From: an uncultured Candidatus Saccharibacteria bacterium
Lineage (GTDB): Bacteria; Patescibacteriota; Minisyncoccia; Phycocordibacterales; DATDWN01
Reading direction: 5' to 3'
Length of the DNA: 64,000 bases
Assembly (NCBI GenBank): GCA_964426735.1
Contig: CAYRRP010000003.1
Location: 13,378-77,377, forward strand
Shown here one piece after another: positions 1 to 64,000 of this stretch. The position numbers and the translations under genes are program-made. The number at the start of each line of letters is the position of its first letter. Within the stretch, counting starts at the first letter, position 1. The notes below the pieces were generated by a model, which saw only the letters and a program-made list of their open reading frames with translations, ran no database searches and was not told the DNA's origin.

Positions 1-119
1 TCTCCCTCGAATTTTACTCGTCGTCACTCGTAAAATTCTGGGCACCGGAATCGCGACAAGCGCTGCTGCACTTGTAGACCGCGATTCCGTTCGAGCCCCA
101 ACGTAAAGCTCCGCTTTAC
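1..119 (-). ncRNA. tRNA-linked structured repeat element, copy A (truncated by window edge)
   Basis: Minus-strand reading gives hairpin GUAAAGC-GGA-GCUUUAC, then CGGAAUCGCG..CGCGAUUCCGGUGCCCAGA, hairpin with loop GAGUGACGACGA, then AUUCGAGGGAGA. Shares core and architecture with copies at 2154, 19599, 34741. Lies downstream of tRNA-Asp on same strand. Confidence 0.45.
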
Positions 120-120
120 T

Positions 121-175
121 TCACTCGCGCAAATAAAAAAGACACCTTACGGTGCTTTTTATTTGCGCGAGTGAT
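121..175. terminator. 19-bp perfect inverted repeat (TCACTCGCGCAAATAAAAA / TTTTTATTTGCGCGAGTGA) with inner GCACC..GGTGC hairpin and T-tract
   Basis: Direct inspection. Right arm is the 3' acceptor end of the minus-strand tRNA-Asp, so the tRNA 3' end is duplicated in inverted orientation. Inner hairpin plus U-run resembles an intrinsic terminator. Confidence 0.5.
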
Positions 176-239
176 GGGGCTCGAACCCACGGCCTCGTCC
201 GTGACAGGGACGCGCTCTAACCAGCTGAGCTACACCCGC
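166..239 (-). tRNA. tRNA-Asp (anticodon GTC)
   Basis: Reverse complement GCGGGTGTAGCTCAGCTGGTTAGAGCGCGTCCCTGTCACGGACGAGGCCGTGGGTTCGAGCCCCATCACTCGCG: 7-bp acceptor, D-arm GCTC/GAGC, anticodon loop CTGTCAC, T-loop TTCGAGC. CCA not encoded. Confidence 0.85.
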
Positions 240-341
240 AATATTTGCTTAACTAACCAAAACAGCTACCCTCTGCAATATTTGCTTAACTAACCAAAAC
301 AGCTACCCTCTGCAATATTTGCTTAACTAACCCTAAATACA
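238..341. repeat. 38-bp tandem direct repeat, ~2.7 copies (GCAATATTTGCTTAACTAACCAAAACAGCTACCCTCT)
   Basis: Two exact copies plus a partial third between two minus-strand tRNA genes. No intervening unique spacers. Confidence 0.8.
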
Positions 342-397
342 ACCAACTCAACCTATTATACATAAAATTGTATAATTTCAAAGAGGTTTCTATTTTG

Positions 398-468
398 TGT
401 CGATGAATGGAATCGAACCATTGTCTAAGGCTTATGAGTCCTTCGTTCTACCATTGAACTACACCGAC
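398..468 (-). tRNA. tRNA with CAT anticodon (Met elongator or Ile2/lysidine type)
   Basis: Reverse complement GTCGGTGTAGTTCAATGGTAGAACGAAGGACTCATAAGCCTTAGACAATGGTTCGATTCCATTCATCGACA: acceptor with G5-U68, D-arm GTTC/GAAC, anticodon loop CTCATAA, T-arm AATGG-TTCGATT-CCATT. G1-C72 pair and no GGG/CCC anticodon stem, so not initiator-like. Confidence 0.7.
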
Positions 469-525
469 AATATACACATATACATGTGCACACTACTATA
501 ACCTAAAAATTGGAAATACTCAAAC

Positions 526-1971
526 CTACTGCACCATATTCAACTTCTCTCGAGTCTTTGGTCCCACCTGTCCATACCCTGCTTGCCCACTTTTTGCAAG
601 ACCATATTTTACCTGAAATCGTCCGACTGCCTTCTGTGTTGCTGGACCAAAATACCCAGAGACCGTACCTTCGGGATACACCGCTTTATCTGTAGCCAAG
701 AATTTTTGCAACTCAGTAACATCCGCATTTCGAGTGCCCAGCTTGAGTAATTTTGTAAATAGAAATTTTTTTCTTGTAGCTGTATTTTGTATTGTGGTCA
801 CTGTTGTAGTAGCCGCACTTAACACAGATGTTGTCTGTTGTGGTATATACCCTTTTGGATACACGGTAACAAACACTTTTTGAGTATATATACCATCAAA
901 TCCTCCTCCTGGAAGTTGTGGGTACAATGTAAACGTTACGGTTTTTATGTCAGATGTAGTATTCATAAATGCTACCGTAGTACTACTATTTGGAAGATAC
1001 CCAACTTCTGAAATAATTTTATTACATGGAAACACTGAAGTACTTGTACTTGTTACAAAGGAAGCTGAAATACCTTCAACACAATCCATCTTCAACGTAA
1101 TAGCGTTTGTATACTTAGTCGACCAAAGGAGAGACACATTATCATCAGAAGCTACTTTTGGAGGAGTGGCTACGAAACTCAAAATCTGAGTTGGTGTAAT
1201 TTTTTCAGATCCCACATCAAAGATGATTGTCTCCGCATGAGTTTGATCATACGCACCATCGGTAATATACGGTAAAATAAGCATACTTGCAGAAGCAACA
1301 TCTACATTTTTATTCTTAAATACAAACACCATACTTCCTGACGGACTCTGTTTTGTTGAAAACATCGGAGTTCCACAAGGCAATGCTACAGAACCTCCTT
1401 CCAAAAACACACTTACACTGTCGACACAGCGAATACTAAAGTTTACACCATCGAGTTCTGTCGAAGTCCACTGTACAGTGGTTGTCGCACCCGAAGCTGT
1501 CGATGTTGCAGTGGTAAAAAATGAAGTGATAGGATAAGGCATCGTGAGCACTGATACACTACTACTCTGACCTACTGATGTATCTGTACCTGTTGAATCT
1601 TTTACGTAGAGTGTAAACGTGAGTAACTTTGTTGATCCGCTTGTATTCACAACAAAAAAACCAAGAGAATCTGATTCTTGTGTAGAAATAGTTGTTTTTG
1701 TATCACACGGAAACAAACTTCCATCTTGTTTTTTCACTTTTACACCAGGAACACATGAGACGATCAACGAAGCACCTGCGGCATCTGTCGCTGTCCACGC
1801 AACAGAGATAAGTTGCCCACTTGAGATAGTTGAGGGTGTTACTGTATACGATGTGATTTGTGGATTGGCAGCATGTGCGGTATGAGTAAAAAATAATGTA
1901 AAAAGAAAAAGAATTATTGTATATTTCATATATAAAATATAACACAAATACATAGTTGACACTGGGGACAA
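526..1971 (-). CDS. secreted Thr/Ser-rich surface protein with C-terminal peptidoglycan-binding-like domain
   Basis: N-terminal signal peptide (MKYTIILFLFTLFFTHTAHA). Long T/S-rich repeats. C-terminus LQKFLATDKAVYPEGTVSGYFGPATQKAVGRFQVKYGL resembles the PG_binding_1 fold. Confidence 0.5.
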   Translation of the reverse strand: MSPVSTMYLCYILYMKYTIILFLFTLFFTHTAHAANPQITSYTVTPSTISSGQLISVAWTATDAAGASLIVSCVPGVKVKKQDGSLFPCDTKTTISTQESDSLGFFVVNTSGSTKLLTFTLYVKDSTGTDTSVGQSSSVSVLTMPYPITSFFTTATSTASGATTTVQWTSTELDGVNFSIRCVDSVSVFLEGGSVALPCGTPMFSTKQSPSGSMVFVFKNKNVDVASASMLILPYITDGAYDQTHAETIIFDVGSEKITPTQILSFVATPPKVASDDNVSLLWSTKYTNAITLKMDCVEGISASFVTSTSTSVFPCNKIISEVGYLPNSSTTVAFMNTTSDIKTVTFTLYPQLPGGGFDGIYTQKVFVTVYPKGYIPQQTTSVLSAATTTVTTIQNTATRKKFLFTKLLKLGTRNADVTELQKFLATDKAVYPEGTVSGYFGPATQKAVGRFQVKYGLAKSGQAGYGQVGPKTREKLNMVQ

Positions 1972-2036
1972 TAGTGATCAATTTCATGATTAACACCTAG
2001 CATTTTTATGTTCTCTATGATATTCTTGTGCTACTA

Positions 2037-2105
2037 GCGGGGTGGAGTAATAGTAACTCACAAGGCTCATAACCTTGGGACCGGGGTGCAAATCCCTGCC
2101 CCGCA
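2037..2105 (+). tRNA. tRNA-Met-like (anticodon CAT), compact D-arm
   Basis: GCGGGGT acceptor pairing with GCCCCGC. D-stem GAGT/ACTC. Anticodon arm CAAGG-CTCATAA-CCTTG. T-loop TGCAAAT. Discriminator A. Short (about 69 nt), so the fold should be confirmed. Confidence 0.6.
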
Positions 2106-2110
2106 ACAAG

Positions 2111-2138
2111 AAAAAAATACAACAGAGTTGTATTTTGG
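2111..2138 (+). terminator. hairpin AAAAATACAAC-AGAG-GTTGTATTTT
   Basis: 10-bp stem with T-run, immediately after tRNA-Met. Confidence 0.4.
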
Positions 2139-2153
2139 GATTTGCAAGACGGA

Positions 2154-2254
2154 GCGGGGTACCCATCGAGCACGATGGGTCGCGAGTCGTGGTCAGAGAA
2201 TTTTTCGAGTGACGACGAGAAAAATATCTGTGACCAAATCCCTGCCCCGCAACA
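2154..2254 (+). ncRNA. tRNA-linked structured repeat element, copy B, embedded in a tRNA-like frame
   Basis: Starts GCGGGGTA (same as tRNA-Met 5' end). Then hairpin CCCAT-CGAGCACG-ATGGG, core CGCGAGTCGTGGTCAGA, hairpin with loop GAGTGACGACGAG. Ends GTGACCAAATCCCTGCCCCGCAACA, a direct repeat of the tRNA-Met 3' end at 2083-2108. Confidence 0.45.
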
Positions 2255-2258
2255 TGTA

Positions 2259-2291
2259 ACAAAAAACACCATACATTGTGGTGTTTTTTGT
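2259..2291. terminator. bidirectional intrinsic terminator AAAAAACACCA-TACATTG-TGGTGTTTTTTG
   Basis: Perfect stem flanked by A-run and T-run. Sits between plus-strand tRNA/element and the stop of the minus-strand gene ending at 2310. Confidence 0.6.
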
Positions 2292-2309
2292 TTGATATAA
2301 ACGCTCTAT

Positions 2310-3278
2310 CTATATAAACGAAAACTCTTTAAACACTTGTTCAAATAAACTAATAACTCTCCTTGCTTCTCGTTGAGTAAGTATAAAACTTGGATCATGA
2401 GCAATCTGATTTCTCACCTTATGCGCTTCCCATGCAAGATCAAGTGTATTGAAGTCACTTTTCTCTACCCCTTTCAATTTATCACCGATTGAATCCCCTT
2501 GTAGGTTCATAGTGTCGAGTAGTTCAGCGAGCATCATATCAGCTTCAATCACTGCAAGCCTCCATTCTGATTCATTATACGATTCAACATGCATTATAAC
2601 CTTATCCCAATTTTTATTTGTCGAAAGAGGAATTGAAATCGTCTCATCAGATACCTGATTGAGCTTCATCCTTATGTTATTTCTTACTCGAGTCAAGTCA
2701 TAGAGAATATATGCAATCATACCTGCAAATACTACAATAAGAAGCCATAGTATATATTTCATCCACCATGCAATCGTATGTAGGCCAAATAATATTCGTG
2801 TAACCAACGATGGTGTCCCTTCAACTAATGCAATATCTGATTCTTTCACCCATCCATCTGGGTCTTCCTCAAAATCAACATACCAGTATCGTTCACCATC
2901 AATAAATACCGGCCCTTGTTTGATTGTACCGCCAGATCGTTGATTCTGTGTACCTCGTTGTGTACCTCCTGGCTCAGTATACACAGCAACATCCGCCTCC
3001 ATCGCCACAACAGACGCACCAAGTGGACGAAGTGCTGATGCAACTGGACGAGTATACGAGTTGAGCAAATACCGCATCGTAAAACTTTTTCCGTTCAACC
3101 CTGAAACAAAATTGTTTGCTGATGTAAGTATTCCACCAAACAATGTCATAAATACAAATAACATGAAAAGCATCCCTGCGATTTCACGTAAAAAATTTGG
3201 TGCTTCCGCAGGTTTTTCTTCCGCCTTTGGTTTTGCATCCCCTTTTGGTTTATCGTCTTTTGGTTTTTCGTCAGCCAC
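2310..3278 (-). CDS. membrane protein with C-terminal HEPN-like domain (Rx4H motif)
   Basis: Lys/Glu-rich N-terminus, TM helix (~aa 35-60), ~110-aa loop, second hydrophobic block (ILFGLHTIAWWMKYILWLLIVVFAGMIAYILY). C-terminal ~120 aa contains AWEAHKVRNQIAHD, matching the HEPN Rx4-6H signature. No closer family recognised. Confidence 0.4.
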   Translation of the reverse strand: MADEKPKDDKPKGDAKPKAEEKPAEAPNFLREIAGMLFMLFVFMTLFGGILTSANNFVSGLNGKSFTMRYLLNSYTRPVASALRPLGASVVAMEADVAVYTEPGGTQRGTQNQRSGGTIKQGPVFIDGERYWYVDFEEDPDGWVKESDIALVEGTPSLVTRILFGLHTIAWWMKYILWLLIVVFAGMIAYILYDLTRVRNNIRMKLNQVSDETISIPLSTNKNWDKVIMHVESYNESEWRLAVIEADMMLAELLDTMNLQGDSIGDKLKGVEKSDFNTLDLAWEAHKVRNQIAHDPSFILTQREARRVISLFEQVFKEFSFI

Positions 3279-3343
3279 GTGAATAGATTAAAAGATTAAT
3301 GAACTATTTCATTATACAAGACTTTTAGATCCAAAAGAAACTT

Positions 3344-4762
3344 CTATTCTCCTAAGAAATCTTTACCTGCTTTAAAGAGATACTTCTCACCCATATGAGT
3401 TGCCATAAGTTGAATACCGAGAGGAAGCTCTGCATCACCGACTTTTGTTGTACCTGATGGAATAGAAAGTGCTGGAATACCTGCAATATTTGCAGTGACG
3501 GTAAAAATATCCGCAAGATACACGGAAAGCGGATCTTCTTTTTCTCCTATCTTCCATGCAGGCGCAGGAGTAGTCGGTGTAAGTACAATGTCAACAGACT
3601 GGAAAGCGGTTTTAAATTCCTCCTGGATAAGCGAACGTACAACTTCTGCTTTGCCATAAAATGAATCATAGTATCCTGCAGAAAGCACATATGTACCCAA
3701 GAGAATTCTTCGTCGTACTTCTTTTCCAAAACCAACACCTCGAGTCTTCATATAATCTTCGAGTAAATCTTTTCCATCTACATGAAGTCCGTATTTTACT
3801 CCGTCAAAACGAGCCAAGTTTGAAGATACTTCTGCAGGCATGAGAATATAGTAGACAGAAAGTGAAAGAGCAATATGCGGAAGAGAAATATCTTTTATTT
3901 CATAACCAAGTGATTTAAATTTCTCCACTGAAGTTTTGAAATTTTCTTTTACACTCTCATCGATTCCTTTTTCTTCCAACAGACTCCATGGCACACCGAT
4001 TGTAAGTGTTTTTTTATCTTCTACTTTCTCATAAGTAGATTCATCTACGGTAGTGCCATCATATGCATCTTTCCCTTTCATTGCATCAAAGAGTATCTCT
4101 GCATCACCTACTGTATATGTAATCGGACCAATCACATCAAGCGAAGAACCCATCGCCATAAGTCCGTGTCGAGAAATAGATCCATAGGTTGGTTTAAAGC
4201 CGACTACTCCACAAAATGCAGCAGGCTGTCGGACAGACCCACCCGTATCAGATCCGAGTGCTCCAAGTGCTAAGTGTCCAGCAACTGCAGCTACCGAACC
4301 ACCTGAAGATCCTCCAGCTACACGTGTCGTATCGACTGGATTTTTTGTTACACCAAAAGCCGAGTTTTCGGTCGAGCCTCCCATCGCAAACTCATCCATG
4401 TTTGCCCGCCCAAGAAACACAGCGCCTTGCGCTTTCAGTTTAGTGATCGCTGTTGCATCATATGGCGCAACATATCCTTCAAGAATCTTGGACGCAGCGG
4501 TAACCTTACGTCCTGTAATTAAAATATTATCTTTGATAGCAAGTGGAATACCGAGAAGTGGAGTTGACTCCCCTGCTTGTATTCTTTTGTCAGCAGCTTC
4601 TGCTTGAGCAAGTACATCATCATACACCTCAAGATATGCATTGAGTTCAGGGTTTTTCTTTTTGATCTCTTCTAGATATGCAGATGCAAGCTCAACCGCA
4701 GTTATTTCTTTACTGTCGAGCATTGTTCGAGCTTTTGTAATTGTGAGGTTTTTTAAATCCAT
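3344..4762 (-). CDS. gatA: Asp/Glu-tRNA amidotransferase subunit A
   Basis: Amidase signature GGSSGGSVAAVA and typical GatA N-terminus. Followed upstream by gatC. Confidence 0.9.
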   Translation of the reverse strand: MDLKNLTITKARTMLDSKEITAVELASAYLEEIKKKNPELNAYLEVYDDVLAQAEAADKRIQAGESTPLLGIPLAIKDNILITGRKVTAASKILEGYVAPYDATAITKLKAQGAVFLGRANMDEFAMGGSTENSAFGVTKNPVDTTRVAGGSSGGSVAAVAGHLALGALGSDTGGSVRQPAAFCGVVGFKPTYGSISRHGLMAMGSSLDVIGPITYTVGDAEILFDAMKGKDAYDGTTVDESTYEKVEDKKTLTIGVPWSLLEEKGIDESVKENFKTSVEKFKSLGYEIKDISLPHIALSLSVYYILMPAEVSSNLARFDGVKYGLHVDGKDLLEDYMKTRGVGFGKEVRRRILLGTYVLSAGYYDSFYGKAEVVRSLIQEEFKTAFQSVDIVLTPTTPAPAWKIGEKEDPLSVYLADIFTVTANIAGIPALSIPSGTTKVGDAELPLGIQLMATHMGEKYLFKAGKDFLGE

Positions 4763-4810
4763 AATGATATACGAATATGCGAATTAAATACTTACGAATG
4801 AATACGAATG
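4763..4810 (-). repeat. tandem ATTCGTA heptamer repeats (x4) between gatC and gatA
   Basis: Minus-sense reading: ATTCGTATTCATTCGTAAGTATTTAATTCGCATATTCGTATATCATT then ATG of gatA. Same heptamer recurs upstream of map and secY. Confidence 0.5.
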
Positions 4811-5092
4811 TTAGCCTAATATTTTTTTAACTTCCAAATAATTACCGTCTCGAGCAGGCGCATTGGTAAGGAGAGCTTCAGTGTACTCACCTTCTTTATT
4901 AAGTATTATGTCTTCTCGCATAACATTTCTCAAAGATGAGAGGGGTTTTACCGCCGTCTCAGATACTGAGGTAACCTGACTCACATAGCCCAAAATAGAC
5001 TCAATACTTTGAGCAAGCGCCTCTTTTTCTTCCTCAGATACTTTCATACGAGCAAGATCTGCAAGCTTTTCTATGTCTTTTTTCTCAATCAT
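4811..5092 (-). CDS. gatC: Asp/Glu-tRNA amidotransferase subunit C
   Basis: 93 aa with KVSEEEKEAL..SILGYV pattern typical of GatC. Directly upstream of gatA. Confidence 0.8.
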   Translation of the reverse strand: MIEKKDIEKLADLARMKVSEEEKEALAQSIESILGYVSQVTSVSETAVKPLSSLRNVMREDIILNKEGEYTEALLTNAPARDGNYLEVKKILG

Positions 5093-5130
5093 GTTCCTAT
5101 ACTACACTATTTTTTAGAATCCGTCAGGAA

Positions 5131-7616
<2,486 letters not shown>

Positions 7617-7617
7617 A

Positions 7618-8178
7618 TTATTGTGCCCAATTCCTTAATACAAGTGTCTGCGTATAATTTTTTGTTACATTTTGTGCTGTCCAGGATACCTGCACCACAA
7701 CAGACACTTCAGTGGCACTGATTGAAGTGATAGTTATTGATCGTTTATATTGAGTAGTTGATCCAGACACATATCCATATATACCTGAGGTGCTGTTGTA
7801 TAGCAAAGAAGGACATGATGCTGCTGTTGATGAACATGCAGTAATTGTGTTTGCAGCAACATCTACATAACATACTTTCCCGGTAGAACATGGATCACCT
7901 GCAACCTGAGCTACTCCCGTAAGCCATCCTACCGAACCTCCTGTTGCAAGTGCATTGATATGAGCAATTGCATTGGAATCTCTCCTGTGACGTATATATT
8001 CAAGTGCTTCATCAGCAAGATAATACGCAACTGTCTGATCTTCTGTAAAATTTGTTGCTCGCATCGCATTTGAAACCGCAGTAAATGTTGCCAAAATAGA
8101 AATCGACAAAATCGATACCGCTACAAGTACCTCTACCAATGTAAAACCATATATGTGTGTATGTCGTGTTGTATGCAT
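7618..8178 (-). CDS. prepilin-type minor pilin
   Basis: N-terminus GFTLVEVLVAVSILSI matches the prepilin cleavage/methylation motif (G/FTLxE). Confidence 0.7.
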   Translation of the reverse strand: MHTTRHTHIYGFTLVEVLVAVSILSISILATFTAVSNAMRATNFTEDQTVAYYLADEALEYIRHRRDSNAIAHINALATGGSVGWLTGVAQVAGDPCSTGKVCYVDVAANTITACSSTAASCPSLLYNSTSGIYGYVSGSTTQYKRSITITSISATEVSVVVQVSWTAQNVTKNYTQTLVLRNWAQ

Positions 8179-8179
8179 G

Positions 8180-8734
8180 TTATATATCGATCTTACGCTG
8201 AGACATCATCGTTTGCAGATTGAATATTGACTGGGTACTTGTCTGACTTCCTACAGTACCTGAGACAACCATCACTACTCGAGGTTGATATGCATCAGAT
8301 GGAGACGAGTTAAACACATAAAATGTTAATCGAGTAATTGTTGTTTCAGCGGAAGTAACCGGGCTCGATGCACCATTTACAGTCTTCATAATACGACCAC
8401 CGAGTAAACTGTACACAATAAGTGAACCTTCAGCAGAACGTATCGACAAAGAGTTTCCCCCACCACCACAATCAAGAGCTGGAGGCGGGTTTATAGTTGT
8501 AGATCCACAATAATAGTTGGTACCGAAACGCACCGTACGTGACATAGACTCCAGAGCGAAGCTTAAGTTATCCATCGCTGTTTTTTTAGTTTGAGATTTT
8601 GTATTGGTATCAAGTATACTCAATATCGAACCGAGACTTACCGTCATGATAATAATGAAGACAGACAAAGAAACCATAATTTCAATGAGCGTAAATCCAC
8701 GTTTTGTATTTTTTTTAAACAAGGTATGTGTCAT
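8180..8734 (-). CDS. prepilin-type minor pilin
   Basis: N-terminus KRGFTLIEIMVSLSVFIII prepilin motif. Confidence 0.7.
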   Translation of the reverse strand: MTHTLFKKNTKRGFTLIEIMVSLSVFIIIMTVSLGSILSILDTNTKSQTKKTAMDNLSFALESMSRTVRFGTNYYCGSTTINPPPALDCGGGGNSLSIRSAEGSLIVYSLLGGRIMKTVNGASSPVTSAETTITRLTFYVFNSSPSDAYQPRVVMVVSGTVGSQTSTQSIFNLQTMMSQRKIDI

Positions 8735-9354
8735 GGTATAACAGGTGTACTTTGAATCATAATTTGTCCAGACAAATAGTCTGTAAGTATATACATAAGT
8801 GTACCCCTCTGGTTTACAAGTTCAACATATGCAGTTTTCCATGGGCCACTTATTTCTGCTTTGTTTGTATCATGCACCTTAATCACTGGCTCTGGATTTG
8901 GACGTACATACGTCAACACTAAATATCGAGCTGATCCACTAAAACACGTAATTGTATCATTCATATATGCTGCACATATACGTCGCACACTTACCCCACC
9001 ACGTAATATAGATTTTTCTCGACATTCATCTGCACCAGTACATGCAGCAGCACCGTCATATTTTCTATCACCATTTGTGTCAGAGTAAATAAAAAAGTTT
9101 GTTGGAGTCTGCAGATCAAAGGCAATACCATATGGTTTATTAAAATCAGTACTTCCTGATTGAGTTTGTTTAATCGAAACTCCAAAACTTTGTGCTTGTC
9201 GCATTGCAAGAGACACTTCACCTGCTGCAGTTTGTAACGCGAGATCGTCATTAAATCGCCTGCTGTTAAAGGTAACCAAAAGTATGATAGCACTCATAAT
9301 ACTTGCTACCACAATAAGCTCGATTAATGTAAAACCTTTTGTATAGTTACGCAT
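8731..9354 (-). CDS. prepilin-type minor pilin (likely start at MRNYTKGFTLIEL)
   Basis: GFTLIELIVVASIMSAI prepilin motif. ORF-track start 9402 is probably an upstream extension. Confidence 0.7.
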   Translation of the reverse strand: MRNYTKGFTLIELIVVASIMSAIILLVTFNSRRFNDDLALQTAAGEVSLAMRQAQSFGVSIKQTQSGSTDFNKPYGIAFDLQTPTNFFIYSDTNGDRKYDGAAACTGADECREKSILRGGVSVRRICAAYMNDTITCFSGSARYLVLTYVRPNPEPVIKVHDTNKAEISGPWKTAYVELVNQRGTLMYILTDYLSGQIMIQSTPVIP

Positions 9355-10261
9355 TGAATAATTGTGCCAACCCCAACACATCAACCCGAGCAAACAAAAC
9401 AATCAATACTCCAATAATAAGAAAAGGTGCAAATGGTATTTCAGAATTTAGTTTAATTTTTTCTCGAGTGTACTGTGGAGCGAAGGTGCTTACTGCAACC
9501 ATTATAAGACCATAGAGTGCTCCTACCCAAAAACCAATCACAACTGCAGATAATCCAAACGGAAAACCAAGGAGCGCACCGATTCCGAAAGCAAGCTTTG
9601 CATCACCAAAACCCATCCACATGCCTTTTGAAACCCACCACAAAAATGCAAAAGGTGCTGCAACAAGTATCGGTGCACACAAGTTGAGCCAATCAGCAGT
9701 TGATGGAGGGATTGCAAACAAATATGTGAAAAACAACAACTTCGCTACTGCAAGGACGATGAAAGCATACACAAAACTATTTGGAATAATTTTATGTCGA
9801 ATATCGTATACAGATATGATTACTAATAATGAAACAACACAGAAATAATAAAATACGAGAAATACTGAGTACATCAACCCATCAGGAATACTTGCAAATA
9901 TATCGTAGAGACTAATCTGGCGATACACAACAGCTAAAAATAACAAAGCTGTAGTGAGTTCTACAAAAGGATACTGCCAAGATACTTTTGTTTTACAACT
10001 CCGACATCTACCCTTTTGAATAATAAAGCTCACAATAGGTATCAGTTCATACCATTGTAATTTTTTACCACACACAAAACACTGAGAACGTCCATGAGCA
10101 ACCGAGAGACCTGTATTATGTCGGTAAATAACAACATTTAAAAAACTACCAATAAGTGCTCCTGCGATTAATGCCCCAATAAAGAAAATTAACATCATGT
10201 ATACAGTATAATACAAAGTACACCTGTTTAAAGCTCTGTACTGTGCACAACAAAAAACCAC
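9347..10261 (-). CDS. pilD: prepilin peptidase (A24 family)
   Basis: CxxC...CRSCKTKVSWQYPFVEL zinc-finger loop between TM helices and multi-TM architecture typical of PilD/TadV. Real start is probably near MMLIFFIGALIAG. Confidence 0.8.
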   Translation of the reverse strand: MVFCCAQYRALNRCTLYYTVYMMLIFFIGALIAGALIGSFLNVVIYRHNTGLSVAHGRSQCFVCGKKLQWYELIPIVSFIIQKGRCRSCKTKVSWQYPFVELTTALLFLAVVYRQISLYDIFASIPDGLMYSVFLVFYYFCVVSLLVIISVYDIRHKIIPNSFVYAFIVLAVAKLLFFTYLFAIPPSTADWLNLCAPILVAAPFAFLWWVSKGMWMGFGDAKLAFGIGALLGFPFGLSAVVIGFWVGALYGLIMVAVSTFAPQYTREKIKLNSEIPFAPFLIIGVLIVLFARVDVLGLAQLFNA

Positions 10262-10297
10262 CTGAGAGGGTGGTTTTTTGTAACATGTATCAGTATA

Positions 10298-10732
10298 TTA
10301 CGATGCTGGACATACAGTGTTAGTTGACAATGCAGTGACTCTTGAAGTTGAGACTCCTGTACTATCAACACACCAGTACCCACCTGCTTTTAGAGGTACT
10401 GAGGCTGCCCATGCGGCACCCGCAGCTGCAACATTACAAACATCAGCAGTTGCTGTACCGTTGTATGCACTACTTGCTGCATTCAATGCGTTTGCAACAG
10501 TAGTATCTGCACATACACCACTACCTGCACCGGCAGTACCATAACTACCGTTTGTATCATAATACAACTCTGCTTGTGCTCTGATGTTGTTCAAGTTACT
10601 CTTGATTGCAGCATCAGCACCCTTTCCTCGTGCTGTGTTGAGAGAAGCAAGCACTACTGAAGAAAGAATACCGATAATCGCAATCACCACCAACAATTCA
10701 ATCAATGTAAAACCTTTGTTCAATTTAACCAT
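10298..10732 (-). CDS. pilA: type IV major pilin
   Basis: MVKLNKGFTLIELLVVIAIIGILSSVVLASLNTAR, a classic type IVa pilin N-terminus. 144 aa. Confidence 0.8.
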   Translation of the reverse strand: MVKLNKGFTLIELLVVIAIIGILSSVVLASLNTARGKGADAAIKSNLNNIRAQAELYYDTNGSYGTAGAGSGVCADTTVANALNAASSAYNGTATADVCNVAAAGAAWAASVPLKAGGYWCVDSTGVSTSRVTALSTNTVCPAS

Positions 10733-11022
10733 ATATGGTATTTATTCAAATAAAAACTTCTAATAAATAATTAATTATTTTGTATCGAGTACTCTCTTTA
10801 CTAGATACATGTTCGTGTAAAACGAATACCTATATTATACGTGACTCTCGGAGGAGATAAAACTCCCCTGTGGATAACCTACTTCTGTATGTTAGTCAAA
10901 AAATTAATCAGACGGATGCAGTTCGAGGCGCGAGTAAGGTTTTTGACCAAAATGTACTCGTGGTACATTGCGGGAAAAAACCGAGCGAAGCAACAAAGAA
11001 ATGCGCCGTATGTTTAATTTTT

Positions 11023-12234
11023 TTAGCCAGTAGAAGCGATGTTGTAGATAGGCATCAAAACCGACGCAAGCAAAATACCCACGCCCAAACCAAGAGAGAC
11101 GATCATGATCGGCTCAATCAACCCAACAAGAGTATCCACTGCATTTGTCACTTCTCTTTGATAAAATCGCGCAAGTGTTTTTAATATATTTCCCAGTTCA
11201 CCGGTTTCCTCACCAACCTTTATCATCTGCACCATCATACCGGGAATCTGACCTTCATATTGAGCAAATGAATTCGACAAAGACATACCACCTTTTACTG
11301 AATTCAGCGATGCTACCAACACAGCTTTATATACTTCATTGTCTACCACAGTAGATGTGATCTCAAGCGCACGCAACATCGGAATACCTGACAACACCAT
11401 TGTATTCATGTTATCAGCAATACGCGAGAGATAAAGTTTTCGATACAGGTCACCTACATAAGGTACTTCTAATTTTAATTCACCAACCCATCGAGCACCT
11501 TCTTCTGTTTGTGCATATCGATATACAACAAAACCCGCTATCACTATTCCAATTGCGATAAACACACCATAGCGTACAGCGAGATCAGAAAATGCAAGTA
11601 CAATTTTTGTATAAAAAGGTATCTCCTGCCCAGAATCTTTAATCATTAATGCAATCTTCGGAATAATAACGGTGAGCATCAAAATCATCACACCAATAAA
11701 TGTTGCGATCACGAATGCCGGATACACCAACGCACTCTTTGCTTTGGTGGTTACTTCATACGTACGATCGAGATAGTCTGCAAGGTAGTTAAACGTCTCA
11801 TCGAGTTTACCTGACTCTTCACCTGATCGAACCATGTTAACGTAAAAATCACTGAATATTTTAGGATGTTTACCTAATGACGCTGAAATACTCATACCTC
11901 CTTGAAGATCATCGGCGACTTCTGCGAGAGCTTTTCGTAATGTCACATTTTCCACTTGATCAGCAATCAACCTAAAAATACGCAATGCGGACACCTGAGC
12001 ATCAAACAATGTTGCCATCTGACGAGAGAGAATCACGATATCTTTATTTGATACCCCTGAAGAAAAATGGAGTTCTAGATCAAAAATACCCTTTTTTTCT
12101 TCCAATGGTCTTATGAAAGAAATAATAAGCCCTTGTTTTTGCAAAGAATTAATCGCAACATCAATATTTACAGCATCAAGTGTGCCTTCTTTTACCCCAC
12201 CCTGCTGATCAAGTGCTTTATATGTGTAAATCAT
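11023..12234 (-). CDS. pilC: type IV pilus platform protein PilC (GspF family)
   Basis: Duplicated GspF domains and three TM segments. Likely start MIYTYKALDQQGG. ORF-track start 12291 overlaps pilT. Confidence 0.85.
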   Translation of the reverse strand: MIYTYKALDQQGGVKEGTLDAVNIDVAINSLQKQGLIISFIRPLEEKKGIFDLELHFSSGVSNKDIVILSRQMATLFDAQVSALRIFRLIADQVENVTLRKALAEVADDLQGGMSISASLGKHPKIFSDFYVNMVRSGEESGKLDETFNYLADYLDRTYEVTTKAKSALVYPAFVIATFIGVMILMLTVIIPKIALMIKDSGQEIPFYTKIVLAFSDLAVRYGVFIAIGIVIAGFVVYRYAQTEEGARWVGELKLEVPYVGDLYRKLYLSRIADNMNTMVLSGIPMLRALEITSTVVDNEVYKAVLVASLNSVKGGMSLSNSFAQYEGQIPGMMVQMIKVGEETGELGNILKTLARFYQREVTNAVDTLVGLIEPIMIVSLGLGVGILLASVLMPIYNIASTG

Positions 12235-12241
12235 TGGTATA

Positions 12242-13300
12242 TTACAATAATCGCTCGAGTCCTTTTGAGTTCTGAGAAAACATGTATGCATTCTCTACTG
12301 TAATCTCCCCTGCTTTCACCAAATCTGACAATGTTCTGTTGAGATCAATCATACCGAGTTCTGACCCTGTTTCGATAACAGAATTGATTTCATGAATACG
12401 GTTTTCTCGAATAAGGTTTGCAACTGCGGGATTGTTAATCAACAGTTCATATGCTGGTATCATTCCTCCTGATATACGAGGAATGAGTCTTTGTGAAAAA
12501 ATACCGATCAGTGATGCTGAAAGTTGTACTCGGATTTGGTTTTGTTGTTCCGCAACAAACGAGTCGATAATACGTGCAACAGTTTGAGCAGCGGTATTTG
12601 TATGAAGTGTTGAAAACACCAAGTGTCCTGTCTCTGCGGCAGTCACTGCAGTTGATATGGTTTCTGGCTCACGCATTTCTCCGATCATGAGCACATCGAT
12701 ATCTTGTCTAAACACACCACGGAGTGCCGTATGAAAATCTGGTGTGTCCTCACGAACCTCTCGTTGTTCAACAAGTGACTTATCTGATTCAAACAGATAT
12801 TCAATCGGATCTTCGATAGTGATAATATGCTCAAGACGATGAGTGTTTATGTGTTGTATCAATGATGCAAGCGTTGTACTTTTACCCTGACCTGTCGGAC
12901 CTACCACCAAAAAGAAACCTTGTTGTTTGTTTGCAAATGTCTCCAAAATTGGAGGAAGGTTCAGTTCTTCAATTGTTTGGATTTTTTTAGGAATAAGACG
13001 AAGTGCAACACTCATCTTTCCAAGCTGAAAATACGCATTACCTCGCAGACGAACAATCCCTTTATGTTCATACGCAAAATCAACTTCATTTTCTTCAATG
13101 AATTTTTCTTTTTGCTTCTGACTCAGTAACTCATCAAGTATAGCTTTGATATCTGATCGAGTAAGTGCTTTATATTTTACCAATGGAACCAACGAGCTAT
13201 CGACTCTCATAATAGGAATGCGCTCTTCAGCAAGATGAAGGTCTGAAGCATTCTCTTGAACCAAATGATCAATTAACTCAGAGAGCATTTTATGTTCCAT
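12242..13300 (-). CDS. pilT: twitching-motility (retraction) ATPase
   Basis: Walker A GPTGQGKST, Asp box, His box. ~350 aa PilT-size. Confidence 0.85.
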   Translation of the reverse strand: MEHKMLSELIDHLVQENASDLHLAEERIPIMRVDSSLVPLVKYKALTRSDIKAILDELLSQKQKEKFIEENEVDFAYEHKGIVRLRGNAYFQLGKMSVALRLIPKKIQTIEELNLPPILETFANKQQGFFLVVGPTGQGKSTTLASLIQHINTHRLEHIITIEDPIEYLFESDKSLVEQREVREDTPDFHTALRGVFRQDIDVLMIGEMREPETISTAVTAAETGHLVFSTLHTNTAAQTVARIIDSFVAEQQNQIRVQLSASLIGIFSQRLIPRISGGMIPAYELLINNPAVANLIRENRIHEINSVIETGSELGMIDLNRTLSDLVKAGEITVENAYMFSQNSKGLERLL

Positions 13301-13301
13301 A

Positions 13302-13691
13302 TTATATTTTTTTACGCGTATTATAAACCTCGAGTACTTTCGTTACCACTTCAGACGGTATAGTCATCGCCTTAATAATAAAACCATCGATACCGAGTTT
13401 TTCAGCTTTCTCTTCATCATCTGCCTGGTTGGTAAGCATGATAATTGTCGATGTTGAAGCCAACTTTTCTGCCCGAATAATTTCAAGAAGAGCGAGACCG
13501 TCCATTGTCGGCATAATAATATCAAGCAAAATTATATCAGGTGTATACCCTTCTCGTAATCGCTGAAGTGCGACACTACTCCCATTTGCAGTTTCAACCT
13601 CAAGTCCACTTTTCTGAAATTTTACTGCATACATATCAAGCAAAAAACGATCATCATCAACTAAGAAAATTTTTGTTTTGGTATCAGTCAT
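13302..13691 (-). CDS. receiver-only response regulator (CheY/PilH-like)
   Basis: DDD...DIILLDIIMPTMDGL...K receiver signature. 129 aa, embedded between pilT and pilB. Confidence 0.8.
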   Translation of the reverse strand: MTDTKTKIFLVDDDRFLLDMYAVKFQKSGLEVETANGSSVALQRLREGYTPDIILLDIIMPTMDGLALLEIIRAEKLASTSTIIMLTNQADDEEKAEKLGIDGFIIKAMTIPSEVVTKVLEVYNTRKKI

Positions 13692-13721
13692 AATAATTAG
13701 AATATCGTTAGTCTTAGTATA

Positions 13722-15452
13722 CTATAGTGCATTTACTTCTTCAAAAGGAATTTCTCGTTTCATTGCCTTAAGAATCGCATCTTCTTTCATTGTAATCATA
13801 CCTTTGCTTCGAGCAACACGTGCAATCTCTGGTTCTGTTGGGTTTTTCAAAATAACACCTTCAATATCTTTGTCTATTTCCAACACCTCCATCACCGCAC
13901 GTCGCCCTCGAACACCATTTGGACAATCTGTTGTTGGTGCAATACCGTACACCTCCTTACTAAACTCCAATGTATCTCGAAACTCCGAAGGTAAATCTTC
14001 GAATTGTTTCGTAATCATTAGTTCAATACCACCCTCAATAGGAATCGGTGTTCCTGATCCTGGACAAAGCACAGACACAAGACGCTGTGCCATGGCAAGG
14101 ATCAGTGTCGGCGCAATCAAATACGGATCAACACCCATATCAATAAGACGAGGAATTACGCCAATTGCTGAGTTGGTGTGGATTGTTGATAACACCAAGT
14201 GACCAGTAAGCGCAGCTTGAATCGCAAGCTGTGCTGTTTCTTTATCTCGAATCTCTCCCACCATGATAACGTCAGGGTCTTGACGAAGTGTGGTACGCAA
14301 ACCAGATGCAAATGTATAATCAATCTCTGGTCGTACTTGAGATTGAGACATGCCTTCAATGTTATACTCGATAGGATCTTCAAGTGACAATACATTTTGA
14401 CGCTCACGATCCATCTCCATGAGCATCGAGTACAATGTCGATGTTTTTCCTGAACCTGTAGGTCCTGAAATCAGAATGAGTCCATATGGACGAGCAAGTG
14501 CGCGACGTATACGATCAAGATTGTACTGACTTAACCCAAGATCATCGAGTTTTTTTACTCCTTTTTCCTGATCCAAAAGTCGCATCACCACTTTTTCTCC
14601 GAAGTATGTAGGAAATGTAGATACACGAAAATCTATTTTTCTTCCTTCGATACGCGCAGTAAAACGACCGTCTTGTGGTTTACGTTTTTCATCGAGACGC
14701 ATATTACACAAAATCTTGATACGCGCTACCACTGCAGAATGCACCTTATAGGGAAGGACGAGACTTGTAGTAAGTACACCGTCAACACGAAAACGAACTT
14801 TTACACTTTCTCGCTGTGGCTCTATATGTACGTCCGATGCACTCCCATCAGTTGCATATCGCAAAATCGTCGCCACAATCTTTGTTACGGGAGCGTCTTC
14901 AGTTATTTTTTCATTTGTAACACTTTCTGGCTCCAGCTCTTCTTTCTTGGCACCATCTTTTTGAGCAGCCTCCGCATCAGTCTTCAATTCAATCTCAAGT
15001 TCATTGAGTGCCTTGTTCACCTCACCAGATAATCCTTTGTATGAACCGATAATACGATCAAAATCAAACTGAGAAATGAGAAATACCTTGTACGGCATAT
15101 TCACCTTTGATGCAATGAAGTTGAGCGCATCACGACCCTCTATATTATCAGGATCTGTAATACCAACTTCAAGCACACCATCTGATACAGCAATTGGTAC
15201 AAACTTATAATATCGCGCAGAGTCTTCTGGAATATACTCAAGTACACTCATCGGAACTTCCACGTTTTCGAGTGATCGTGTAGGGATTTCCAAATATTCC
15301 CCTTTTGCATTAAGGATATCCGACGCATTGATTCCACGACGCAATAACACCTGTTCAACAGGCACACCTTTTTGATTTGCTTCTTGTTCGATTAAAGGAG
15401 CATCATCTTTTGAAATAAGATTTTTTTCAACTAAAATTTCGAGTATATTCAT
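13722..15452 (-). CDS. pilB: type IV pilus assembly ATPase PilB (GspE family) with N-terminal GSPII_E_N domain
   Basis: Walker A GPTGSGKTST, tetracysteine-like CPGSG region, N-terminal secretin-system domain. Confidence 0.9.
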   Translation of the reverse strand: MNILEILVEKNLISKDDAPLIEQEANQKGVPVEQVLLRRGINASDILNAKGEYLEIPTRSLENVEVPMSVLEYIPEDSARYYKFVPIAVSDGVLEVGITDPDNIEGRDALNFIASKVNMPYKVFLISQFDFDRIIGSYKGLSGEVNKALNELEIELKTDAEAAQKDGAKKEELEPESVTNEKITEDAPVTKIVATILRYATDGSASDVHIEPQRESVKVRFRVDGVLTTSLVLPYKVHSAVVARIKILCNMRLDEKRKPQDGRFTARIEGRKIDFRVSTFPTYFGEKVVMRLLDQEKGVKKLDDLGLSQYNLDRIRRALARPYGLILISGPTGSGKTSTLYSMLMEMDRERQNVLSLEDPIEYNIEGMSQSQVRPEIDYTFASGLRTTLRQDPDVIMVGEIRDKETAQLAIQAALTGHLVLSTIHTNSAIGVIPRLIDMGVDPYLIAPTLILAMAQRLVSVLCPGSGTPIPIEGGIELMITKQFEDLPSEFRDTLEFSKEVYGIAPTTDCPNGVRGRRAVMEVLEIDKDIEGVILKNPTEPEIARVARSKGMITMKEDAILKAMKREIPFEEVNAL

Positions 15453-15467
15453 ACGTAATGTATAGAG

Positions 15468-15809
15468 TTACGGCCGACTAGTGCTTGCAACCGGTGATGT
15501 ACTTTGACCTTGAAACGTACCTTCAAACAGATTTGATCTTCCTGGAGCATCAGTCGGGAGCGGAACTGACTGATCGACGAGATTAGTCCATGCGGTTGAT
15601 GTGAAAAAATCTCCATCGATACTTGCTTGTTGCATTTTGTTTAACAACAACAATATATCAGTGGTAGCTTGATCAGATACCACTTCATTGCCTACCAACG
15701 TAGGATCAATCACGACAGTATCCTTACCTTTAAACTGGTAAAACAAGAACGCTACAAGCGATATAAGGAAAATAGTAACTAATGTTTTGTTTTGTTTAAG
15801 TGATTGCAT
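15468..15809 (-). CDS. small membrane-anchored protein in pilus cluster (PilP-like?)
   Basis: Single N-terminal TM helix. Position between pilO-like gene and pilB. No specific motif. Confidence 0.3.
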   Translation of the reverse strand: MQSLKQNKTLVTIFLISLVAFLFYQFKGKDTVVIDPTLVGNEVVSDQATTDILLLLNKMQQASIDGDFFTSTAWTNLVDQSVPLPTDAPGRSNLFEGTFQGQSTSPVASTSRP

Positions 15810-15810
15810 A

Positions 15811-16392
15811 TTAGTTCATCCAATAGCTATCTAATGTAATTTTAAACGTCAACCGTGACGAAGTAGTTTTATCTGTCGATACAGAACTATCGATGGTTAC
15901 TTTCTTAATATCCAACAATTGCAAATTTTTCTCTAAATCCGCAAGAAAGACCACTAGATCTTTATATTGACCCTCAGTGGCAAAATCGAATTCAACAACT
16001 TTATAGGGAGACTCTGAGACAACAACTTCCACTGTAGGATCGATAATACCGGTAGTCATCTCAGATGTTTCTTTTTTGTCTGCAAAAGAAAAATCTTTTA
16101 CCAACATACTGTGTCGTAATGCAATCGCATTGATATCTGCAGTAAGCTTAATCGGGTTATATTGTTTTGGCACAACCTTATTTACTTTTTCTAACTCATC
16201 TGACGGAATCGCTTCGTATTGTGCCACCAAAGAATCTCGAATCTCTTTGAGTTGCTGAGCTTTTTGTTGAGCATCCTTAAGCTCCTGATTTTTCATTTTC
16301 AAATCACTTGTTGTCTGCCACTGTGGCCACGTATAAAGATAGACAATAATGAACGCTCCTATGATACATAATAATGAGGTGAGTTTTTTCAT
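15811..16392 (-). CDS. PilO-like inner-membrane pilus alignment protein
   Basis: N-terminal TM, coiled-coil region (QELKDAQQKAQQLKEIRDSL), size and synteny after pilN-like. Confidence 0.4.
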   Translation of the reverse strand: MKKLTSLLCIIGAFIIVYLYTWPQWQTTSDLKMKNQELKDAQQKAQQLKEIRDSLVAQYEAIPSDELEKVNKVVPKQYNPIKLTADINAIALRHSMLVKDFSFADKKETSEMTTGIIDPTVEVVVSESPYKVVEFDFATEGQYKDLVVFLADLEKNLQLLDIKKVTIDSSVSTDKTTSSRLTFKITLDSYWMN

Positions 16393-16395
16393 GGC

Positions 16396-17019
16396 TTATA
16401 GCATGTATTTAGAAATCATAGATACTGTTTGAATTTTATTGCTATACATCACAACATCAGGATTCAGGATTGCTTTTATGGTTGTCTGCACAGCACCTTT
16501 ATCAGAAAGCACTACTTTAGAGAACGTTACGTCTTTGAACATATCTGACTCGAGAAAAATCTTTGCTTGCTGAGCCCATGCAGCATAACTCTGTGCCTCT
16601 CCTATAATGGTTACCACTACATTTCCCTGGGAATCTCGTGTGAATGTAAACGATGTAAATCGTACAGTAGGAAGTGTTTCTTTTTCAAACAACTGAAACA
16701 CAGGAGAGACGACTTTGTGTTCGGTAAGAAGTGTACGGATAGATTTTAGCTGATCTGAGATGAGAAGTATTTTTTCATTATCAGGTGATTCAAACGCTTT
16801 ACGCGCCTCACGTAATGCAGTATTTGAAGCTTCAATTTGTGATTTGAGATAATAATTGAAAGCAAACACTCCTCCTGATGCGAGTAGTGAACCAATAAGC
16901 ACAACAAGAGCGAAAGTGCTCAAAATATTAAAAGATACTCGTGGACTTGATCCAAGAGATGAATTCCCACTTGGAATAGGTGCCTTTGGTATAAACGATG
17001 TTTGAAACTTTGGTTCCAT
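16396..17019 (-). CDS. PilN-like inner-membrane pilus alignment protein
   Basis: Single TM after short cytoplasmic N-terminus, coiled coil, synteny downstream of pilM. Confidence 0.4.
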   Translation of the reverse strand: MEPKFQTSFIPKAPIPSGNSSLGSSPRVSFNILSTFALVVLIGSLLASGGVFAFNYYLKSQIEASNTALREARKAFESPDNEKILLISDQLKSIRTLLTEHKVVSPVFQLFEKETLPTVRFTSFTFTRDSQGNVVVTIIGEAQSYAAWAQQAKIFLESDMFKDVTFSKVVLSDKGAVQTTIKAILNPDVVMYSNKIQTVSMISKYML

Positions 17020-17160
17020 GTGCTTGTGTGATAAAAGTAGCGCTCTCTATCTCTGAGCGTATACAACATTCATATTCTATTATAGACCAGAAGTATGAGT
17101 TAACCAATACAAAACAGTGGATTACTTTTATATAGAAACACGAGATGAGCCCATCGCTAC

Positions 17161-18297
17161 TTATTCCAATTCTTGCAATCTTCGAAGTGCGAGACCGAGT
17201 GCTACTGCAAACTGAGGACCTGTTTGTTTGAGCACTTCATCAAGAAATGCTGGAGTGATTACTTTTGAAAATGGATCTCCTCCACGCACCTCTGTTTGAA
17301 AACTTTTTTGTGCAAGTGGCTCAAGACCTTTGAGTGATGACCCTCCCCCTACCAACAATACTTTGTGTATATTTTTATTATATTTTTTCTCGTACGTGAG
17401 AATAACCCGATTTGCTTCAGTAAAAAGAAAATCGAGTGTGAGTCTGATAATGTTGGCAACACTTACACCATCTGGAGTTGTATCGATCAAACCAAATTGA
17501 CGTTTCATCACTTCCGCTTTATCCATCTCTATGCCAAATGATTTTGATATAGCTGAGGTAATATTTTGGGATCCACGGTTGATAGTGTGTGACATACGGA
17601 GAATACCTCGTTCAACAATAAATAATTTTGTTGTTGCGGCACCCATATCAAAAATCATCATGGGTGCAATTGTTTGATCGAGCACAGAACGCATTGAACT
17701 AAATATTTCAATTTCAAAAAATGACGTGCTTAAATTATTTTTTGCAGCAATATCTCCATAGCGAGACAACATATCATTATGTATTGCGACCAACAATATA
17801 TCTTGCATCGGAATCTTGCGTTGCACAGGAACACCGGGGATAGGCATCGAAGCATCTTCAGGAAGCGGATCGAGTTTATCTTTTGGAATCACAGACCAAT
17901 CTAAAGAAACTTCTGAAATAGGGACTGGGATATATTTACGCGCTTCAATAGGGATCATGTTGATTAACTCCTTTTGTGACACAATCGGCATTTCAATCAC
18001 AGTCATCAAACTTGATGAATACGGGATTGCAATACCTGCAAGATTGGTGGTGATATTCACTTCTTTTTCTACCAACAAATCATGTAATGCTTGGATGATT
18101 TTATCTTGAGTAAGATTTGTAGCTTGACCCACTGAAACTCCAGCATATGGCCCCAGAGAAAGCTCTCCGTATGTTTCGAGAAGTGCTTGAGAACCTTTTT
18201 TACGAAGCTGTACGACTTTAATAGATGATGATCCTATATCAACACCAATAACACTTTGATTTTTTTTACCAAATAAATTGTCTAGAAAAGAAACCAT
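17161..18297 (-). CDS. pilM: type IV pilus assembly ATPase-like actin-fold protein
   Basis: N-terminal IGVDIGSSSIKVVQL actin/FtsA-like phosphate-1 motif. ~378 aa. Head of the pilM-N-O-B cluster. Confidence 0.8.
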   Translation of the reverse strand: MVSFLDNLFGKKNQSVIGVDIGSSSIKVVQLRKKGSQALLETYGELSLGPYAGVSVGQATNLTQDKIIQALHDLLVEKEVNITTNLAGIAIPYSSSLMTVIEMPIVSQKELINMIPIEARKYIPVPISEVSLDWSVIPKDKLDPLPEDASMPIPGVPVQRKIPMQDILLVAIHNDMLSRYGDIAAKNNLSTSFFEIEIFSSMRSVLDQTIAPMMIFDMGAATTKLFIVERGILRMSHTINRGSQNITSAISKSFGIEMDKAEVMKRQFGLIDTTPDGVSVANIIRLTLDFLFTEANRVILTYEKKYNKNIHKVLLVGGGSSLKGLEPLAQKSFQTEVRGGDPFSKVITPAFLDEVLKQTGPQFAVALGLALRRLQELE

Positions 18298-18331
18298 AAG
18301 AGTATTATTATATCATACATAATTATACACT

Positions 18332-18985
18332 ATGATTTACTCTCTCAAAAATATCTTTTCTACAGTTATAGATTGGATATTCCCTCCTCGAAAAAGTGAA
18401 GGTGTTGCTACAAAACTTACTTATGAACACATAATCTCTCTTCCTAAACCTCACAACAATCTACCTCCAGATACGTATGCATTATATTCATACAAAAATC
18501 CTTTGGTTACCTCTCTTATATGGGAAATTAAATATCATAAAAACAATACAGTTCTTTCTCTTATCGCACCTTCTCTTGCAGACTTGATACAGGACGAATA
18601 TATGGAAAAAGCATTATTTACCCACTGGGACAGATGTTTGTTGCTACCTGTACCAAGCACTAAAAAACACATGCGAGATCGTGGTTATGCTCACACTGAG
18701 TTTATATGTGAAAAACTCATCACACTCCTCCCACCAGAAATCACCTACACACCTCACGTACTCATAAAAACAGTAGACACTCCCCTGCAACACAAACTAC
18801 ACGATCGAGATACTAGACTCAATAATCTCAAAAACACTCAAACAGTTGTTGGTATAATCCCTCCACATACTGCAGTTATACTGATTGATGATGTGACCAC
18901 AACAGGTGCAACCCTCGTCGAATCACGCCGAGCACTCACAGATGCAGGTGTAAAAGATATCTTTGCATTTACCATAGCGCACTGA
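18332..18985 (+). CDS. comFC: competence protein ComFC-like phosphoribosyltransferase
   Basis: C-terminal type I PRTase motif VILIDDVTTTGATL. Size and divergent placement next to the pilus locus. Confidence 0.75.
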   Translation: MIYSLKNIFSTVIDWIFPPRKSEGVATKLTYEHIISLPKPHNNLPPDTYALYSYKNPLVTSLIWEIKYHKNNTVLSLIAPSLADLIQDEYMEKALFTHWDRCLLLPVPSTKKHMRDRGYAHTEFICEKLITLLPPEITYTPHVLIKTVDTPLQHKLHDRDTRLNNLKNTQTVVGIIPPHTAVILIDDVTTTGATLVESRRALTDAGVKDIFAFTIAH

Positions 18986-19035
18986 TGTGATAAAGTTTGA
19001 AAGTCTTAAGTATTTACATTACTTGACAAACACGA

Positions 19036-19127
19036 GGAGCTGTGTCAGAGTGGTCGAATGTCCCTCTTTGCTAAAGAGGCAGGCCCGTTAAAAGGCCTCG
19101 AGGGTTCGAATCCCTCCGGCTCCGCCA
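19036..19127 (+). tRNA. tRNA-Ser (anticodon GCT)
   Basis: GGAGCTG acceptor, anticodon arm CCTCT-TTGCTAA-AGAGG, long variable arm CAGGCCCGTTAAAAGGCCTC, T-arm GAGGG-TTCGAAT-CCCTC, encoded CCA. Confidence 0.85.
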
Positions 19128-19140
19128 ATACCACAGATTT

Positions 19141-19455
19141 ATGGAGAAAGAGGAACATAATAACAACCCACATATGTACGACACCCCAAATAATCTTATT
19201 AAAAAAGAGGGTGACTTTTTTCGTAACATGACTTTGTCCACTACACAAAGACCCTTATCATTACGAATATTTATTACAATCTTTTCCATACTAATTTTAG
19301 TTTTGCCTGGCATAACATTCACCATGCTATCAATAGTCCCAATAAGCGGCTATAACACCCCTCTTGTTAGCCGAGTGGCTGGATTAGTGATGGGAATATT
19401 TTTTATAACTCTTGGCATATCAATTATCAGTAAAAATATTAAAAAATCTTCTTAA
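19141..19455 (+). CDS. small two-TM membrane protein (hypothetical)
   Basis: Two hydrophobic helices (ILILVLPGITFTMLSIVPI, LVMGIFFITLGISII). No SD. Start uncertain. Confidence 0.3.
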   Translation: MEKEEHNNNPHMYDTPNNLIKKEGDFFRNMTLSTTQRPLSLRIFITIFSILILVLPGITFTMLSIVPISGYNTPLVSRVAGLVMGIFFITLGISIISKNIKKSS

Positions 19456-19508
19456 GAACTATAATTTTATATACTAAAACACAAAAATGGGTTATATTTA
19501 TCCACATT

Positions 19509-19598
19509 GGAGGAATCGCATAGCGGCCTAGTGCAGCGGTTTACTAAACCGCCATACTCGAAAGAGTATCGAGAGTTCGAATCTCTCTTCCTCCGCCA
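19509..19598 (+). tRNA. type II (long variable arm) tRNA; anticodon loop TTACTAA parses as ACU (Ser-like, unusual A34)
   Basis: GGAGGAA acceptor, D-arm GCAT/GTGC, anticodon stem GCGGT/ACCGC with 7-nt loop TTACTAA, variable hairpin ATACTC-GAAA-GAGTAT, T-arm GAGAG-TTCGAAT-CTCTC, encoded CCA. A second Ser(GCU) tRNA exists at 19036. Confidence 0.6.
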
Positions 19599-19800
19599 AA
19601 AAATCGTATTTGGGCGATTTTGCGTGAGAGAGAATACTCTGCTGTTAGCAGAGTATGTCGAGATTCGAACAACGGAGCGATTCTTGTTTTAACAAAAACA
19701 GGACGCGAGTCGGTGCCCAGACTAAAAATTTCTGACGAGAAATTTTTAAGTCGAGGGAGAAACTCTCACTCTCTCCGTATTGACAATTTAGTATCGGATG
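19599..19800 (+). ncRNA. tRNA-linked structured repeat element, copy C
   Basis: Hairpin AAAATCG..CGATTTT, hairpin ATACTCTGC-TGTTA-GCAGAGTAT, TTCGAACAACGGAGCGATTC, hairpin TGTTTT-AAC-AAAACA, core CGCGAGTCGGTGCCCAGA (19704-19721), stem AAAAATTTC-TGACGA-GAAATTTTT, AAGTCGAGGGAGA. Directly follows the tRNA at 19509-19598. Confidence 0.45.
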
Positions 19801-19820
19801 ACCTGAATACCTTATTGACA

Positions 19821-19852
19821 GAAAATCCGCATCACGCGGATTTTTCTTGTTC
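19821..19852 (+). terminator. intrinsic terminator AAAATCCGC-ATCAC-GCGGATTTTTCTT
   Basis: 9-bp GC-containing stem plus T-tract. Closes the tRNA-plus-element transcription unit. Confidence 0.6.
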
Positions 19853-19869
19853 CAAGTCCTTATGTAATT

Positions 19870-20274
19870 TTATTTACCCGCGAAAGGGTCTTTGTTGTCA
19901 TCAAGACCTAATTCTTCAAATTGATCGTGGGCAATAATCTGTGCCACCCTCTTCTCTTTCGATTTTTCCTCGAGGTTACCATCTTTTATCACCCAAACCG
20001 CAGAACCAAGATCCCAACCAGCTAAGTCGTTTCCGAATTTTCGCTTCAGGAAATCAGTTGTTTTGTCATGATATGCTTTGTATGCTTCATCATTCTTGTC
20101 AGTACCCAAGTCGTAAGTAAACCCTATACCATTTTGATCTTTTGATACTTTTCTAATATAGAGTTGGAGATATTTTGGATCGTCTGCCCATTTTTCCGCG
20201 ACTTCTCCAAGGTCTTTTTGAGAAATTTTGTCGCTAAATTTCCACAGACCCATAATCCAATTTTTTTCTTGCAT
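19870..20274 (-). CDS. hypothetical protein (134 aa)
   Basis: ORF with balanced composition. No recognisable motif. No SD. Confidence 0.4.
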   Translation of the reverse strand: MQEKNWIMGLWKFSDKISQKDLGEVAEKWADDPKYLQLYIRKVSKDQNGIGFTYDLGTDKNDEAYKAYHDKTTDFLKRKFGNDLAGWDLGSAVWVIKDGNLEEKSKEKRVAQIIAHDQFEELGLDDNKDPFAGK

Positions 20275-20500
20275 TTTAATGAATGAAATTAAAAGAAACG
20301 TGAATAATGAAAGGAAAGGAACAGGTTAATAGTACCGAGATTTTACAATTTGTCTATTTTTTAATGATGACCCGAGTACCCCAAAAGGTTTCGGAAAATA
20401 TGCTAAAATACCCTTGTGTTACCTCACTTGATTGACACTTAACACGAGTGGTCCGCAGTTTTGAACGCAGTGAAAAACTGCGGCGTGACACTAGCTACAT

Positions 20501-20983
20501 ATGAACTTAATAAAGTTATTAAAAGAAGAAAAAATAATAAAGTTTGGAGAATTTACTTTACGAAGTGGAATTAAATCTAATTACTATTGTGATATAAAAA
20601 GAGCATTAGGTAACCCACTCATACTAAAAGTCATCACAAACCAATTAGCTAGTATTGTTCCTAAAAAAGTTACTTGTATAGCCGGATCTGGTTACGGTGG
20701 TATAGTTCTAGCGTCTCTTGTGTCTCAAAAAATAAATATCCCTCTTGTTCTGGTCAGAGATAAAATCAAAAATCATGGAACTAAAAAAATGATAGATGGA
20801 TATGTGCCAAACAAAAAAGATATTATTTGCATTATCGATGATGTATTTACAACAGGTAGCAGTATTAGCGATACAAAAAACAAGTTAACTGAAACAAAAG
20901 TTAAGTTTGTTAAACCTATTGTTGTTTTAGACAGATCATCTAAAAAGGATGTTTTTAGTTTGATTATCGATAAAGATATATAA
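20501..20983 (+). CDS. pyrE: orotate phosphoribosyltransferase
   Basis: N-terminal FGEFTLRSGIKSNYYCD and PRTase motif IICIIDDVFTTGSS, characteristic of OPRTase. Confidence 0.7.
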   Translation: MNLIKLLKEEKIIKFGEFTLRSGIKSNYYCDIKRALGNPLILKVITNQLASIVPKKVTCIAGSGYGGIVLASLVSQKINIPLVLVRDKIKNHGTKKMIDGYVPNKKDIICIIDDVFTTGSSISDTKNKLTETKVKFVKPIVVLDRSSKKDVFSLIIDKDI

Positions 20984-21004
20984 GTAACCAGTGTACCTCA
21001 AGAA

Positions 21005-21550
21005 ATGCGTTACAGTATACTTCATCAATCTTTAACACAAAACACCATGAACAAACCAGTTTTTATACAACCACCAGGTTTTCTTGCTCGTCTTGGAGAC
21101 GTATTACTTACACCATTTATGTACCTGTTTTCCGGTACGTTCAAAGAAACACCTCAGCGTACACATGTATGGAACAGTATTCGGTTTTCAGATCAAGAGG
21201 TATCTCATTTTGATACTGAACAAATGGTACAGTGCGGTGGTATCTCTGGTGCAATACGTCAAGTTAATCAAATCCCAATATTCCACCTCCCTGTTCTCGG
21301 AGGATGGCGTGACTATGTAGTACTTGAACCCGTAAATTACAAATCTACCTGGAATATCGGGTGGAATATTTCTGGAACAACAGGAGCATCACGTTTTGTA
21401 TTACAAGGTCCTGTACGTATACTTGTAGGACCAAAAGCCATTTGTTTTTTTGGTATCAATACACAAACAGGAGAACAAATACCTATCAGGAAAATTGCAG
21501 TCGGTCGTATTGGAAAAGGTGGTGAATATGCACAAATTCCACTGTTATAA
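21005..21550 (+). CDS. hypothetical protein (181 aa)
   Basis: ORF only. No motif recognised. Confidence 0.35.
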   Translation: MRYSILHQSLTQNTMNKPVFIQPPGFLARLGDVLLTPFMYLFSGTFKETPQRTHVWNSIRFSDQEVSHFDTEQMVQCGGISGAIRQVNQIPIFHLPVLGGWRDYVVLEPVNYKSTWNIGWNISGTTGASRFVLQGPVRILVGPKAICFFGINTQTGEQIPIRKIAVGRIGKGGEYAQIPLL

Positions 21551-21551
21551 T

Positions 21552-22436
21552 CTACCCTTCAAACGCCTCCTCCAACTTTTTAATATCAAATTTCTTCATC
21601 TTCATAAATGCTTCGGTGACTCGAGCAATTTGTTCCTTTGTTCCAGAAGAAAGCATTTCTGTCATACGCACTGGCACCACTTGCCATGGCACGCCAAACT
21701 TATCATTCAACCACCCACACTGAACTTCTGCACCTCCATCGGTTAACTTTTCCCAATAATAATCAACTTCCTCTTGATCTTTACAATTCACCACAAAAGA
21801 GATCGCTTGATTGAATGTCAGTGGACTTTTTTTACCACTATCTAGTACTGCAAACCGTGTACCATCGAGCATAAAACCTGCGTGTTTTGTGTGAGCACGA
21901 TCGTCATCGACCGGCTCTGTACCATCATATGGTGTCACATAATCAACATGAGAATTTTTAAATATTCCTGTATAAAAATCGACAGCTTCTTTTGCCCTAC
22001 CACATACATCACCACAAAACATAAGTGTTGATACGATTTTTTCTTCTGGCTTTTTTCCATCCATACACAACACCTGCCACGATACACCATATTTATCTTG
22101 TCCCCAACCAAATTTTTGCGCAAAATCATATGAATCAAGAGGCATTAATTCTTTTCCCTCTTTGGTAATCTTTTGCCACAAATCATCCGCTTCATCAGTA
22201 GTATCGCAATTGATAATAAAAGAAATTGTTGGGTTAAACGGTAAATATGGACCCGTTGTCATAAGATCGAACTGTTGTCCATATATGTACATGCTTTTCA
22301 TCTGCACATGACCAGACGGTGTATTATCCAACTTACCATCACCTCCTCCAGTTACATCAGGAAAGATTGATGCATAATACGAAATAATCTGATCGATATC
22401 TTTTTCAAACCATAAAAATGGGACTATTGTTTTCAT
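21552..22436 (-). CDS. tandem VOC/PhnB-like (3-demethylubiquinone-9 3-methyltransferase-fold) protein
   Basis: Two repeats beginning PFLWFEKD / TLMFCGDV with conserved aromatic/Gly pattern of glyoxalase/PhnB-like domains. Confidence 0.6.
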   Translation of the reverse strand: MKTIVPFLWFEKDIDQIISYYASIFPDVTGGGDGKLDNTPSGHVQMKSMYIYGQQFDLMTTGPYLPFNPTISFIINCDTTDEADDLWQKITKEGKELMPLDSYDFAQKFGWGQDKYGVSWQVLCMDGKKPEEKIVSTLMFCGDVCGRAKEAVDFYTGIFKNSHVDYVTPYDGTEPVDDDRAHTKHAGFMLDGTRFAVLDSGKKSPLTFNQAISFVVNCKDQEEVDYYWEKLTDGGAEVQCGWLNDKFGVPWQVVPVRMTEMLSSGTKEQIARVTEAFMKMKKFDIKKLEEAFEG

Positions 22437-22593
22437 ACGATTAACTATATCAAAGAATGTTCTATTTGTTTAAAATCTATATTACTTCCACTCAACCTAT
22501 TATCTTTCAAAGATGTACCTACCGCACTTTTTTACACCTGAAAGACCTCATACCTGCTATACTTACACAGGTTATTTCTAACACCACACCACC

Positions 22594-23061
22594 ATGAAAA
22601 AAACAATGATCTTAATCGTACTACTTGTATTACTTGCTAGTGAAGGTTTTTACATCTTCAACACAAGAACCACTCCTCCTCCATCACTTCCACAGAACAT
22701 AACAACACTGACCTACACAGACACAACACACAACTTTAGTCTCGAACTACCTAAAGACTGGAAAGGATATACTCTAGTACCGGGAACTATACAATTTGGA
22801 GAAATAATCACTCTCCGTCATCCACTGTGGACCAAGGAGAATCCATACATGGACATCCCTATCCTTATATATCCAATCGCACAATGGCAAGTATGGGAGA
22901 AAAATAATTTTGAAGGCTACCCTACCGCAGCACCAATGGGTCCAACCGAGCGAGGAAGAAATGCAAAGTATGTATTTGCAACCGCTCCTCGATATAACTA
23001 CAGTTTTGCACCTGGTTGGGAGACAGTGGATACAATTGTTGAAAGCTTAAAAGGTTTCTAA
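22594..23061 (+). CDS. secreted hypothetical protein
   Basis: Signal peptide MKKTMILIVLLVLLASEG. No other motif. Confidence 0.4.
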   Translation: MKKTMILIVLLVLLASEGFYIFNTRTTPPPSLPQNITTLTYTDTTHNFSLELPKDWKGYTLVPGTIQFGEIITLRHPLWTKENPYMDIPILIYPIAQWQVWEKNNFEGYPTAAPMGPTERGRNAKYVFATAPRYNYSFAPGWETVDTIVESLKGF

Positions 23062-23127
23062 CCTATCCAATTTATATTAAAAAATGAAATCCCTTCCGTG
23101 CTCTGACCACGAAAGGGATTTTGAAAA

Positions 23128-23910
23128 CTATTTACGAACCAAATTGATGGATTCTAACAGGAAAGCTTTTGCCATCTCCTCGTCCATAGGATCAAGAGCG
23201 TTGCCACTAGGTCGAAGCCAGCTCTGAGCGTCGAAGCTCAGTTTTCGATATTTTCGGACCAGATCCTTAATTGGATCCAACCTTCCTGGACCAAGACCAC
23301 CAGCCACCACAACATCAAGCCACGGAAGTTGCCCGTAAATTTGCTCAATAAAAGGTTCAAGGAAACCAGGATGCAGCTTCTGCCCTGTCCCCATACTCAA
23401 ATCAAGAAGTACATGCGTCACAACCCCCTCGTAGGACCGAAGCCTACGAACAAGTTCGTGAGGATTATCGTTGATTTCCTTAAATGCATCTTTTCCCACC
23501 TGAAGGATCACCTCTAGATCGGTTTTAACAGACTCTCGAATTGCACCGGCAATCGCCTTCTCGTCTGGCCAAATCATGTCGAGTTGGAGTGCATTCATAC
23601 CCATACCACCGAAACCAATAGCTCTTTCCAAATCACATTGAATTGCAGGATCTTCGCGATAATCAGCATAGTGAAGACAGTTCATTGTCTCAGGGGATTG
23701 AAGGTAGAAAATATCCTTAATCTTCTCATTCTTTGGAACTGCACTTGTCCATTTACATGTAATTCCACGGAGAGTCTTATTCGTCATCATAACCCCAATA
23801 TGAAATCTTCGGTTAAGACCCAGTGGTTGGTTTCCGTACCAGAAGCTGAGCATACGCTCGACTTGATCTGGATTCATAAAATCATTCACTCCAATATAAG
23901 GAGTCGCCAT
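23128..23910 (-). CDS. TIM-barrel phosphate-binding enzyme, PRAI (TrpF)-like (uncertain)
   Basis: C-terminal VVVAGGLGPGRLDPI resembles the phosphate-binding AGGL segment of PRAI/ribulose-phosphate-binding barrels. Weak overall. Confidence 0.3.
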   Translation of the reverse strand: MATPYIGVNDFMNPDQVERMLSFWYGNQPLGLNRRFHIGVMMTNKTLRGITCKWTSAVPKNEKIKDIFYLQSPETMNCLHYADYREDPAIQCDLERAIGFGGMGMNALQLDMIWPDEKAIAGAIRESVKTDLEVILQVGKDAFKEINDNPHELVRRLRSYEGVVTHVLLDLSMGTGQKLHPGFLEPFIEQIYGQLPWLDVVVAGGLGPGRLDPIKDLVRKYRKLSFDAQSWLRPSGNALDPMDEEMAKAFLLESINLVRK

Positions 23911-23972
23911 CTAATTTTCACCTCTCTCTACCCTAGAGTCTACTTATTTTTTGACACAAGTCCAGATTGATT

Positions 23973-24635
23973 TCATTTCCAATCAATTTCAGGAAGATTG
24001 TGTTTCTTCAAGTATTCATTTGCCTTACTAAAGTGCCTACACCCAAAAAATCCACTGTACGCTGAAAATGGAGACGGATGTGCTGCTTCGAGTACGAGAT
24101 GTTTGCTGCGATCAATAATTTTTCCTTTTTCTTTTGCATAGTTTCCCCACAAAAGGAACACGAGATGTTCTTTTTGTTCTGAAAGTGCTTGTACTGCTTT
24201 GTCAGTAAAATTCTCCCACCCTACTTTCTGATGTGAACCTGGAGAGGATGCTCGCACTGTCAGTGTTGCATTAAGGAGAAGTACTCCCTGTGAAGCCCAA
24301 CGCGAAAGATCTCCATCACGAAGTGGAGTTACACCAATATCACTTTCAATTTCCTTGAAAATATTCTGGAGTGATGGAGGAAGTGGTATTCCCGTATGCA
24401 CAGCAAATGACAAGCCATTCGCCTGCCGTGCACCATGATACGGGTCTTGTCCGAGAACTACTACTTTCACCTCATCAAAAGGACACAAATCAAATGCACG
24501 AAAAATATCCTTTGGTGGTGGGTAAACTACAGACGAAGCGTATTCTTTTTTTACAAAAGCTGAAAGGGTTTTGAAATATGTTTTTTCTACTTCGTCCCTT
24601 AAAACCTTTTTCCACGATTCTTCTATTTTTAACAT
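23973..24635 (-). CDS. ung: uracil-DNA glycosylase family 1
   Basis: Water-activating loop VLGQDPYH, LLLN, and HPSPFSA His-loop. All canonical UNG motifs. Confidence 0.9.
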   Translation of the reverse strand: MLKIEESWKKVLRDEVEKTYFKTLSAFVKKEYASSVVYPPPKDIFRAFDLCPFDEVKVVVLGQDPYHGARQANGLSFAVHTGIPLPPSLQNIFKEIESDIGVTPLRDGDLSRWASQGVLLLNATLTVRASSPGSHQKVGWENFTDKAVQALSEQKEHLVFLLWGNYAKEKGKIIDRSKHLVLEAAHPSPFSAYSGFFGCRHFSKANEYLKKHNLPEIDWK

Positions 24636-24659
24636 AGTATTTCTGCTATATTATATCGT

Positions 24660-24917
24660 ATGAATATAAAAACAATTATTATTGTATGTATCCTTATTGC
24701 TCTTGTTGCCACTGGATATATCTTTTATCCTAAAAAACCCACAGTGAATCCTATCGTTCCAGGACGAAATGATGACAGCACCTTTTGTACCGCTGACGCA
24801 AAAGAATGTCCTGACGGATCATATGTGGGTCGCCAAGGACCAAACTGTGAATTCGCAGAATGTCCACCTGTAGTAAAAAAGAATCCTCCTGAACCAGGCA
24901 CACCAGAGCTTGAATAA
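24660..24917 (+). CDS. small membrane-anchored Cys-containing protein
   Basis: N-terminal TM (IIIVCILIALVATGYIFY) followed by Pro/Cys-rich ectodomain (4 Cys). Confidence 0.3.
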   Translation: MNIKTIIIVCILIALVATGYIFYPKKPTVNPIVPGRNDDSTFCTADAKECPDGSYVGRQGPNCEFAECPPVVKKNPPEPGTPELE

Positions 24918-24951
24918 CAATACACCACCGATACTATCGGTGGTGTATTGT

Positions 24952-25701
24952 TTACTTGCAATGTTCTACAAAGTAAATCATTGCCTCTCTCATAAACTCA
25001 GCCATGCGCGAATGGTATTTATTCAAGTTCTTTTTGAATCGCTCATCTGCGACATACATTTCTGCCAAACCTCGATACATCTCCAGATTTGGTTCGTAGA
25101 AGGTACGAAGTGAATTGTAGTGCTCTGCGATCATGGCTTGCACCTCTTTATCCTCAGGACCTTTTGGTATCAGGGTCGCGAGTTTTTTCATAAAGACATC
25201 GCCTTGTTCGGCAATTCTTTTATAATCTTCTTTAGTCCAGTTCTTGGTGCGTTCTTTAGATTGTTTCCAGGCATCAGTATTCCCCCATCGCTCTTTGGCT
25301 TCTGCTTCATAACTTTCCATCTCTTCTTTAGTGAGACCTCCATAGAGCTCCTCATCTTTCATTTCTTTTTTATCGTTCATAGATTTAATTGTTTTATCCA
25401 CCGTAGCTAATAATTTCTCGATTCTTTTTTTCTTGAGTGTGAACATATGTCTCTGATCCAACAGCGCTTTTTTTGGATCATAGGTTTTAGAGAGCATCAT
25501 CTTTTTAATATCTTCAAGACTAAACTCGAGCTCTTTGAAAAAGAGAATCTGCTGAAGCCGTACGAGCTCAGCTTTTGTGTAATATCGGTATCCATTCGAC
25601 TTTGTGAATGCAGGCGACAAAAGCCCGATTTCATCGTAGTAATGAAGTGTCCGGACAGAAACCGATGCTAATGTCGCTAATTGTTGAATGGTGTATACCA
25701 T
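24952..25701 (-). CDS. MerR-family transcriptional regulator with TipAS-like effector domain
   Basis: N-terminal MerR HTH (YTIQQLATLASVSVRTLHYYDEIGLL), coiled-coil linker, ~140-aa C-terminal TipAS-like domain. Confidence 0.8.
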   Translation of the reverse strand: MVYTIQQLATLASVSVRTLHYYDEIGLLSPAFTKSNGYRYYTKAELVRLQQILFFKELEFSLEDIKKMMLSKTYDPKKALLDQRHMFTLKKKRIEKLLATVDKTIKSMNDKKEMKDEELYGGLTKEEMESYEAEAKERWGNTDAWKQSKERTKNWTKEDYKRIAEQGDVFMKKLATLIPKGPEDKEVQAMIAEHYNSLRTFYEPNLEMYRGLAEMYVADERFKKNLNKYHSRMAEFMREAMIYFVEHCK

Positions 25702-25749
25702 AATCTTACTACTCTAGCATAAACTATGACGTAACGTAATAGTCAAGAG

Positions 25750-25859
25750 ACTAGCCTCTTCATATAGACCTTTTTGGAGCACGGATATTTTTCTGCTGAA
25801 AAATTCCTCAAGTCTCGGCTACCCGCCTTGCGAAGTCTCCAAAAAGCTCTACATGAAGA
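25750..25859. promoter_or_regulatory. 27-nt imperfect inverted repeat pair separated by ~56 nt in the merR-glycosylase divergent intergenic region
   Basis: AGCCTCTTCATATAGACCTTTTTGGAG ... CTCCAAAAAGCTCTACATGAAGAGGCT, with only 2 mismatches between arms. Confidence 0.35.
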
Positions 25860-25910
25860 GGCTTTCATACTCATTGATTTCCGTTATTAAGATAAGATAC
25901 ACTTCCCTGT

Positions 25911-26762
25911 ATGAACTTGGGTCAATTCAAAAAAACTATTTGGGACTATTATAAAAAGAATGGCCGGCACGATTTGCCGTGGCGTCCGCCTACACTAAAG
26001 TTTCTGCGCGATAAAAAAACACTCGATCCGTACAAGATTCTTATTTCAGAAGTCATGCTCCAACAAACTCAAGTACCGAGAGTGATCGAGAAATACAAAA
26101 GTTTTTTGAAAAAGTTTCCGACTGTGGAAGTGCTTGCAAAAGCATCACTCAAAGATGTACTCCTGGAGTGGCAAGGACTTGGGTACAATCGCCGGGCAAA
26201 GTATTTGAAACTCTGTGCAGAAAAAGTGGTTAATACTTTTAATGGAACATTTCCTAGGGATTTCAAAACACTTACTACTCTTCCAGGCATCGGTCCGGCA
26301 ACCGCAGGCGACATTCTCGCTTTTGCATACAACATTCCTGTCCCCGTCATCGAAACCAACATCCGCTCTGTATTCATCCACTTCTTTTTCCCCGAGGGTA
26401 CCCCTCGGGGAGTTCACGATCGTGATTTGTTACCAATTATTGAAAAGACACTACCAACTTTGCCCTATATCAGACACAGGGGCATTAGAGAATGGTACTG
26501 GGCACTTTTTGACTATGGCGCATTCCTGAAGCAGACTCGAAACCCGAATACCCAGAGCAAACACTATGTGAAGCAGTCCTCTTTCAAAGGATCAAACCGA
26601 GAGAAACGTTCGCAGATTTTAAAATTAATTTTGACGGGAGGAAAAAGTGAAAAAGAAATTATGAAAGCGCTCGGATACGAGAGTGACGTGGTGCAGAAAA
26701 ACCTAGAACAAATGCTAAAAGAAAATTTAATTAAAAAAGAGAAAGGTAAATTTTTTGTATAA
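25911..26762 (+). CDS. HhH-GPD base-excision glycosylase (MutY/Nth family)
   Basis: LISEVMLQQTQV, helix-hairpin-helix LPGIGPATAGDILAFAY with catalytic Asp region. No obvious C-terminal 4Cys cluster. Confidence 0.7.
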   Translation: MNLGQFKKTIWDYYKKNGRHDLPWRPPTLKFLRDKKTLDPYKILISEVMLQQTQVPRVIEKYKSFLKKFPTVEVLAKASLKDVLLEWQGLGYNRRAKYLKLCAEKVVNTFNGTFPRDFKTLTTLPGIGPATAGDILAFAYNIPVPVIETNIRSVFIHFFFPEGTPRGVHDRDLLPIIEKTLPTLPYIRHRGIREWYWALFDYGAFLKQTRNPNTQSKHYVKQSSFKGSNREKRSQILKLILTGGKSEKEIMKALGYESDVVQKNLEQMLKENLIKKEKGKFFV

Positions 26763-26960
26763 GAAAAGAGAACCATATTACAGGTTCTCCATTTTTTTAT
26801 CTCATATTTTTTATATCAGAATACAGACTATCGCCCTTCGCCAGCGCTTGCGCATCGGCGGCCGACCAGACAGGGTCGGCGACTGTGGTCTGCGTTCGCT
26901 TTCGCGACGCTCGCCCTACGTCGTTGACCGGACGTAGACGGTTGGGCTAAACTCTCTGGA

Positions 26961-27221
26961 CTAACGACTCTGACGAGTACGCATGGTCCACAGGGTCTTA
27001 CGTAAGGCTCTGCCCGTGAAGTCCCAAACTCGTTGAGGTTCGGAAGCAAACACGACCCAAAAAATCTCGTCACCGTCCGCATCGCGGCTGGTTAAACCCG
27101 ATTCTCTGGCAAGAGCCATAACGTCCTTCGCCTTTTCACCCCCTTCGACAACAACGACCTGATGGCCGTTGATTCCTTTATTTCTAGGGAAGGTTGCGAC
27201 TGGGCTATAGTCTGTATACAC
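26961..27221 (-). CDS. small GC-rich ORF P1 (86 aa, GTG start) with own promoter and SD
   Basis: Local GC much higher than flanks. Minus-sense upstream TTGACA-17-TAATAT then AAAGGAG 6 nt before GTG. Followed by ~170 nt GC-rich untranslated tail. Confidence 0.4.
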   Translation of the reverse strand: MYTDYSPVATFPRNKGINGHQVVVVEGGEKAKDVMALARESGLTSRDADGDEIFWVVFASEPQRVWDFTGRALRKTLWTMRTRQSR

Positions 27222-27275
27222 CTTGAACTCCTTTCTGTGATTAATATTAACATACTATATTTTTTTGTCAAGTAC
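27222..27275 (-). promoter_or_regulatory. sigma70-like promoter (TTGACA/TAATAT) plus SD AAAGGAG for P1
   Basis: Read on minus strand: GTACTTGACAAAAAAATATAGTATGTTAATATTAATCACAGAAAGGAGTTCAAG-GTG. Confidence 0.4.
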
Positions 27276-27315
27276 TTTTTTATACCACTATAAACCGCTA
27301 TACTGAGGGCTATAT

Positions 27316-29478
27316 ATGAACCCGCTTTCCCTCATCGAAAAAGAAATACGTGTACTCGATGCACACAGACGAGCTCTTCATAAGCTTGGCATACGTACCG
27401 TCGAAGATATGCTCTATCACTTCCCTGTGCGCTATGGCGACACGGCGGAAATCAAAAATATTCAAAGCCTCACTCCTGGCGAAGACGCAGTGGTGTTTGG
27501 AAGAATCTCAGGACTTAAAACAAGTAAAGCGTTTGTCAAAAAGACGCCGATGTCTGATGCTACACTTTCGGACGAAACAGGTCGTATCAAGATTGTATGG
27601 TTCAACCAACCATACATCGCAAAGATGCTCTCTGATGGGGCGATAGTGCGCGTCCAAGGAAAAGTAACGCTGCGAAAAAAAGATGAGAGTCTCTATTTTT
27701 CAAACCCGAAAATAGAGATTGCAAATAAAATACCGACAGGTGTCGGCTCAAGTCTTTTTGGTGCTGACGGAGAGGAACACAACCTCTACCCCGTATATCC
27801 CGAAAGCAAAGGAGTGACTTCAAACTGGATGTATCATGCAGTCGAGCGTATTTTTAAATCAGGCACCCTTGATCTGCTCCCTGACCCACTTCCGCAATAT
27901 CTCCTTGATACGTATCACCTCCCCGATCTTAAGACTGCGATGATTTGGATCCATGCTCCCAAAAAAGAGTCGGACGCGATAGCGGCGCGCAAGCGTTTTG
28001 CCTTTCAGGAAATATTTACGATCCACTTACGCAAAGAACAAGAAAAACTCACCTGGCAGAAAAACCAGGCGTTTGTGATAAACACCAACAAGAAAAAAGT
28101 TATGGAATTCATGAAAACATTTCCCTTTGAAGCAACTGACGCTCAGAAAAAAGCAATCGACACGGTACTTTCTGACTTTACTCGAGGCTTTCCGATGTCT
28201 CGCCTTCTCGAAGGAGATGTGGGTTCTGGGAAAACTGCAGTTGCAGCAGCGACTGTGTTTTCAGTCGTCACCTCTCGACCAAATGGAAAGGACTTCGGAA
28301 ATCTCCAGGTTGCCTACATGGCTCCGACTGAAATCCTTGCAAAGCAGCAGTTTGAAAACTTCATCGCTTTCTTTCGAGGCACCGGAATTCAAGTTGGTCT
28401 CATTACCGGAAGTGGTTGTAAAAAGTTTCCATCTAAAACCGATCCATCATCATCGACTTCAATTTCTAAAGCCCAGCTTTTGAAATGGATTAAGAATGGA
28501 GAGATACCTATCGTAGTCGGTACTCATGCGCTTGTCTACAAAAGTGTAGAGTTCAAACACCTTGCCTTTGCGGTGATCGACGAGCAACATCGCTTCGGAA
28601 CACTCCAGAGACAAAAGCTCACAACAAAAAATGATCTCGCACCCCACCTGCTTTCAATGACTGCAACTCCAATCCCTCGCACACTTTCCCTCACCCTCTA
28701 CGGTGATCTTGACCTTTCAATTCTTGATCAAATGCCAGTCGGACGAAAACCAATCATCAGCAAGATAGTGTTGCCACACGAGCGAACATCGACCTATGAA
28801 GAAATTAAAAAAGAACTTCGTGCAGGAAGACAACTTTATGTCATCTGTCCTCGTATCGAAGAAGTAGACCCGACCAAAGAAAATGCAGTGATAGCAAAGT
28901 CAGTGACTGAAGAAGCAAAACGTCTCAAAGCAGAAGTATTCCAGGATTGGAGTATTGGAATACTCCACAGCAAAATGACACCCGGCGATAAAGAAAAAGT
29001 GATGAGTGAATTTGCCGAACATAAAACAGATATTTTGGTTGCAACGTCGGTGGTGGAAGTGGGAGTTAATGTCCCAAATGCCACAATGATTATCATTGAA
29101 GGTGCAGAGCGTTTCGGACTTTCTCAACTTCATCAACTCCGTGGACGCGTGATCCGCTCAAACCACCAAGCATACTGTTATGTCTTTACTGAAAGCACCG
29201 GAGAAAAGACAAAAGAGCGTATGAAAGCGCTGGTTACCGCCAAAAATGGTTTCGAGCTCGCAGAGTTTGACCTCCAAGCACGTGGTGCAGGACAACTCTA
29301 CGGACAAAAACAATGGGGTGTTGGAGATTTGGCGATGGAAGCATTGCAAAATATTAAACTTGTGGAAGCGAGCCGTACTGAAGCACGAAAACTTGTGACT
29401 GATGACCCTGATTTAAAAAAATATCCCCTCCTCAAACAAATCATCGAGTCTGAAGTAGATAAAATACACTTTGAATAA
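27316..29478 (+). CDS. recG: ATP-dependent DNA helicase RecG
   Basis: N-terminal wedge domain, Walker A GDVGSGKT, DEQHRFG (DEQH box), helicase C motifs QLRGRVIR. Confidence 0.9.
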   Translation: MNPLSLIEKEIRVLDAHRRALHKLGIRTVEDMLYHFPVRYGDTAEIKNIQSLTPGEDAVVFGRISGLKTSKAFVKKTPMSDATLSDETGRIKIVWFNQPYIAKMLSDGAIVRVQGKVTLRKKDESLYFSNPKIEIANKIPTGVGSSLFGADGEEHNLYPVYPESKGVTSNWMYHAVERIFKSGTLDLLPDPLPQYLLDTYHLPDLKTAMIWIHAPKKESDAIAARKRFAFQEIFTIHLRKEQEKLTWQKNQAFVINTNKKKVMEFMKTFPFEATDAQKKAIDTVLSDFTRGFPMSRLLEGDVGSGKTAVAAATVFSVVTSRPNGKDFGNLQVAYMAPTEILAKQQFENFIAFFRGTGIQVGLITGSGCKKFPSKTDPSSSTSISKAQLLKWIKNGEIPIVVGTHALVYKSVEFKHLAFAVIDEQHRFGTLQRQKLTTKNDLAPHLLSMTATPIPRTLSLTLYGDLDLSILDQMPVGRKPIISKIVLPHERTSTYEEIKKELRAGRQLYVICPRIEEVDPTKENAVIAKSVTEEAKRLKAEVFQDWSIGILHSKMTPGDKEKVMSEFAEHKTDILVATSVVEVGVNVPNATMIIIEGAERFGLSQLHQLRGRVIRSNHQAYCYVFTESTGEKTKERMKALVTAKNGFELAEFDLQARGAGQLYGQKQWGVGDLAMEALQNIKLVEASRTEARKLVTDDPDLKKYPLLKQIIESEVDKIHFE

Positions 29479-29483
29479 ATAAG

Positions 29484-29516
29484 AAACCGCCGTGTCTGAA
29501 AAACTCGGCGGTTATA
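29484..29516 (+). terminator. intrinsic terminator AAACCGCCG-TGTCTGAAAAACT-CGGCGGTT
   Basis: GC stem right after the recG stop codon. Confidence 0.5.
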
Positions 29517-29551
29517 CAATCTAAAATCATTGATTGGTTGTTTAGTTCACA

Positions 29552-29896
29552 TTAGTTTACTGTAACTTTTTTAGCACCTTCGATAAAATTGAGTGCCTCA
29601 GCTATCATTTCCATGTCAAGCTCAAATCCAGGTATTTCACAATGAGCTTCGTTTAGATTCATAATGACTGTTTGCACTTCAGGTATAACTAACTCATCTG
29701 CATCTGGCAACAGAGATGCATCAATTTGAGAACGAAGTATTTTCGCATCTGCTGGTGTGATAACGGAATGCTTAAGTCCACTTTCAACCATATATCGTGC
29801 GTAAGGTTTAGACCAGACTACAAAATACTCACCTGTCGAGTTAGTAATCTTGGCAAAACGGCCACAAGATGAGACCTCTAATTTTGCTAATCCCAT
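29552..29896 (-). CDS. hypothetical protein (114 aa)
   Basis: ORF only. Confidence 0.35.
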   Translation of the reverse strand: MGLAKLEVSSCGRFAKITNSTGEYFVVWSKPYARYMVESGLKHSVITPADAKILRSQIDASLLPDADELVIPEVQTVIMNLNEAHCEIPGFELDMEMIAEALNFIEGAKKVTVN

Positions 29897-29926
29897 TTGA
29901 CATCTTCCTTTCCAAATTGAACACTA

Positions 29927-30817
29927 ATGTATTTTTTGAAAAAGCACAAGAGTATGATATACATATCATTCATGCATTTTAGAATTCTCAAAAAAATTGG
30001 ATTTGTTCTTTTAATTATCTTCGCACTTATCGGCGCAGGTTTTACAGGAATGTATTTTGCAATCAAATGGGGCTGGACAAATACTCGCGGAGCGATTGAT
30101 ATGCAACGTGATGCATTTCTTCAAAGCGGCAAAGCTCAGACTGCAAATGTTATCGGAGCTACTCCGGAAAAAAAATATTGGCAAACCACAGAAGAATGGT
30201 ACGTGTTGAAAAATGCACTCACGAAAGACAAAGCAGTCCTCTATAGAGCAGCGTCAGCGTCTGGTGTATCCCCTCGCCTTATCGCATCACAGCTTGTAGT
30301 AGAACAACTTCGCATGTTTAATTCAGATCGCGAATCATACAAAAAGTTTTTTTCACCACTAAAGATTCTTGGTAGCCAGACTCAATTCTCTTGGGGCGTT
30401 ATGGGTATCAAACGCGAGACAGCACTGGTGATAGAAAAAAATCTCAAAGACACCGCCTCTCCGTATTACCTCGGTGCACAATACGAACACCTCCTTGATT
30501 TCCATACAACAGATATAGAAAACGAACGATTTGCTTTTATGACAAATCAGCATGATCACTATGGAAGCTACCTCTACGCAGGATTGTACTTACGACAATT
30601 TATGCAGCAATGGAAATCTGCAGGTTTTGATATATCAAAACGAGTAGATATTTTAGCCACACTCTATAACATCGGGTTTAATGGATCAAAACCAAATGCG
30701 AACCCACAGTCAGGTGGCGCACAAATCACAATCGGCAACAGAACATATAGCTTTGGCTCTCTTGCTCAAGAGTTTTATGATTCAAATGAACTTTTGGATG
30801 AGTTTCCGAGAAACTAA
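29927..30817 (+). CDS. membrane-anchored hypothetical protein (296 aa)
   Basis: N-terminal TM helix (IGFVLLIIFALIGAGFTGMYFAI) and large C-terminal domain of unknown function. Confidence 0.35.
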   Translation: MYFLKKHKSMIYISFMHFRILKKIGFVLLIIFALIGAGFTGMYFAIKWGWTNTRGAIDMQRDAFLQSGKAQTANVIGATPEKKYWQTTEEWYVLKNALTKDKAVLYRAASASGVSPRLIASQLVVEQLRMFNSDRESYKKFFSPLKILGSQTQFSWGVMGIKRETALVIEKNLKDTASPYYLGAQYEHLLDFHTTDIENERFAFMTNQHDHYGSYLYAGLYLRQFMQQWKSAGFDISKRVDILATLYNIGFNGSKPNANPQSGGAQITIGNRTYSFGSLAQEFYDSNELLDEFPRN

Positions 30818-30835
30818 TTTAGTTTTGTGGTCACT

Positions 30836-30890
30836 CGAAAAATTCCTCGACCTGGACTCGAACCAGGGACCAATTTATTATGAAAATCTC
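30836..30890 (-). ncRNA. tRNA-like 3' fragment fused to partial copy (E) of the tRNA-linked element
   Basis: Minus-sense GATTTTCATAATAAATTGGTCCCTGGTTCGAGTCCAGGTCGAGGAATTTTTCGAGTGACCAC. Has a T-arm CCTGG-TTCGAGT-CCAGG, then GTCGAGG and GAATTTTTCGAGTGAC matching the element hairpin-3 sequence of copy B. Confidence 0.3.
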
Positions 30891-30894
30891 AGAG

Positions 30895-30966
30895 TCCACC
30901 CACCACGACTCGAACGTGGGACCCCCGAGGTATAAGCTCGATGCTCTAACCAACTGAGCTATGGGT
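30895..30966 (-). tRNA. tRNA-Ile (anticodon TAT)
   Basis: Reverse complement CCACCCATAGCTCAGTTGGTTAGAGCATCGAGCTTATACCTCGGGGGTCCCACGTTCGAGTCGTGGTGGGTGGA: acceptor CCACCCA/TGGGTGG, D-arm GCTC/GAGC, anticodon loop CTTATAC (UAU), T-arm CCACG-TTCGAGT-CGTGG. Confidence 0.65.
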
Positions 30967-31019
30967 GGACTCTATTATTTTCAAAACAAAATCTATATAA
31001 GCTCGAGTCACGAGTCAAA

Positions 31020-31117
31020 ATCTACTGACTTTGCTTGCAACCCCGCCTCGCACCGTCGTGCTCCGGCCTTGCGAGCCGATAACATCGACTCTCACTCTAC
31101 CAACTGAGCTACACGCG
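31020..31117 (-). ncRNA. tRNA-like 5' half (CCGCGTG-TA-GCTCAGTTGGTAGAGT...) with aberrant 3' portion; possible pseudo-tRNA or intron/insert-containing tRNA
   Basis: Canonical acceptor and D-arm at 31089-31117 (minus). No matching T-arm or acceptor 3' strand found within 100 nt. Confidence 0.25.
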
Positions 31118-31156
31118 GATATGTTATAATTAAGACCAACTTAAAGTAACATAAAT

Positions 31157-31411
31157 ATGAACAAAAATAAACTTTGGTTTAAAGCAAAAATGTACGGATG
31201 GGGTTGGCAACCGACTTCATGGGAAGGATGGGCTGTGCTCGCACTCTATATTACAGCAATATGGATTAATGCTCGAAACATTGATTTCTATGCACATTCT
31301 GCAAGCGACACTCTTATCAATGGAGTGATCCCTTTGGTTATCAATACCATTTATTTACTGATTATTTGTTACTGTCGAGGTGAAAGACCTCGATGGAGAT
31401 GGGGTAAATGA
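31157..31411 (+). CDS. small membrane protein (84 aa)
   Basis: Two hydrophobic segments. Trp-rich N-terminus. Confidence 0.3.
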   Translation: MNKNKLWFKAKMYGWGWQPTSWEGWAVLALYITAIWINARNIDFYAHSASDTLINGVIPLVINTIYLLIICYCRGERPRWRWGK

Positions 31412-31417
31412 GATTAA

Positions 31418-31458
31418 TACAAAAGCCTAGCGGACAAAGCTACATCCGCTAGGCTTTT
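31418..31458. terminator. strong bidirectional terminator AAAGCCTAGCGGA-CAAAGCTACA-TCCGCTAGGCTTTTTTT
   Basis: 13-bp stem with flanking A/T runs. Confidence 0.6.
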
Positions 31459-31459
31459 T

Positions 31460-31642
31460 TTAGTTAATACCATCGACCGACACCTCGTCAATCGATTGAA
31501 ATTGTTTACCACAACTACGGCAAACAAAGACACCATCCCGAAAAAAGACTTCGCCGGCACAGTCCTCGCCCCGCCGGTATGGCTCAGCACAGAAACCAAT
31601 CCTTTCCATGCAATACCCAACGAGAGAGCCCTCGACAATGGT
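31460..31642 (-). CDS. small zinc-ribbon protein P2 (61 aa from MTIVEG) with own promoter and SD
   Basis: Cys pairs GYCMERIGFC and VCRSCGK. AGGAAGGAGG 7 nt upstream of ATG. Elevated GC. Confidence 0.45.
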   Translation of the reverse strand, partial: TIVEGSLVGYCMERIGFCAEPYRRGEDCAGEVFFRDGVFVCRSCGKQFQSIDEVSVDGIN

Positions 31643-31645
31643 CAT

Positions 31646-31720
31646 TAACGATCCTCCTTCCTTTACCAAGATATCAATACGTTCCCTAAATTGTCAACTA
31701 AACACTACACCTACAGGTGT
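31646..31720 (-). promoter_or_regulatory. hairpin, TTGACA/TGATAT promoter and SD for P2
   Basis: Minus-sense AACACTACACCTGTAGGTGTAGTGTT hairpin, then TTGACAATTTAGGGAACGTATTGATATCTTGGTAAAGGAAGGAGGATCGTTA-ATG. Confidence 0.4.
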
Positions 31721-31765
31721 AGTGTTAGAACTTTTACAAGCAACATTGGTTAAATTTTGGAAGTT

Positions 31766-33706
31766 TTACACTTGGTGCTCAATGTCTAATTTCTTTTTAA
31801 CCGTAACCCCATGAGCAACCAACAGCGTTTCGAATTCATCACGTTCCATTGTCTCTGTTTCCATCAGACGTTTAGCGATCGCATCAAGAAGTTTTTTATT
31901 TGCTTCGATTGTTGTTTTTGCTTTCTCCTCAGCCTCTTTCATAATCTTTGAAATTTCTGCATCCACTTCCGCTGCTACTTTTTCAGAATATCCTTCAGAC
32001 TCTACTCCCCGACCAAATAACACTTTTCCTCCACTTCCCTCCAGTGCTATTGGCCCAAGCTTATCTGACATACCGTACTTAGTCACCATATCTCGCGCGA
32101 GTGCAGTCGATACCTGGAGATCATTTGATGGTCCTGTAGTCAAATCATCAAACATCATTTTCTCTGTCACATACCCACCGAGCGAGACTGCTATGTCATC
32201 GAGAAATTCTTTTCGAGACTGGAGTTTTTTATCTTCAATAGGAAGCTTGAGTACATATCCTGCTGCACGTCCTCGAGAAATAATCGAAATCTTATGCACC
32301 GGATCAGCATATGAAAGAAGTGATGCAAGTACCGCATGCCCTGCTTCATGATAAGCTGTGATTTCTTTTTCTTTCTTTGAAAGAATATGACTCTTTCGCT
32401 CAGGCCCAAGCATCACCTTTTCGATAGAGCGAATCAGGTCGTACTGAGAAATCTTGGTACGATTTTCTCGTGCTGCCAAGATCGCTCCTTCATTCATGAG
32501 TGAGTATAAGTCTGCACCAGAAAATCCTGGTGTACGCTCTGCTATTACTTTTATATTTACATCTTCTGCAAACGGTTTCTTTTTTGCATGAACATTAAGA
32601 ATTGCTTCTCGATCATCTCGGTCAGGAAGATCAAGTGTCACTCGACGATCAAAACGTCCCGGTCGAAGGAGTGCCGGATCAAGTACATCTGGTCTGTTGG
32701 TCGCTGCCATGACGATCACTTTTTCATTTGGCTCAAAACCATCCATCTCTACGAGGATTTGGTTTAAGGTCTGCTCTCGCTCATCATTGCCCCCACCCGC
32801 ACCGACTCCTCGCACGCGTCCTACCGCATCGATCTCATCAACGAAAATAATTGCCGGAGAATTTTTCTTTGCCATCATAAAGAGATCTCGAACACGAGAT
32901 GCTCCCACACCCACGAACATTTCTACGAATTCAGATCCAGAGATTGAAAAGAATGCAACACCTGCCTCCCCTGCTACCGCACGAGCAAGGAGTGTCTTTC
33001 CGGTACCTGGTGCTCCCATCAGAAGGATTCCTTTTGGAATACGTGCACCGATTTCAAGAAACTTCTTTGGATTTTTTAGAAAGTCCACAATTTCTGAAAG
33101 CTCTTCCTTTGCTTCTTTTGCACCAGCCACGTCTTTAAAAGTTACTCGCTGAGAGCTGTCGTTTGGATCGATCATACGAGCTTTTGACTGTCCGAAAGTA
33201 AATGCTTGTGCTCCTGCACCTTTCACCTGTCGAGTCATGTACCAGATGAAAAGAAGGACGAAAATAATCGGGACAAGAAGTGGAGCGAGATTCATCACCC
33301 AGTATCCAAACCCTGATTCATTTTTGATATCTACTTTTACTTTTCCAAGCTCCGCCGGAGTAGTACCGTAGTTTGAAAGTGTATCAGTGAGTGCAGTACC
33401 CTCTTCTTTTTTAGTAAACTTCTTATCACCATTTGCATACACCATATCGAGTGAGTCACCCTTTACCACGATCTCAGTCACCTGCCCCGCCTTAATATCA
33501 AGTGCAAGCTGTGAAAGCGGAATTTCTGTCGTTGTACTTTTTTTCCCACTTAAAAAAGAATACACACCTGAAAGAAGGAGGAAAATCAAAAGTATAGTAG
33601 CAACATAATTAAAAACAGATACTTCACCAGGACCTTTTTGCTCAGGCACTTTCTTTTGCATATTCTTTTTATCTTTGTTTTTTGGTGGTTTAGTGTTTGG
33701 ATTCAT
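31766..33706 (-). CDS. ftsH: ATP-dependent zinc metalloprotease FtsH
   Basis: Two N-terminal TMs, AAA Walker [18 protein letters not shown] zinc site. Confidence 0.9.
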
Positions 33707-33763
33707 GGGGGTATTATAGCGTATTTAGGTGATGAAATACATCATTTCTGCTAGACTAGAGAC

Positions 33764-34207
33764 ATGAGCCTTATTACAAACAAAAAAATCCATTTTAATT
33801 ATGAGATTACCGAGACAATACCTGCCGGTATTGAGCTTTTTGGCTTTGAAGTAAAATCATTACGTAATGGACAAGGTTCTCTCGACGGCTCATATGTGAC
33901 CGTGCGCGGCGGCGAAGCATTTGTGATCGGTATGCAAATCCCAGCATATCAAGTCGGAAATACACCGAAAGAGTACGATCCACTTCGTAATCGCCGACTC
34001 CTCCTCAACAAAAAGGAGATTGCTCGATTGGGAGAGATAGAATCACGAAAGGGATTGACAATAGCACCTATTTCAGTGTATAATAAAGGCAAGGTTTTGA
34101 AGGTAGATCTCGGTATTGCGACTGGTAAAAAGAAGTTTGATAAACGTGAGACTACAAAGAAACGAGAAGTCGACCGCAATACCCGAAGAGAGTTTGTTGA
34201 TCGATAG
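33764..34207 (+). CDS. smpB: SsrA-binding protein
   Basis: Conserved SmpB core (GIELFGFEVKSLR...NRRLLLNKKEI) and basic C-terminal tail. Confidence 0.85.
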   Translation: MSLITNKKIHFNYEITETIPAGIELFGFEVKSLRNGQGSLDGSYVTVRGGEAFVIGMQIPAYQVGNTPKEYDPLRNRRLLLNKKEIARLGEIESRKGLTIAPISVYNKGKVLKVDLGIATGKKKFDKRETTKKREVDRNTRREFVDR

Positions 34208-34245
34208 TAAAATTGAGTACATTGAAAAGAGAAACCCGAGTCCCA

Positions 34246-34702
34246 ACTTGCTCAGAATATTTCTGATCAAATTGGGGGTGCCAGGTTTTGACATAGTCTG
34301 CATCCGTTCGCGCACTACAGAGTTCCAGTCAACTCTTTAAACATCTGGAAACTATACGTGTAAACAATACTGTTGCACGAGCAAAAGCTTCTGTTTCTCC
34401 ATATTTTGGAGTTAACAACTTTGCTTTCTCTTACGCACGAGCTTAATTTAAGTTTCGTCCCTAGGAGGGGGTGATACATCCGATATCTCATACGATGTCT
34501 CATTCATATAACTGTGAGGTCCGGTCACTTCCCTGTTTCAGGTTGTGACCTAAAAAATGAAACTCGCCTTTTTCTTGTTTTGTTTGTTTTATAGAGAAAA
34601 AGTCTAAACGTTAAAACATTCTATGTAGTGTAGACCCGTTCGTATTCTCTCTATGCACGTGGCTTCGATGTCACCACTTCCACAAATTACAAAAAAAACT
34701 GC
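34246..34702 (+). ncRNA. ssrA: candidate tmRNA (ssrA), 3' end uncertain
   Basis: Immediately downstream of smpB. 5' end GGGGGUGCCAGGUUUUGACAUAG matches the tmRNA acceptor-plus-GGxUUCGAC consensus. Possible 3' strand CACUUCC+A gives G3-U70. T-loop-like UUCGAUG at 34669-34675. Possible tag ORF ...GVNNFAFSYARA-stop around 34405-34440. Confidence 0.45.
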
Positions 34703-34733
34703 TCAAGGCAGTTTTTTTGTAATTTGTGGAAGT
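34675..34733. terminator. 26-bp perfect inverted repeat with A8/T8 tracts and loop TCAAGG
   Basis: CTTCCACAAATTACAAAAAAAACTGC-TCAAGG-GCAGTTTTTTTTGTAATTTGTGGAAG. Left arm overlaps the putative tmRNA 3' end. Confidence 0.6.
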
Positions 34734-34740
34734 GAGCAAA

Positions 34741-34866
34741 GCGGAGCTTTGCGTGTGCATCGAAGCCAACGGAGCGAGGGCTCCCATCACCAGATGGGAC
34801 CGCGAGTTGGTGCCTAGACTTTTCCGAGCGACGGCGAGGAAAAAGTCGAAGGTTCAATGTCACCAT
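34741..34866 (+). ncRNA. tRNA-linked structured repeat element, copy D1
   Basis: Hairpin GCAAAGC-GGA-GCTTTGC (compensatory to copy A GTAAAGC/GCTTTAC), AACGGAGCGA, hairpin CCCATC-ACCA-GATGGG, core CGCGAGTTGGTGCCTAGA, stem with loop GAGCGACGGCGAG, AAGTCGAAGGTTCAATGTCACC. Confidence 0.4.
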
Positions 34867-34879
34867 TAAAAACATGTTT

Positions 34880-35068
34880 TGCGAGTGGTATTGAAACGGC
34901 GGAACGATTCCTGATTTAGCAAAATCAGGACGTGAGCCGGTGAGAAGTGATGTTATCACTTCGCAAGACCTTGCCAGAATTTTTCAGAGCAAAGCGAATG
35001 AAAAAATCGACAAGGTGTACTGTTCCTGTAAGGAAACCAGACACTCAGTCGAAGGTTCAATGCCACCA
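34880..35068 (+). ncRNA. degenerate tandem second copy (D2) of the element, with an insertion
   Basis: AACGGCGGAACGATTC, hairpin CCTGATTT-AGCA-AAATCAGG, CGTGAGCCGGTG..CCAGA with inserted hairpin AGTGAT-GTTA-TCACT. Ends CAGTCGAAGGTTCAATGCCACC. Confidence 0.35.
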
Positions 35069-35074
35069 CCTCTC

Positions 35075-35128
35075 TATCTATTGACAAAAGGTATTAGTGC
35101 TATATAATTTTACAAGGAAAGGATAATC
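35075..35128 (+). promoter_or_regulatory. consensus sigma70 promoter (TTGACA-16-TATAAT) and SD GGAAAGGA for P3
   Basis: CTATTGACAAAAGGTATTAGTGCTATATAATTTTACAAGGAAAGGATAATCC-ATG. Confidence 0.5.
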
Positions 35129-35129
35129 C

Positions 35130-35612
35130 ATGACTCAGAATTGGAACGACGCCGCTGCACGATATCAAGCTGCGAATCGTCAAAAGCTACGAGAACAACT
35201 GGTGCAGGCAACTCCCGTTGCATTACCGGCACCTAAGCCCGATAACTCCCTGGAAATCGCACAGGCTGCAACAGATCTACATACATTTATGAGATCTGAA
35301 GAAGGAAGATCTGCTCTCGCACTCCTACAAGAGAGCCGCCGGCATTTCATTTTTGGTGAAGATAGTGATGGTGGAGGTTATGGTACTGTCTACTATCTTG
35401 ATGGAACAGGTCTCCATCGCTCCATCGAAGCGATGGGTATGTGGGTTGCCTACAGCAAGGAGGTGGCAAAACCAAAAATAAGCAGTATTACTGCCCACGA
35501 GGCCGTGACTGCTGCTGTTGAGAATGGGCGGAAAAAACCCAGTGAAATCATCTCCTGGCTCCGCGCCGAACTCGACAAGATCGCCGCAGCCGCACCCCAA
35601 CCTGAACCCTAA
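35130..35612 (+). CDS. hypothetical protein P3 (160 aa), GC-rich, Ala/Pro-rich termini
   Basis: Elevated GC. Canonical promoter, SD and GC-rich terminator, unlike neighbouring housekeeping genes. Confidence 0.45.
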   Translation: MTQNWNDAAARYQAANRQKLREQLVQATPVALPAPKPDNSLEIAQAATDLHTFMRSEEGRSALALLQESRRHFIFGEDSDGGGYGTVYYLDGTGLHRSIEAMGMWVAYSKEVAKPKISSITAHEAVTAAVENGRKKPSEIISWLRAELDKIAAAAPQPEP

Positions 35613-35616
35613 CCGT

Positions 35617-35655
35617 TCCCCCCGCCGAAAGCCGCCGCGCTCTCGGCGGCTTTCT
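35617..35655 (+). terminator. GC-rich intrinsic terminator GAAAGCCGCCG-CGCTCT-CGGCGGCTTTC + TTTATT
   Basis: 11-bp GC stem followed by a T-run. Confidence 0.6.
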
Positions 35656-35718
35656 TTATTCCAAAACCTTTACATATCAAAAAAATACTGTATAGTATTT
35701 TAAGAAAGGATACTAAAT

Positions 35719-36447
35719 ATGAAATTCCTCTTAATCGGAGGACTTGGTGACAGTATCAAGTCATTTGACCCTTGGATGCGTGCACTAAACAAGAATCGAG
35801 GTGGGTACCGCTATATCCCGGTTACTGTATCCGGAGATACGGGGTTTTCCCACCGAATACAAACTCTGAAGAAAGCTTTGGATGAAGAGGTTGATCCTGT
35901 CTGCATCATCGGTCAGTCCGCCGGAGCACTGGCTGCACTTATGGTCGCAAGCGACAATCCAAAAATGGTAAAAGGAGTTATTGCGGTCAGTCCCGCAATG
36001 CCGAAGGGTATTTCACCTTTGAGTGTGCCCTTGCTTTCGGTCATGTGGAAGTATTACTATCACATGAGAATGAGTCATCTCATCGAGGTGACAGCAAAAG
36101 ACTATACAAAACTTGCTCTCAACAACGTTTCAAATCCAGACACCCTCTTGGCAAACCGCCAGAAAATTTCAGGACGAGAAGCGTATGAACTCACTGCTGA
36201 CTCACGTCCAGCACTTGCAGGAATACGGTTTCCCGTGGTGCATATATATGGGACAGAGGACAGATGGGTAAATCCCAGAGTACAAACGGAGTTGTTTAGA
36301 CTTCTTGGTGGATGCAAATCACTTATCACAGTATCTGGTGCTGGTCACATGCCTGCACATCACCCAGAAAAAGGTGCTATGGTGGTGAACGCAACACTCA
36401 ACAAACTCAAAGACCTTATTACCTTCTGTGGTGGAGCCAGGACATGA
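35719..36447 (+). CDS. alpha/beta-hydrolase (esterase/lipase-like)
   Basis: Nucleophile elbow IGQSAGAL (GxSxG). Late Asp/His (GAGHMPAHHPE). Own promoter TTTACA-16-TATAGT and SD AAGAAAGGA. Confidence 0.7.
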   Translation: MKFLLIGGLGDSIKSFDPWMRALNKNRGGYRYIPVTVSGDTGFSHRIQTLKKALDEEVDPVCIIGQSAGALAALMVASDNPKMVKGVIAVSPAMPKGISPLSVPLLSVMWKYYYHMRMSHLIEVTAKDYTKLALNNVSNPDTLLANRQKISGREAYELTADSRPALAGIRFPVVHIYGTEDRWVNPRVQTELFRLLGGCKSLITVSGAGHMPAHHPEKGAMVVNATLNKLKDLITFCGGART

Positions 36448-36526
36448 TGTCCTGGCTCGCTTTTTTTACTTGACCTAAGTTTTAATCTACTATATTATAG
36501 TACTATATCTTAGTAACATAAAAACT

Positions 36527-36745
36527 ATGACGACAATCACTGTACCCCTTAATACAGCACTTAATGAATTCATTAATGAACAAGTAAAGCTGGGTAAAGT
36601 ACCCAATAAAGCTGAGCTTGTTCGTGCTGCAATTATTAAATATAAGGAGGACGCACTCATTACTGAGCTCCTCAAGGCAAAACAAGAAGCAAAAGAAGGT
36701 AAACTCTTTACCGGAGATTTAGATGTACTTGCAAAGCGCTTTTAA
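36527..36745 (+). CDS. ribbon-helix-helix (CopG/ParD-like) antitoxin
   Basis: 72 aa. N-terminal beta-strand TTITVPLNTALNEF then two helices. Immediately upstream of a RelE/ParE-like gene with 9-nt spacing. Confidence 0.6.
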   Translation: MTTITVPLNTALNEFINEQVKLGKVPNKAELVRAAIIKYKEDALITELLKAKQEAKEGKLFTGDLDVLAKRF

Positions 36746-36754
36746 CAAGCCTCT

Positions 36755-37021
36755 ATGCTTACCATTTTTTACACTCCTAATTTTATTCGCAGATACAAAC
36801 ATCTTGATCCTGCTTTACAAGGCGAGGTTAAAGATAAGATTGAGTCATTTCGAACTATTAAGAATCATTTAAAGCTCAAGGTACACAAACTAAAAGGATC
36901 ACTCGATAATACGTACGCTTTTTCTGTGAACTTTAAGGTGCGAATTATTTTTGAATACCAGAAAAACAAGAAAAACATAAACCTGTTGTATGTTGGTAGT
37001 CATGATGAATTATATGCTTAA
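36755..37021 (+). CDS. RelE/ParE-family toxin
   Basis: 88 aa. Pattern KVHKLKGSLDNTYAFSVNFKVRIIFEY...LLYVGSHDELY typical of RelE/ParE/YoeB toxins. Confidence 0.65.
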   Translation: MLTIFYTPNFIRRYKHLDPALQGEVKDKIESFRTIKNHLKLKVHKLKGSLDNTYAFSVNFKVRIIFEYQKNKKNINLLYVGSHDELYA

Positions 37022-37040
37022 GAAGATGTATACTTAACCT

Positions 37041-37703
37041 ATGGAACATCTCAAAAGAAACATCACTATCACCCTCTTTGTTGCAGCTGCAGGACTTATT
37101 GGTTTTGTATTATTTTACACTCCACCTGCTCCACAAAAACAAAACAATATACTTCCCGGCGAACCACTACAGTACACCTACTCTTCAGAAGATATCTCTT
37201 TCACCTATCCTGCATTTTTAACATTAGATACAAAAGATAGCATAGTCTCACTTCACCATGAGATACCGTATGAAAACAATGGTGCTTGTGACATGGTAGG
37301 AGAATGGGTGTTACACAAAAATCTCACTGATTTTCATGTCACTATTCGTATTGCATCAACATCACTCGTACACACAGTACAACAAATGAGTCCATACATC
37401 CCTGAAGAAAATTTCGATGGTGATGTACTCAAGGTAAACCCTGGTTTTATTGATGCATTCGAAATCGGAGCACTCAAAGGATTTATGATTTACGAAGGAG
37501 CCGAAGGGTGTGGTATGACAACTTACTACTTCCCTGTTTCAAACAACCGAACACTTATGATTCAAAAAGAATCGATACAAGCTCTTTCGGGTGTACGTGG
37601 ACAAGAAGAAATACAGAGGATATTAAAAATACCTGGATCTATCGCACCAAGTGTTTCAAATAAAATTTTTGAGGAAATTATTACTTCACTTATAATCAAA
37701 TGA
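37041..37703 (+). CDS. secreted/membrane-anchored hypothetical protein (220 aa)
   Basis: N-terminal TM/signal (ITITLFVAAAGLIGFVLFY). No motif. Confidence 0.35.
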   Translation: MEHLKRNITITLFVAAAGLIGFVLFYTPPAPQKQNNILPGEPLQYTYSSEDISFTYPAFLTLDTKDSIVSLHHEIPYENNGACDMVGEWVLHKNLTDFHVTIRIASTSLVHTVQQMSPYIPEENFDGDVLKVNPGFIDAFEIGALKGFMIYEGAEGCGMTTYYFPVSNNRTLMIQKESIQALSGVRGQEEIQRILKIPGSIAPSVSNKIFEEIITSLIIK

Positions 37704-38113
37704 TGCCTTTATTTTTTAGTGCTCTTATGTTTATTTCTTGTATCGTAGGCTACGGTGCAGTAATTGCAATCGACACTGCTGGGCTTTTTTGGATTTTTAA
37801 AAAACGCTCAATGGATTTTGTCTATCAAATGACCGGTATTACCCAGCCACTGATCTGGCTTGGGTGGAGCGGTATCACAATCGGTCTCCTTGGCACCCTT
37901 TCTTTTACTCCTCTTACCCCACTTACCACCTACCAGTTCATCCTCCTCGGTATTCTTGGTCTCAATGGTATATTTTTACAGATAACCAAGAAAAAACTTA
38001 ACCTCACCAATCCTTCGCAAAAACTCCCCATTTTCTCGATATTTCTCGCAACTGTCATATCTCAAACAAGCTGGATTACTTTCCTTGCTCTCCAGTTCAT
38101 ACGCACTCTGTAA
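37700..38113 (+). CDS. polytopic membrane hypothetical protein (137 aa)
   Basis: Four hydrophobic helices. Overlaps previous gene by 4 nt. Confidence 0.35.
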   Translation: MMPLFFSALMFISCIVGYGAVIAIDTAGLFWIFKKRSMDFVYQMTGITQPLIWLGWSGITIGLLGTLSFTPLTPLTTYQFILLGILGLNGIFLQITKKKLNLTNPSQKLPIFSIFLATVISQTSWITFLALQFIRTL

Positions 38114-38177
38114 AACTTGTGTTTTTCTTTAAAAATGGTATTCTTACTCCATAATTTTAGTAATTTAAATTGAACAT

Positions 38178-38687
38178 TTGAGCACAAACGTACGTATAAA
38201 TCATCAAATCCAGGCACCAGAACTTCGAGTACTTCTCGAATCAGGAGATAACCTTGGGGTTTTAAGTCGAGCTGATGCATTAGACAAGGCTCGAGAGCTT
38301 GGTTTGGACCTTATTGAAATATCACCAAAAGCTATTCCACCGGTTGCAAAAATCATGGATTATGGTAAATTTCAATACACTGAAAACAAGAAGCTCAAGG
38401 TAGCAAAAGCCAAAGCTCACGCTGTTGAAGTGAAGAACATTCAAATCAAAATCGGTACAGGAGACCATGATTTGGAGCTTAAGGCTAAAAAAGCTTCAGA
38501 ATGGCTCTCTGCAGGTCACCGAATCAAAGTAGACCTCTTTCTTCCAGGACGATCAAAGTACATGGATGAGAAGTTTCTCCGAGAACGAATGGATCGAGTA
38601 CTTAAACTCATCACGGTTGAATTCAAAATTGCAGATCCTGCAAAAAAGAGTCCTAAAGGCCTCAGTGTCATAATCGAGAAAGCATAA
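38178..38687 (+). CDS. infC: translation initiation factor IF-3
   Basis: [54 protein letters not shown]. True start may be an upstream non-ATG codon, as usual for infC. Confidence 0.85.
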   Translation: MSTNVRINHQIQAPELRVLLESGDNLGVLSRADALDKARELGLDLIEISPKAIPPVAKIMDYGKFQYTENKKLKVAKAKAHAVEVKNIQIKIGTGDHDLELKAKKASEWLSAGHRIKVDLFLPGRSKYMDEKFLRERMDRVLKLITVEFKIADPAKKSPKGLSVIIEKA

Positions 38688-38691
38688 AAAC

Positions 38692-38877
38692 ATGAAAACA
38701 AACAAATCATACACAAAACGACTTAAGGTTACTAAAACAGGAAAAATCTTAGCTCGAGCAAAAGGTCAAAACCACTTCAATGCAAAGGTATCTGGACGAG
38801 GTAATCTTGCAAAGAAAAACTCACAGAACTTCCCTATGAGTAACAAGGAGATCACCCGATTCCTTCCGAATGCATAA
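38692..38877 (+). CDS. rpmI: 50S ribosomal protein L35
   Basis: MKTNKSYTKRLKVTKTGKILARAKGQNHFNAK. Position between infC and rplT. Confidence 0.85.
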   Translation: MKTNKSYTKRLKVTKTGKILARAKGQNHFNAKVSGRGNLAKKNSQNFPMSNKEITRFLPNA

Positions 38878-38884
38878 TAAATCA

Positions 38885-38992
38885 AAGGATTAAAGTAGTA
38901 GGATTAAAGATTAAAGAATAAGAAAATTCAAAAAACTCTTAAATCCCATTCATTAATCCAGAATCTTTAATCATTAATCCAATTCAACTAAC
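38885..38992 (+). repeat. GATTAAAG / TTAATCC short tandem repeats in the rpmI-rplT spacer
   Basis: GGATTAAAG x3 then CATTAATCCAGAATCTTTAATCATTAATCCAATTCAACTAAC-ATG. Same repeat unit occurs upstream of ndk (42244-42292). Confidence 0.4.
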
Positions 38993-39337
38993 ATGACACG
39001 AGTAAAGAAAGGCGTTAACGCGCTTAAATCAAGAAAGAATACACTCCGAATGGTAAAAGGTTACCGAAACGGACGAGGCTCAAAACAGCGACAAGCGTTT
39101 GAGGCTATTTCTCATGCAGGTACCTATGCGTTTGCACACCGACGAGATAAAAAAGGTGATGCTCGACGACTCTGGAATGTAAAGATTTCATATGCAGCAA
39201 AGGAACTCGGTACGTCATACAGTAAACTCATGGGAGGTTTGATCAAGAAAAACATTCTTCTCGACCGAAAGATTCTCTCTACCCTCGCTCTCGAAGCACC
39301 TGAGACGTTCAAGAAAATTGTAGCTATGGCAAAATAG
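38993..39337 (+). CDS. rplT: 50S ribosomal protein L20
   Basis: MTRVKKGVNALKSRKNTLRMVKGYRNGRGS...AFAHRRDKK. Confidence 0.9.
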   Translation: MTRVKKGVNALKSRKNTLRMVKGYRNGRGSKQRQAFEAISHAGTYAFAHRRDKKGDARRLWNVKISYAAKELGTSYSKLMGGLIKKNILLDRKILSTLALEAPETFKKIVAMAK

Positions 39338-39361
39338 TTTACAGTAGACAGCTATCAGTCA

Positions 39362-39392
39362 TTAGAAAAACCGGCAGATGCCGGTTTTTTGT
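39362..39392. terminator. bidirectional terminator AAAAACCGGCA-GATG-CCGGTTTTTTG
   Basis: Between convergent rplT (+) and RNase J (-). Confidence 0.6.
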
Positions 39393-39395
39393 TAT

Positions 39396-40763
39396 CTAAC
39401 AATCCAACACATAAGGTCTCCCTCTTTGTGGATACAGCGCATCTACATCGAGATAGTCTCGGAGTCTCTGCACTAAGAAAAGTGATGCCTTAGGCTCCCC
39501 CATCACCACAAATACTTTCTTTACTGTATGAGCAGTATCAGCAATCATATCGATTAAATGTTCACTATCTTTGTGAGATGAATATCCTGTAATCATTTCA
39601 ATACGTGCACGGACAGGAATTTTTACATTCTGAATTATAAGTTCTTTCGGAGCTTCTTGTATTGCTCGCCCGAGTGTACCAACCGCCTGATAACCCATCA
39701 ACAGTATGGTATTTTTTGGATCTGGCAAATAATTCATTTCATGAAATACCACTCGCCCACCGGATGACATACCCGACCCTGCAATAATAATTTTTGGACT
39801 TGCTTCTTCGAGTAAAGATTTTGATTCTTTTCCATCTCGCACAATACGTAGTTTAGGAAAATTAAAAATATCATCTCCACCTTTAATCTCTTTTTGCACC
39901 CCTTGATTAAAATACTTTGCTGTATGTTTGTATATGTCAGTAACTTTCAATGCAAGCGGAGAATCCAAAAAAACAGGTACGGAAGGAATCTGTTTTTCTT
40001 CCACCAGATTATTTATTTCATACAAAATAACCTGCGTACGTTCGAGTGAAAAAGCAGGGATGACAATAGTCCCGCCACGAGCAATACCTTCTATAAGAAT
40101 TCTCTTAAACTTTGCATCACGATCTTCTTTTGATTCATGATTTCTATCACCATATACACTATCCATAACAACATAATCAACGTCTGTAATTTTTTCTGTA
40201 TCTCGCAAAATTGGTGTTGGAGAATTACCTGAATCTCCTGTGAAAAGAATCTTTTTGGTTCCATAAGTAAATTCAAACATAGAAGAACCGAGAATATGCC
40301 CCGCATCTTTAAGAAAGACAGAAAATTCATCGTTTATTTTTGTATGAGTATGATATGGAATCGTACGCCAATGAGAAAGAGCTTTATCTAAATCATCTTG
40401 TTCATACAGTGGAGCTTCTTGTTTTTCTCGTCTATTTTGCTCCATAATCTTTAGCGCATCAGTGAGCATTACCCGAGCAATCTCTTTGGTTTCTGGTGTA
40501 GAAAACAAGGAACCTGTAAATCCGTCACGAAATAGCTTAGGAATTTTACCGATATGATCCATATGTGCATGGGTGATAAAACCATAATCTATCTCACCAA
40601 GATTATACGGGAAGTCAGCTGTATTTTCTTGATCTGCCTCAGGTACCCCCTGTAGAAGACCACAGTCGACAATAAATGCGGAGTACTCCCCTCTTACCAA
40701 GAAGTTTGCACCCGTAACAGCACCTACGCCTCCCCAAAATGTAATTTCAAGTTTCTTAGACAT
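39396..40763 (-). CDS. rnj: ribonuclease J (metallo-beta-lactamase/beta-CASP RNase)
   Basis: HxHxDH motif FITHAHMDHIG, beta-CASP region, ~455 aa. N-terminal LEITFWGGVGAVTGAN. Confidence 0.85.
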   Translation of the reverse strand: MSKKLEITFWGGVGAVTGANFLVRGEYSAFIVDCGLLQGVPEADQENTADFPYNLGEIDYGFITHAHMDHIGKIPKLFRDGFTGSLFSTPETKEIARVMLTDALKIMEQNRREKQEAPLYEQDDLDKALSHWRTIPYHTHTKINDEFSVFLKDAGHILGSSMFEFTYGTKKILFTGDSGNSPTPILRDTEKITDVDYVVMDSVYGDRNHESKEDRDAKFKRILIEGIARGGTIVIPAFSLERTQVILYEINNLVEEKQIPSVPVFLDSPLALKVTDIYKHTAKYFNQGVQKEIKGGDDIFNFPKLRIVRDGKESKSLLEEASPKIIIAGSGMSSGGRVVFHEMNYLPDPKNTILLMGYQAVGTLGRAIQEAPKELIIQNVKIPVRARIEMITGYSSHKDSEHLIDMIADTAHTVKKVFVVMGEPKASLFLVQRLRDYLDVDALYPQRGRPYVLDC

Positions 40764-41151
40764 TCTTCTTCTCTAAGTTATGCACATATACACTACCACA
40801 TACTGCACCCAGCGTATCCATAACAATATCCATACCAGTGTCCGCCCAATATTCAACTGATGCAAGGTTGGTAACACCAATAATGAGTTCAAAGTATTCC
40901 CATACCAAACCAACAAGGACTGTAAATACTACTCCAAGGATAAGCTTTTCTGTATAAGAAAGTGCTGACTTAAAAAGTGACAGTGCCCAAAAGAAAAAGA
41001 GTGCAACAAAAAGACCTCCAAGAAAGTGCATAACCATATCAAACCAAATCACAGTCCAAAAGAGATAGAGCTTGTACGCGATAGCATTTAATGCTCCTAC
41101 AATGAAAAGAACCCAGAACATCGCTCGAAAGAGTGTACTTTTTTGCATATA
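40756..41151 (-). CDS. small polytopic membrane protein (VanZ-like?)
   Basis: Likely start MQKSTLFRAMFWVLFIV. Four hydrophobic helices. ORF-track N-terminal extension to 41289 is probably non-coding. Confidence 0.4.
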   Translation of the reverse strand, partial: YMQKSTLFRAMFWVLFIVGALNAIAYKLYLFWTVIWFDMVMHFLGGLFVALFFFWALSLFKSALSYTEKLILGVVFTVLVGLVWEYFELIIGVTNLASVEYWADTGMDIVMDTLGAVCGSVYVHNLEKKNV

Positions 41152-41217
41152 GATAATAATACCCTGAAAAGAGGCTAAATTCAAAACATCTCTCTGTATA
41201 CAAAAAGTCCCAAAATT

Positions 41218-41345
41218 GAGTAAGGTCGCGTATAAATTTTGGGAAATGTTCGTAGACGTACTTGTCGTACGGCGAAGAATATTTTCCAAAATTTAGACGA
41301 TGAGATTGCTCAATTTTGGGACTTTTAGTAGGGTCGCGGTATACT
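41218..41345 (-). repeat. terminator-module repeat family F, copy F1 (AGGTCGCGTATAAA - long hairpin with GACGTAC..GTACG core - TTTAGACGATGAGATTGC...GGTCGCGGTATAC)
   Basis: Shares flanks and palindromic core with copies at 44465, 57118 and 53230. Confidence 0.4.
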
Positions 41346-41589
41346 TCCTAAGTTAAAAACTTAGGTGGGTGCCCGCACAATGGAATGTTGCAGCTTTCGC
41401 CCCGCGATTTCATTAAATATAAGGCTCCCTAAAAAATGGTTAGCTAGAAAATATACAGCAACCCTATGTGCATTATACTCTTATAAATAAGTTCCGCAAC
41501 TTAACTCTTAGGCATATAAACTTTCATAATCTAGATGCAGTTCTAGGAGAAAATTTGAAAATGCGAGAAGCCTTACTTTCGGTAAGGTG

Positions 41590-41637
41590 ACGAGAATTTT
41601 TAATTTTTCGACAACGAAATGCGCTAGATTTGGAAGT
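41590..41637 (-). repeat. partial F-family 3' module (GCGCTAGATTTGGAAG) abutting the ndk stop codon
   Basis: AAATTTGGAAG motif 2-8 nt before stop, as after tuf and secY. Confidence 0.35.
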
Positions 41638-42243
41638 TTACTCAAGAATTCCGTCTAAGTTGACGTCATACAATATTTCGTCCTGAACAAGACGATACGA
41701 TAGTATTTCCTCTGGTTTAAACCACAATGCAATTTCTTTTTCTGCTTCATCCACTGTACCTGATGCATGCACGAGATTTCGCACTGAGCGACTGTCTGTA
41801 TCTGAAAGTTCATATGAGTCAAGAACAAAATCCCCTCGGATTGTCCCTATATCTGAAGAAAGTGGTTCCGTTCCTCCGGTTATCTTTCGTACAATAGCAA
41901 CCGCATGAGCACCCTGCCATACAAGTGCAACAACCGGACCTGAAGACATGTATTCTTTAAGTCGACCGAGTATTCTTTGACTCGCTTCAAGAGGATCCTC
42001 TGTAGGTGGAGTTAATCCTTTTTCATGATAACTTTTAATTGTTTTTTCTCCTGCCTTACGTCTCCACTCTGGGTCAACCGTATAATGCTTTTCAACCATC
42101 TCTTCGGTCGGGATAAGCATTTTTGAACCCACAAGTTTGAGACCGATTCGTTCATATCGTTTGATAAGCTCTCCTATTAGACTACGCTGTACTCCATCTG
42201 GTTTTATTATCACCAACGTTTTTTCTTGTTTTGGATGCATCAT
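41638..42243 (-). CDS. ndk: nucleoside diphosphate kinase (long form)
   Basis: LVIIKPDGVQRSLIGELIKRYE..., GPVVALVWQG, HASGTVDEAEKEI (active-site His region). Confidence 0.85.
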   Translation of the reverse strand: MMHPKQEKTLVIIKPDGVQRSLIGELIKRYERIGLKLVGSKMLIPTEEMVEKHYTVDPEWRRKAGEKTIKSYHEKGLTPPTEDPLEASQRILGRLKEYMSSGPVVALVWQGAHAVAIVRKITGGTEPLSSDIGTIRGDFVLDSYELSDTDSRSVRNLVHASGTVDEAEKEIALWFKPEEILSYRLVQDEILYDVNLDGILE

Positions 42244-42292
42244 GAGGATTAAAGATTAAAGGATTAATGATTAAGGAATAATGCGATAAAAA
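42244..42292 (-). repeat. TTAATC-type tandem repeats upstream of ndk
   Basis: Minus-sense TTAATCATTAATCCTTTAATCTTTAATCCTC-ATG. Confidence 0.4.
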
Positions 42293-43060
42293 TTAACGAG
42301 TAAGGACAATAGGTTCACCTTCAGTGATTACGACAGTATGCTCTGCATGCGCTGCCCACGATCCATCTTTTGTTTTATACGTGTACCCATCTTTTGCAAG
42401 TACTATTTTATCTCCTCCGAGAGTAAGCATTGGCTCAATCGCAATCACCATACCTGGTACTAATTTCTCACCTTGCCCCTTTTGACCCTCATTGGGAACA
42501 TACGGGTCTTCATGTACTGTATAACCCACTCCGTGGCCCGCCAGGCTCTCAGGTAGGCCATACCCGAGTGAACGAGCGTATGAGCCGATTGCATAGCTTA
42601 TATCGCCAATATGAGCCCCACCACGAGCTTCTTTAATACCCCGAGCAAGCGCCTCTTCGGTGTGAGCGATGAGCTTTCGCTCCCTCTCACCCACTTCCCC
42701 TACACCAACCGTAATCGCACTATCTGTAATCATCCCTTTATGTGTAAGCCCAAGATCGAGAGTAACCACATCTCCTTCTTTTAGAATCTGAGCATCTTCG
42801 TTTGGAATACCATGCACAATCTCATCATTGATAGAAACACATAACGCTGCTGGATACGCACGTTTTGCACCTCGTGGTGTGTAATGTAAAAATGCACCTT
42901 TATCTCCACCCTCTTTAATGAGTTCCCGGGCTTTATCTTCAAGTGTTTGTGTACTCACTCCAGGGGCTACTATTTTTCTAAGCTCACGCAAAATGAAAGC
43001 ATGACGAGCGCCACCTTCTTTGAGGATTTCTATTTCTTCTGGTTTTTTGATTCGAATCAT
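42293..43060 (-). CDS. map: methionine aminopeptidase type I
   Basis: Pita-bread fold motifs: HGIP, D...D metal ligands (VVTLDLG, DSAITVGVG), HTEE, E at C-terminus. Confidence 0.9.
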   Translation of the reverse strand: MIRIKKPEEIEILKEGGARHAFILRELRKIVAPGVSTQTLEDKARELIKEGGDKGAFLHYTPRGAKRAYPAALCVSINDEIVHGIPNEDAQILKEGDVVTLDLGLTHKGMITDSAITVGVGEVGERERKLIAHTEEALARGIKEARGGAHIGDISYAIGSYARSLGYGLPESLAGHGVGYTVHEDPYVPNEGQKGQGEKLVPGMVIAIEPMLTLGGDKIVLAKDGYTYKTKDGSWAAHAEHTVVITEGEPIVLTR

Positions 43061-43116
43061 AAATATACGAATATACGAATGGGATGCTTACGAATAGATA
43101 CGAATACATTCAAACA
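43061..43116 (-). repeat. ATTCGTA / TACGAAT repeats upstream of map
   Basis: Minus-sense CATACGAATCAACGAATAG..TATTCGTATCTATTCGTAAGC..ATTCGTATATTCGTATATTT-ATG. Confidence 0.4.
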
Positions 43117-43719
43117 CTATTCGTTGATTCGTATGTTTAACTTCTCCATAATCTCTTTGTTTACCTCTTCGATCGTTTGTTCACCATTGATATCGAGCAC
43201 CCGGTATGCAGGGTTATCCCTGAAGTACTGGATTGCCGAAACAACCTCTGTATCAAACCACTCTAACCTTTTTTTGATTTCTGACAACTCATCATCAGAG
43301 CGCCCTCGCTCAAGAGCTCGTGCCATAGACCATTCATTTGATGTATTAATAATGATCACTGCAACATTTTTTCGTTTATAAAACTGTAGTGCAGTATCGA
43401 GAATCGGTGACTCGTACCGGCGTCGACAAAGACCGTCAAACACAAGATGCTCGTCTCCAGTGAAATTCTCCACCAGAAACGAAGTCCAGAGCCACACTGG
43501 CATAAATGGCGGCATAAGCCCTCCCGTCTCCATCACTTCTTTTGTCAGCCGAGCTGAATGATTATCTCGAACAATAAACTCACGAAGTTTTTGTCCAGTC
43601 TCGAGATACAAACACTCTCGCTGCGAATCATTTGTTTTCAAATACTCCATAAGAAGCTGTGCCTGGGTACCTTTCCCCGACCCCGCTCTCCCAAAAAGCA
43701 ATATGGTTTGTGGTGTCAT
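43117..43719 (-). CDS. adk: adenylate kinase
   Basis: P-loop GRAGSGKGTQA, LID-less short form, 200 aa. Two ACTTTCGAC direct repeats upstream. Confidence 0.9.
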   Translation of the reverse strand: MTPQTILLFGRAGSGKGTQAQLLMEYLKTNDSQRECLYLETGQKLREFIVRDNHSARLTKEVMETGGLMPPFMPVWLWTSFLVENFTGDEHLVFDGLCRRRYESPILDTALQFYKRKNVAVIIINTSNEWSMARALERGRSDDELSEIKKRLEWFDTEVVSAIQYFRDNPAYRVLDINGEQTIEEVNKEIMEKLNIRINE

Positions 43720-43761
43720 GAGTATAGTATAGTCGAAAGTGTAAAAAGTCGAAAGTTTGTA

Positions 43762-43806
43762 AGCTCAGGAAAATATAAAAAAGATCCTTCATTTTGTCCC
43801 ATACTA
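43762..43806. terminator. long hairpin AGATCCTTCATTTTGTCCCATAC-TAG-TATGGGGAACGAAGGATCT
   Basis: About 20-bp imperfect stem downstream of P4. Confidence 0.5.
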
Positions 43807-43841
43807 GTATGGGGAACGAAGGATCTTCTGATAGATCAACA

Positions 43842-44315
43842 CTAAACGATGCCCGTGAACAGACGCCAACCTGGAGCATAGAACATTGTAATATGACTTG
43901 GTATTTCTACCTTCCAACACTGCAGAATGTCGTCCCATGTGACTTCTGACCACCAATTATCTGCACAAAAGATATTGATGCCATACGTAGTTAAGGAACC
44001 AAGTTCCCCACAAGGCTGACGATTGATCAATTCCTTGATAGCACCGCACACTTCGGAAGGAGCGAGGTGTTTTATACCACCAGACACCTTGAATGCTTCT
44101 TGCATTTCATCAATCATACAGTGCTCGACTACGTTAAACTGATTGAGTTTAATCCGTGTACCGTTACGCAACGCCGTAGCCGTGCCATGCCGTTGTCTAA
44201 AATAATCCCCAACCCTCAACCCTAATCGGGTCTGATAATAGGTTTTAGGATCGTAATTCCCGGAGACGACAATTTCAATATCATCCCCTTTTTCCACTTT
44301 CCTGCTCATACTCAT
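43842..44315 (-). CDS. hypothetical protein P4 (157 aa) inserted between secY and adk
   Basis: Breaks the otherwise universal secY-adk adjacency. Elevated GC. Own TTGACA-16-TATAAT promoter and AAGGGG SD-like element. Confidence 0.4.
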   Translation of the reverse strand: MSMSRKVEKGDDIEIVVSGNYDPKTYYQTRLGLRVGDYFRQRHGTATALRNGTRIKLNQFNVVEHCMIDEMQEAFKVSGGIKHLAPSEVCGAIKELINRQPCGELGSLTTYGINIFCADNWWSEVTWDDILQCWKVEIPSHITMFYAPGWRLFTGIV

Positions 44316-44329
44316 AACTACCCCTTTTC

Positions 44330-44365
44330 AAACAGTTTCCACCTAGGATTATATAGTTATATTAT
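44330..44365 (-). promoter_or_regulatory. sigma70-like promoter for P4
   Basis: Minus-sense CTATTGACAGGTAATAATATAACTATATAATCC. Confidence 0.45.
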
Positions 44366-44389
44366 TACCTGTCAATAGTACCGATTACA

Positions 44390-44425
44390 CAAAATCCCCT
44401 TTTTTGAGGGGATTTTGTGTTTTGA
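44390..44425. terminator. terminator AAAATCCCC-TTTTTTGA-GGGGATTTTGTG
   Basis: Perfect 9-bp stem with flanking T/A runs. Confidence 0.6.
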
Positions 44426-44464
44426 AAACTAGATATTATGTGGTTACGAACTTTCACAATTTCT

Positions 44465-44576
44465 CCGAGGTCGCGGATAAAATATGGAAAGGGACCGGAG
44501 ACGTACTTACTGGTACGATGAGGACCATTTCCAGATTTTAGCCGATGAGATCGGTGAAATTTGGAAGTTCTGTTGT
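44465..44576 (-). repeat. terminator-module repeat family F, copy F2, directly after the secY stop
   Basis: GAGGTCGCGGATAAAATATGGAAAGGGACC-GGAGACGTACTTACTGGTACGATG-AGGACCATTTCCAGATTTTAGCCGATGAGATCGGTGAAATTTGGAAG. Confidence 0.45.
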
Positions 44577-45848
44577 TTAATACTCCCTAATAGAAACTTG
44601 AGCGTCGATTTTTTTGATAAGATCAATAACTACGGATACCGCAATCAAAAGCGCAGTACCTCCTACTGAAACCGCTGTAATACCAGTGAGTCCTCTGATT
44701 GCCAACGGAAGAATTGCAATCACGCCGAGGAACAATGCTCCGATAAGAGTCAGTCGAGTAAGAGTTTTCGCAATATGTTCAGAGGTTGGAGTACCTGGAC
44801 GTACACCCGGAATAAACGCTCCGTTTTTCTGAAGATTTTTTGAAATCTGATCAGGATCAAAGGTTACCGCTGTATAGAAGTATGTGAAGATAAATACAAG
44901 GAAGAAATATGCAATCGCATACACCCATGAGTTTGAGATAAATGTATTCAATGCAGTTGCAACATTTTTAATTGCAGGATAATCAACATTTGCAAGAAAC
45001 TGAGATATGATTTGTGGGAATAGCAATATTGCTGATCCAAAGATAATCGGCATAACACCAGCTTGATTCATACGAAGTGGAAGATATGTTGATGTACCAC
45101 CATATACTTTCATACCACGTACTTGTTTTGCATACGTGACCGGAATCGGACGCTCTGCTTCGGTGACCACTACCACAAGAACAACTACAACAATAGCGAT
45201 AATTGCAAAAAGTGCATAGAGTGGAAGTTGTACAGGATCAAATACATATGCAAGTTGAGAAATAGCTGTTGGAAGTTGTGACACGATACCTGCAAAAATG
45301 ATAAGTGATACACCATTTCCAATACCGTATTCAGTGATCAATTCACCAATCCACATCAGAAGCATCGATCCAGCAGTAATAACCGCGAGATTAACCATCA
45401 AATCAAACGGTGCCATTGACGCAATAACATTCTGAGATTCAAGAAGTTTAATCAAGCTAAATCCCTGAATCAGTGCAAAAGGTATTGCAAGCATACGTCC
45501 ATATTGGGCAAACTTTCGACGACCCGCATCCCCTTCTTCTTGATACATCTCTTTCAATCGTGAAGACATTACGGTAAGCAACTGCATAATGATAGATCCT
45601 GTAATATATGGACCCACACCAAGCATCACGATAGACAACTGTGAAAGACCACCTCCAGAGAACAAGTTGAGGAGTCCGAGAAATTCACTATTTGCAAACA
45701 AAGAAGTAAGTGCTGATTGATCTACACCAGGGATAGGGATAATAGCAAGAAAACGAAACACAACAAGTGCGCCAAGTGTGAACAAAATTCGTGTACGAAG
45801 AGCTTTGTCTTGTAATACGAGTCCGAATTTATAGAAAAAGTTTTTCAT
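44577..45848 (-). CDS. secY: preprotein translocase subunit SecY
   Basis: Ten-TM profile, conserved LGVGPYITGSIIMQLL and plug/hinge regions. Follows rplO. Confidence 0.9.
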   Translation of the reverse strand: MKNFFYKFGLVLQDKALRTRILFTLGALVVFRFLAIIPIPGVDQSALTSLFANSEFLGLLNLFSGGGLSQLSIVMLGVGPYITGSIIMQLLTVMSSRLKEMYQEEGDAGRRKFAQYGRMLAIPFALIQGFSLIKLLESQNVIASMAPFDLMVNLAVITAGSMLLMWIGELITEYGIGNGVSLIIFAGIVSQLPTAISQLAYVFDPVQLPLYALFAIIAIVVVVLVVVVTEAERPIPVTYAKQVRGMKVYGGTSTYLPLRMNQAGVMPIIFGSAILLFPQIISQFLANVDYPAIKNVATALNTFISNSWVYAIAYFFLVFIFTYFYTAVTFDPDQISKNLQKNGAFIPGVRPGTPTSEHIAKTLTRLTLIGALFLGVIAILPLAIRGLTGITAVSVGGTALLIAVSVVIDLIKKIDAQVSIREY

Positions 45849-45965
45849 GAAATTAATATACGAATATGTGAATCATACGAATTTACGAATGAATACGAAT
45901 GAATGCTTTTGAATGTGCTTTATTCGTAGCTATTCGTAAGTTTTTCATTCGTATATTTCGTATAT
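45849..45965 (-). repeat. TACGAAT and ATTCGTA repeats (both orientations, about 9 units) in rplO-secY spacer
   Basis: Minus-sense ...TACGAAATATACGAATGAAAAACTTACGAATAGCTACGAATAAAG...ATTCGTATTCATTCGTAAATTCGTATGATTCACATATTCGTATATTAATTTC-ATG. Confidence 0.4.
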
Positions 45966-46406
45966 CTATACTACCACTTTACCACCAATTGCCTCAATTT
46001 TAGCCTTGGCAGAAAGAGAAAGAGCGCAACCAGATACAGTAACCTTTTTAGTAATATCACCGGTTGAAAGAATCTTTACTTGAGGCTTCTTACCGTAGAT
46101 TGTTGTAATCACGCCTTTTGCAACAAGAGTTGCTGGAGTTACTTTGTCTCCATTTGAAAATGCATTTGAAATAGATTCAAGTGTAACAGGCACATATGCA
46201 CTCTGAATTGATGTGTTGATATTTACACCTCGTCCTCGAAGCTTAGGAACTCGTTTAATAAAATCTCGAAGTTCTGGTCTCTTTTTGTGACCAGCTCGTG
46301 CATTTTGACCTTTTGTTCCACGACCAGCAGTTTTAGCTTTAACACCCCCACGACCGATCTGTCGTGATTTCTTATTTTTATGTGTTCTCTTTAGTGTGTT
46401 TAACAT
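45966..46406 (-). CDS. rplO: 50S ribosomal protein L15
   Basis: Gly/Arg/Lys-rich N-terminus (GRGGVKAKTAGRGTKGQNARAG). Directly follows rpsE with no rpmD. Confidence 0.9.
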   Translation of the reverse strand: MLNTLKRTHKNKKSRQIGRGGVKAKTAGRGTKGQNARAGHKKRPELRDFIKRVPKLRGRGVNINTSIQSAYVPVTLESISNAFSNGDKVTPATLVAKGVITTIYGKKPQVKILSTGDITKKVTVSGCALSLSAKAKIEAIGGKVVV

Positions 46407-46423
46407 GGCAGTGTAATTAAGTA

Positions 46424-46975
46424 TTATTTAGCTCTGAGAGTTGAGAGTGCCTTGATAGCAGCCTTTGCATTGTTTACCTTATTTTTACTTCGTGAAAAAA
46501 GTTTTGAACCAACTTCCTTTACTCCTGCAAGCTCAAGTACAGTACGCACAGATGAACCCGCGAGAATTCCCTTTCCTGGCGCTCGCATAATAGATACCTG
46601 TGATCCAGAAAACTTTGCAAACACCTCATGAGGAATTGAGTGATTCTTTGTAAGAGGAATCTTAATCATATTTTTCTTTGCATCACGTGCAGCTTTGTCG
46701 ATTGCAAGTGGAGTATCAGTTGCTTTTCCTTGTCCTACACCTACCTTACCTTTTCGATCACCTACCACAACAGCAACAGAAAAACTAAATCGTCGTCCTC
46801 CAGTTACCACTCGGGTTACACGTCGAATACTGATGATTTTTTGATCAAATTCTGGTTTAACTCGAGGTTCTCGAGAATCTCTTCGATCACGATTTGGTTT
46901 TCGTGCACCTCGCTTATCTTTTGATCCAGCATCTGCCGGAGCAGCCTGTGTATGTGATTTAATTTCTTCTGTCAT
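46424..46975 (-). CDS. rpsE: 30S ribosomal protein S5
   Basis: S5 dsRBD and C-terminal domain (GRRFSFSVAVVVGDRKGKVGVGQGKA). N-terminal basic extension. Confidence 0.9.
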   Translation of the reverse strand: MTEEIKSHTQAAPADAGSKDKRGARKPNRDRRDSREPRVKPEFDQKIISIRRVTRVVTGGRRFSFSVAVVVGDRKGKVGVGQGKATDTPLAIDKAARDAKKNMIKIPLTKNHSIPHEVFAKFSGSQVSIMRAPGKGILAGSSVRTVLELAGVKEVGSKLFSRSKNKVNNAKAAIKALSTLRAK

Positions 46976-46987
46976 AGTAATTATAAA

Positions 46988-47338
46988 TTAAAATACGAGT
47001 CCCCCTTCACGAGCACCATCGGCAACAGCTTTAATATTTCCTGTGTAGATAAAACCGCCTCGGTCAAACACAACAGTTTCAATATGTTTTGCTTTTGCTT
47101 TTGTAGCAATCTCACGACCAACAGCAAACGCTTTTTCAGAAAGAGTCTTACCTTTTACTGTTTTCGTATGTGCAGACACAAGAGTTATCCCTTTTGAATC
47201 ATCGATCAGTTGTGCTCCCACATGCTGATTTGATTTAAATACCGCCAATCGAGGACGAGTTTCTGTACCAGAAACCTTCGCTCTGATTCGAAGCTTTCGT
47301 CGGATTCGTTGTGCTGTTTTGGAAATTTTTGTGTTCAT
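46988..47338 (-). CDS. rplR: 50S ribosomal protein L18
   Basis: [32 protein letters not shown]...[19 protein letters not shown]. Confidence 0.9.
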
Positions 47339-47418
47339 ATGATTAGTCGTTAGTCACAAGTCAGTAGTCTTTAGGAATGCATTTACTGTATTCTATTGAC
47401 TATTGACTGTTACCTATC
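47339..47418 (-). repeat. GACT/AGTC-rich intercistronic repeat family R, copy R1
   Basis: TTAGTCGTTAGTCACAAGTCAGTAGTCTTTAGGAATGCATTT... Related to copies at 47953, 49303, 49692, 52600, 55141. Confidence 0.45.
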
Positions 47419-47952
47419 TTATGCTGACTTTTTACCTTGCTTACGCTTGATAACCTCCCCTTCGTATCGAAGACCTTTGCCTTTATATGGCTCTGGCTTT
47501 TTCCAATCTCGAACCATTGCAGCAAATGCTCCTACCTCTTCTGTATTTATACCAGAAATAGTAATAACATTTTTCTCAGCTGTCACCTTTAGAGATGCAG
47601 GAATATCAATATGTACTGGATGTGAGAATCCAAGAGCAAGTACAAGCTGTGTACCTTTTACTTCAGATTTGTATCCAATACCTTCAAGAATAAGTTTTTT
47701 GACGAATGGTGTATGTACACCATTGATCATATTGGTGATATGTGACCCATATGTTCCCCACAATGCTCTGTTTGCAATTGTTTCTTTTACTGGTGCGAGT
47801 GTGATTGACTCTGGAGTAATAGTAAGTGCAACTTGGTCAGAAAAATTCTTTGAGAGTGACCCTTGTGGACCCTTTACAGTGAAAAGACCTGAAGTAAATG
47901 TAACTTCTGTTCCCTTCGGTATGGTAATTATTTTTTTTCCTATACGTGACAT
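47419..47952 (-). CDS. rplF: 50S ribosomal protein L6
   Basis: MSRIGKKIITIPKGTEVTFT... two L6 domains. Confidence 0.9.
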   Translation of the reverse strand: MSRIGKKIITIPKGTEVTFTSGLFTVKGPQGSLSKNFSDQVALTITPESITLAPVKETIANRALWGTYGSHITNMINGVHTPFVKKLILEGIGYKSEVKGTQLVLALGFSHPVHIDIPASLKVTAEKNVITISGINTEEVGAFAAMVRDWKKPEPYKGKGLRYEGEVIKRKQGKKSA

Positions 47953-48034
47953 ATAATTTTTTTAGTCGTTAGTTTACAGTCTTTAGTCCTTAGAAATGCT
48001 TTTGTATTTCCTGTAGACTATTGACTGCTATCTT
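47953..48034 (-). repeat. repeat family R, copy R2
   Basis: TTTAGTCGTTAGTTTACAGTCTTTAGTCCTTAGAAATGCTTTTG... Confidence 0.45.
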
Positions 48035-48466
48035 CTACCATAACGTACACAACGCTTCTCCTCCGACCTTTTCTTTTCGAGCAACCTCATCAGAAATCAC
48101 TCCTTTTGGAGTTGAAATCACCATGATACCATACCCATTTTTTACTGGTCTGATTTCATTTGCTTTGATGTATACTCGTTTTGAACTTTTTGAAACTCGC
48201 TTTACTCCTCGAATCTTTGGTGAACCATCTGATTCGTATGCAAGAGTTACCTCAATATACTTAATTACTTTTTTTCCTTTCTTTGTAGCACCTTTAATGA
48301 AACCTGTTTTTGCAAGTACATCAAGAATCGCCATCTTAAGTTTAGAGTATGACAACACAACAGTTTCCTTGCGGACCTGCCCTGCGTTGTATATCTCATT
48401 AATCATTGCTGCAATTGGATCTGTCATATTATTTCGTTGGGAGTATTTCAGGCCAAGAGGGCCCAA
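48035..48466 (-). CDS. rpsH: 30S ribosomal protein S8
   Basis: MTDPIAAMINEIYNA...GFIKG... typical S8. Real start about 48424. Confidence 0.9.
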   Translation of the reverse strand: MGPLGLKYSQRNNMTDPIAAMINEIYNAGQVRKETVVLSYSKLKMAILDVLAKTGFIKGATKKGKKVIKYIEVTLAYESDGSPKIRGVKRVSKSSKRVYIKANEIRPVKNGYGIMVISTPKGVISDEVARKEKVGGEALCTLW

Positions 48467-48469
48467 AAC

Positions 48470-48655
48470 TTACCACGATGATTTTTTAATACCTGGGATT
48501 TTACCCTCATTGGCAAGCTCGCGGAAGCAGATACGGCAGAGATCAAAATCTCTCATATATCCATGCTTTCGACCACATCGAAAACATCGGTTTACTTTTT
48601 TAGTTGTAAACTTAGCCTTCTTTAATGATCGTGCGATTACTGATGTTTTTGCCAT
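48470..48655 (-). CDS. rpsZ: 30S ribosomal protein S14 type Z (zinc-binding)
   Basis: 61 aa with [23 protein letters not shown], a C4 zinc ribbon. Confidence 0.85.
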
Positions 48656-48729
48656 TGTGTGATTAATTTGCTTATGTAAAGCTTGGGTCTCATCCTAACA
48701 GGATTGAGTTCCCAAGTCAAACCTCCTTT

Positions 48730-49302
48730 TTACTTCTTTTTTGCTGCCTTAACCTTTGGATATCCTTCATCTTTTTTGAAAGGAAAACCGAGGTGAGTAA
48801 GGAATGCTTTTGTTTCAAGTGGATTTGAAATATTTGTACCCACTGTTACCGCAAGCCCGAACACATCCTTAAGTTCCTCATCTGCTGACTCAGGGAAAAT
48901 AGTGTTTTCTTTAATACCGAGAGTATAGTTACCCATTTCATCAATACCTTTTGCAGAGATACCACGGAAGTCTTTTGTTCGAGGAAGCGCGATGTTGAGG
49001 AGTCTTTCAAGAAAATCATACATTCGTTTTCCTCGGAGAGTAATCTGAATACCCACAGTATCTCCTTGTCGAACTTTAAACGCAGCAACTGACTGTTTTG
49101 CACCTTTTTTTACAGGTTTTTGACCAGTAATATCAGCAAGTCTGTTGTATGTATGCTCTATTTTTTTCTTATCTTTAAACGATCCTACTCCAGCAGAAAC
49201 AACCACCTTTGAAATTTTTGGTGCCTGCATAGCGTTCTTATAGCCAAACTCTCCTTTGAGAGCTCCGTATGCCTTTTCTACTTTGTCTTTAATGTGTTCC
49301 AT
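48730..49302 (-). CDS. rplE: 50S ribosomal protein L5
   Basis: KNAMQAPKISKVVVSAGVG...FDGRGNYTLGIKE... L5 signature. Confidence 0.9.
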   Translation of the reverse strand: MEHIKDKVEKAYGALKGEFGYKNAMQAPKISKVVVSAGVGSFKDKKKIEHTYNRLADITGQKPVKKGAKQSVAAFKVRQGDTVGIQITLRGKRMYDFLERLLNIALPRTKDFRGISAKGIDEMGNYTLGIKENTIFPESADEELKDVFGLAVTVGTNISNPLETKAFLTHLGFPFKKDEGYPKVKAAKKK

Positions 49303-49385
49303 GTTTTTGTAATAAGTCTTTAGTCATCAGTCACAAGTCTTTAGTAATGCATTCTCTGTATACTGTCGACTGATGACTGTTATCT
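49303..49385 (-). repeat. repeat family R, copy R3 (about 95% identical to R4)
   Basis: TAATAAGTCTTTAGTCATCAGTCACAAGTCTTTAGTAATGCATTCTCTGTATACTGTCGACTGATGACTGTTATC. Confidence 0.55.
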
Positions 49386-49712
49386 TTATATCGTGTTTCC
49401 CGACTTCTGAGCCACTCGAACTTTTTTTCCATCTATAATCTTTTTTGCAATCCTTGTACCCTTACCTGTCTTCGGATCTACAAGAAGAACATTTGAAGCG
49501 TGTACCGGAAGATTCTTTTCTACAACCTGTCCTTTCTCACCACTTCGTCGAGCTCGAACGTGTACCTTTGCTATATTTATTCCTGTTACCAAGATTTTTC
49601 CTTCACGTGGAAGTACCCGAGCAATCGTACCTGTTTTGCCCTTATCTTTTCCAGTAATCACTATTACTTTGTCGTCTTTTTTTAATTTCATATAAATTAA
49701 GTCTTTAGTCAT
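49386..49712 (-). CDS. rplX: 50S ribosomal protein L24
   Basis: KOW motif MKLKKDDKVIVITGKDKGKTGTI. Real start about 49691. Confidence 0.9.
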   Translation of the reverse strand: MTKDLIYMKLKKDDKVIVITGKDKGKTGTIARVLPREGKILVTGINIAKVHVRARRSGEKGQVVEKNLPVHASNVLLVDPKTGKGTRIAKKIIDGKKVRVAQKSGNTI

Positions 49713-49771
49713 GAGTCACAAGTCTTTAGTAATGCATTTCCTGTATACTGTCGACTGATGACTGTCTACTT
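49692..49771 (-). repeat. repeat family R, copy R4
   Basis: TAAATTAAGTCTTTAGTCATGAGTCACAAGTCTTTAGTAATGCATTTCCTGTATACTGTCGACTGATGACTGTCTAC. Confidence 0.55.
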
Positions 49772-50143
49772 CTATACCACCTCAGGTGCTAGAGAGATAA
49801 TCTTTTGATACCCCGCATCACCGATTTCTCGTGGAATTGGACCGAATACACGACCAGCTACTGGTTCTTTCTTTTCTTTTGAAACAATAACCACTGCATT
49901 TTCATCGAATCGAATATAAGATCCATCTTTTCGTCGAAATGGTGCTTTTTGTCGAACAACAACTGCGTACAATACATCTTTCTTCTTTGCACCTTTTCGT
50001 GGTTCTGCTTTTTGAACAGAGAGTACAACCATCTCACCCAATCGCGCATATCGCTTTTTTGAACTTCCAAGTACTTTGAAAATTCGCCCGATCTTTGCTC
50101 CGGTGTTATCTGCGATTTTTACAATTGATTGAGGCTGAATCAT
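49772..50143 (-). CDS. rplN: 50S ribosomal protein L14
   Basis: MIQPQSIVKIADNTGAK...VVRQKAPFRRKDGSYIRFDENA. Confidence 0.9.
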   Translation of the reverse strand: MIQPQSIVKIADNTGAKIGRIFKVLGSSKKRYARLGEMVVLSVQKAEPRKGAKKKDVLYAVVVRQKAPFRRKDGSYIRFDENAVVIVSKEKKEPVAGRVFGPIPREIGDAGYQKIISLAPEVV

Positions 50144-50149
50144 ATAATT

Positions 50150-50419
50150 TTATTTAGTTACAATAACGAAATGCTTATCTTTTGAAATTGGTCGAGTTTC
50201 TTTTATCTCTACCTTGTCCCCTACCTTATGAGCATTTCCTGCGTCATGCGCTTTAAAGCGTTTACTGATCTGCATGAATTTACCATATTTTGGATGTTTT
50301 ACAAATCGGTTTACGAGTACTACCACAGTATCTTTCATTTTATCAGACACAACAACACCAGTAAGGATTCTTCCCTGTTCTGATTTCTCTGTATGTGGTT
50401 GTATTTTTTTTGTTGCCAT
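50150..50419 (-). CDS. rpsQ: 30S ribosomal protein S17
   Basis: GRILTGVVVSDKMKDTVVVLV...HPKYGKF...AHD..N...GD.V.I.E.RPISK. Confidence 0.9.
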   Translation of the reverse strand: MATKKIQPHTEKSEQGRILTGVVVSDKMKDTVVVLVNRFVKHPKYGKFMQISKRFKAHDAGNAHKVGDKVEIKETRPISKDKHFVIVTK

Positions 50420-50425
50420 ACTATT

Positions 50426-50601
50426 TATTTTACGTTAATTGCAGTCAAAATTCGTGCAATATCCTTTCGGATTGCATACCCTTCTTTTATATTTTTAACC
50501 TTACTACCAGCAACAGAAAAACGGAAATTTCGAAGTGCCACTCGTTTTTCACCGAGGAGAGCTTTCAATTCTTTTTCTGTTTTATTTTTAAAATCTTTCA
50601 T
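50426..50601 (-). CDS. rpmC: 50S ribosomal protein L29 (58 aa; below ORF-track length cutoff)
   Basis: Minus-strand translation MKDFKNKTEKELKALLGEKRVALRNFRFSVAGSKVKNIKEGYAIRKDIARILTAINVK between rplP and rpsQ. Confidence 0.7.
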
Positions 50602-50611
50602 AAACTCTGTA

Positions 50612-51028
50612 TTATCGTGCTACTACTTTAGATTTAATAGGAAGTTTTGTTCCTGCTTTTCGAAGTGCTTCTTTTGCAATCGCTTCAGTTACGCCATCGA
50701 TTTCGAAGATGATTCGTCCTGGAAGCACTGGTGCTACATATGCAAACAAATCTCCTTTTCCTTTACCGAGCTTTACTTCGGCTGGTTTTCGAGTGATTGG
50801 CATATCAGGGAAAATTCGAATCCATACCTTTCCTGTCTTACCCATAGCTCGTGAAAGCACTTTTCGTGCAGCTTCAATCTGATTTGATCGAATACGTGCA
50901 TCAGTTGTTGCTTTAAGTCCAAATGAACCAAACGCAAGTGTTGCGCCACGTGTCGCCGTACCAATACGAGACGTATTTCGTCTCATGGTATGCCATTTTC
51001 GATATTTTACTTTTTTAGGTAGCAACAT
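50612..51028 (-). CDS. rplP: 50S ribosomal protein L16
   Basis: MLLPKKVKYRKWH..RG...G.FGLKA...RI...QIEAAR. Confidence 0.9.
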   Translation of the reverse strand: MLLPKKVKYRKWHTMRRNTSRIGTATRGATLAFGSFGLKATTDARIRSNQIEAARKVLSRAMGKTGKVWIRIFPDMPITRKPAEVKLGKGKGDLFAYVAPVLPGRIIFEIDGVTEAIAKEALRKAGTKLPIKSKVVAR

Positions 51029-51038
51029 ATACGTTTAG

Positions 51039-51695
51039 TTATTTAGCAAAGATTTCTCCCTTATATATCCACACTTTGATACCAATCGCTCCGTATGGAA
51101 GACGTGCAGGATATGCTGCATAGTCTACATCAGCTCGAAGAGTTTGAAGTGGAATTCGACCTTTTTTCATCTTTTCCTGTCGTGCCATAGAGGCCCCTCC
51201 AAGACGACCTGAAAGTTCGATTTTAACTCCAAGCACATCTCGGTTAGCCATTACCTTTTCGATAATCTGCTTCCCTACTCGTCGGAAAGGCATACGTTTC
51301 TCAAGACCTTCTGCAATCATGTGTGCCACGATTGTTGCATTTGTTTCTGGAGATTTTACTTCTTTGATGTCGATTTTTACTTCACCACCTGATACAAGGT
51401 TTTTCTTAGCCATGAATGCCAAAATCTCATCTCGAAGTTTTGTAGCACCTTCACCTGATCGTCCGATGATAGCACCTGGTCGTGAAGTTTCAATCATAAT
51501 TCGAAGTGCTTTTTCACTTCGTTCCATTTGAATGTCAGCCACATACTGACCTCGCATTTTCTTTTCAAGAAATTCGCGAATAAGCACATCACTCTTCAAG
51601 AACTCCTTGAATTTACTTTTCACGCCAAACCATCGAGATTTCCAATCTCTGATGATTCCAAGTCTATGTGAATATGGGTGTACTGTGTGTGACAT
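51039..51695 (-). CDS. rpsC: 30S ribosomal protein S3
   Basis: KH domain and C-terminal domain: GIIRDWKSRWF...GVKIELSGRLGGA. Confidence 0.9.
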   Translation of the reverse strand: MSHTVHPYSHRLGIIRDWKSRWFGVKSKFKEFLKSDVLIREFLEKKMRGQYVADIQMERSEKALRIMIETSRPGAIIGRSGEGATKLRDEILAFMAKKNLVSGGEVKIDIKEVKSPETNATIVAHMIAEGLEKRMPFRRVGKQIIEKVMANRDVLGVKIELSGRLGGASMARQEKMKKGRIPLQTLRADVDYAAYPARLPYGAIGIKVWIYKGEIFAK

Positions 51696-51696
51696 A

Positions 51697-52137
51697 TTAT
51701 TCGTTTGTTTTTACAGTTTTTGTTGTTTTCTTTTTTGTAACCTTCTTTTCTGCAACAACTTCTGCCTTCTCTTCCATAACAACCTTAGTCTTCTTTGCTT
51801 TCGGAAGAACTTCCTCAAGTGTAATAGAAATCATACTTGTTCGCTTTCGGATAGGGTGAGCTGAACCACGCGCTGCAGGCATTCGTCGGTAAAGAGTCTT
51901 ACCACTGTTTACTTCCACAGTTTTTACTACCAAGTTTTCAGTAGGCATTGATTGTGCTTTTGCGTTTGCAAGAGCCGATTCGATGAGTTTCTTAATAGGG
52001 TCAGATGCTCGTTTTTCTGTAAACTGCATTGAAAGAATAGCATCTGCTACTTTTTTACCACGTACGAGATCAGCAACTACACGAACTTTTCGTGGAGACT
52101 GTCGAAGATTTGAAAGTGTAGCGGATGCTTTTGCCAT
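51697..52137 (-). CDS. rplV: 50S ribosomal protein L22
   Basis: MAKASATLSNLRQSPRKVRVVADLVRGKKVADAILSMQF. Lys-rich C-terminal extension. Confidence 0.9.
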   Translation of the reverse strand: MAKASATLSNLRQSPRKVRVVADLVRGKKVADAILSMQFTEKRASDPIKKLIESALANAKAQSMPTENLVVKTVEVNSGKTLYRRMPAARGSAHPIRKRTSMISITLEEVLPKAKKTKVVMEEKAEVVAEKKVTKKKTTKTVKTNE

Positions 52138-52146
52138 AATATTAAA

Positions 52147-52491
52147 TTATTTTTTCTTAGCGTCAGGAGCTGCTTTAGATGCTTTTGCAGCAGCAATTTC
52201 AGACTCTTTCTTTTTAATTTCGAGCTCTTTCTGCATCTTACCTCCGTGTTTAAGGAATTTCTTTGTAGGAGAAAATTCGCCCAATCGGTGCCCTACCATA
52301 TCTTCAGTAACCAATACTTCAATATGAGTTTTACCGTTGTGTACGCCAAAGTTGAAGCCTACCATTTCAGGAGAGATAACACATGCTCGTGACCAAGTCT
52401 TAATAACCCCAGTTTCAATAGGTTTTTTACCCTCAATCTTTTTGAGAACTCGTGGGTCTACATATGGTCCTTTGTGTGATGATCGTGTCAT
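52147..52491 (-). CDS. rpsS: 30S ribosomal protein S19
   Basis: [18 protein letters not shown]...[18 protein letters not shown]. Basic C-terminal extension. Confidence 0.9.
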
Positions 52492-52814
52492 GAATTGATT
52501 AAAAAAATACTCTTTTTTGTAAGAGGTAGTAAAACCTTAAACAAAAACTAGATGTAAGAGAAAAACTCTCACGTGCGCTCTATACTATACAAAATGAGGC
52601 AATATGTCAAACGTTTAGTAAGCAGTCACAAGTCAATAGTCTGCAGTATAAAAACTGAAATCCTAAAAAGGAGAAAACGGTCAATAATATGACAATTCTA
52701 CGTAATACTGCAGGAATATAACAAAATCCGCCCCCTTCGAGGCAGATTTAGGTGTAATTTGAAGTAAAAATAAGAGCGACCTTTCCCCTCTGGGAACTGC
52801 CGCTCTCATCGACA

Positions 52815-53141
52815 CTAGCGATTAGTTCTGGTATTAATACCCAATTCTTCGTACATTGAAGCCAAGCAATCCATATTTCTTCCATAATCTGGGTCGCCGC
52901 AGATTTCTGGATGTTGATACGAATAATGCTTTTCGTACTGTTTATCGAGGATGTTGAGAGCTTCTTCAAGCTTACCACCCTCTTGAGCAAAAACACAAAG
53001 ACTGCCGATTGCAACTTGGCCTTTAAAGCAAAATTTGTCGACGAGTATCTCCACTCTCCCGATACATTCCGCAGGAATCTTGCCTCGTAAAAACGCCTGC
53101 ATTCTGACATCTAGATTTGAAAGCGTTGTTATTGTGTCCAT
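52815..53141 (-). CDS. hypothetical protein P5 (108 aa) inserted between rplB and rpsS
   Basis: Interrupts conserved rplB-rpsS adjacency. Elevated GC. Upstream terminator hairpin, TTGACA-type promoter and AGGAGG 4 nt before ATG. Confidence 0.4.
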   Translation of the reverse strand: MDTITTLSNLDVRMQAFLRGKIPAECIGRVEILVDKFCFKGQVAIGSLCVFAQEGGKLEEALNILDKQYEKHYSYQHPEICGDPDYGRNMDCLASMYEELGINTRTNR

Positions 53142-53145
53142 TGGA

Positions 53146-53215
53146 CCTCCTTTTACACCTTATAATACTGATTCAAAATGTCAAACAAAAAACACCCTTT
53201 CGGGTACTTTTTGTT
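53146..53215 (-). promoter_or_regulatory. terminator hairpin, promoter and SD for P5
   Basis: Minus-sense AAAAAGTACCCGAAAGGGTGTTTTTTGTTTGACATTTTGAATCAGTATTATAAGGTGTAAAAGGAGGTCCA-ATG. Confidence 0.45.
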
Positions 53216-53229
53216 AAAACCAATTAAAT

Positions 53230-53290
53230 TGCTTCAGATGCTAGGCGGACGAGGGATTTGGGTCGAGACGTACTGAACGTACGGCGAGAA
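53230..53290 (-). repeat. F-family hairpin core (GGGATTTGGGTCGAGACGTACTGAACGTACGGCGAGAATCAAATCC) downstream of rplB
   Basis: Same GACGTAC...GTACGGCG palindromic core as F1 and F2, in a 7-bp outer stem. Confidence 0.35.
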
Positions 53291-53337
53291 TCAAATCCTG
53301 AAGTCCAACAACGCAGATGGAGTAATTTTATTGTGTT

Positions 53338-54180
53338 TTACTTTCGCTTGCCTACTTTACGGCGGGAAACTATGTGCTTATTAGAATATTTCTTAGGAGT
53401 TCGAGTCTTCTGTCCCTTACCTGTCGGTCGTCCGTATACAGACACTGCTCGACGTCGTCCTCGGCCCTGTCGGCCTTCTCCACCTCCGTATGGGTGGTCT
53501 ACTGGGTTCTGAGCTGTACCTCGCACTGTTGGTCGGATACCGAGCCATCGTGAACGTCCTGCTTTACCGAGGTTTACAAGTCGATTTTCATCGTTTGCTA
53601 CTTCACCTACTGTAGCGTATGCAGTATCTTTTACTTTTCGCACTTCAGATGAAGGCATTTTGAGATCTACATATCCTGCGTCTTTAGCGATAAGTTCAAT
53701 GTAACTTCCTCCAGATCGAGCAAGCTTTGCTCCTCCTTGTGGTTTTACTTCTACGTTATAGATAAATGTACCAATAGTAATATCTTTAAGTGGTAGTCGG
53801 TTTCCAGTCTTTACTTCTGCGTTTGGAGCAGTGATGTATGTATCCCCCACTTTTGCACCCTTAGGAAGAAGAATGTATCGCTTCTCACCATCTTTGTATA
53901 CTGCAAGACCGATAAATCCTGATCGGTTTGGATCGTACTCTACAGTTTTTACTGTGTATGGAATATTGATTTTGTTGTACACGAAATCAATTTCTCGGAA
54001 GAGTCGCTTGTGTCCTGCTCCCTTGTGACGGGTAGTAATCACACCCTGGTTGTTTCGCCCTACTGATCGTTTGAAACCTCGTGTGAGTGACTTTACAGGC
54101 TTTGCGGTAGTCAAAACTGCACCGTAGTTGATCGATGTCATGTTTCGACGTGATGGGGTTGTTGGTTGGTATCGTTTCAT
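53338..54180 (-). CDS. rplB: 50S ribosomal protein L2
   Basis: KRYQPTTPSRR...GRNN.G.IT.RH.GGGHKR. C-terminal GGGEG..GRG. Confidence 0.9.
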   Translation of the reverse strand: MKRYQPTTPSRRNMTSINYGAVLTTAKPVKSLTRGFKRSVGRNNQGVITTRHKGAGHKRLFREIDFVYNKINIPYTVKTVEYDPNRSGFIGLAVYKDGEKRYILLPKGAKVGDTYITAPNAEVKTGNRLPLKDITIGTFIYNVEVKPQGGAKLARSGGSYIELIAKDAGYVDLKMPSSEVRKVKDTAYATVGEVANDENRLVNLGKAGRSRWLGIRPTVRGTAQNPVDHPYGGGEGRQGRGRRRAVSVYGRPTGKGQKTRTPKKYSNKHIVSRRKVGKRK

Positions 54181-54190
54181 ATTATTGATA

Positions 54191-54472
54191 TTACATTACC
54201 TCAATAGTTTGACCTTTCTTAAGGTATACGTACGCCTTTTTGATACCTTTTTTAAAACCTACTTTTCCTCGTACAAATACTTTTTTCTGAGGATTTGTTA
54301 CGGTTGTAACTTTTACTGGAGATACTTTGTAGATTTCTTTTACTGCTTTGATCACATCTGTCTTTGTTGCGTGTTTTGGAATCTCAAATGCGTACACTGA
54401 AGATTCTGACTTAAGCGCAGCTTTTTCTGTGATACGTGGTCGCAATAATACTGTTTTAAGATCTGCTTTCAT
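54191..54472 (-). CDS. rplW: 50S ribosomal protein L23
   Basis: LLRPRITEKA...YAFEIPKHATKTDVIKAVKEIYKV. Confidence 0.9.
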   Translation of the reverse strand: MKADLKTVLLRPRITEKAALKSESSVYAFEIPKHATKTDVIKAVKEIYKVSPVKVTTVTNPQKKVFVRGKVGFKKGIKKAYVYLKKGQTIEVM

Positions 54473-54477
54473 GATAG

Positions 54478-55140
54478 TTATGCAAGTTTAGAAGTAACTG
54501 TTGAAAGAGACTCGTTTGGATTCTCGATAACAACATACTTATATTTCATCAAATCGACAGGGTTGATGTTTCGGATTTCATCCACTTCAACATTGCTGAA
54601 GTTACCAAAGCTTTTCTTTGTAGTTACACTGTCTTTTGAAAGTGCGATCCATGCTGAGTTTTTCTTTTTTGAAAGGATATCAGTAAAACCTGTGATTTTT
54701 GAGAAAGATGAAAGAGTTCCTTTTGCGTCTTTTGCTTTTGGAGCAGAGAAATTCAAAGAATCTACGAAAAGGATGTGTCCTTTCTTAAATTTAGCTGAAA
54801 GGATAGTATACAAAGCTTTTGCTTTCATTTTCTTATTTACCTTTCGAGTATAGTCTTTTTCATTTCGTGGGCCATGAGTAACACCTCCACCTACCCAGAT
54901 AGGAGATCGAGTTGATCCATGTCGTGCACGCCCTGTTCCCTTTTGTTTCCAAGGTTTCTTTCCACCTCCAGATACTTCACCTCGGTTTTTAGTGTGAGCA
55001 ACAGGTGTTCGAGCACTTGATTCCATTGATACAACAACTTGGTGAACCAAGTCAGCATTCCATTTAAGACCAAACACGCTCTCTGGGAGAGTTATTGTTC
55101 CTGCTGTTTTACCTGTTTGTGTGTAAATATTTGCTTCCAT
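54478..55140 (-). CDS. rplD: 50S ribosomal protein L4
   Basis: GGGKKPWKQKGTGRARHGSTRSPIWVGGGVTHGP. Confidence 0.9.
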   Translation of the reverse strand: MEANIYTQTGKTAGTITLPESVFGLKWNADLVHQVVVSMESSARTPVAHTKNRGEVSGGGKKPWKQKGTGRARHGSTRSPIWVGGGVTHGPRNEKDYTRKVNKKMKAKALYTILSAKFKKGHILFVDSLNFSAPKAKDAKGTLSSFSKITGFTDILSKKKNSAWIALSKDSVTTKKSFGNFSNVEVDEIRNINPVDLMKYKYVVIENPNESLSTVTSKLA

Positions 55141-55230
55141 GATTTTTAAATTTAGTCATTAAAGTCTATCAAGTCTTTCAAGTCCATAAAGTCGGGTGCA
55201 TTTGGCATCTAACTTGATGGACTTTTGACT
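55141..55230 (-). repeat. repeat family R, copy R6 (rplC-rplD spacer)
   Basis: TTTAGTCATTAAAGTCTATCAAGTCTTTCAAGTCCATAAAGTCGGG...GACTTTTGACTTTATGAACCTTTGACTTC. Confidence 0.4.
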
Positions 55231-55845
55231 TTATGAACCTTTGACTTCTACTAGTGTTCCTCGGCGTCCTGCTACAGCACCTCGAATAAAGATTTCTCCT
55301 GCTTCTACGTCAATACCTGCGATAGTAAGACCACCTGTAGTGATACGATCACCTCCAGTTCGTCCTGCCATTCGTTTTCCTTTTGCTACACGTCCTCCGT
55401 CTCGTCCTCCACCTCCAAGAGATCCTGGCTCTCGCTCTGAGTGTTTCTGTCCGTGTGATCGAGGTCCTCCGTGGAAACCATGTCGCTTAACACCTCCCTG
55501 GAAACCTTTTCCTTTTGAGATAGAAGATACGGTTACACCGTCTCCTGCTGAAAATGTTGAGATATCGATAATATCCCCTACTTTGTATTCACCTCCTTCA
55601 ATTCGGAACTCTTTGATGTGAGCAAATGAACCAAGTTCTTTTACATGACCTTTTACTGCCTTTGAGATGTTCTTTGGGTTTCGAGAACCAAAACCAACCT
55701 GTACAGCAGTATAACCATCTTTTGAAAGATTCTTAACCTGAGTGATTACATTAGGACTTGTTTTGATAACAGTCACCGGATGCACTACGCCCGCGTCGTC
55801 GAAGATTTGGGTCATATTCTGTTTTGTTCCGAGGATGAATTTCAT
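55231..55845 (-). CDS. rplC: 50S ribosomal protein L3
   Basis: Likely start MKFILGTKQNMTQIFDD. FSAGDGVTVSSISKGKGFQGGVKRHGF. ORF-track start 55920 is an extension. Confidence 0.9.
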   Translation of the reverse strand: MKFILGTKQNMTQIFDDAGVVHPVTVIKTSPNVITQVKNLSKDGYTAVQVGFGSRNPKNISKAVKGHVKELGSFAHIKEFRIEGGEYKVGDIIDISTFSAGDGVTVSSISKGKGFQGGVKRHGFHGGPRSHGQKHSEREPGSLGGGGRDGGRVAKGKRMAGRTGGDRITTGGLTIAGIDVEAGEIFIRGAVAGRRGTLVEVKGS

Positions 55846-56041
55846 ATGATTATTATATTGATTTTGAAGACATTTTTCGGACAGTAATGAGAAAAGGTTT
55901 TTCTCAACATTGCCCATCACTAGTCCTCATAAAAAATAGCCTAAATGGCGATTTGGCAATACTAGCAGATAATGATTTTTATTTCAAGGGGTATAGATAC
56001 AAAAAGAGGTTTGCAAAAGCAAACCTCTCCGAAGCAGACTT

Positions 56042-56311
56042 TCACTCTGTAATAGGACAATTTTGCCCCGTCAGGTACCCACCTCCAAGCAACCATCCGG
56101 TAGGACCAAGCTCCACTATACCAGTACAGACGCACCCTTGGTTTTGACACGTACCTACATGAGTACCGACGTCAAGTCGAAACTCATTAGGAATTACTAC
56201 CCAGGCACCAATTTGGTGCCCAAGTCGAGCAGAAGCATCTTCTACTCTTTTACGACGTCTTTCATCGTCTGGATTTAAAACCATTTTTTCCAAACAGCCT
56301 CCTATACTCAT
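56042..56311 (-). CDS. small Cys-rich hypothetical protein P6 (80-89 aa) inserted between rpsJ and rplC
   Basis: Breaks the rpsJ-rplC adjacency. GC-rich. AGGAGG lies inside the first 6 codons, 13 nt before an internal ATG (MVLNPDD). Motif CQNQGCVCTG. Flanked by terminator hairpins. Confidence 0.35.
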   Translation of the reverse strand: MSIGGCLEKMVLNPDDERRRKRVEDASARLGHQIGAWVVIPNEFRLDVGTHVGTCQNQGCVCTGIVELGPTGWLLGGGYLTGQNCPITE

Positions 56312-56372
56312 ATAAGCACATATTTATATATTTGAAAACAAAAACCACCCTTTCGGGTAGTTTTTGTGTATA

Positions 56373-56756
56373 TTAGATGATTTTTACATCAATATTAACA
56401 CCAGATGGTAGAGAGAGATTTGTGAGTGATTCCATAATCTTTGGGGTCGGATTAAGGATATCAATCAATCGCTTATGAGTTCTCATTTCAAACTGCTCTC
56501 GAGCGTTTTTATACACAAACGAAGCTCGGTTTACTGTGTATTTCTTGATCTCAGTTGGAAGTGGGATTGGACCCAAAACCTTTGCATCGTATCGAAGAGC
56601 AGTATCCATGATCTGTCGTACTGAGATATCGAGTACTTTGTACTCATATGCTCGTACTCGGATTCGCAATTTAGAAATTGCATCCTCTTTTGCAGCTTTT
56701 TTAGGAGCCTTTTTTGTTGTTGTTTCTTTCGTTGCCATTACGGAGTAGCTTACCAA
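56373..56756 (-). CDS. rpsJ: 30S ribosomal protein S10
   Basis: RIRVRAYEYKVLD...PIPLPT..KKYTVNRASFVYKNAREQFEMRTHKRLIDI. Confidence 0.9.
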   Translation of the reverse strand: MVSYSVMATKETTTKKAPKKAAKEDAISKLRIRVRAYEYKVLDISVRQIMDTALRYDAKVLGPIPLPTEIKKYTVNRASFVYKNAREQFEMRTHKRLIDILNPTPKIMESLTNLSLPSGVNIDVKII

Positions 56757-56774
56757 ACAATTAAACTATTGGCA

Positions 56775-56815
56775 AGTAAGCGAAAACCCGCACGAAGACA
56801 AAGTCTTCGTGCGGG
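56775..56815. terminator. terminator CACCCGCACGAAGAC-TTTG-TCTTCGTGCGGGTTTTCG
   Basis: 15-bp stem between P7 and rpsJ. Confidence 0.5.
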
Positions 56816-56820
56816 TGACT

Positions 56821-57010
56821 TTAAAGAGGTGTTTTGAGTCTTTCTGTGTACTCCTTAAGGGCAGCATCCGCAACCCCAGCAGCAACACTCGCAACATCTT
56901 CAGGGTACACATACCGCTGTCCTAAGGGACGACTCAAGTTACTGTTGCTCAACACAGCACACAGAACCCGAAGCCAAATCTCTGACCCTTCTTGAGTATG
57001 AATCGACATA
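56821..57010 (-). CDS. small hypothetical protein P7 (63 aa from MSIHTQEG) between tuf and rpsJ
   Basis: Own TTGACA-16-TATATT promoter and AGGAG 8 nt before ATG. Elevated GC. Confidence 0.4.
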
Positions 57011-57014
57011 TTTT

Positions 57015-57085
57015 TTCTCCTCTTTTGAATATACAATATTTGCATTTTATGTCAACAAAAAACCACCCGAAGATGGTTTTTTGTT
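57015..57085 (-). promoter_or_regulatory. terminator hairpin, promoter and SD for P7
   Basis: Minus-sense CAAAAAACCATCTTCGGGTGGTTTTTTGTTGACATAAAATGCAAATATTGTATATTCAAAAGAGGAGAAAAAAT-ATG. Confidence 0.45.
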
Positions 57086-57117
57086 TGACACTACGAAAGT
57101 TAAGAATCGGTTTCAAA

Positions 57118-57235
57118 TTTGAGACAAGGTCGCGGATAAAGCAAAAACCAATTCCGGAGGTGTACATGTGGTACATTGACGGAATTGGTTTTTGTCTTTA
57201 GCCGATGAGATTGGCCAAATTTGGAAGCGCTGTGG
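57118..57235 (-). repeat. terminator-module repeat family F, copy F3, directly after the tuf stop
   Basis: AAGGTCGCGGATAAAGCAAAAACCAATTCCG-GAGGTGTACATGTGGTACATTGAC-GGAATTGGTTTTTGTCTTTAGCCGATGAGATTGGCCAAATTTGGAAG. 15-bp outer stem with compensatory differences versus F1 and F2. Confidence 0.45.
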
Positions 57236-58432
57236 TTATGCCACTATCTTAGTAACAACACCTGCGCCAACAGTCTTACCTCCCTCTCGAATCGCAAATC
57301 GAGTATTGTCCTCAAGCGCAACTGGAGCAATCAATTTAACTTTGAATGTTGCTGTGTCTCCTGGCATAACCATTTCAACACCTTCTTTCAAAGTCACATC
57401 TCCGGTAACGTCTGTAGTTCGGATGTAGAACTGTGGTTTGTAACCTGAGAAGAATGGAGTATGTCGTCCACCTTCTTCTTTCTTAAGAACGTAAACCTCA
57501 GCTTCGAATTCTGTATGAGGATTTACTGATTTTGGTTTAGCAAGAACCTGTCCTCGAGAAATATCTTCTTTCTTCGCACCTCGGAGAAGAATACCTGCGT
57601 TGTCTCCTGCTTGTCCTGAATCGAGTGATTTGTTGAACATTTCGATACCAGTCACAGTAAACTTAGTGATATCCTTGAGACCAACGATTTCGATTTCTTC
57701 ACCTACTTTGATAACACCTCGTTCGATACGTCCTGTTACCACTGTTCCTCGTCCCTCAATAGAGAAGATGTCTTCTACTGGCATAAGGAATGGTTTATCC
57801 AAATCTCGTTCTGGCATTGGAATATATGTATCGAGTGCATTTGCTAGCTCCAATACTTTCTTTGACCATTCATCGTTGTTATCTGCTGCTTCGAGAGCTT
57901 TGAGTGCTGATCCTCGGATAACTGGTGCGTTATCACCATCAAATCCGTTCTTTGAAAGGAGCTCTCGAACTTCAGCTTCTACAAGGTCGATAAGATCATT
58001 ATCTGGTACCATGTCGCATTTGTTCAAAAATACGATAATCTTTGGTACACCCACTTGTTTTGCCAAAAGTACGTGTTCTCGAGTCTGAGGCATCGCACCG
58101 TCTGTAGCCGCTACCACAAGCACTGCACCGTCCATCTGAGCAGCACCAGTAATCATGTTTTTAATGTAGTCAGCGTGACCTGGCGCATCGATGTGAGCGT
58201 AGTGTCGAGTTGGTGTTGAGTACTCGTTGTGAGAAAGCGCAATAGTAATTCCTCGTGCTTTTTCTTCTGGAGCTGAGTCGATTTCACCTACTCCTTTGAT
58301 TTTAGATGAATATCCTTCTCCTGCTCGACCAAGTACGGTCAAGATAGCCGCTGTTAATGTTGTCTTACCGTGGTCAACGTGTCCAATGGTACCTACGTTG
58401 AGGTGTGGTTTTGATCGATCAAAATCTGCCAT
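57236..58432 (-). CDS. tuf: elongation factor Tu
   Basis: [29 protein letters not shown]. Full-length 398 aa. Confidence 0.95.
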
Positions 58433-58602
58433 ATATTTATATAAATTATACGTATAAAATTACTAATAATTGCCATTTTGGAAACTCCAAAAACTTGACA
58501 CTCGAGAGAAGCCAAATTTTGGGAACTTCTGCAAAACATCACCTGCGGGCGATGCCAATAAATATAAACGAAATAGGCACAAGAGTCAAACGAAATAGGA
58601 GC

Positions 58603-58890
58603 TTATATCAATATATCTGCTTTCAATTTTGCAACTTCTTCTTTTAAGAGGAGTGTAAAGGTTGGAATTTTGCGTTCAAGAAAAAGTACCACATCTTCAG
58701 GAGTGGTTGCATCTTCATTGAGAAGCAGATCGAACTCATCTTGCTCAACATCCGAGAGAATATCAAGAGAGCGCACTAAAATCGCTTGGTATATCAAGCG
58801 TCCAATACGATCAACCATGTCTATTTGCTCTTCTTGAGGTAAGTCACCAAGTCCCCATTCAGATACTATGTCTTTTGATAAAGGATTCAT
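58603..58890 (-). CDS. small acidic hypothetical protein (95 aa)
   Basis: ORF immediately downstream of the giant gene, pI clearly acidic. No motif. Confidence 0.35.
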   Translation of the reverse strand: MNPLSKDIVSEWGLGDLPQEEQIDMVDRIGRLIYQAILVRSLDILSDVEQDEFDLLLNEDATTPEDVVLFLERKIPTFTLLLKEEVAKLKADILI

Positions 58891-58891
58891 A

Positions 58892-61800
58892 TTATTTTTT
58901 CAGTTTAAAGAACTTGATATTCTTTTCCATTGCCTTTTTAGCCTCATCAAATGCAAGCTCAAAATTAGTCTTCCCGGCAGCACTGAATATAGATTTCTCT
59001 CTACCTATCTCATATTGATGACCAAATGCACCATCTACAAGCTGTGTACTACCGATTCTTTGTCCATTAAGTAATACCGTAATATCGTCACCTTTCTGGA
59101 ATATATCGATTTGACCTCCTTTATACTGCACAGGGAGATGATAGTCAAACAAGCTTTTTCTCACCGAGTCATCAAGTGACGCCAGTGTTCTTGTAAAAAA
59201 CTTTGCATATTCCTTACGAATTGAGGCATCCTCGCTAAACTGATACTCTGATTTAAGTGGCATTTTACCCCTCACAATATCTTCTATATTTTTAAAATCA
59301 GGTGACGGTATTGCAATTTCAACACCATATGAAGTGATTGCTGCAATTTTTCCATGTTGCTCAAGTATTGCTGTTTGTGGTGACACTGAAGAATCAATAG
59401 TACTGTTTTTTTCAACAAGAGATGCTCCAGTAGTCGCAGTATCTGCAGCAAGAGATTCTTTTGATACTGATGATATTTTTAATTCTGGAACATGTTCTGT
59501 TACAGGCTGTGCAGTTACGGGTGATACTGCCTGAGGAATATTTTTTGTAACTACAGGTTTTTCTGTATCTACTAATTCCACTGAAGTAACCTTACCATCC
59601 GCATCAAACATTTTTCCTGCATATGGTTTTACTACCCCATTACTGTTCATCAATATTTCCGGTTTCCCGCTACCATCAGGCACCAAAGAGAGATTTCCTT
59701 CTGCATCAATTGCAAGTTGTTCCCCTTGAAAACGAAAAGCGCTCTCCGCAACCTGACCTGGTTTAAAAAGACCCAAGTCAATAGCAATCTTTTGAGAAGA
59801 TTGTGCAAAAAGTTTTTCAAGAGCTGGAGTAAGTTTCTGACCTGCTACTGCACGTTTCAATGTATCGATAGTATCAATAAATCCTTTACTTGAAAGTTCT
59901 ACCTCAACCGGGTTTACTGACACAGGAGCAACTTGTTCAACAGCAGACATGGTTGTTTTTTCAAGTGGAGCTTTTTGTGCAGGAGCATCCTCTTTAATTA
60001 ACTTATTCCACCACGAAGATTTTGTTGTGGTCGGAGTATCGACAGAAGCATGTGGAGTTGTGAGCGTATCATGCATAGCGTTTATCCCTACACCAGTACC
60101 GATAGATGTAGCACCTCCTGCTGCAACCATAAGCGCAGCCTTTTTCAAACGATCACGTTTTGCTTGTATTTCTGCTTCTGATTCATACACCTCGAAATCT
60201 CCAATCTTTTCGTCTTGTTGTGTATCATCAATTGTTGCAAAATTTTTCAACGCTTTTTCCTTTTCGACAAGCATCTTTTCTCGCTGTTGTTTATCTACAA
60301 CAGACCCAGCAAGCTTTGCCCCCATCACACCAGTGAGACCACGCGCCGCTCGCATAGATGCAGTTGCAGCAAAACCTCCTACACCACCTGAGACAAGAGA
60401 AAAGAATGCTGAGGATAGTGCAACACGTGCCACAACAGGCAACCGTGCCCATTTATCCATAGATTTCGCTATAATACCTTTCTCTTTTTCAGGGATAGCT
60501 TCTGCGATCAGTGCCGTGAGTGCGTCTCGCTCTTTTTTAAACTGCTCCATTACTCCGACATCAAGATGTCTTACTGATTTTTTCTCGATAATAGAAAATT
60601 CATGTGATCGAGAAGTTGTTTCCTCTACCTCAACATGACGACGTGCAATAAAATTTCTTAATGCACGACCTGCATCTATGTATTCTTTTTTAGCACTGAG
60701 ATACGCTTGATCTATATCCCCTTCAGCATCAGGACGTCGTTTAGACGGAACACCGAGTTCAGTCATGATTTTCTCATACACTTTCTTACTTGCACGAATC
60801 TTTTCTTTACGAAGAGCTTCTTGTGCTGCAAAGTTTTTAAGTGACTCTTCCAGTTTAGACGAAAGCTCTTTTTCTATATTTTCTGACTGTTCTTGGGTTA
60901 TTGGACCTGCTGGCTCTTGATACGCAGGGTCAAGAAATTGACGTGCTGCATTTTGAGAAATATCAATCCGCTGAGCCTTAAGCGCAGCTTCACTTACGCG
61001 TTCATCAAGTGTTTTTTGTCGTGGAACAACAGAAGGTTGCACGTATACATTTTTACTCGTTGTATTATTTAAAAGATTGCTCAGATTTTCTTTTGTAACG
61101 TCATCCAACACATCGGATGTTTTAATTAATAGTTCCGCTTGCTCTTTTGTAATATTTTTATCTCTCAGTGAGTATATGAGAATAGAAAGAACGGCTGGTC
61201 TTTCCATAGTCTCTTTCATTTTTTCCAACTCATCTATCACTTGACCAGGCACCTCAAACTCCTGAGTTTTTTCAACATTTTTTGTAATACGTGGTGTTTT
61301 AATTATCTGGTAACCTGTCTCAGTTTTGATTCCCAGACCTTCTTTAACCAATAAATCTAATACATACTTAACAAGCTCGGTATTTTCTTTATTAATAACA
61401 CCCCCTACAGATCGAATATAATTTTCTGGAGTTAGAGGTAACTTATTTCCCTGAGCATCTTCGAGATTTTGAGCTGCCCAATTTTCAGCACCAATACGAA
61501 TACCATCTTTCATCATTGCTTCAATTGATGAAGGATTTGTTTTGTTTTCATAGGGTTTTATAAGGTCTGCTACGGTACGAGCATCTTTTTCCTTTTGCTG
61601 TTGTATAACATCTTCTTGAGTACCCTGCTCTTCATGAACACTTTGCATTAGATATGAATACTCACTTGGAGATACGACTCCTTCAATGAGGGGTAGATTT
61701 TTAATAATATCCTCAATTGTTTCGCCATCAACTTTAAAACGAAAAAATGTTTTTAATTTTGTTATTACACTTTTTTGTTCAGCATATTTGTGTATCAAAT

Positions 61801-62692
61801 TATTAAACGCTGTGACCACCTTTTCATACGCAGAATGCTTAGGTTTTTCTGCCATACGAGGATCCATCATCAATGCACGATCTACCTTTGATTGAATCTT
61901 ACCTTTCAACGTTTCATCAGTCATATGAGGATGCATCATAAATGCATTATCCACTTTGGCTTCAGTGTTATATTGTGAAGCATCGTCAACTGTTTTTTTT
62001 GATTGAGTTAGTGAAGGATGTAAACCGAGTTGACCTAAAAACGCTTCACCCGAAGAATCTATCCCCTCAATATTTCCTTTGTTTACTATATCCTCAACCC
62101 ACGAAGCCCCGTTTGCCAAACTTTCCTTCACTCGCTCGGTGCGTGAAGGAAATTGCTCTGAACGATCAGAACCTCCAATAAAACCAAAAGCTGGCATAAA
62201 TGTTCCATTTTCACCACTCTTTAAAAGATTTCTATCCAACAGACTTTCGAGCGCCCTATTGATACGTATACGAAGATTTGACCTTCTTCCAGAACGAGGA
62301 TCTCCTTCGCCTTTATTTCGTAAGATTGTATTAATAATCTGATCAGGTGTGAGCGGAGTCTTTCTTGTAATACTCATAACCTCTTTTTCTATATCAGAAA
62401 TTGGAGACTGTCCTGCAGTAATTTCTACAGGCTTTGATTCATTTTTTTGTATAGGTTGAACAGGAACACGTATTGGGACTATTTTTTTAGGAAGAGTAGA
62501 TACCTTATCATTCAAAATTTTTCTAGATTCTTCTGAGGCTTGTGTGATCCCTTGTTTAATTTCTTGTTCTTCCAACACACCAAAAGGACTTTTGGCTCCT
62601 GTATCTTCGAGCATTTCCGCAAGCTCTTTCAGATATTTTTCACGATCGGGGTTAAGTGGTTCTCTTTCGTATATTTTCTGAGAATCTTCCAT
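58892..62692 (-). CDS. giant hypothetical protein (1266 aa) with central pair of TM helices
   Basis: Continuous ORF. Glu/Lys-rich regions. Two hydrophobic helices near aa 745-800 (ALSSAFFSLVSGGVGGFAATASM / AALMVAAGGATSIGTGVGINAMH). No recognisable catalytic motif. Lies between fusA and tuf. Confidence 0.5.
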   Translation of the reverse strand: MEDSQKIYEREPLNPDREKYLKELAEMLEDTGAKSPFGVLEEQEIKQGITQASEESRKILNDKVSTLPKKIVPIRVPVQPIQKNESKPVEITAGQSPISDIEKEVMSITRKTPLTPDQIINTILRNKGEGDPRSGRRSNLRIRINRALESLLDRNLLKSGENGTFMPAFGFIGGSDRSEQFPSRTERVKESLANGASWVEDIVNKGNIEGIDSSGEAFLGQLGLHPSLTQSKKTVDDASQYNTEAKVDNAFMMHPHMTDETLKGKIQSKVDRALMMDPRMAEKPKHSAYEKVVTAFNNLIHKYAEQKSVITKLKTFFRFKVDGETIEDIIKNLPLIEGVVSPSEYSYLMQSVHEEQGTQEDVIQQQKEKDARTVADLIKPYENKTNPSSIEAMMKDGIRIGAENWAAQNLEDAQGNKLPLTPENYIRSVGGVINKENTELVKYVLDLLVKEGLGIKTETGYQIIKTPRITKNVEKTQEFEVPGQVIDELEKMKETMERPAVLSILIYSLRDKNITKEQAELLIKTSDVLDDVTKENLSNLLNNTTSKNVYVQPSVVPRQKTLDERVSEAALKAQRIDISQNAARQFLDPAYQEPAGPITQEQSENIEKELSSKLEESLKNFAAQEALRKEKIRASKKVYEKIMTELGVPSKRRPDAEGDIDQAYLSAKKEYIDAGRALRNFIARRHVEVEETTSRSHEFSIIEKKSVRHLDVGVMEQFKKERDALTALIAEAIPEKEKGIIAKSMDKWARLPVVARVALSSAFFSLVSGGVGGFAATASMRAARGLTGVMGAKLAGSVVDKQQREKMLVEKEKALKNFATIDDTQQDEKIGDFEVYESEAEIQAKRDRLKKAALMVAAGGATSIGTGVGINAMHDTLTTPHASVDTPTTTKSSWWNKLIKEDAPAQKAPLEKTTMSAVEQVAPVSVNPVEVELSSKGFIDTIDTLKRAVAGQKLTPALEKLFAQSSQKIAIDLGLFKPGQVAESAFRFQGEQLAIDAEGNLSLVPDGSGKPEILMNSNGVVKPYAGKMFDADGKVTSVELVDTEKPVVTKNIPQAVSPVTAQPVTEHVPELKISSVSKESLAADTATTGASLVEKNSTIDSSVSPQTAILEQHGKIAAITSYGVEIAIPSPDFKNIEDIVRGKMPLKSEYQFSEDASIRKEYAKFFTRTLASLDDSVRKSLFDYHLPVQYKGGQIDIFQKGDDITVLLNGQRIGSTQLVDGAFGHQYEIGREKSIFSAAGKTNFELAFDEAKKAMEKNIKFFKLKK

Positions 62693-62933
62693 GTGTATAT
62701 TGTATCTCGGTATCGACTAACGACGCAATGAAAAACTCTCCTTTTTGTGTACAAAAAACAAAACTGACATTTTCTGTCAGTCTTGTTTTTTTAATTAAGA
62801 TAGTGCTGCACTAAAGCATTCAGACTTGGATGAAATCCGAGGCGGACGAAGAAAATAATGTGAGCCTGCCTAAGTGCGCAGGTGAACATTATTTTACTGA
62901 AGTCCAACAAAGGAGTTCGCCAAGTATGGATGC

Positions 62934-64000
62934 TTACTTTCGAGATTCGACAATAGTCTTCTCAACGTTTGGTGGTACCACTTCGTAATGATCAAATTCC
63001 ATAGTCACCGATCCACGACCCTGTGTCATAGAACGAATATCTGTGGTATATCCAAACATTTCTGATAGAGGAACTTTTGCTTTGATAACTTTCAAACCAA
63101 ATCGCTCTTCCATACCTTCAATCTGTCCTCGTTTTGATGAAAGCGAACCAGTTACATCACCCATAAACTGCTCTGGCATTACCGCTTCTACCTTCATAAT
63201 AGGCTCAAGGATAACAGATTTTGCTTTCTTTGCTGCTTCCTGGAATGCCTGAGATGCTGCAATCTTATATGCAATTTCAGATGAGTCCACGTCGTGGTAT
63301 GAACCAAATGTAAGTTCACATGATACGTTTACCATCTTGTATCCTGCAACAATACCTCGATCCATTGCTTCTTTCACACCTTTTTCTACTGCAGGGATGA
63401 ATTCTTGTGGAATCACACCTCCTTTAATAGAGTCAATGAATTCAAACTCATCGTATCGCTTCACGTTTTTAGCAACTTTCTCACCTTCTGCAAGTGGCTC
63501 AAGTGGTTTGATAGAAATCTTAACATGACCGTATTGACCTTTACCTCCTGTTTGCTTGATGTATTTATGTTCAGCTTCAGCAGAACCAAGAATAGTTTCT
63601 CGATATGCTACCTGTGGCTTACCGATATTCACTTCAACACCAAACTCTCGTTTCATACGATCAACCATGATTTCAAGATGGAGTTCACCCATACCAGAAA
63701 TAATAGTTTCTCCTGTTTCAGTGTTTGATGAGATACGGAATGTCGGATCTTCATCTCCAAGTTTTTTAAGCGCCATACCCATTTTCTCCTGGTCAGCTTT
63801 TGTTTTAGGTTCGATTCGCAAAGATACCACTGGTTCTGCAAACTTAATCGGGTCAAGAATAATTGGTTTTGTCTCATCACAGAAAGTATGAGATGTTTTT
63901 GCATTTTTGAGACCTACCGCAGCTGCAATTTCTCCTGCATACACTTTCTTCACCTCTTCTCGATCATTTGCCTGAAGTCGTACGATACGTCCAAGGCGCT
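62934..64000 (-). CDS. fusA: elongation factor G, C-terminal part (gene continues beyond window end)
   Basis: EF-G domains III-V: [36 protein letters not shown] open to the window edge. Confidence 0.9.

Follow-up and report, generated by a model that had tools for sequence, protein, structure and literature searches.

The genes fusA and tuf, encoding EF-G and EF-Tu, form a tight junction in most bacteria. In the window analyzed here (the whole stretch of DNA under study, 64,000 nucleotides) they lie far apart, and the locus raises the question of what occupies the junction and what it might do there. Most genes of CPR bacteria are without assigned function, uncharacterized fast-evolving families are common in CPR genomes, and the envelope organization and partner attachment of these small cells are an open question. 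The original prediction described the occupant as a giant charged orphan protein, inserted into an almost invariant gene order together with a small acidic open reading frame (ORF), and a candidate for contact with a host cell.

The genes between fusA and tuf

All features reported here are on the minus strand. The 3′ part of fusA (62934..64000, running past the window end) lies upstream and is 99% identical in the closest relative (locus L003). It is followed by a 1266-aa gene with an ATG start (58892..62692, stop codon included), a 95-aa acidic ORF (58603..58890) whose ATG is 1 nt past the stop codon of the large gene, and tuf (57236..58432). The ORF list confirmed that the large and the small ORF together separate fusA from tuf. 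The 1266-aa ORF is a real gene, as seen from the ORF list, its homologs and dN/dS. It was intact in three assemblies, with 100% identity in the independent Logan assemblies SRR14271366 and SRR14271372 (L001 and L002), and because the same unbroken frame recurs in independent assemblies the concern that a corrected assembly might interrupt it fell away. An in-frame TTG start at 62728, upstream of the ATG, was rejected, as a TAG follows three codons on. The encoded protein contains 9.6% Lys and 9.2% Glu and has no Cys.

The module had a GC content of 0.35–0.43, inside the range of the window, and no paralogs of either gene were present within the window. By the codon adaptation index (CAI), a soft measure in a small and weakly biased genome, the large gene (0.53) and the small gene (0.46) stood below tuf, fusA and ribosomal protein genes (0.71–0.76). 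A terminator-like hairpin (62753..62791; 17-nt arms, 94% complementary, with flanking A and T runs) was found 3′ of the fusA stop codon, and a promoter-like TTGACT-17-TATATT (58561..58589) was found in the gap between the small gene and tuf; both assignments are consensus matches only. Promoter-like sites were not enriched over shuffled sequence in the consensus scan, so the latter is weak evidence. The module is inside the str gene cluster, yet it is probably expressed at an ordinary level and separately from fusA and tuf.

The 95-aa ORF, at first thought to be without relatives, belongs to the DUF5663 family (PF18908) and had 116 homologs. Residues 8–92 aligned colinearly over the full length of the PF18908 model (positions 1–83 of 84), as did the orthologous protein of L004. 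The window copy scored 14.6 bits (E 0.05) and the L004 ortholog 21.1 bits, with a gathering cut-off of 23.7; since the window copy fell below this cut-off in a direct scan, the clade represents a divergent branch of DUF5663. P0002, the window protein, has a precomputed PF18908.7 assignment, as do most of its 116 homologs, and the positional orthologs in L090 and L102 were unmarked PF18908 matches. The protein is like the Pfam family in length (~95–100 aa), and homologs at the same genomic position hold the Pfam assignment, some of them carrying the NCBI name ‘DUF5663 domain-containing protein’. DUF5663 homologs had a median pI of 4.3 and a net charge of −10. No mention of DUF5663 was found in the literature searched, and the pairing reported below gives the Pfam family its first genomic context.

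Family membership, synteny and divergence

A word-indexed homology search with the whole large protein returned the self-match alone. An exhaustive HMMER search overturned its orphan status: 147 cluster representatives matched at E ≤ 1e-3, of which 94 reached E ≤ 1e-10 and 20 reached E ≤ 1e-30. The core common to the family spans aa ~600–1070 of the 1266-aa protein plus the C-terminus. Family members were defined by a basic helical region, a C-terminal domain B and a DUF5663 gene directly downstream; long forms additionally have a membrane cassette and a domain A. The window protein has all of these blocks, with the DUF5663 gene directly 3′. The names on the nearest tuf loci and DUF5663 homologs were Zambryskibacteria, Paceibacterota or Parcubacteria, in agreement with the proposed CPR origin (Patescibacteria/Parcubacteria).

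The earlier claim that the protein holds no recognizable domain withstood every search. The 1266-aa protein had no match in Pfam, NCBIfam or PDB sequences, none in PHROG or PADLOC, and no Pfam domain was found in the 30–36 family members scanned. Profile searches of PDB sequences with two N-terminal modules, a 660-aa core and domain B gave nothing significant. Foldseek searches with AlphaFold2 (AF2) models (a 677-aa model against PDB and a 342-aa C-terminal model against PDB and BFVD) returned nothing below E 0.08. The literature search gave no relevant paper on the fusA/tuf junction in Parcubacteria. With high confidence, the family is previously undescribed, very fast evolving and restricted to one clade of Parcubacteria/Paceibacteria (Zambryskibacteria-like).

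A DUF5663 gene was immediately 3′ of the family gene in all 23 of 23 loci, including look-ups begun from DUF5663. The spacer was 1–7 nt in 11 of the 18 loci measured, and the small gene would usually be translationally coupled to the large one. Visible flanks showed fusA upstream and/or tuf downstream in all loci except L089. The one family member outside the str cluster lay beside UvrD/RsmA genes. A metagenome scan for further loci yielded nine extra, as one degenerate pattern was used. Other tuf loci carried neither gene. The two genes almost certainly form a fixed module, constant in pairing and synteny among relatives, and not a neighborhood peculiar to one genome. ‘Inserted’ also proved the wrong word: the position is conserved throughout the clade possessing the family, and the module has been inherited vertically at that clade's fusA-tuf junction. 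Nor was the near-invariance of fusA-tuf upheld, as 20 of the 21 closest loci with both genes had more than 400 bp between them, filled with varied cargo. The junction is a permissive cargo site across Patescibacteria, with consequences for annotation by operon and for the use of marker-gene synteny. An apparent singleton is now a defined, testable unit, with at least 147 sequence clusters, a DUF5663 partner, a seat between fusA and tuf, and a domain map.

Where the large protein was 26–46% identical, EF-Tu was 87–91%, EF-G 86–95% and DUF5663 60–87% identical. Relative to L003, dN was 0.246 for the large gene, 0.023 for the DUF5663 gene and 0.002 for tuf, a difference of ~100-fold between the large gene and tuf. 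In the same comparison dN/dS of the large gene was 0.27 overall, 0.11–0.19 in the conserved core, and below 1 in every 100-aa window. Very fast divergence of the large protein is highly probable from these alignments.

Domain layout and membrane topology

The 1266-aa protein begins MEDSQKIYEREPLNPD. No signal peptide or hydrophobic N-terminus was found in the 121 full-length-like members (0/121), by the criterion of a hydrophobic 12-mer within ~40 aa of the start. An N-terminal motif, F-G-V-L-E-E-Q (aa 37–43; 62564..62584), corresponds to the family consensus [FL][DG][VI]LxxQ, which occurred in the first 200 aa of 29 of the 121 members, in a control region of two of 121, and also in the short form of L005. 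The motif is part of a variable N-terminal region (aa 1–600; 60893..62692; family conservation 0.1–0.3) composed of modules mosaically common to closer relatives. Compared with L003, this region showed replacement by indels and dN/dS up to 0.42. Two tandem K-V-D-x-A-x-M-M-x-P-x-M motifs were at aa 245–285. Candidate wHTH domains at aa ~100–175 and ~420–470 were not supported (best relevant PDB-sequence match, BlaI, E 7.6; nothing in Pfam).

The basic helical region (aa 601–752; 60437..60892; pI 8.7; conservation 0.45–0.53) was modeled by AF2 as helices with pLDDT 80–90 and ends in P-E-K-E-K-G-I-I-x-K-x-x-x-K-W. Two hydrophobic blocks follow at ~60–70% of the chain (about aa 748–780 and 852–870), where AF2 pLDDT was 30–60. 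The Gly/Ala-rich block 1 (aa 753–780; 60353..60436; Kyte-Doolittle peak 1.64) precedes an R-x-x-R-G motif. Across 43 members its median length was 29 aa, with K/R-rich flanks (3.5 and 2.4), and in P0036 a polar loop is inserted in its middle; block 1 may form a short membrane hairpin, either re-entrant or double. The charged loop (aa 781–851; 60140..60352; Arg 6.5%; median length 72 aa) would be cytoplasmic. The last transmembrane segment (aa 852–873; 60074..60139; Kyte-Doolittle peak 1.47) is Gly-zipper-like (A-A-G-G-A-T-S-I-G-T-G-V-G), with K+R of 5.2 in the 15 aa before it and 0.74 after.

C-terminal of this segment, a Thr/Pro/Ser-rich stalk (aa 874–924; 59921..60073; pLDDT <50) contained, across the family, 11.4% Pro, 8.7% Thr, 9.3% Ser and 1.6% Arg. 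Domain A (aa 925–1035; 59588..59920), an alpha/beta fold modeled at pLDDT >90, had the highest conservation in the family (0.5–0.62), contained 1.2% Arg, and carried the motifs VELSSKGFIDT, LGLFKPG..ESA and KMFDA. It is joined by a variable Pro/Thr/Val-rich linker (aa 1036–1118; 59339..59587; pLDDT <50) to domain B (aa 1119–1266; 58895..59338; pLDDT >90), which consists of helices and a five-strand beta meander and has the motifs PLK.EYQF, Y.GG.I.V.QKG and LLNG.KIG. Among the C-terminal parts, evolution was fastest in the linker and at the beginning of domain B (dN/dS 0.44–0.67 versus L003). Domain A had no Foldseek match in PDB or BFVD, and domain B no significant fold or sequence match in either; the two confidently modeled domains could be new protein folds.

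The LLNG-x-x-IG-x-G strand-turn of domain B resembles the ‘NG..IA.GE’ hairpin of SpoA/FliN (PF01052). Three FliN PDB entries recurred among the weak profile matches of domain B (E 0.27–1.7), and Foldseek with the 342-aa C-terminal model listed the FliM-FliN SpoA chain 4yxc_B (E 1.2, probability 0.10). A SpoA/FliN assignment was not supported, as the best FliN profile reached E 0.27 and PF01052 was found in 0 of 36 members at E ≤ 10; the motif also matched beta-galactosidase and CopA fragments.

Arg content was 3.8–6.5% before the last membrane segment and 1.2–1.6% after it. Because of this depletion and the charge bias, the stalk and domain A are most likely exposed outside the cell in long forms. 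The C-terminus (...NIKFFKLKK) has no LPXTG sorting signal, and Pfam scans of the 1266-aa protein and 30–36 relatives gave no wall-binding domains, SLH included. Helices and domain B are both present in three short forms, L005 (414 aa), P0103 (513 aa) and P0120 (557 aa), which have neither domain A nor any hydrophobic segment; here too a DUF5663 gene comes next. Since the N-terminal motif, helices, domain B and DUF5663 are kept without membrane segments, the conserved core is independent of the membrane. The prediction was supported in that a large, charged protein, anchored in the membrane by its central part and free of recognizable domains, lies between fusA and tuf.

A candidate scaffold and its alternatives

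The large protein may be a non-enzymatic, modular, membrane-anchored scaffold complexed with DUF5663, an explanation to which we give a little less than an even chance. Gene pairing suggests that the two proteins would be produced at similar levels and work together in a complex, and their charges are complementary (helical region pI 8.7; DUF5663 median pI 4.3). The N-terminal motif would serve for docking, and the N-terminal half would supply exchangeable, fast-evolving cytoplasmic modules. These parts, the basic helical region, domain B and DUF5663 would make up the functional core, because exactly they survive in the membrane-less short forms. In long forms a cassette placed between the helices and domain B (Gly-rich hairpin, charged loop, transmembrane segment, Thr/Pro stalk and domain A) would tether the complex to the cell membrane. 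A non-enzymatic nature is suggested by invariant residues that are mostly G, P, L and N and by the lack of domain matches in 30–36 members. ‘Scaffold’ is a conclusion by exclusion and the complex is a genomic inference only, so the module is of value as a lead and not as a discovery. The position of domain B fits this explanation awkwardly: with the C-terminus outside, domain B would be outside in long forms and inside in short forms, and with the C-terminus inside, positive-inside statistics would be violated. A broader version, to which we assign about one chance in five, is that the pair is a hitherto unknown, lineage-specific, membrane-associated machine of Parcubacteria with new folds and conflict-like speed, perhaps organizing the envelope or host interface. 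Exposed domain A would then contact the partner cell, the cytoplasmic mosaic modules would recruit lineage-specific effectors, and a regulatory link to growth rate could explain the conserved place of the module between EF-G and EF-Tu.

The scaffold has a weaker but still plausible rival, rated at about one in four, in a surface protein for contact with a host or partner cell. Here the protein would keep its N-terminus in the cell and display its last ~390 aa (stalk, domain A, linker and domain B) on the surface to bind a host structure, with divergence reflecting an arms race. Positive-inside statistics favor an exterior C-terminus, Thr, Pro and Ser are abundant and Arg is scarce in the stalk and linkers, the protein evolves very fast, the linker and the beginning of domain B being the quickest of its C-terminal parts, and a surface-type Ig-like protein occupies the same junction in other Patescibacteria (L031). 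However, domain A, the part likeliest to be exposed, is the most conserved, variability and mosaicism are no lower in the N-terminal half, which has no signal peptide, and no 100-aa segment reached a dN/dS of 1. No adhesin, lectin, Ig, SLH or LPXTG feature was found. Exposure is not needed for the conserved function, as domain B and a DUF5663 gene are retained in short forms that lack both membrane segment and signal peptide.

A factor linked to translation, acting on ribosomes or elongation factors (for example in membrane-tethered translation in long forms), is improbable. Such a factor would be in keeping with a seat that stays constant over the clade, with the basic, helical character of the conserved region, and with a small, acidic partner. 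Against it, the large gene is like an average gene and unlike its neighbors in codon usage, the hairpin and promoter-like site set the module apart from fusA and tuf, the member beside UvrD/RsmA genes is outside the str cluster, and a dN ~100 times that of EF-Tu is unlike translation components. Unrelated cargo at the same junction in related lineages makes the site look permissive rather than functional. Recent entry of foreign or mobile DNA into this genome's str operon would find some support in the frequency of variable cargo at this junction in Patescibacteria, but it is very unlikely: relatives with EF-Tu 83–99% identical carry a family gene with its partner at this very position, and GC is typical of the window. 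A mobile element, phage cargo or anti-phage defense is likewise not supported, given the conserved synteny, the absence of direct or inverted repeats bracketing the module, and the lack of a PHROG or PADLOC match. That the frame is an assembly artefact or non-coding has practically no weight, having only the absence of annotation in its favor against an identical ORF in independent assemblies, purifying selection, 147 homologs with conserved motifs and confident AF2 domains.

The putative scaffold can be compared with RodZ, MapZ/LocZ and FimV/HubP, membrane-anchored hubs whose N-terminus is cytoplasmic and whose C-terminal domain, beyond a membrane segment, is carried on a linker. Neither sequence nor fold searches detected any similarity to them, and the architecture differs in having a hairpin plus one membrane segment and two novel domains. 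We know of no counterpart in these hubs to an obligatory DUF5663 partner or to soluble short forms; the natural occurrence of long, membrane-anchored and short, soluble forms points to the functional core. By analogy, the large protein would resemble the hubs in its signal-less cytoplasmic N-terminal part, Pro-rich linkers and membrane anchor, in a flexible stalk bearing a conserved C-terminal domain, in the lack of an enzymatic domain, and in conserved ends around a fast-evolving middle.

The large gene and its family

On the minus strand, fusA (62934 to beyond 64000) comes first and is followed by a 242-nt spacer, an ORF of 1266 aa with an ATG start (58892-62692), a 95-aa ORF (58603-58890), a 170-nt spacer, and tuf (57236-58432), after which lie rpsJ and the S10 genes. 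The large protein contained 9.6% Lys, 9.2% Glu, and no Cys, and hydrophobic stretches occurred only at aa 748-780 and 852-870; the coordinates and description in the original prediction are correct. The large gene is real. Its ORF was intact and identical in every assembly compared (two independent Logan assemblies from different runs and an NCBI contig of 143.6 kb), so an assembly artefact is excluded.

The large protein had no significant match in Pfam, NCBIfam, or PDB sequences, profile searches of its regions against PDB sequences likewise gave none, and a word-indexed search returned only the protein itself. When aa 67-1266 were searched exhaustively with phmmer against 1.84 billion cluster representatives, 147 homologues were found at E ≤ 1e-3; of these, 94 reached E ≤ 1e-10 and 20 reached E ≤ 1e-30. 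Their length was mostly 700-1400 aa. The protein had been called an orphan; these 147 homologues place it instead in a sizeable, uncharacterised family. No Pfam domain was consistently present in the 30-36 members scanned, even at E ≤ 10. The protein thus falls outside every known kind in the narrow sense that no known family or fold matches; fast-evolving uncharacterised families are commonplace in candidate-phyla genomes.

The orphan-like appearance is a consequence of an extreme rate of divergence. Between the window and its closest relative (L003), flanking DNA was about 89-94% identical, EF-Tu, EF-G, and S10 were 99-100% identical, and DUF5663, the product of the 95-aa ORF, was 97% identical. 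Identity of the large protein was just 66-68% over its alignable parts, with aa ~350-560 replaced. Nei-Gojobori dN values for this pair were 0.002 (tuf), 0.007 (fusA), 0.023 (DUF5663), and 0.246 (large gene). The dN/dS of the large gene was 0.27 overall and 0.11-0.19 in aa 600-1000. It rose to 0.4-0.67 in two stretches (aa 200-300 and 1000-1200) and stayed at or below 1 in every 100-aa segment. In genomes with EF-Tu 87-91% identical, identity of the large protein fell to 26-46%.

An alignment of 21 members defined a common architecture. The N-terminal region was poorly conserved, its modules being shared mosaically among closer relatives, and carried a short motif [FL][DG][VI]LxxQ (aa 37-43); 29 of the 121 members checked had this motif, compared with 2 of 121 when a control region was scanned. 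Next came a basic helical region that was conserved (aa ~601-752), then a Gly/Ala-rich hydrophobic block and, after it, R-x-x-R-G (together aa 753-785). A charged loop some 72 aa long separated these from a single transmembrane segment (aa 852-873), which led into a Thr/Pro stalk. Beyond the stalk were two conserved domains, A (aa 925-1035; VELSSKGFIDT...LGLYKPG..ESA...MFDA) and B (aa 1119-1266; PLK.EYQF...Y.GG.I.V.QKG...LLNG.KIG), joined by a variable Pro/Thr/Val linker. A tandem motif, K-V-D-(N/R)-A-(F/L)-M-M-x-P-x-M, was present in two copies at window positions 61838-61960 (aa 245-285) and in three copies in L003, with similar single copies in three other homologues (P0021, P0023, and P0024); it may act in docking, as a linear motif.

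Predicted membrane topology and structure, and short forms

No family member examined had a hydrophobic N-terminus, which would place the N-terminal region in the cytoplasm. In the 43 members parsed, the 15-aa flanks of the first hydrophobic block (median 29 aa) had K+R counts of 3.5 on the N side and 2.4 on the C side; for the last membrane segment, the corresponding counts were 5.2 and 0.74. By the positive-inside rule, the first block would form a hairpin (re-entrant or double short), with the charged loop in the cytoplasm and the C-terminal ~400 aa outside. A polar insertion in the middle of this block in one homologue (P0036) fits a hairpin tip. Arg made up 1.2-1.6% of the stalk, domain A, and linker vs. 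3.8-6.5% on the N side, a composition that agrees with a predicted outside placement; domain B was intermediate (3.2%).

An AF2 model of aa 590-1266, built on a 30-sequence alignment, had a mean pLDDT of 67.6, with confident juxtamembrane helices and domains A and B and a poor membrane region. In a model of aa 925-1266, both domains exceeded a pLDDT of 90 and the linker was disordered. Domain A was modelled as a small alpha/beta unit, and domain B as two helices, a five-strand meander, and a C-terminal helix; both are without known relatives. A similarity between FliN/SpoA and the LLNG.KIG hairpin of domain B recurred at insignificant levels (E 0.27-1.7; Foldseek E 1.2). Pfam scans gave assignment of domain B to SpoA no support, and the similarity is kept as a lead only.

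Soluble short forms occur naturally. Three independent complete genes lacked both the hydrophobic segments and domain A: L005 (414 aa), P0103 (513 aa, locus L100), and P0120 (557 aa, locus L101). An ENA contig probably holds a fourth, in a gene of 482 aa. The three confirmed short forms all kept the basic helices and domain B, each had a DUF5663 gene within a few nucleotides 3', and the N-terminal motif was also present in L005. The core function is therefore independent of membrane anchoring or surface exposure.

The DUF5663 partner and the fusA-tuf site

The 95-aa ORF matched PF18908 over its full length with a score below the cut-off, and its orthologue in locus L004 scored 21.1 bits. A homology search found 116 relatives of about 95-100 aa each. 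Most of these, the window protein included, carried a precomputed PF18908 assignment, and some, from Zambryskibacteria or Paceibacterota, bore the name 'DUF5663 domain-containing protein'. By sequence, the ORF is identified as encoding a DUF5663 protein. These proteins were well conserved and strongly acidic (median pI 4.3, net charge -10). No paper mentioning the family was found in the literature searched.

Loci were gathered via tuf, via family members, via a metagenome scan, and in reverse via DUF5663 proteins, and were scanned with HMMs of both families. The DUF5663 gene lay directly 3' of the family gene in all 23 distinct loci holding either gene, making it an obligatory partner. The spacer was 1-7 nt in 11 of 18 loci measured, and in the window the DUF5663 ATG begins 1 nt past the TAA of the large gene. 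Wherever flanks were visible, fusA lay upstream and/or tuf downstream of the pair, including in the named genome Parcubacteria bacterium C7867-006 (L102); the single exception was L089, where the pair adjoins UvrD and RsmA genes. The rest of the tuf loci, which came from different Parcubacteria lineages and different phyla, had neither gene within 10 kb. The constant pairing, the conserved flanks, and the absence from other tuf loci together identify the module as an ancestral, vertically inherited trait of one clade (EF-Tu at least ~83% identical to that of the window). Neither the pairing nor its conserved location between the EF-G and EF-Tu genes appears to have been described before.

The gene had been seen as inserted into an almost invariant fusA-tuf order. 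The same pair at the same site in relatives contradicts an insertion peculiar to this genome, and the premise of invariance fails in this phylum: gaps of 0.4-6.3 kb (>400 bp) separated the two genes in 20 of the 21 closest loci carrying both. Other Patescibacteria held unrelated cargo there, for instance an Ig-like Kre9_KNH protein (L031), an ABC ATPase (L052), or several genes (L015 and L017). Across the phylum, this junction serves as a general site for cargo.

HicA-toxin-like small genes were observed just 3' of DUF5663 in two short-form loci (L100, 2813-3040; L101, 2433-2660), and in a third genome between rpsJ and rplC (ENA contig BjHKoF2M, 8800-9036). Several public MAG records (L003, L004, and other TPA_asm entries), clearly Parcubacteria-like by EF-Tu, EF-G, and synteny, bore the titles 'uncultured Candidatus Saccharibacteria', 'Gammaproteobacteria', or 'Bdellovibrionales'; such automatic taxon labels look unreliable.

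Possible role, expression context, and neighbouring spacers

A joint reading is tentatively preferred. The basic scaffold and the acidic DUF5663 protein may form a stoichiometric complex with an organising, non-enzymatic role, whose core would be the N-terminal motif, the helices, domain B, and DUF5663. The long form in the window would be tethered to the membrane, with the stalk and domain A probably exposed. Exposed parts could also serve a surface or host-contact role, as the original prediction proposed; the short forms without membrane segments are the main argument against host adhesion as the core function, and such a role for the large protein is rather unlikely.

Measured against ribosomal-protein genes, the large gene and DUF5663 had codon adaptation values of 0.53 and 0.46, respectively, as in ordinary window genes; tuf, fusA, and the ribosomal proteins, also those not in the reference set, had values of 0.71-0.76. 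The module thus sits in the str cluster yet looks unlike a highly expressed translation gene, and a translation-linked role, suggested by that position, is improbable. A mobile insertion would place a foreign element at the cargo site; the module showed no flanking repeats, phage-family or defence-family matches, or compositional anomaly, and this explanation, like an artefact, is scarcely credible beside the organising complex.

A hairpin with 17-nt arms, flanked by A and T runs, lies 3' of fusA, and a TTGACT-17-TATATT site lies 5' of tuf. The large-gene ATG at 62692 has no Shine-Dalgarno sequence in front of it; a TACAAT hexamer, ending 6 nt 5' of this ATG, is compatible with a putative leaderless start. 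About 40 nt past the tuf stop, an inverted repeat (57142-57194; 24-nt arms, 83% complementary, 5-nt loop) is likely the tuf terminator.

Spacers in the S10/str cluster were unusually long: rplB/rpsS 830 bp (52500-53330), rpsJ/rplC 450 bp (55920-56373), and tuf/rpsJ 480 bp (56760-57236). They contain small, poorly conserved minus-strand ORFs of 108 aa (52815-53141), 89 aa (56042-56311; Cys-rich, 61% identical in L003), and 74 aa (56821-57045). A TTGACA-16-TATATT site lies at 57055-57028, and a hairpin with a 14-bp stem (56816-56786) just before rpsJ. Similar spacers with small unknown ORFs were present in loci L084 and L086. ARAGORN called a tRNA-Ser with anticodon ACT at 19509-19598 (plus strand) that was missing from the Rfam gathering scan and may be atypical or false. 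The window also carries a tRNA-Ile(TAT) (30894-30968, minus strand) and a tmRNA (34274-34685, plus strand).
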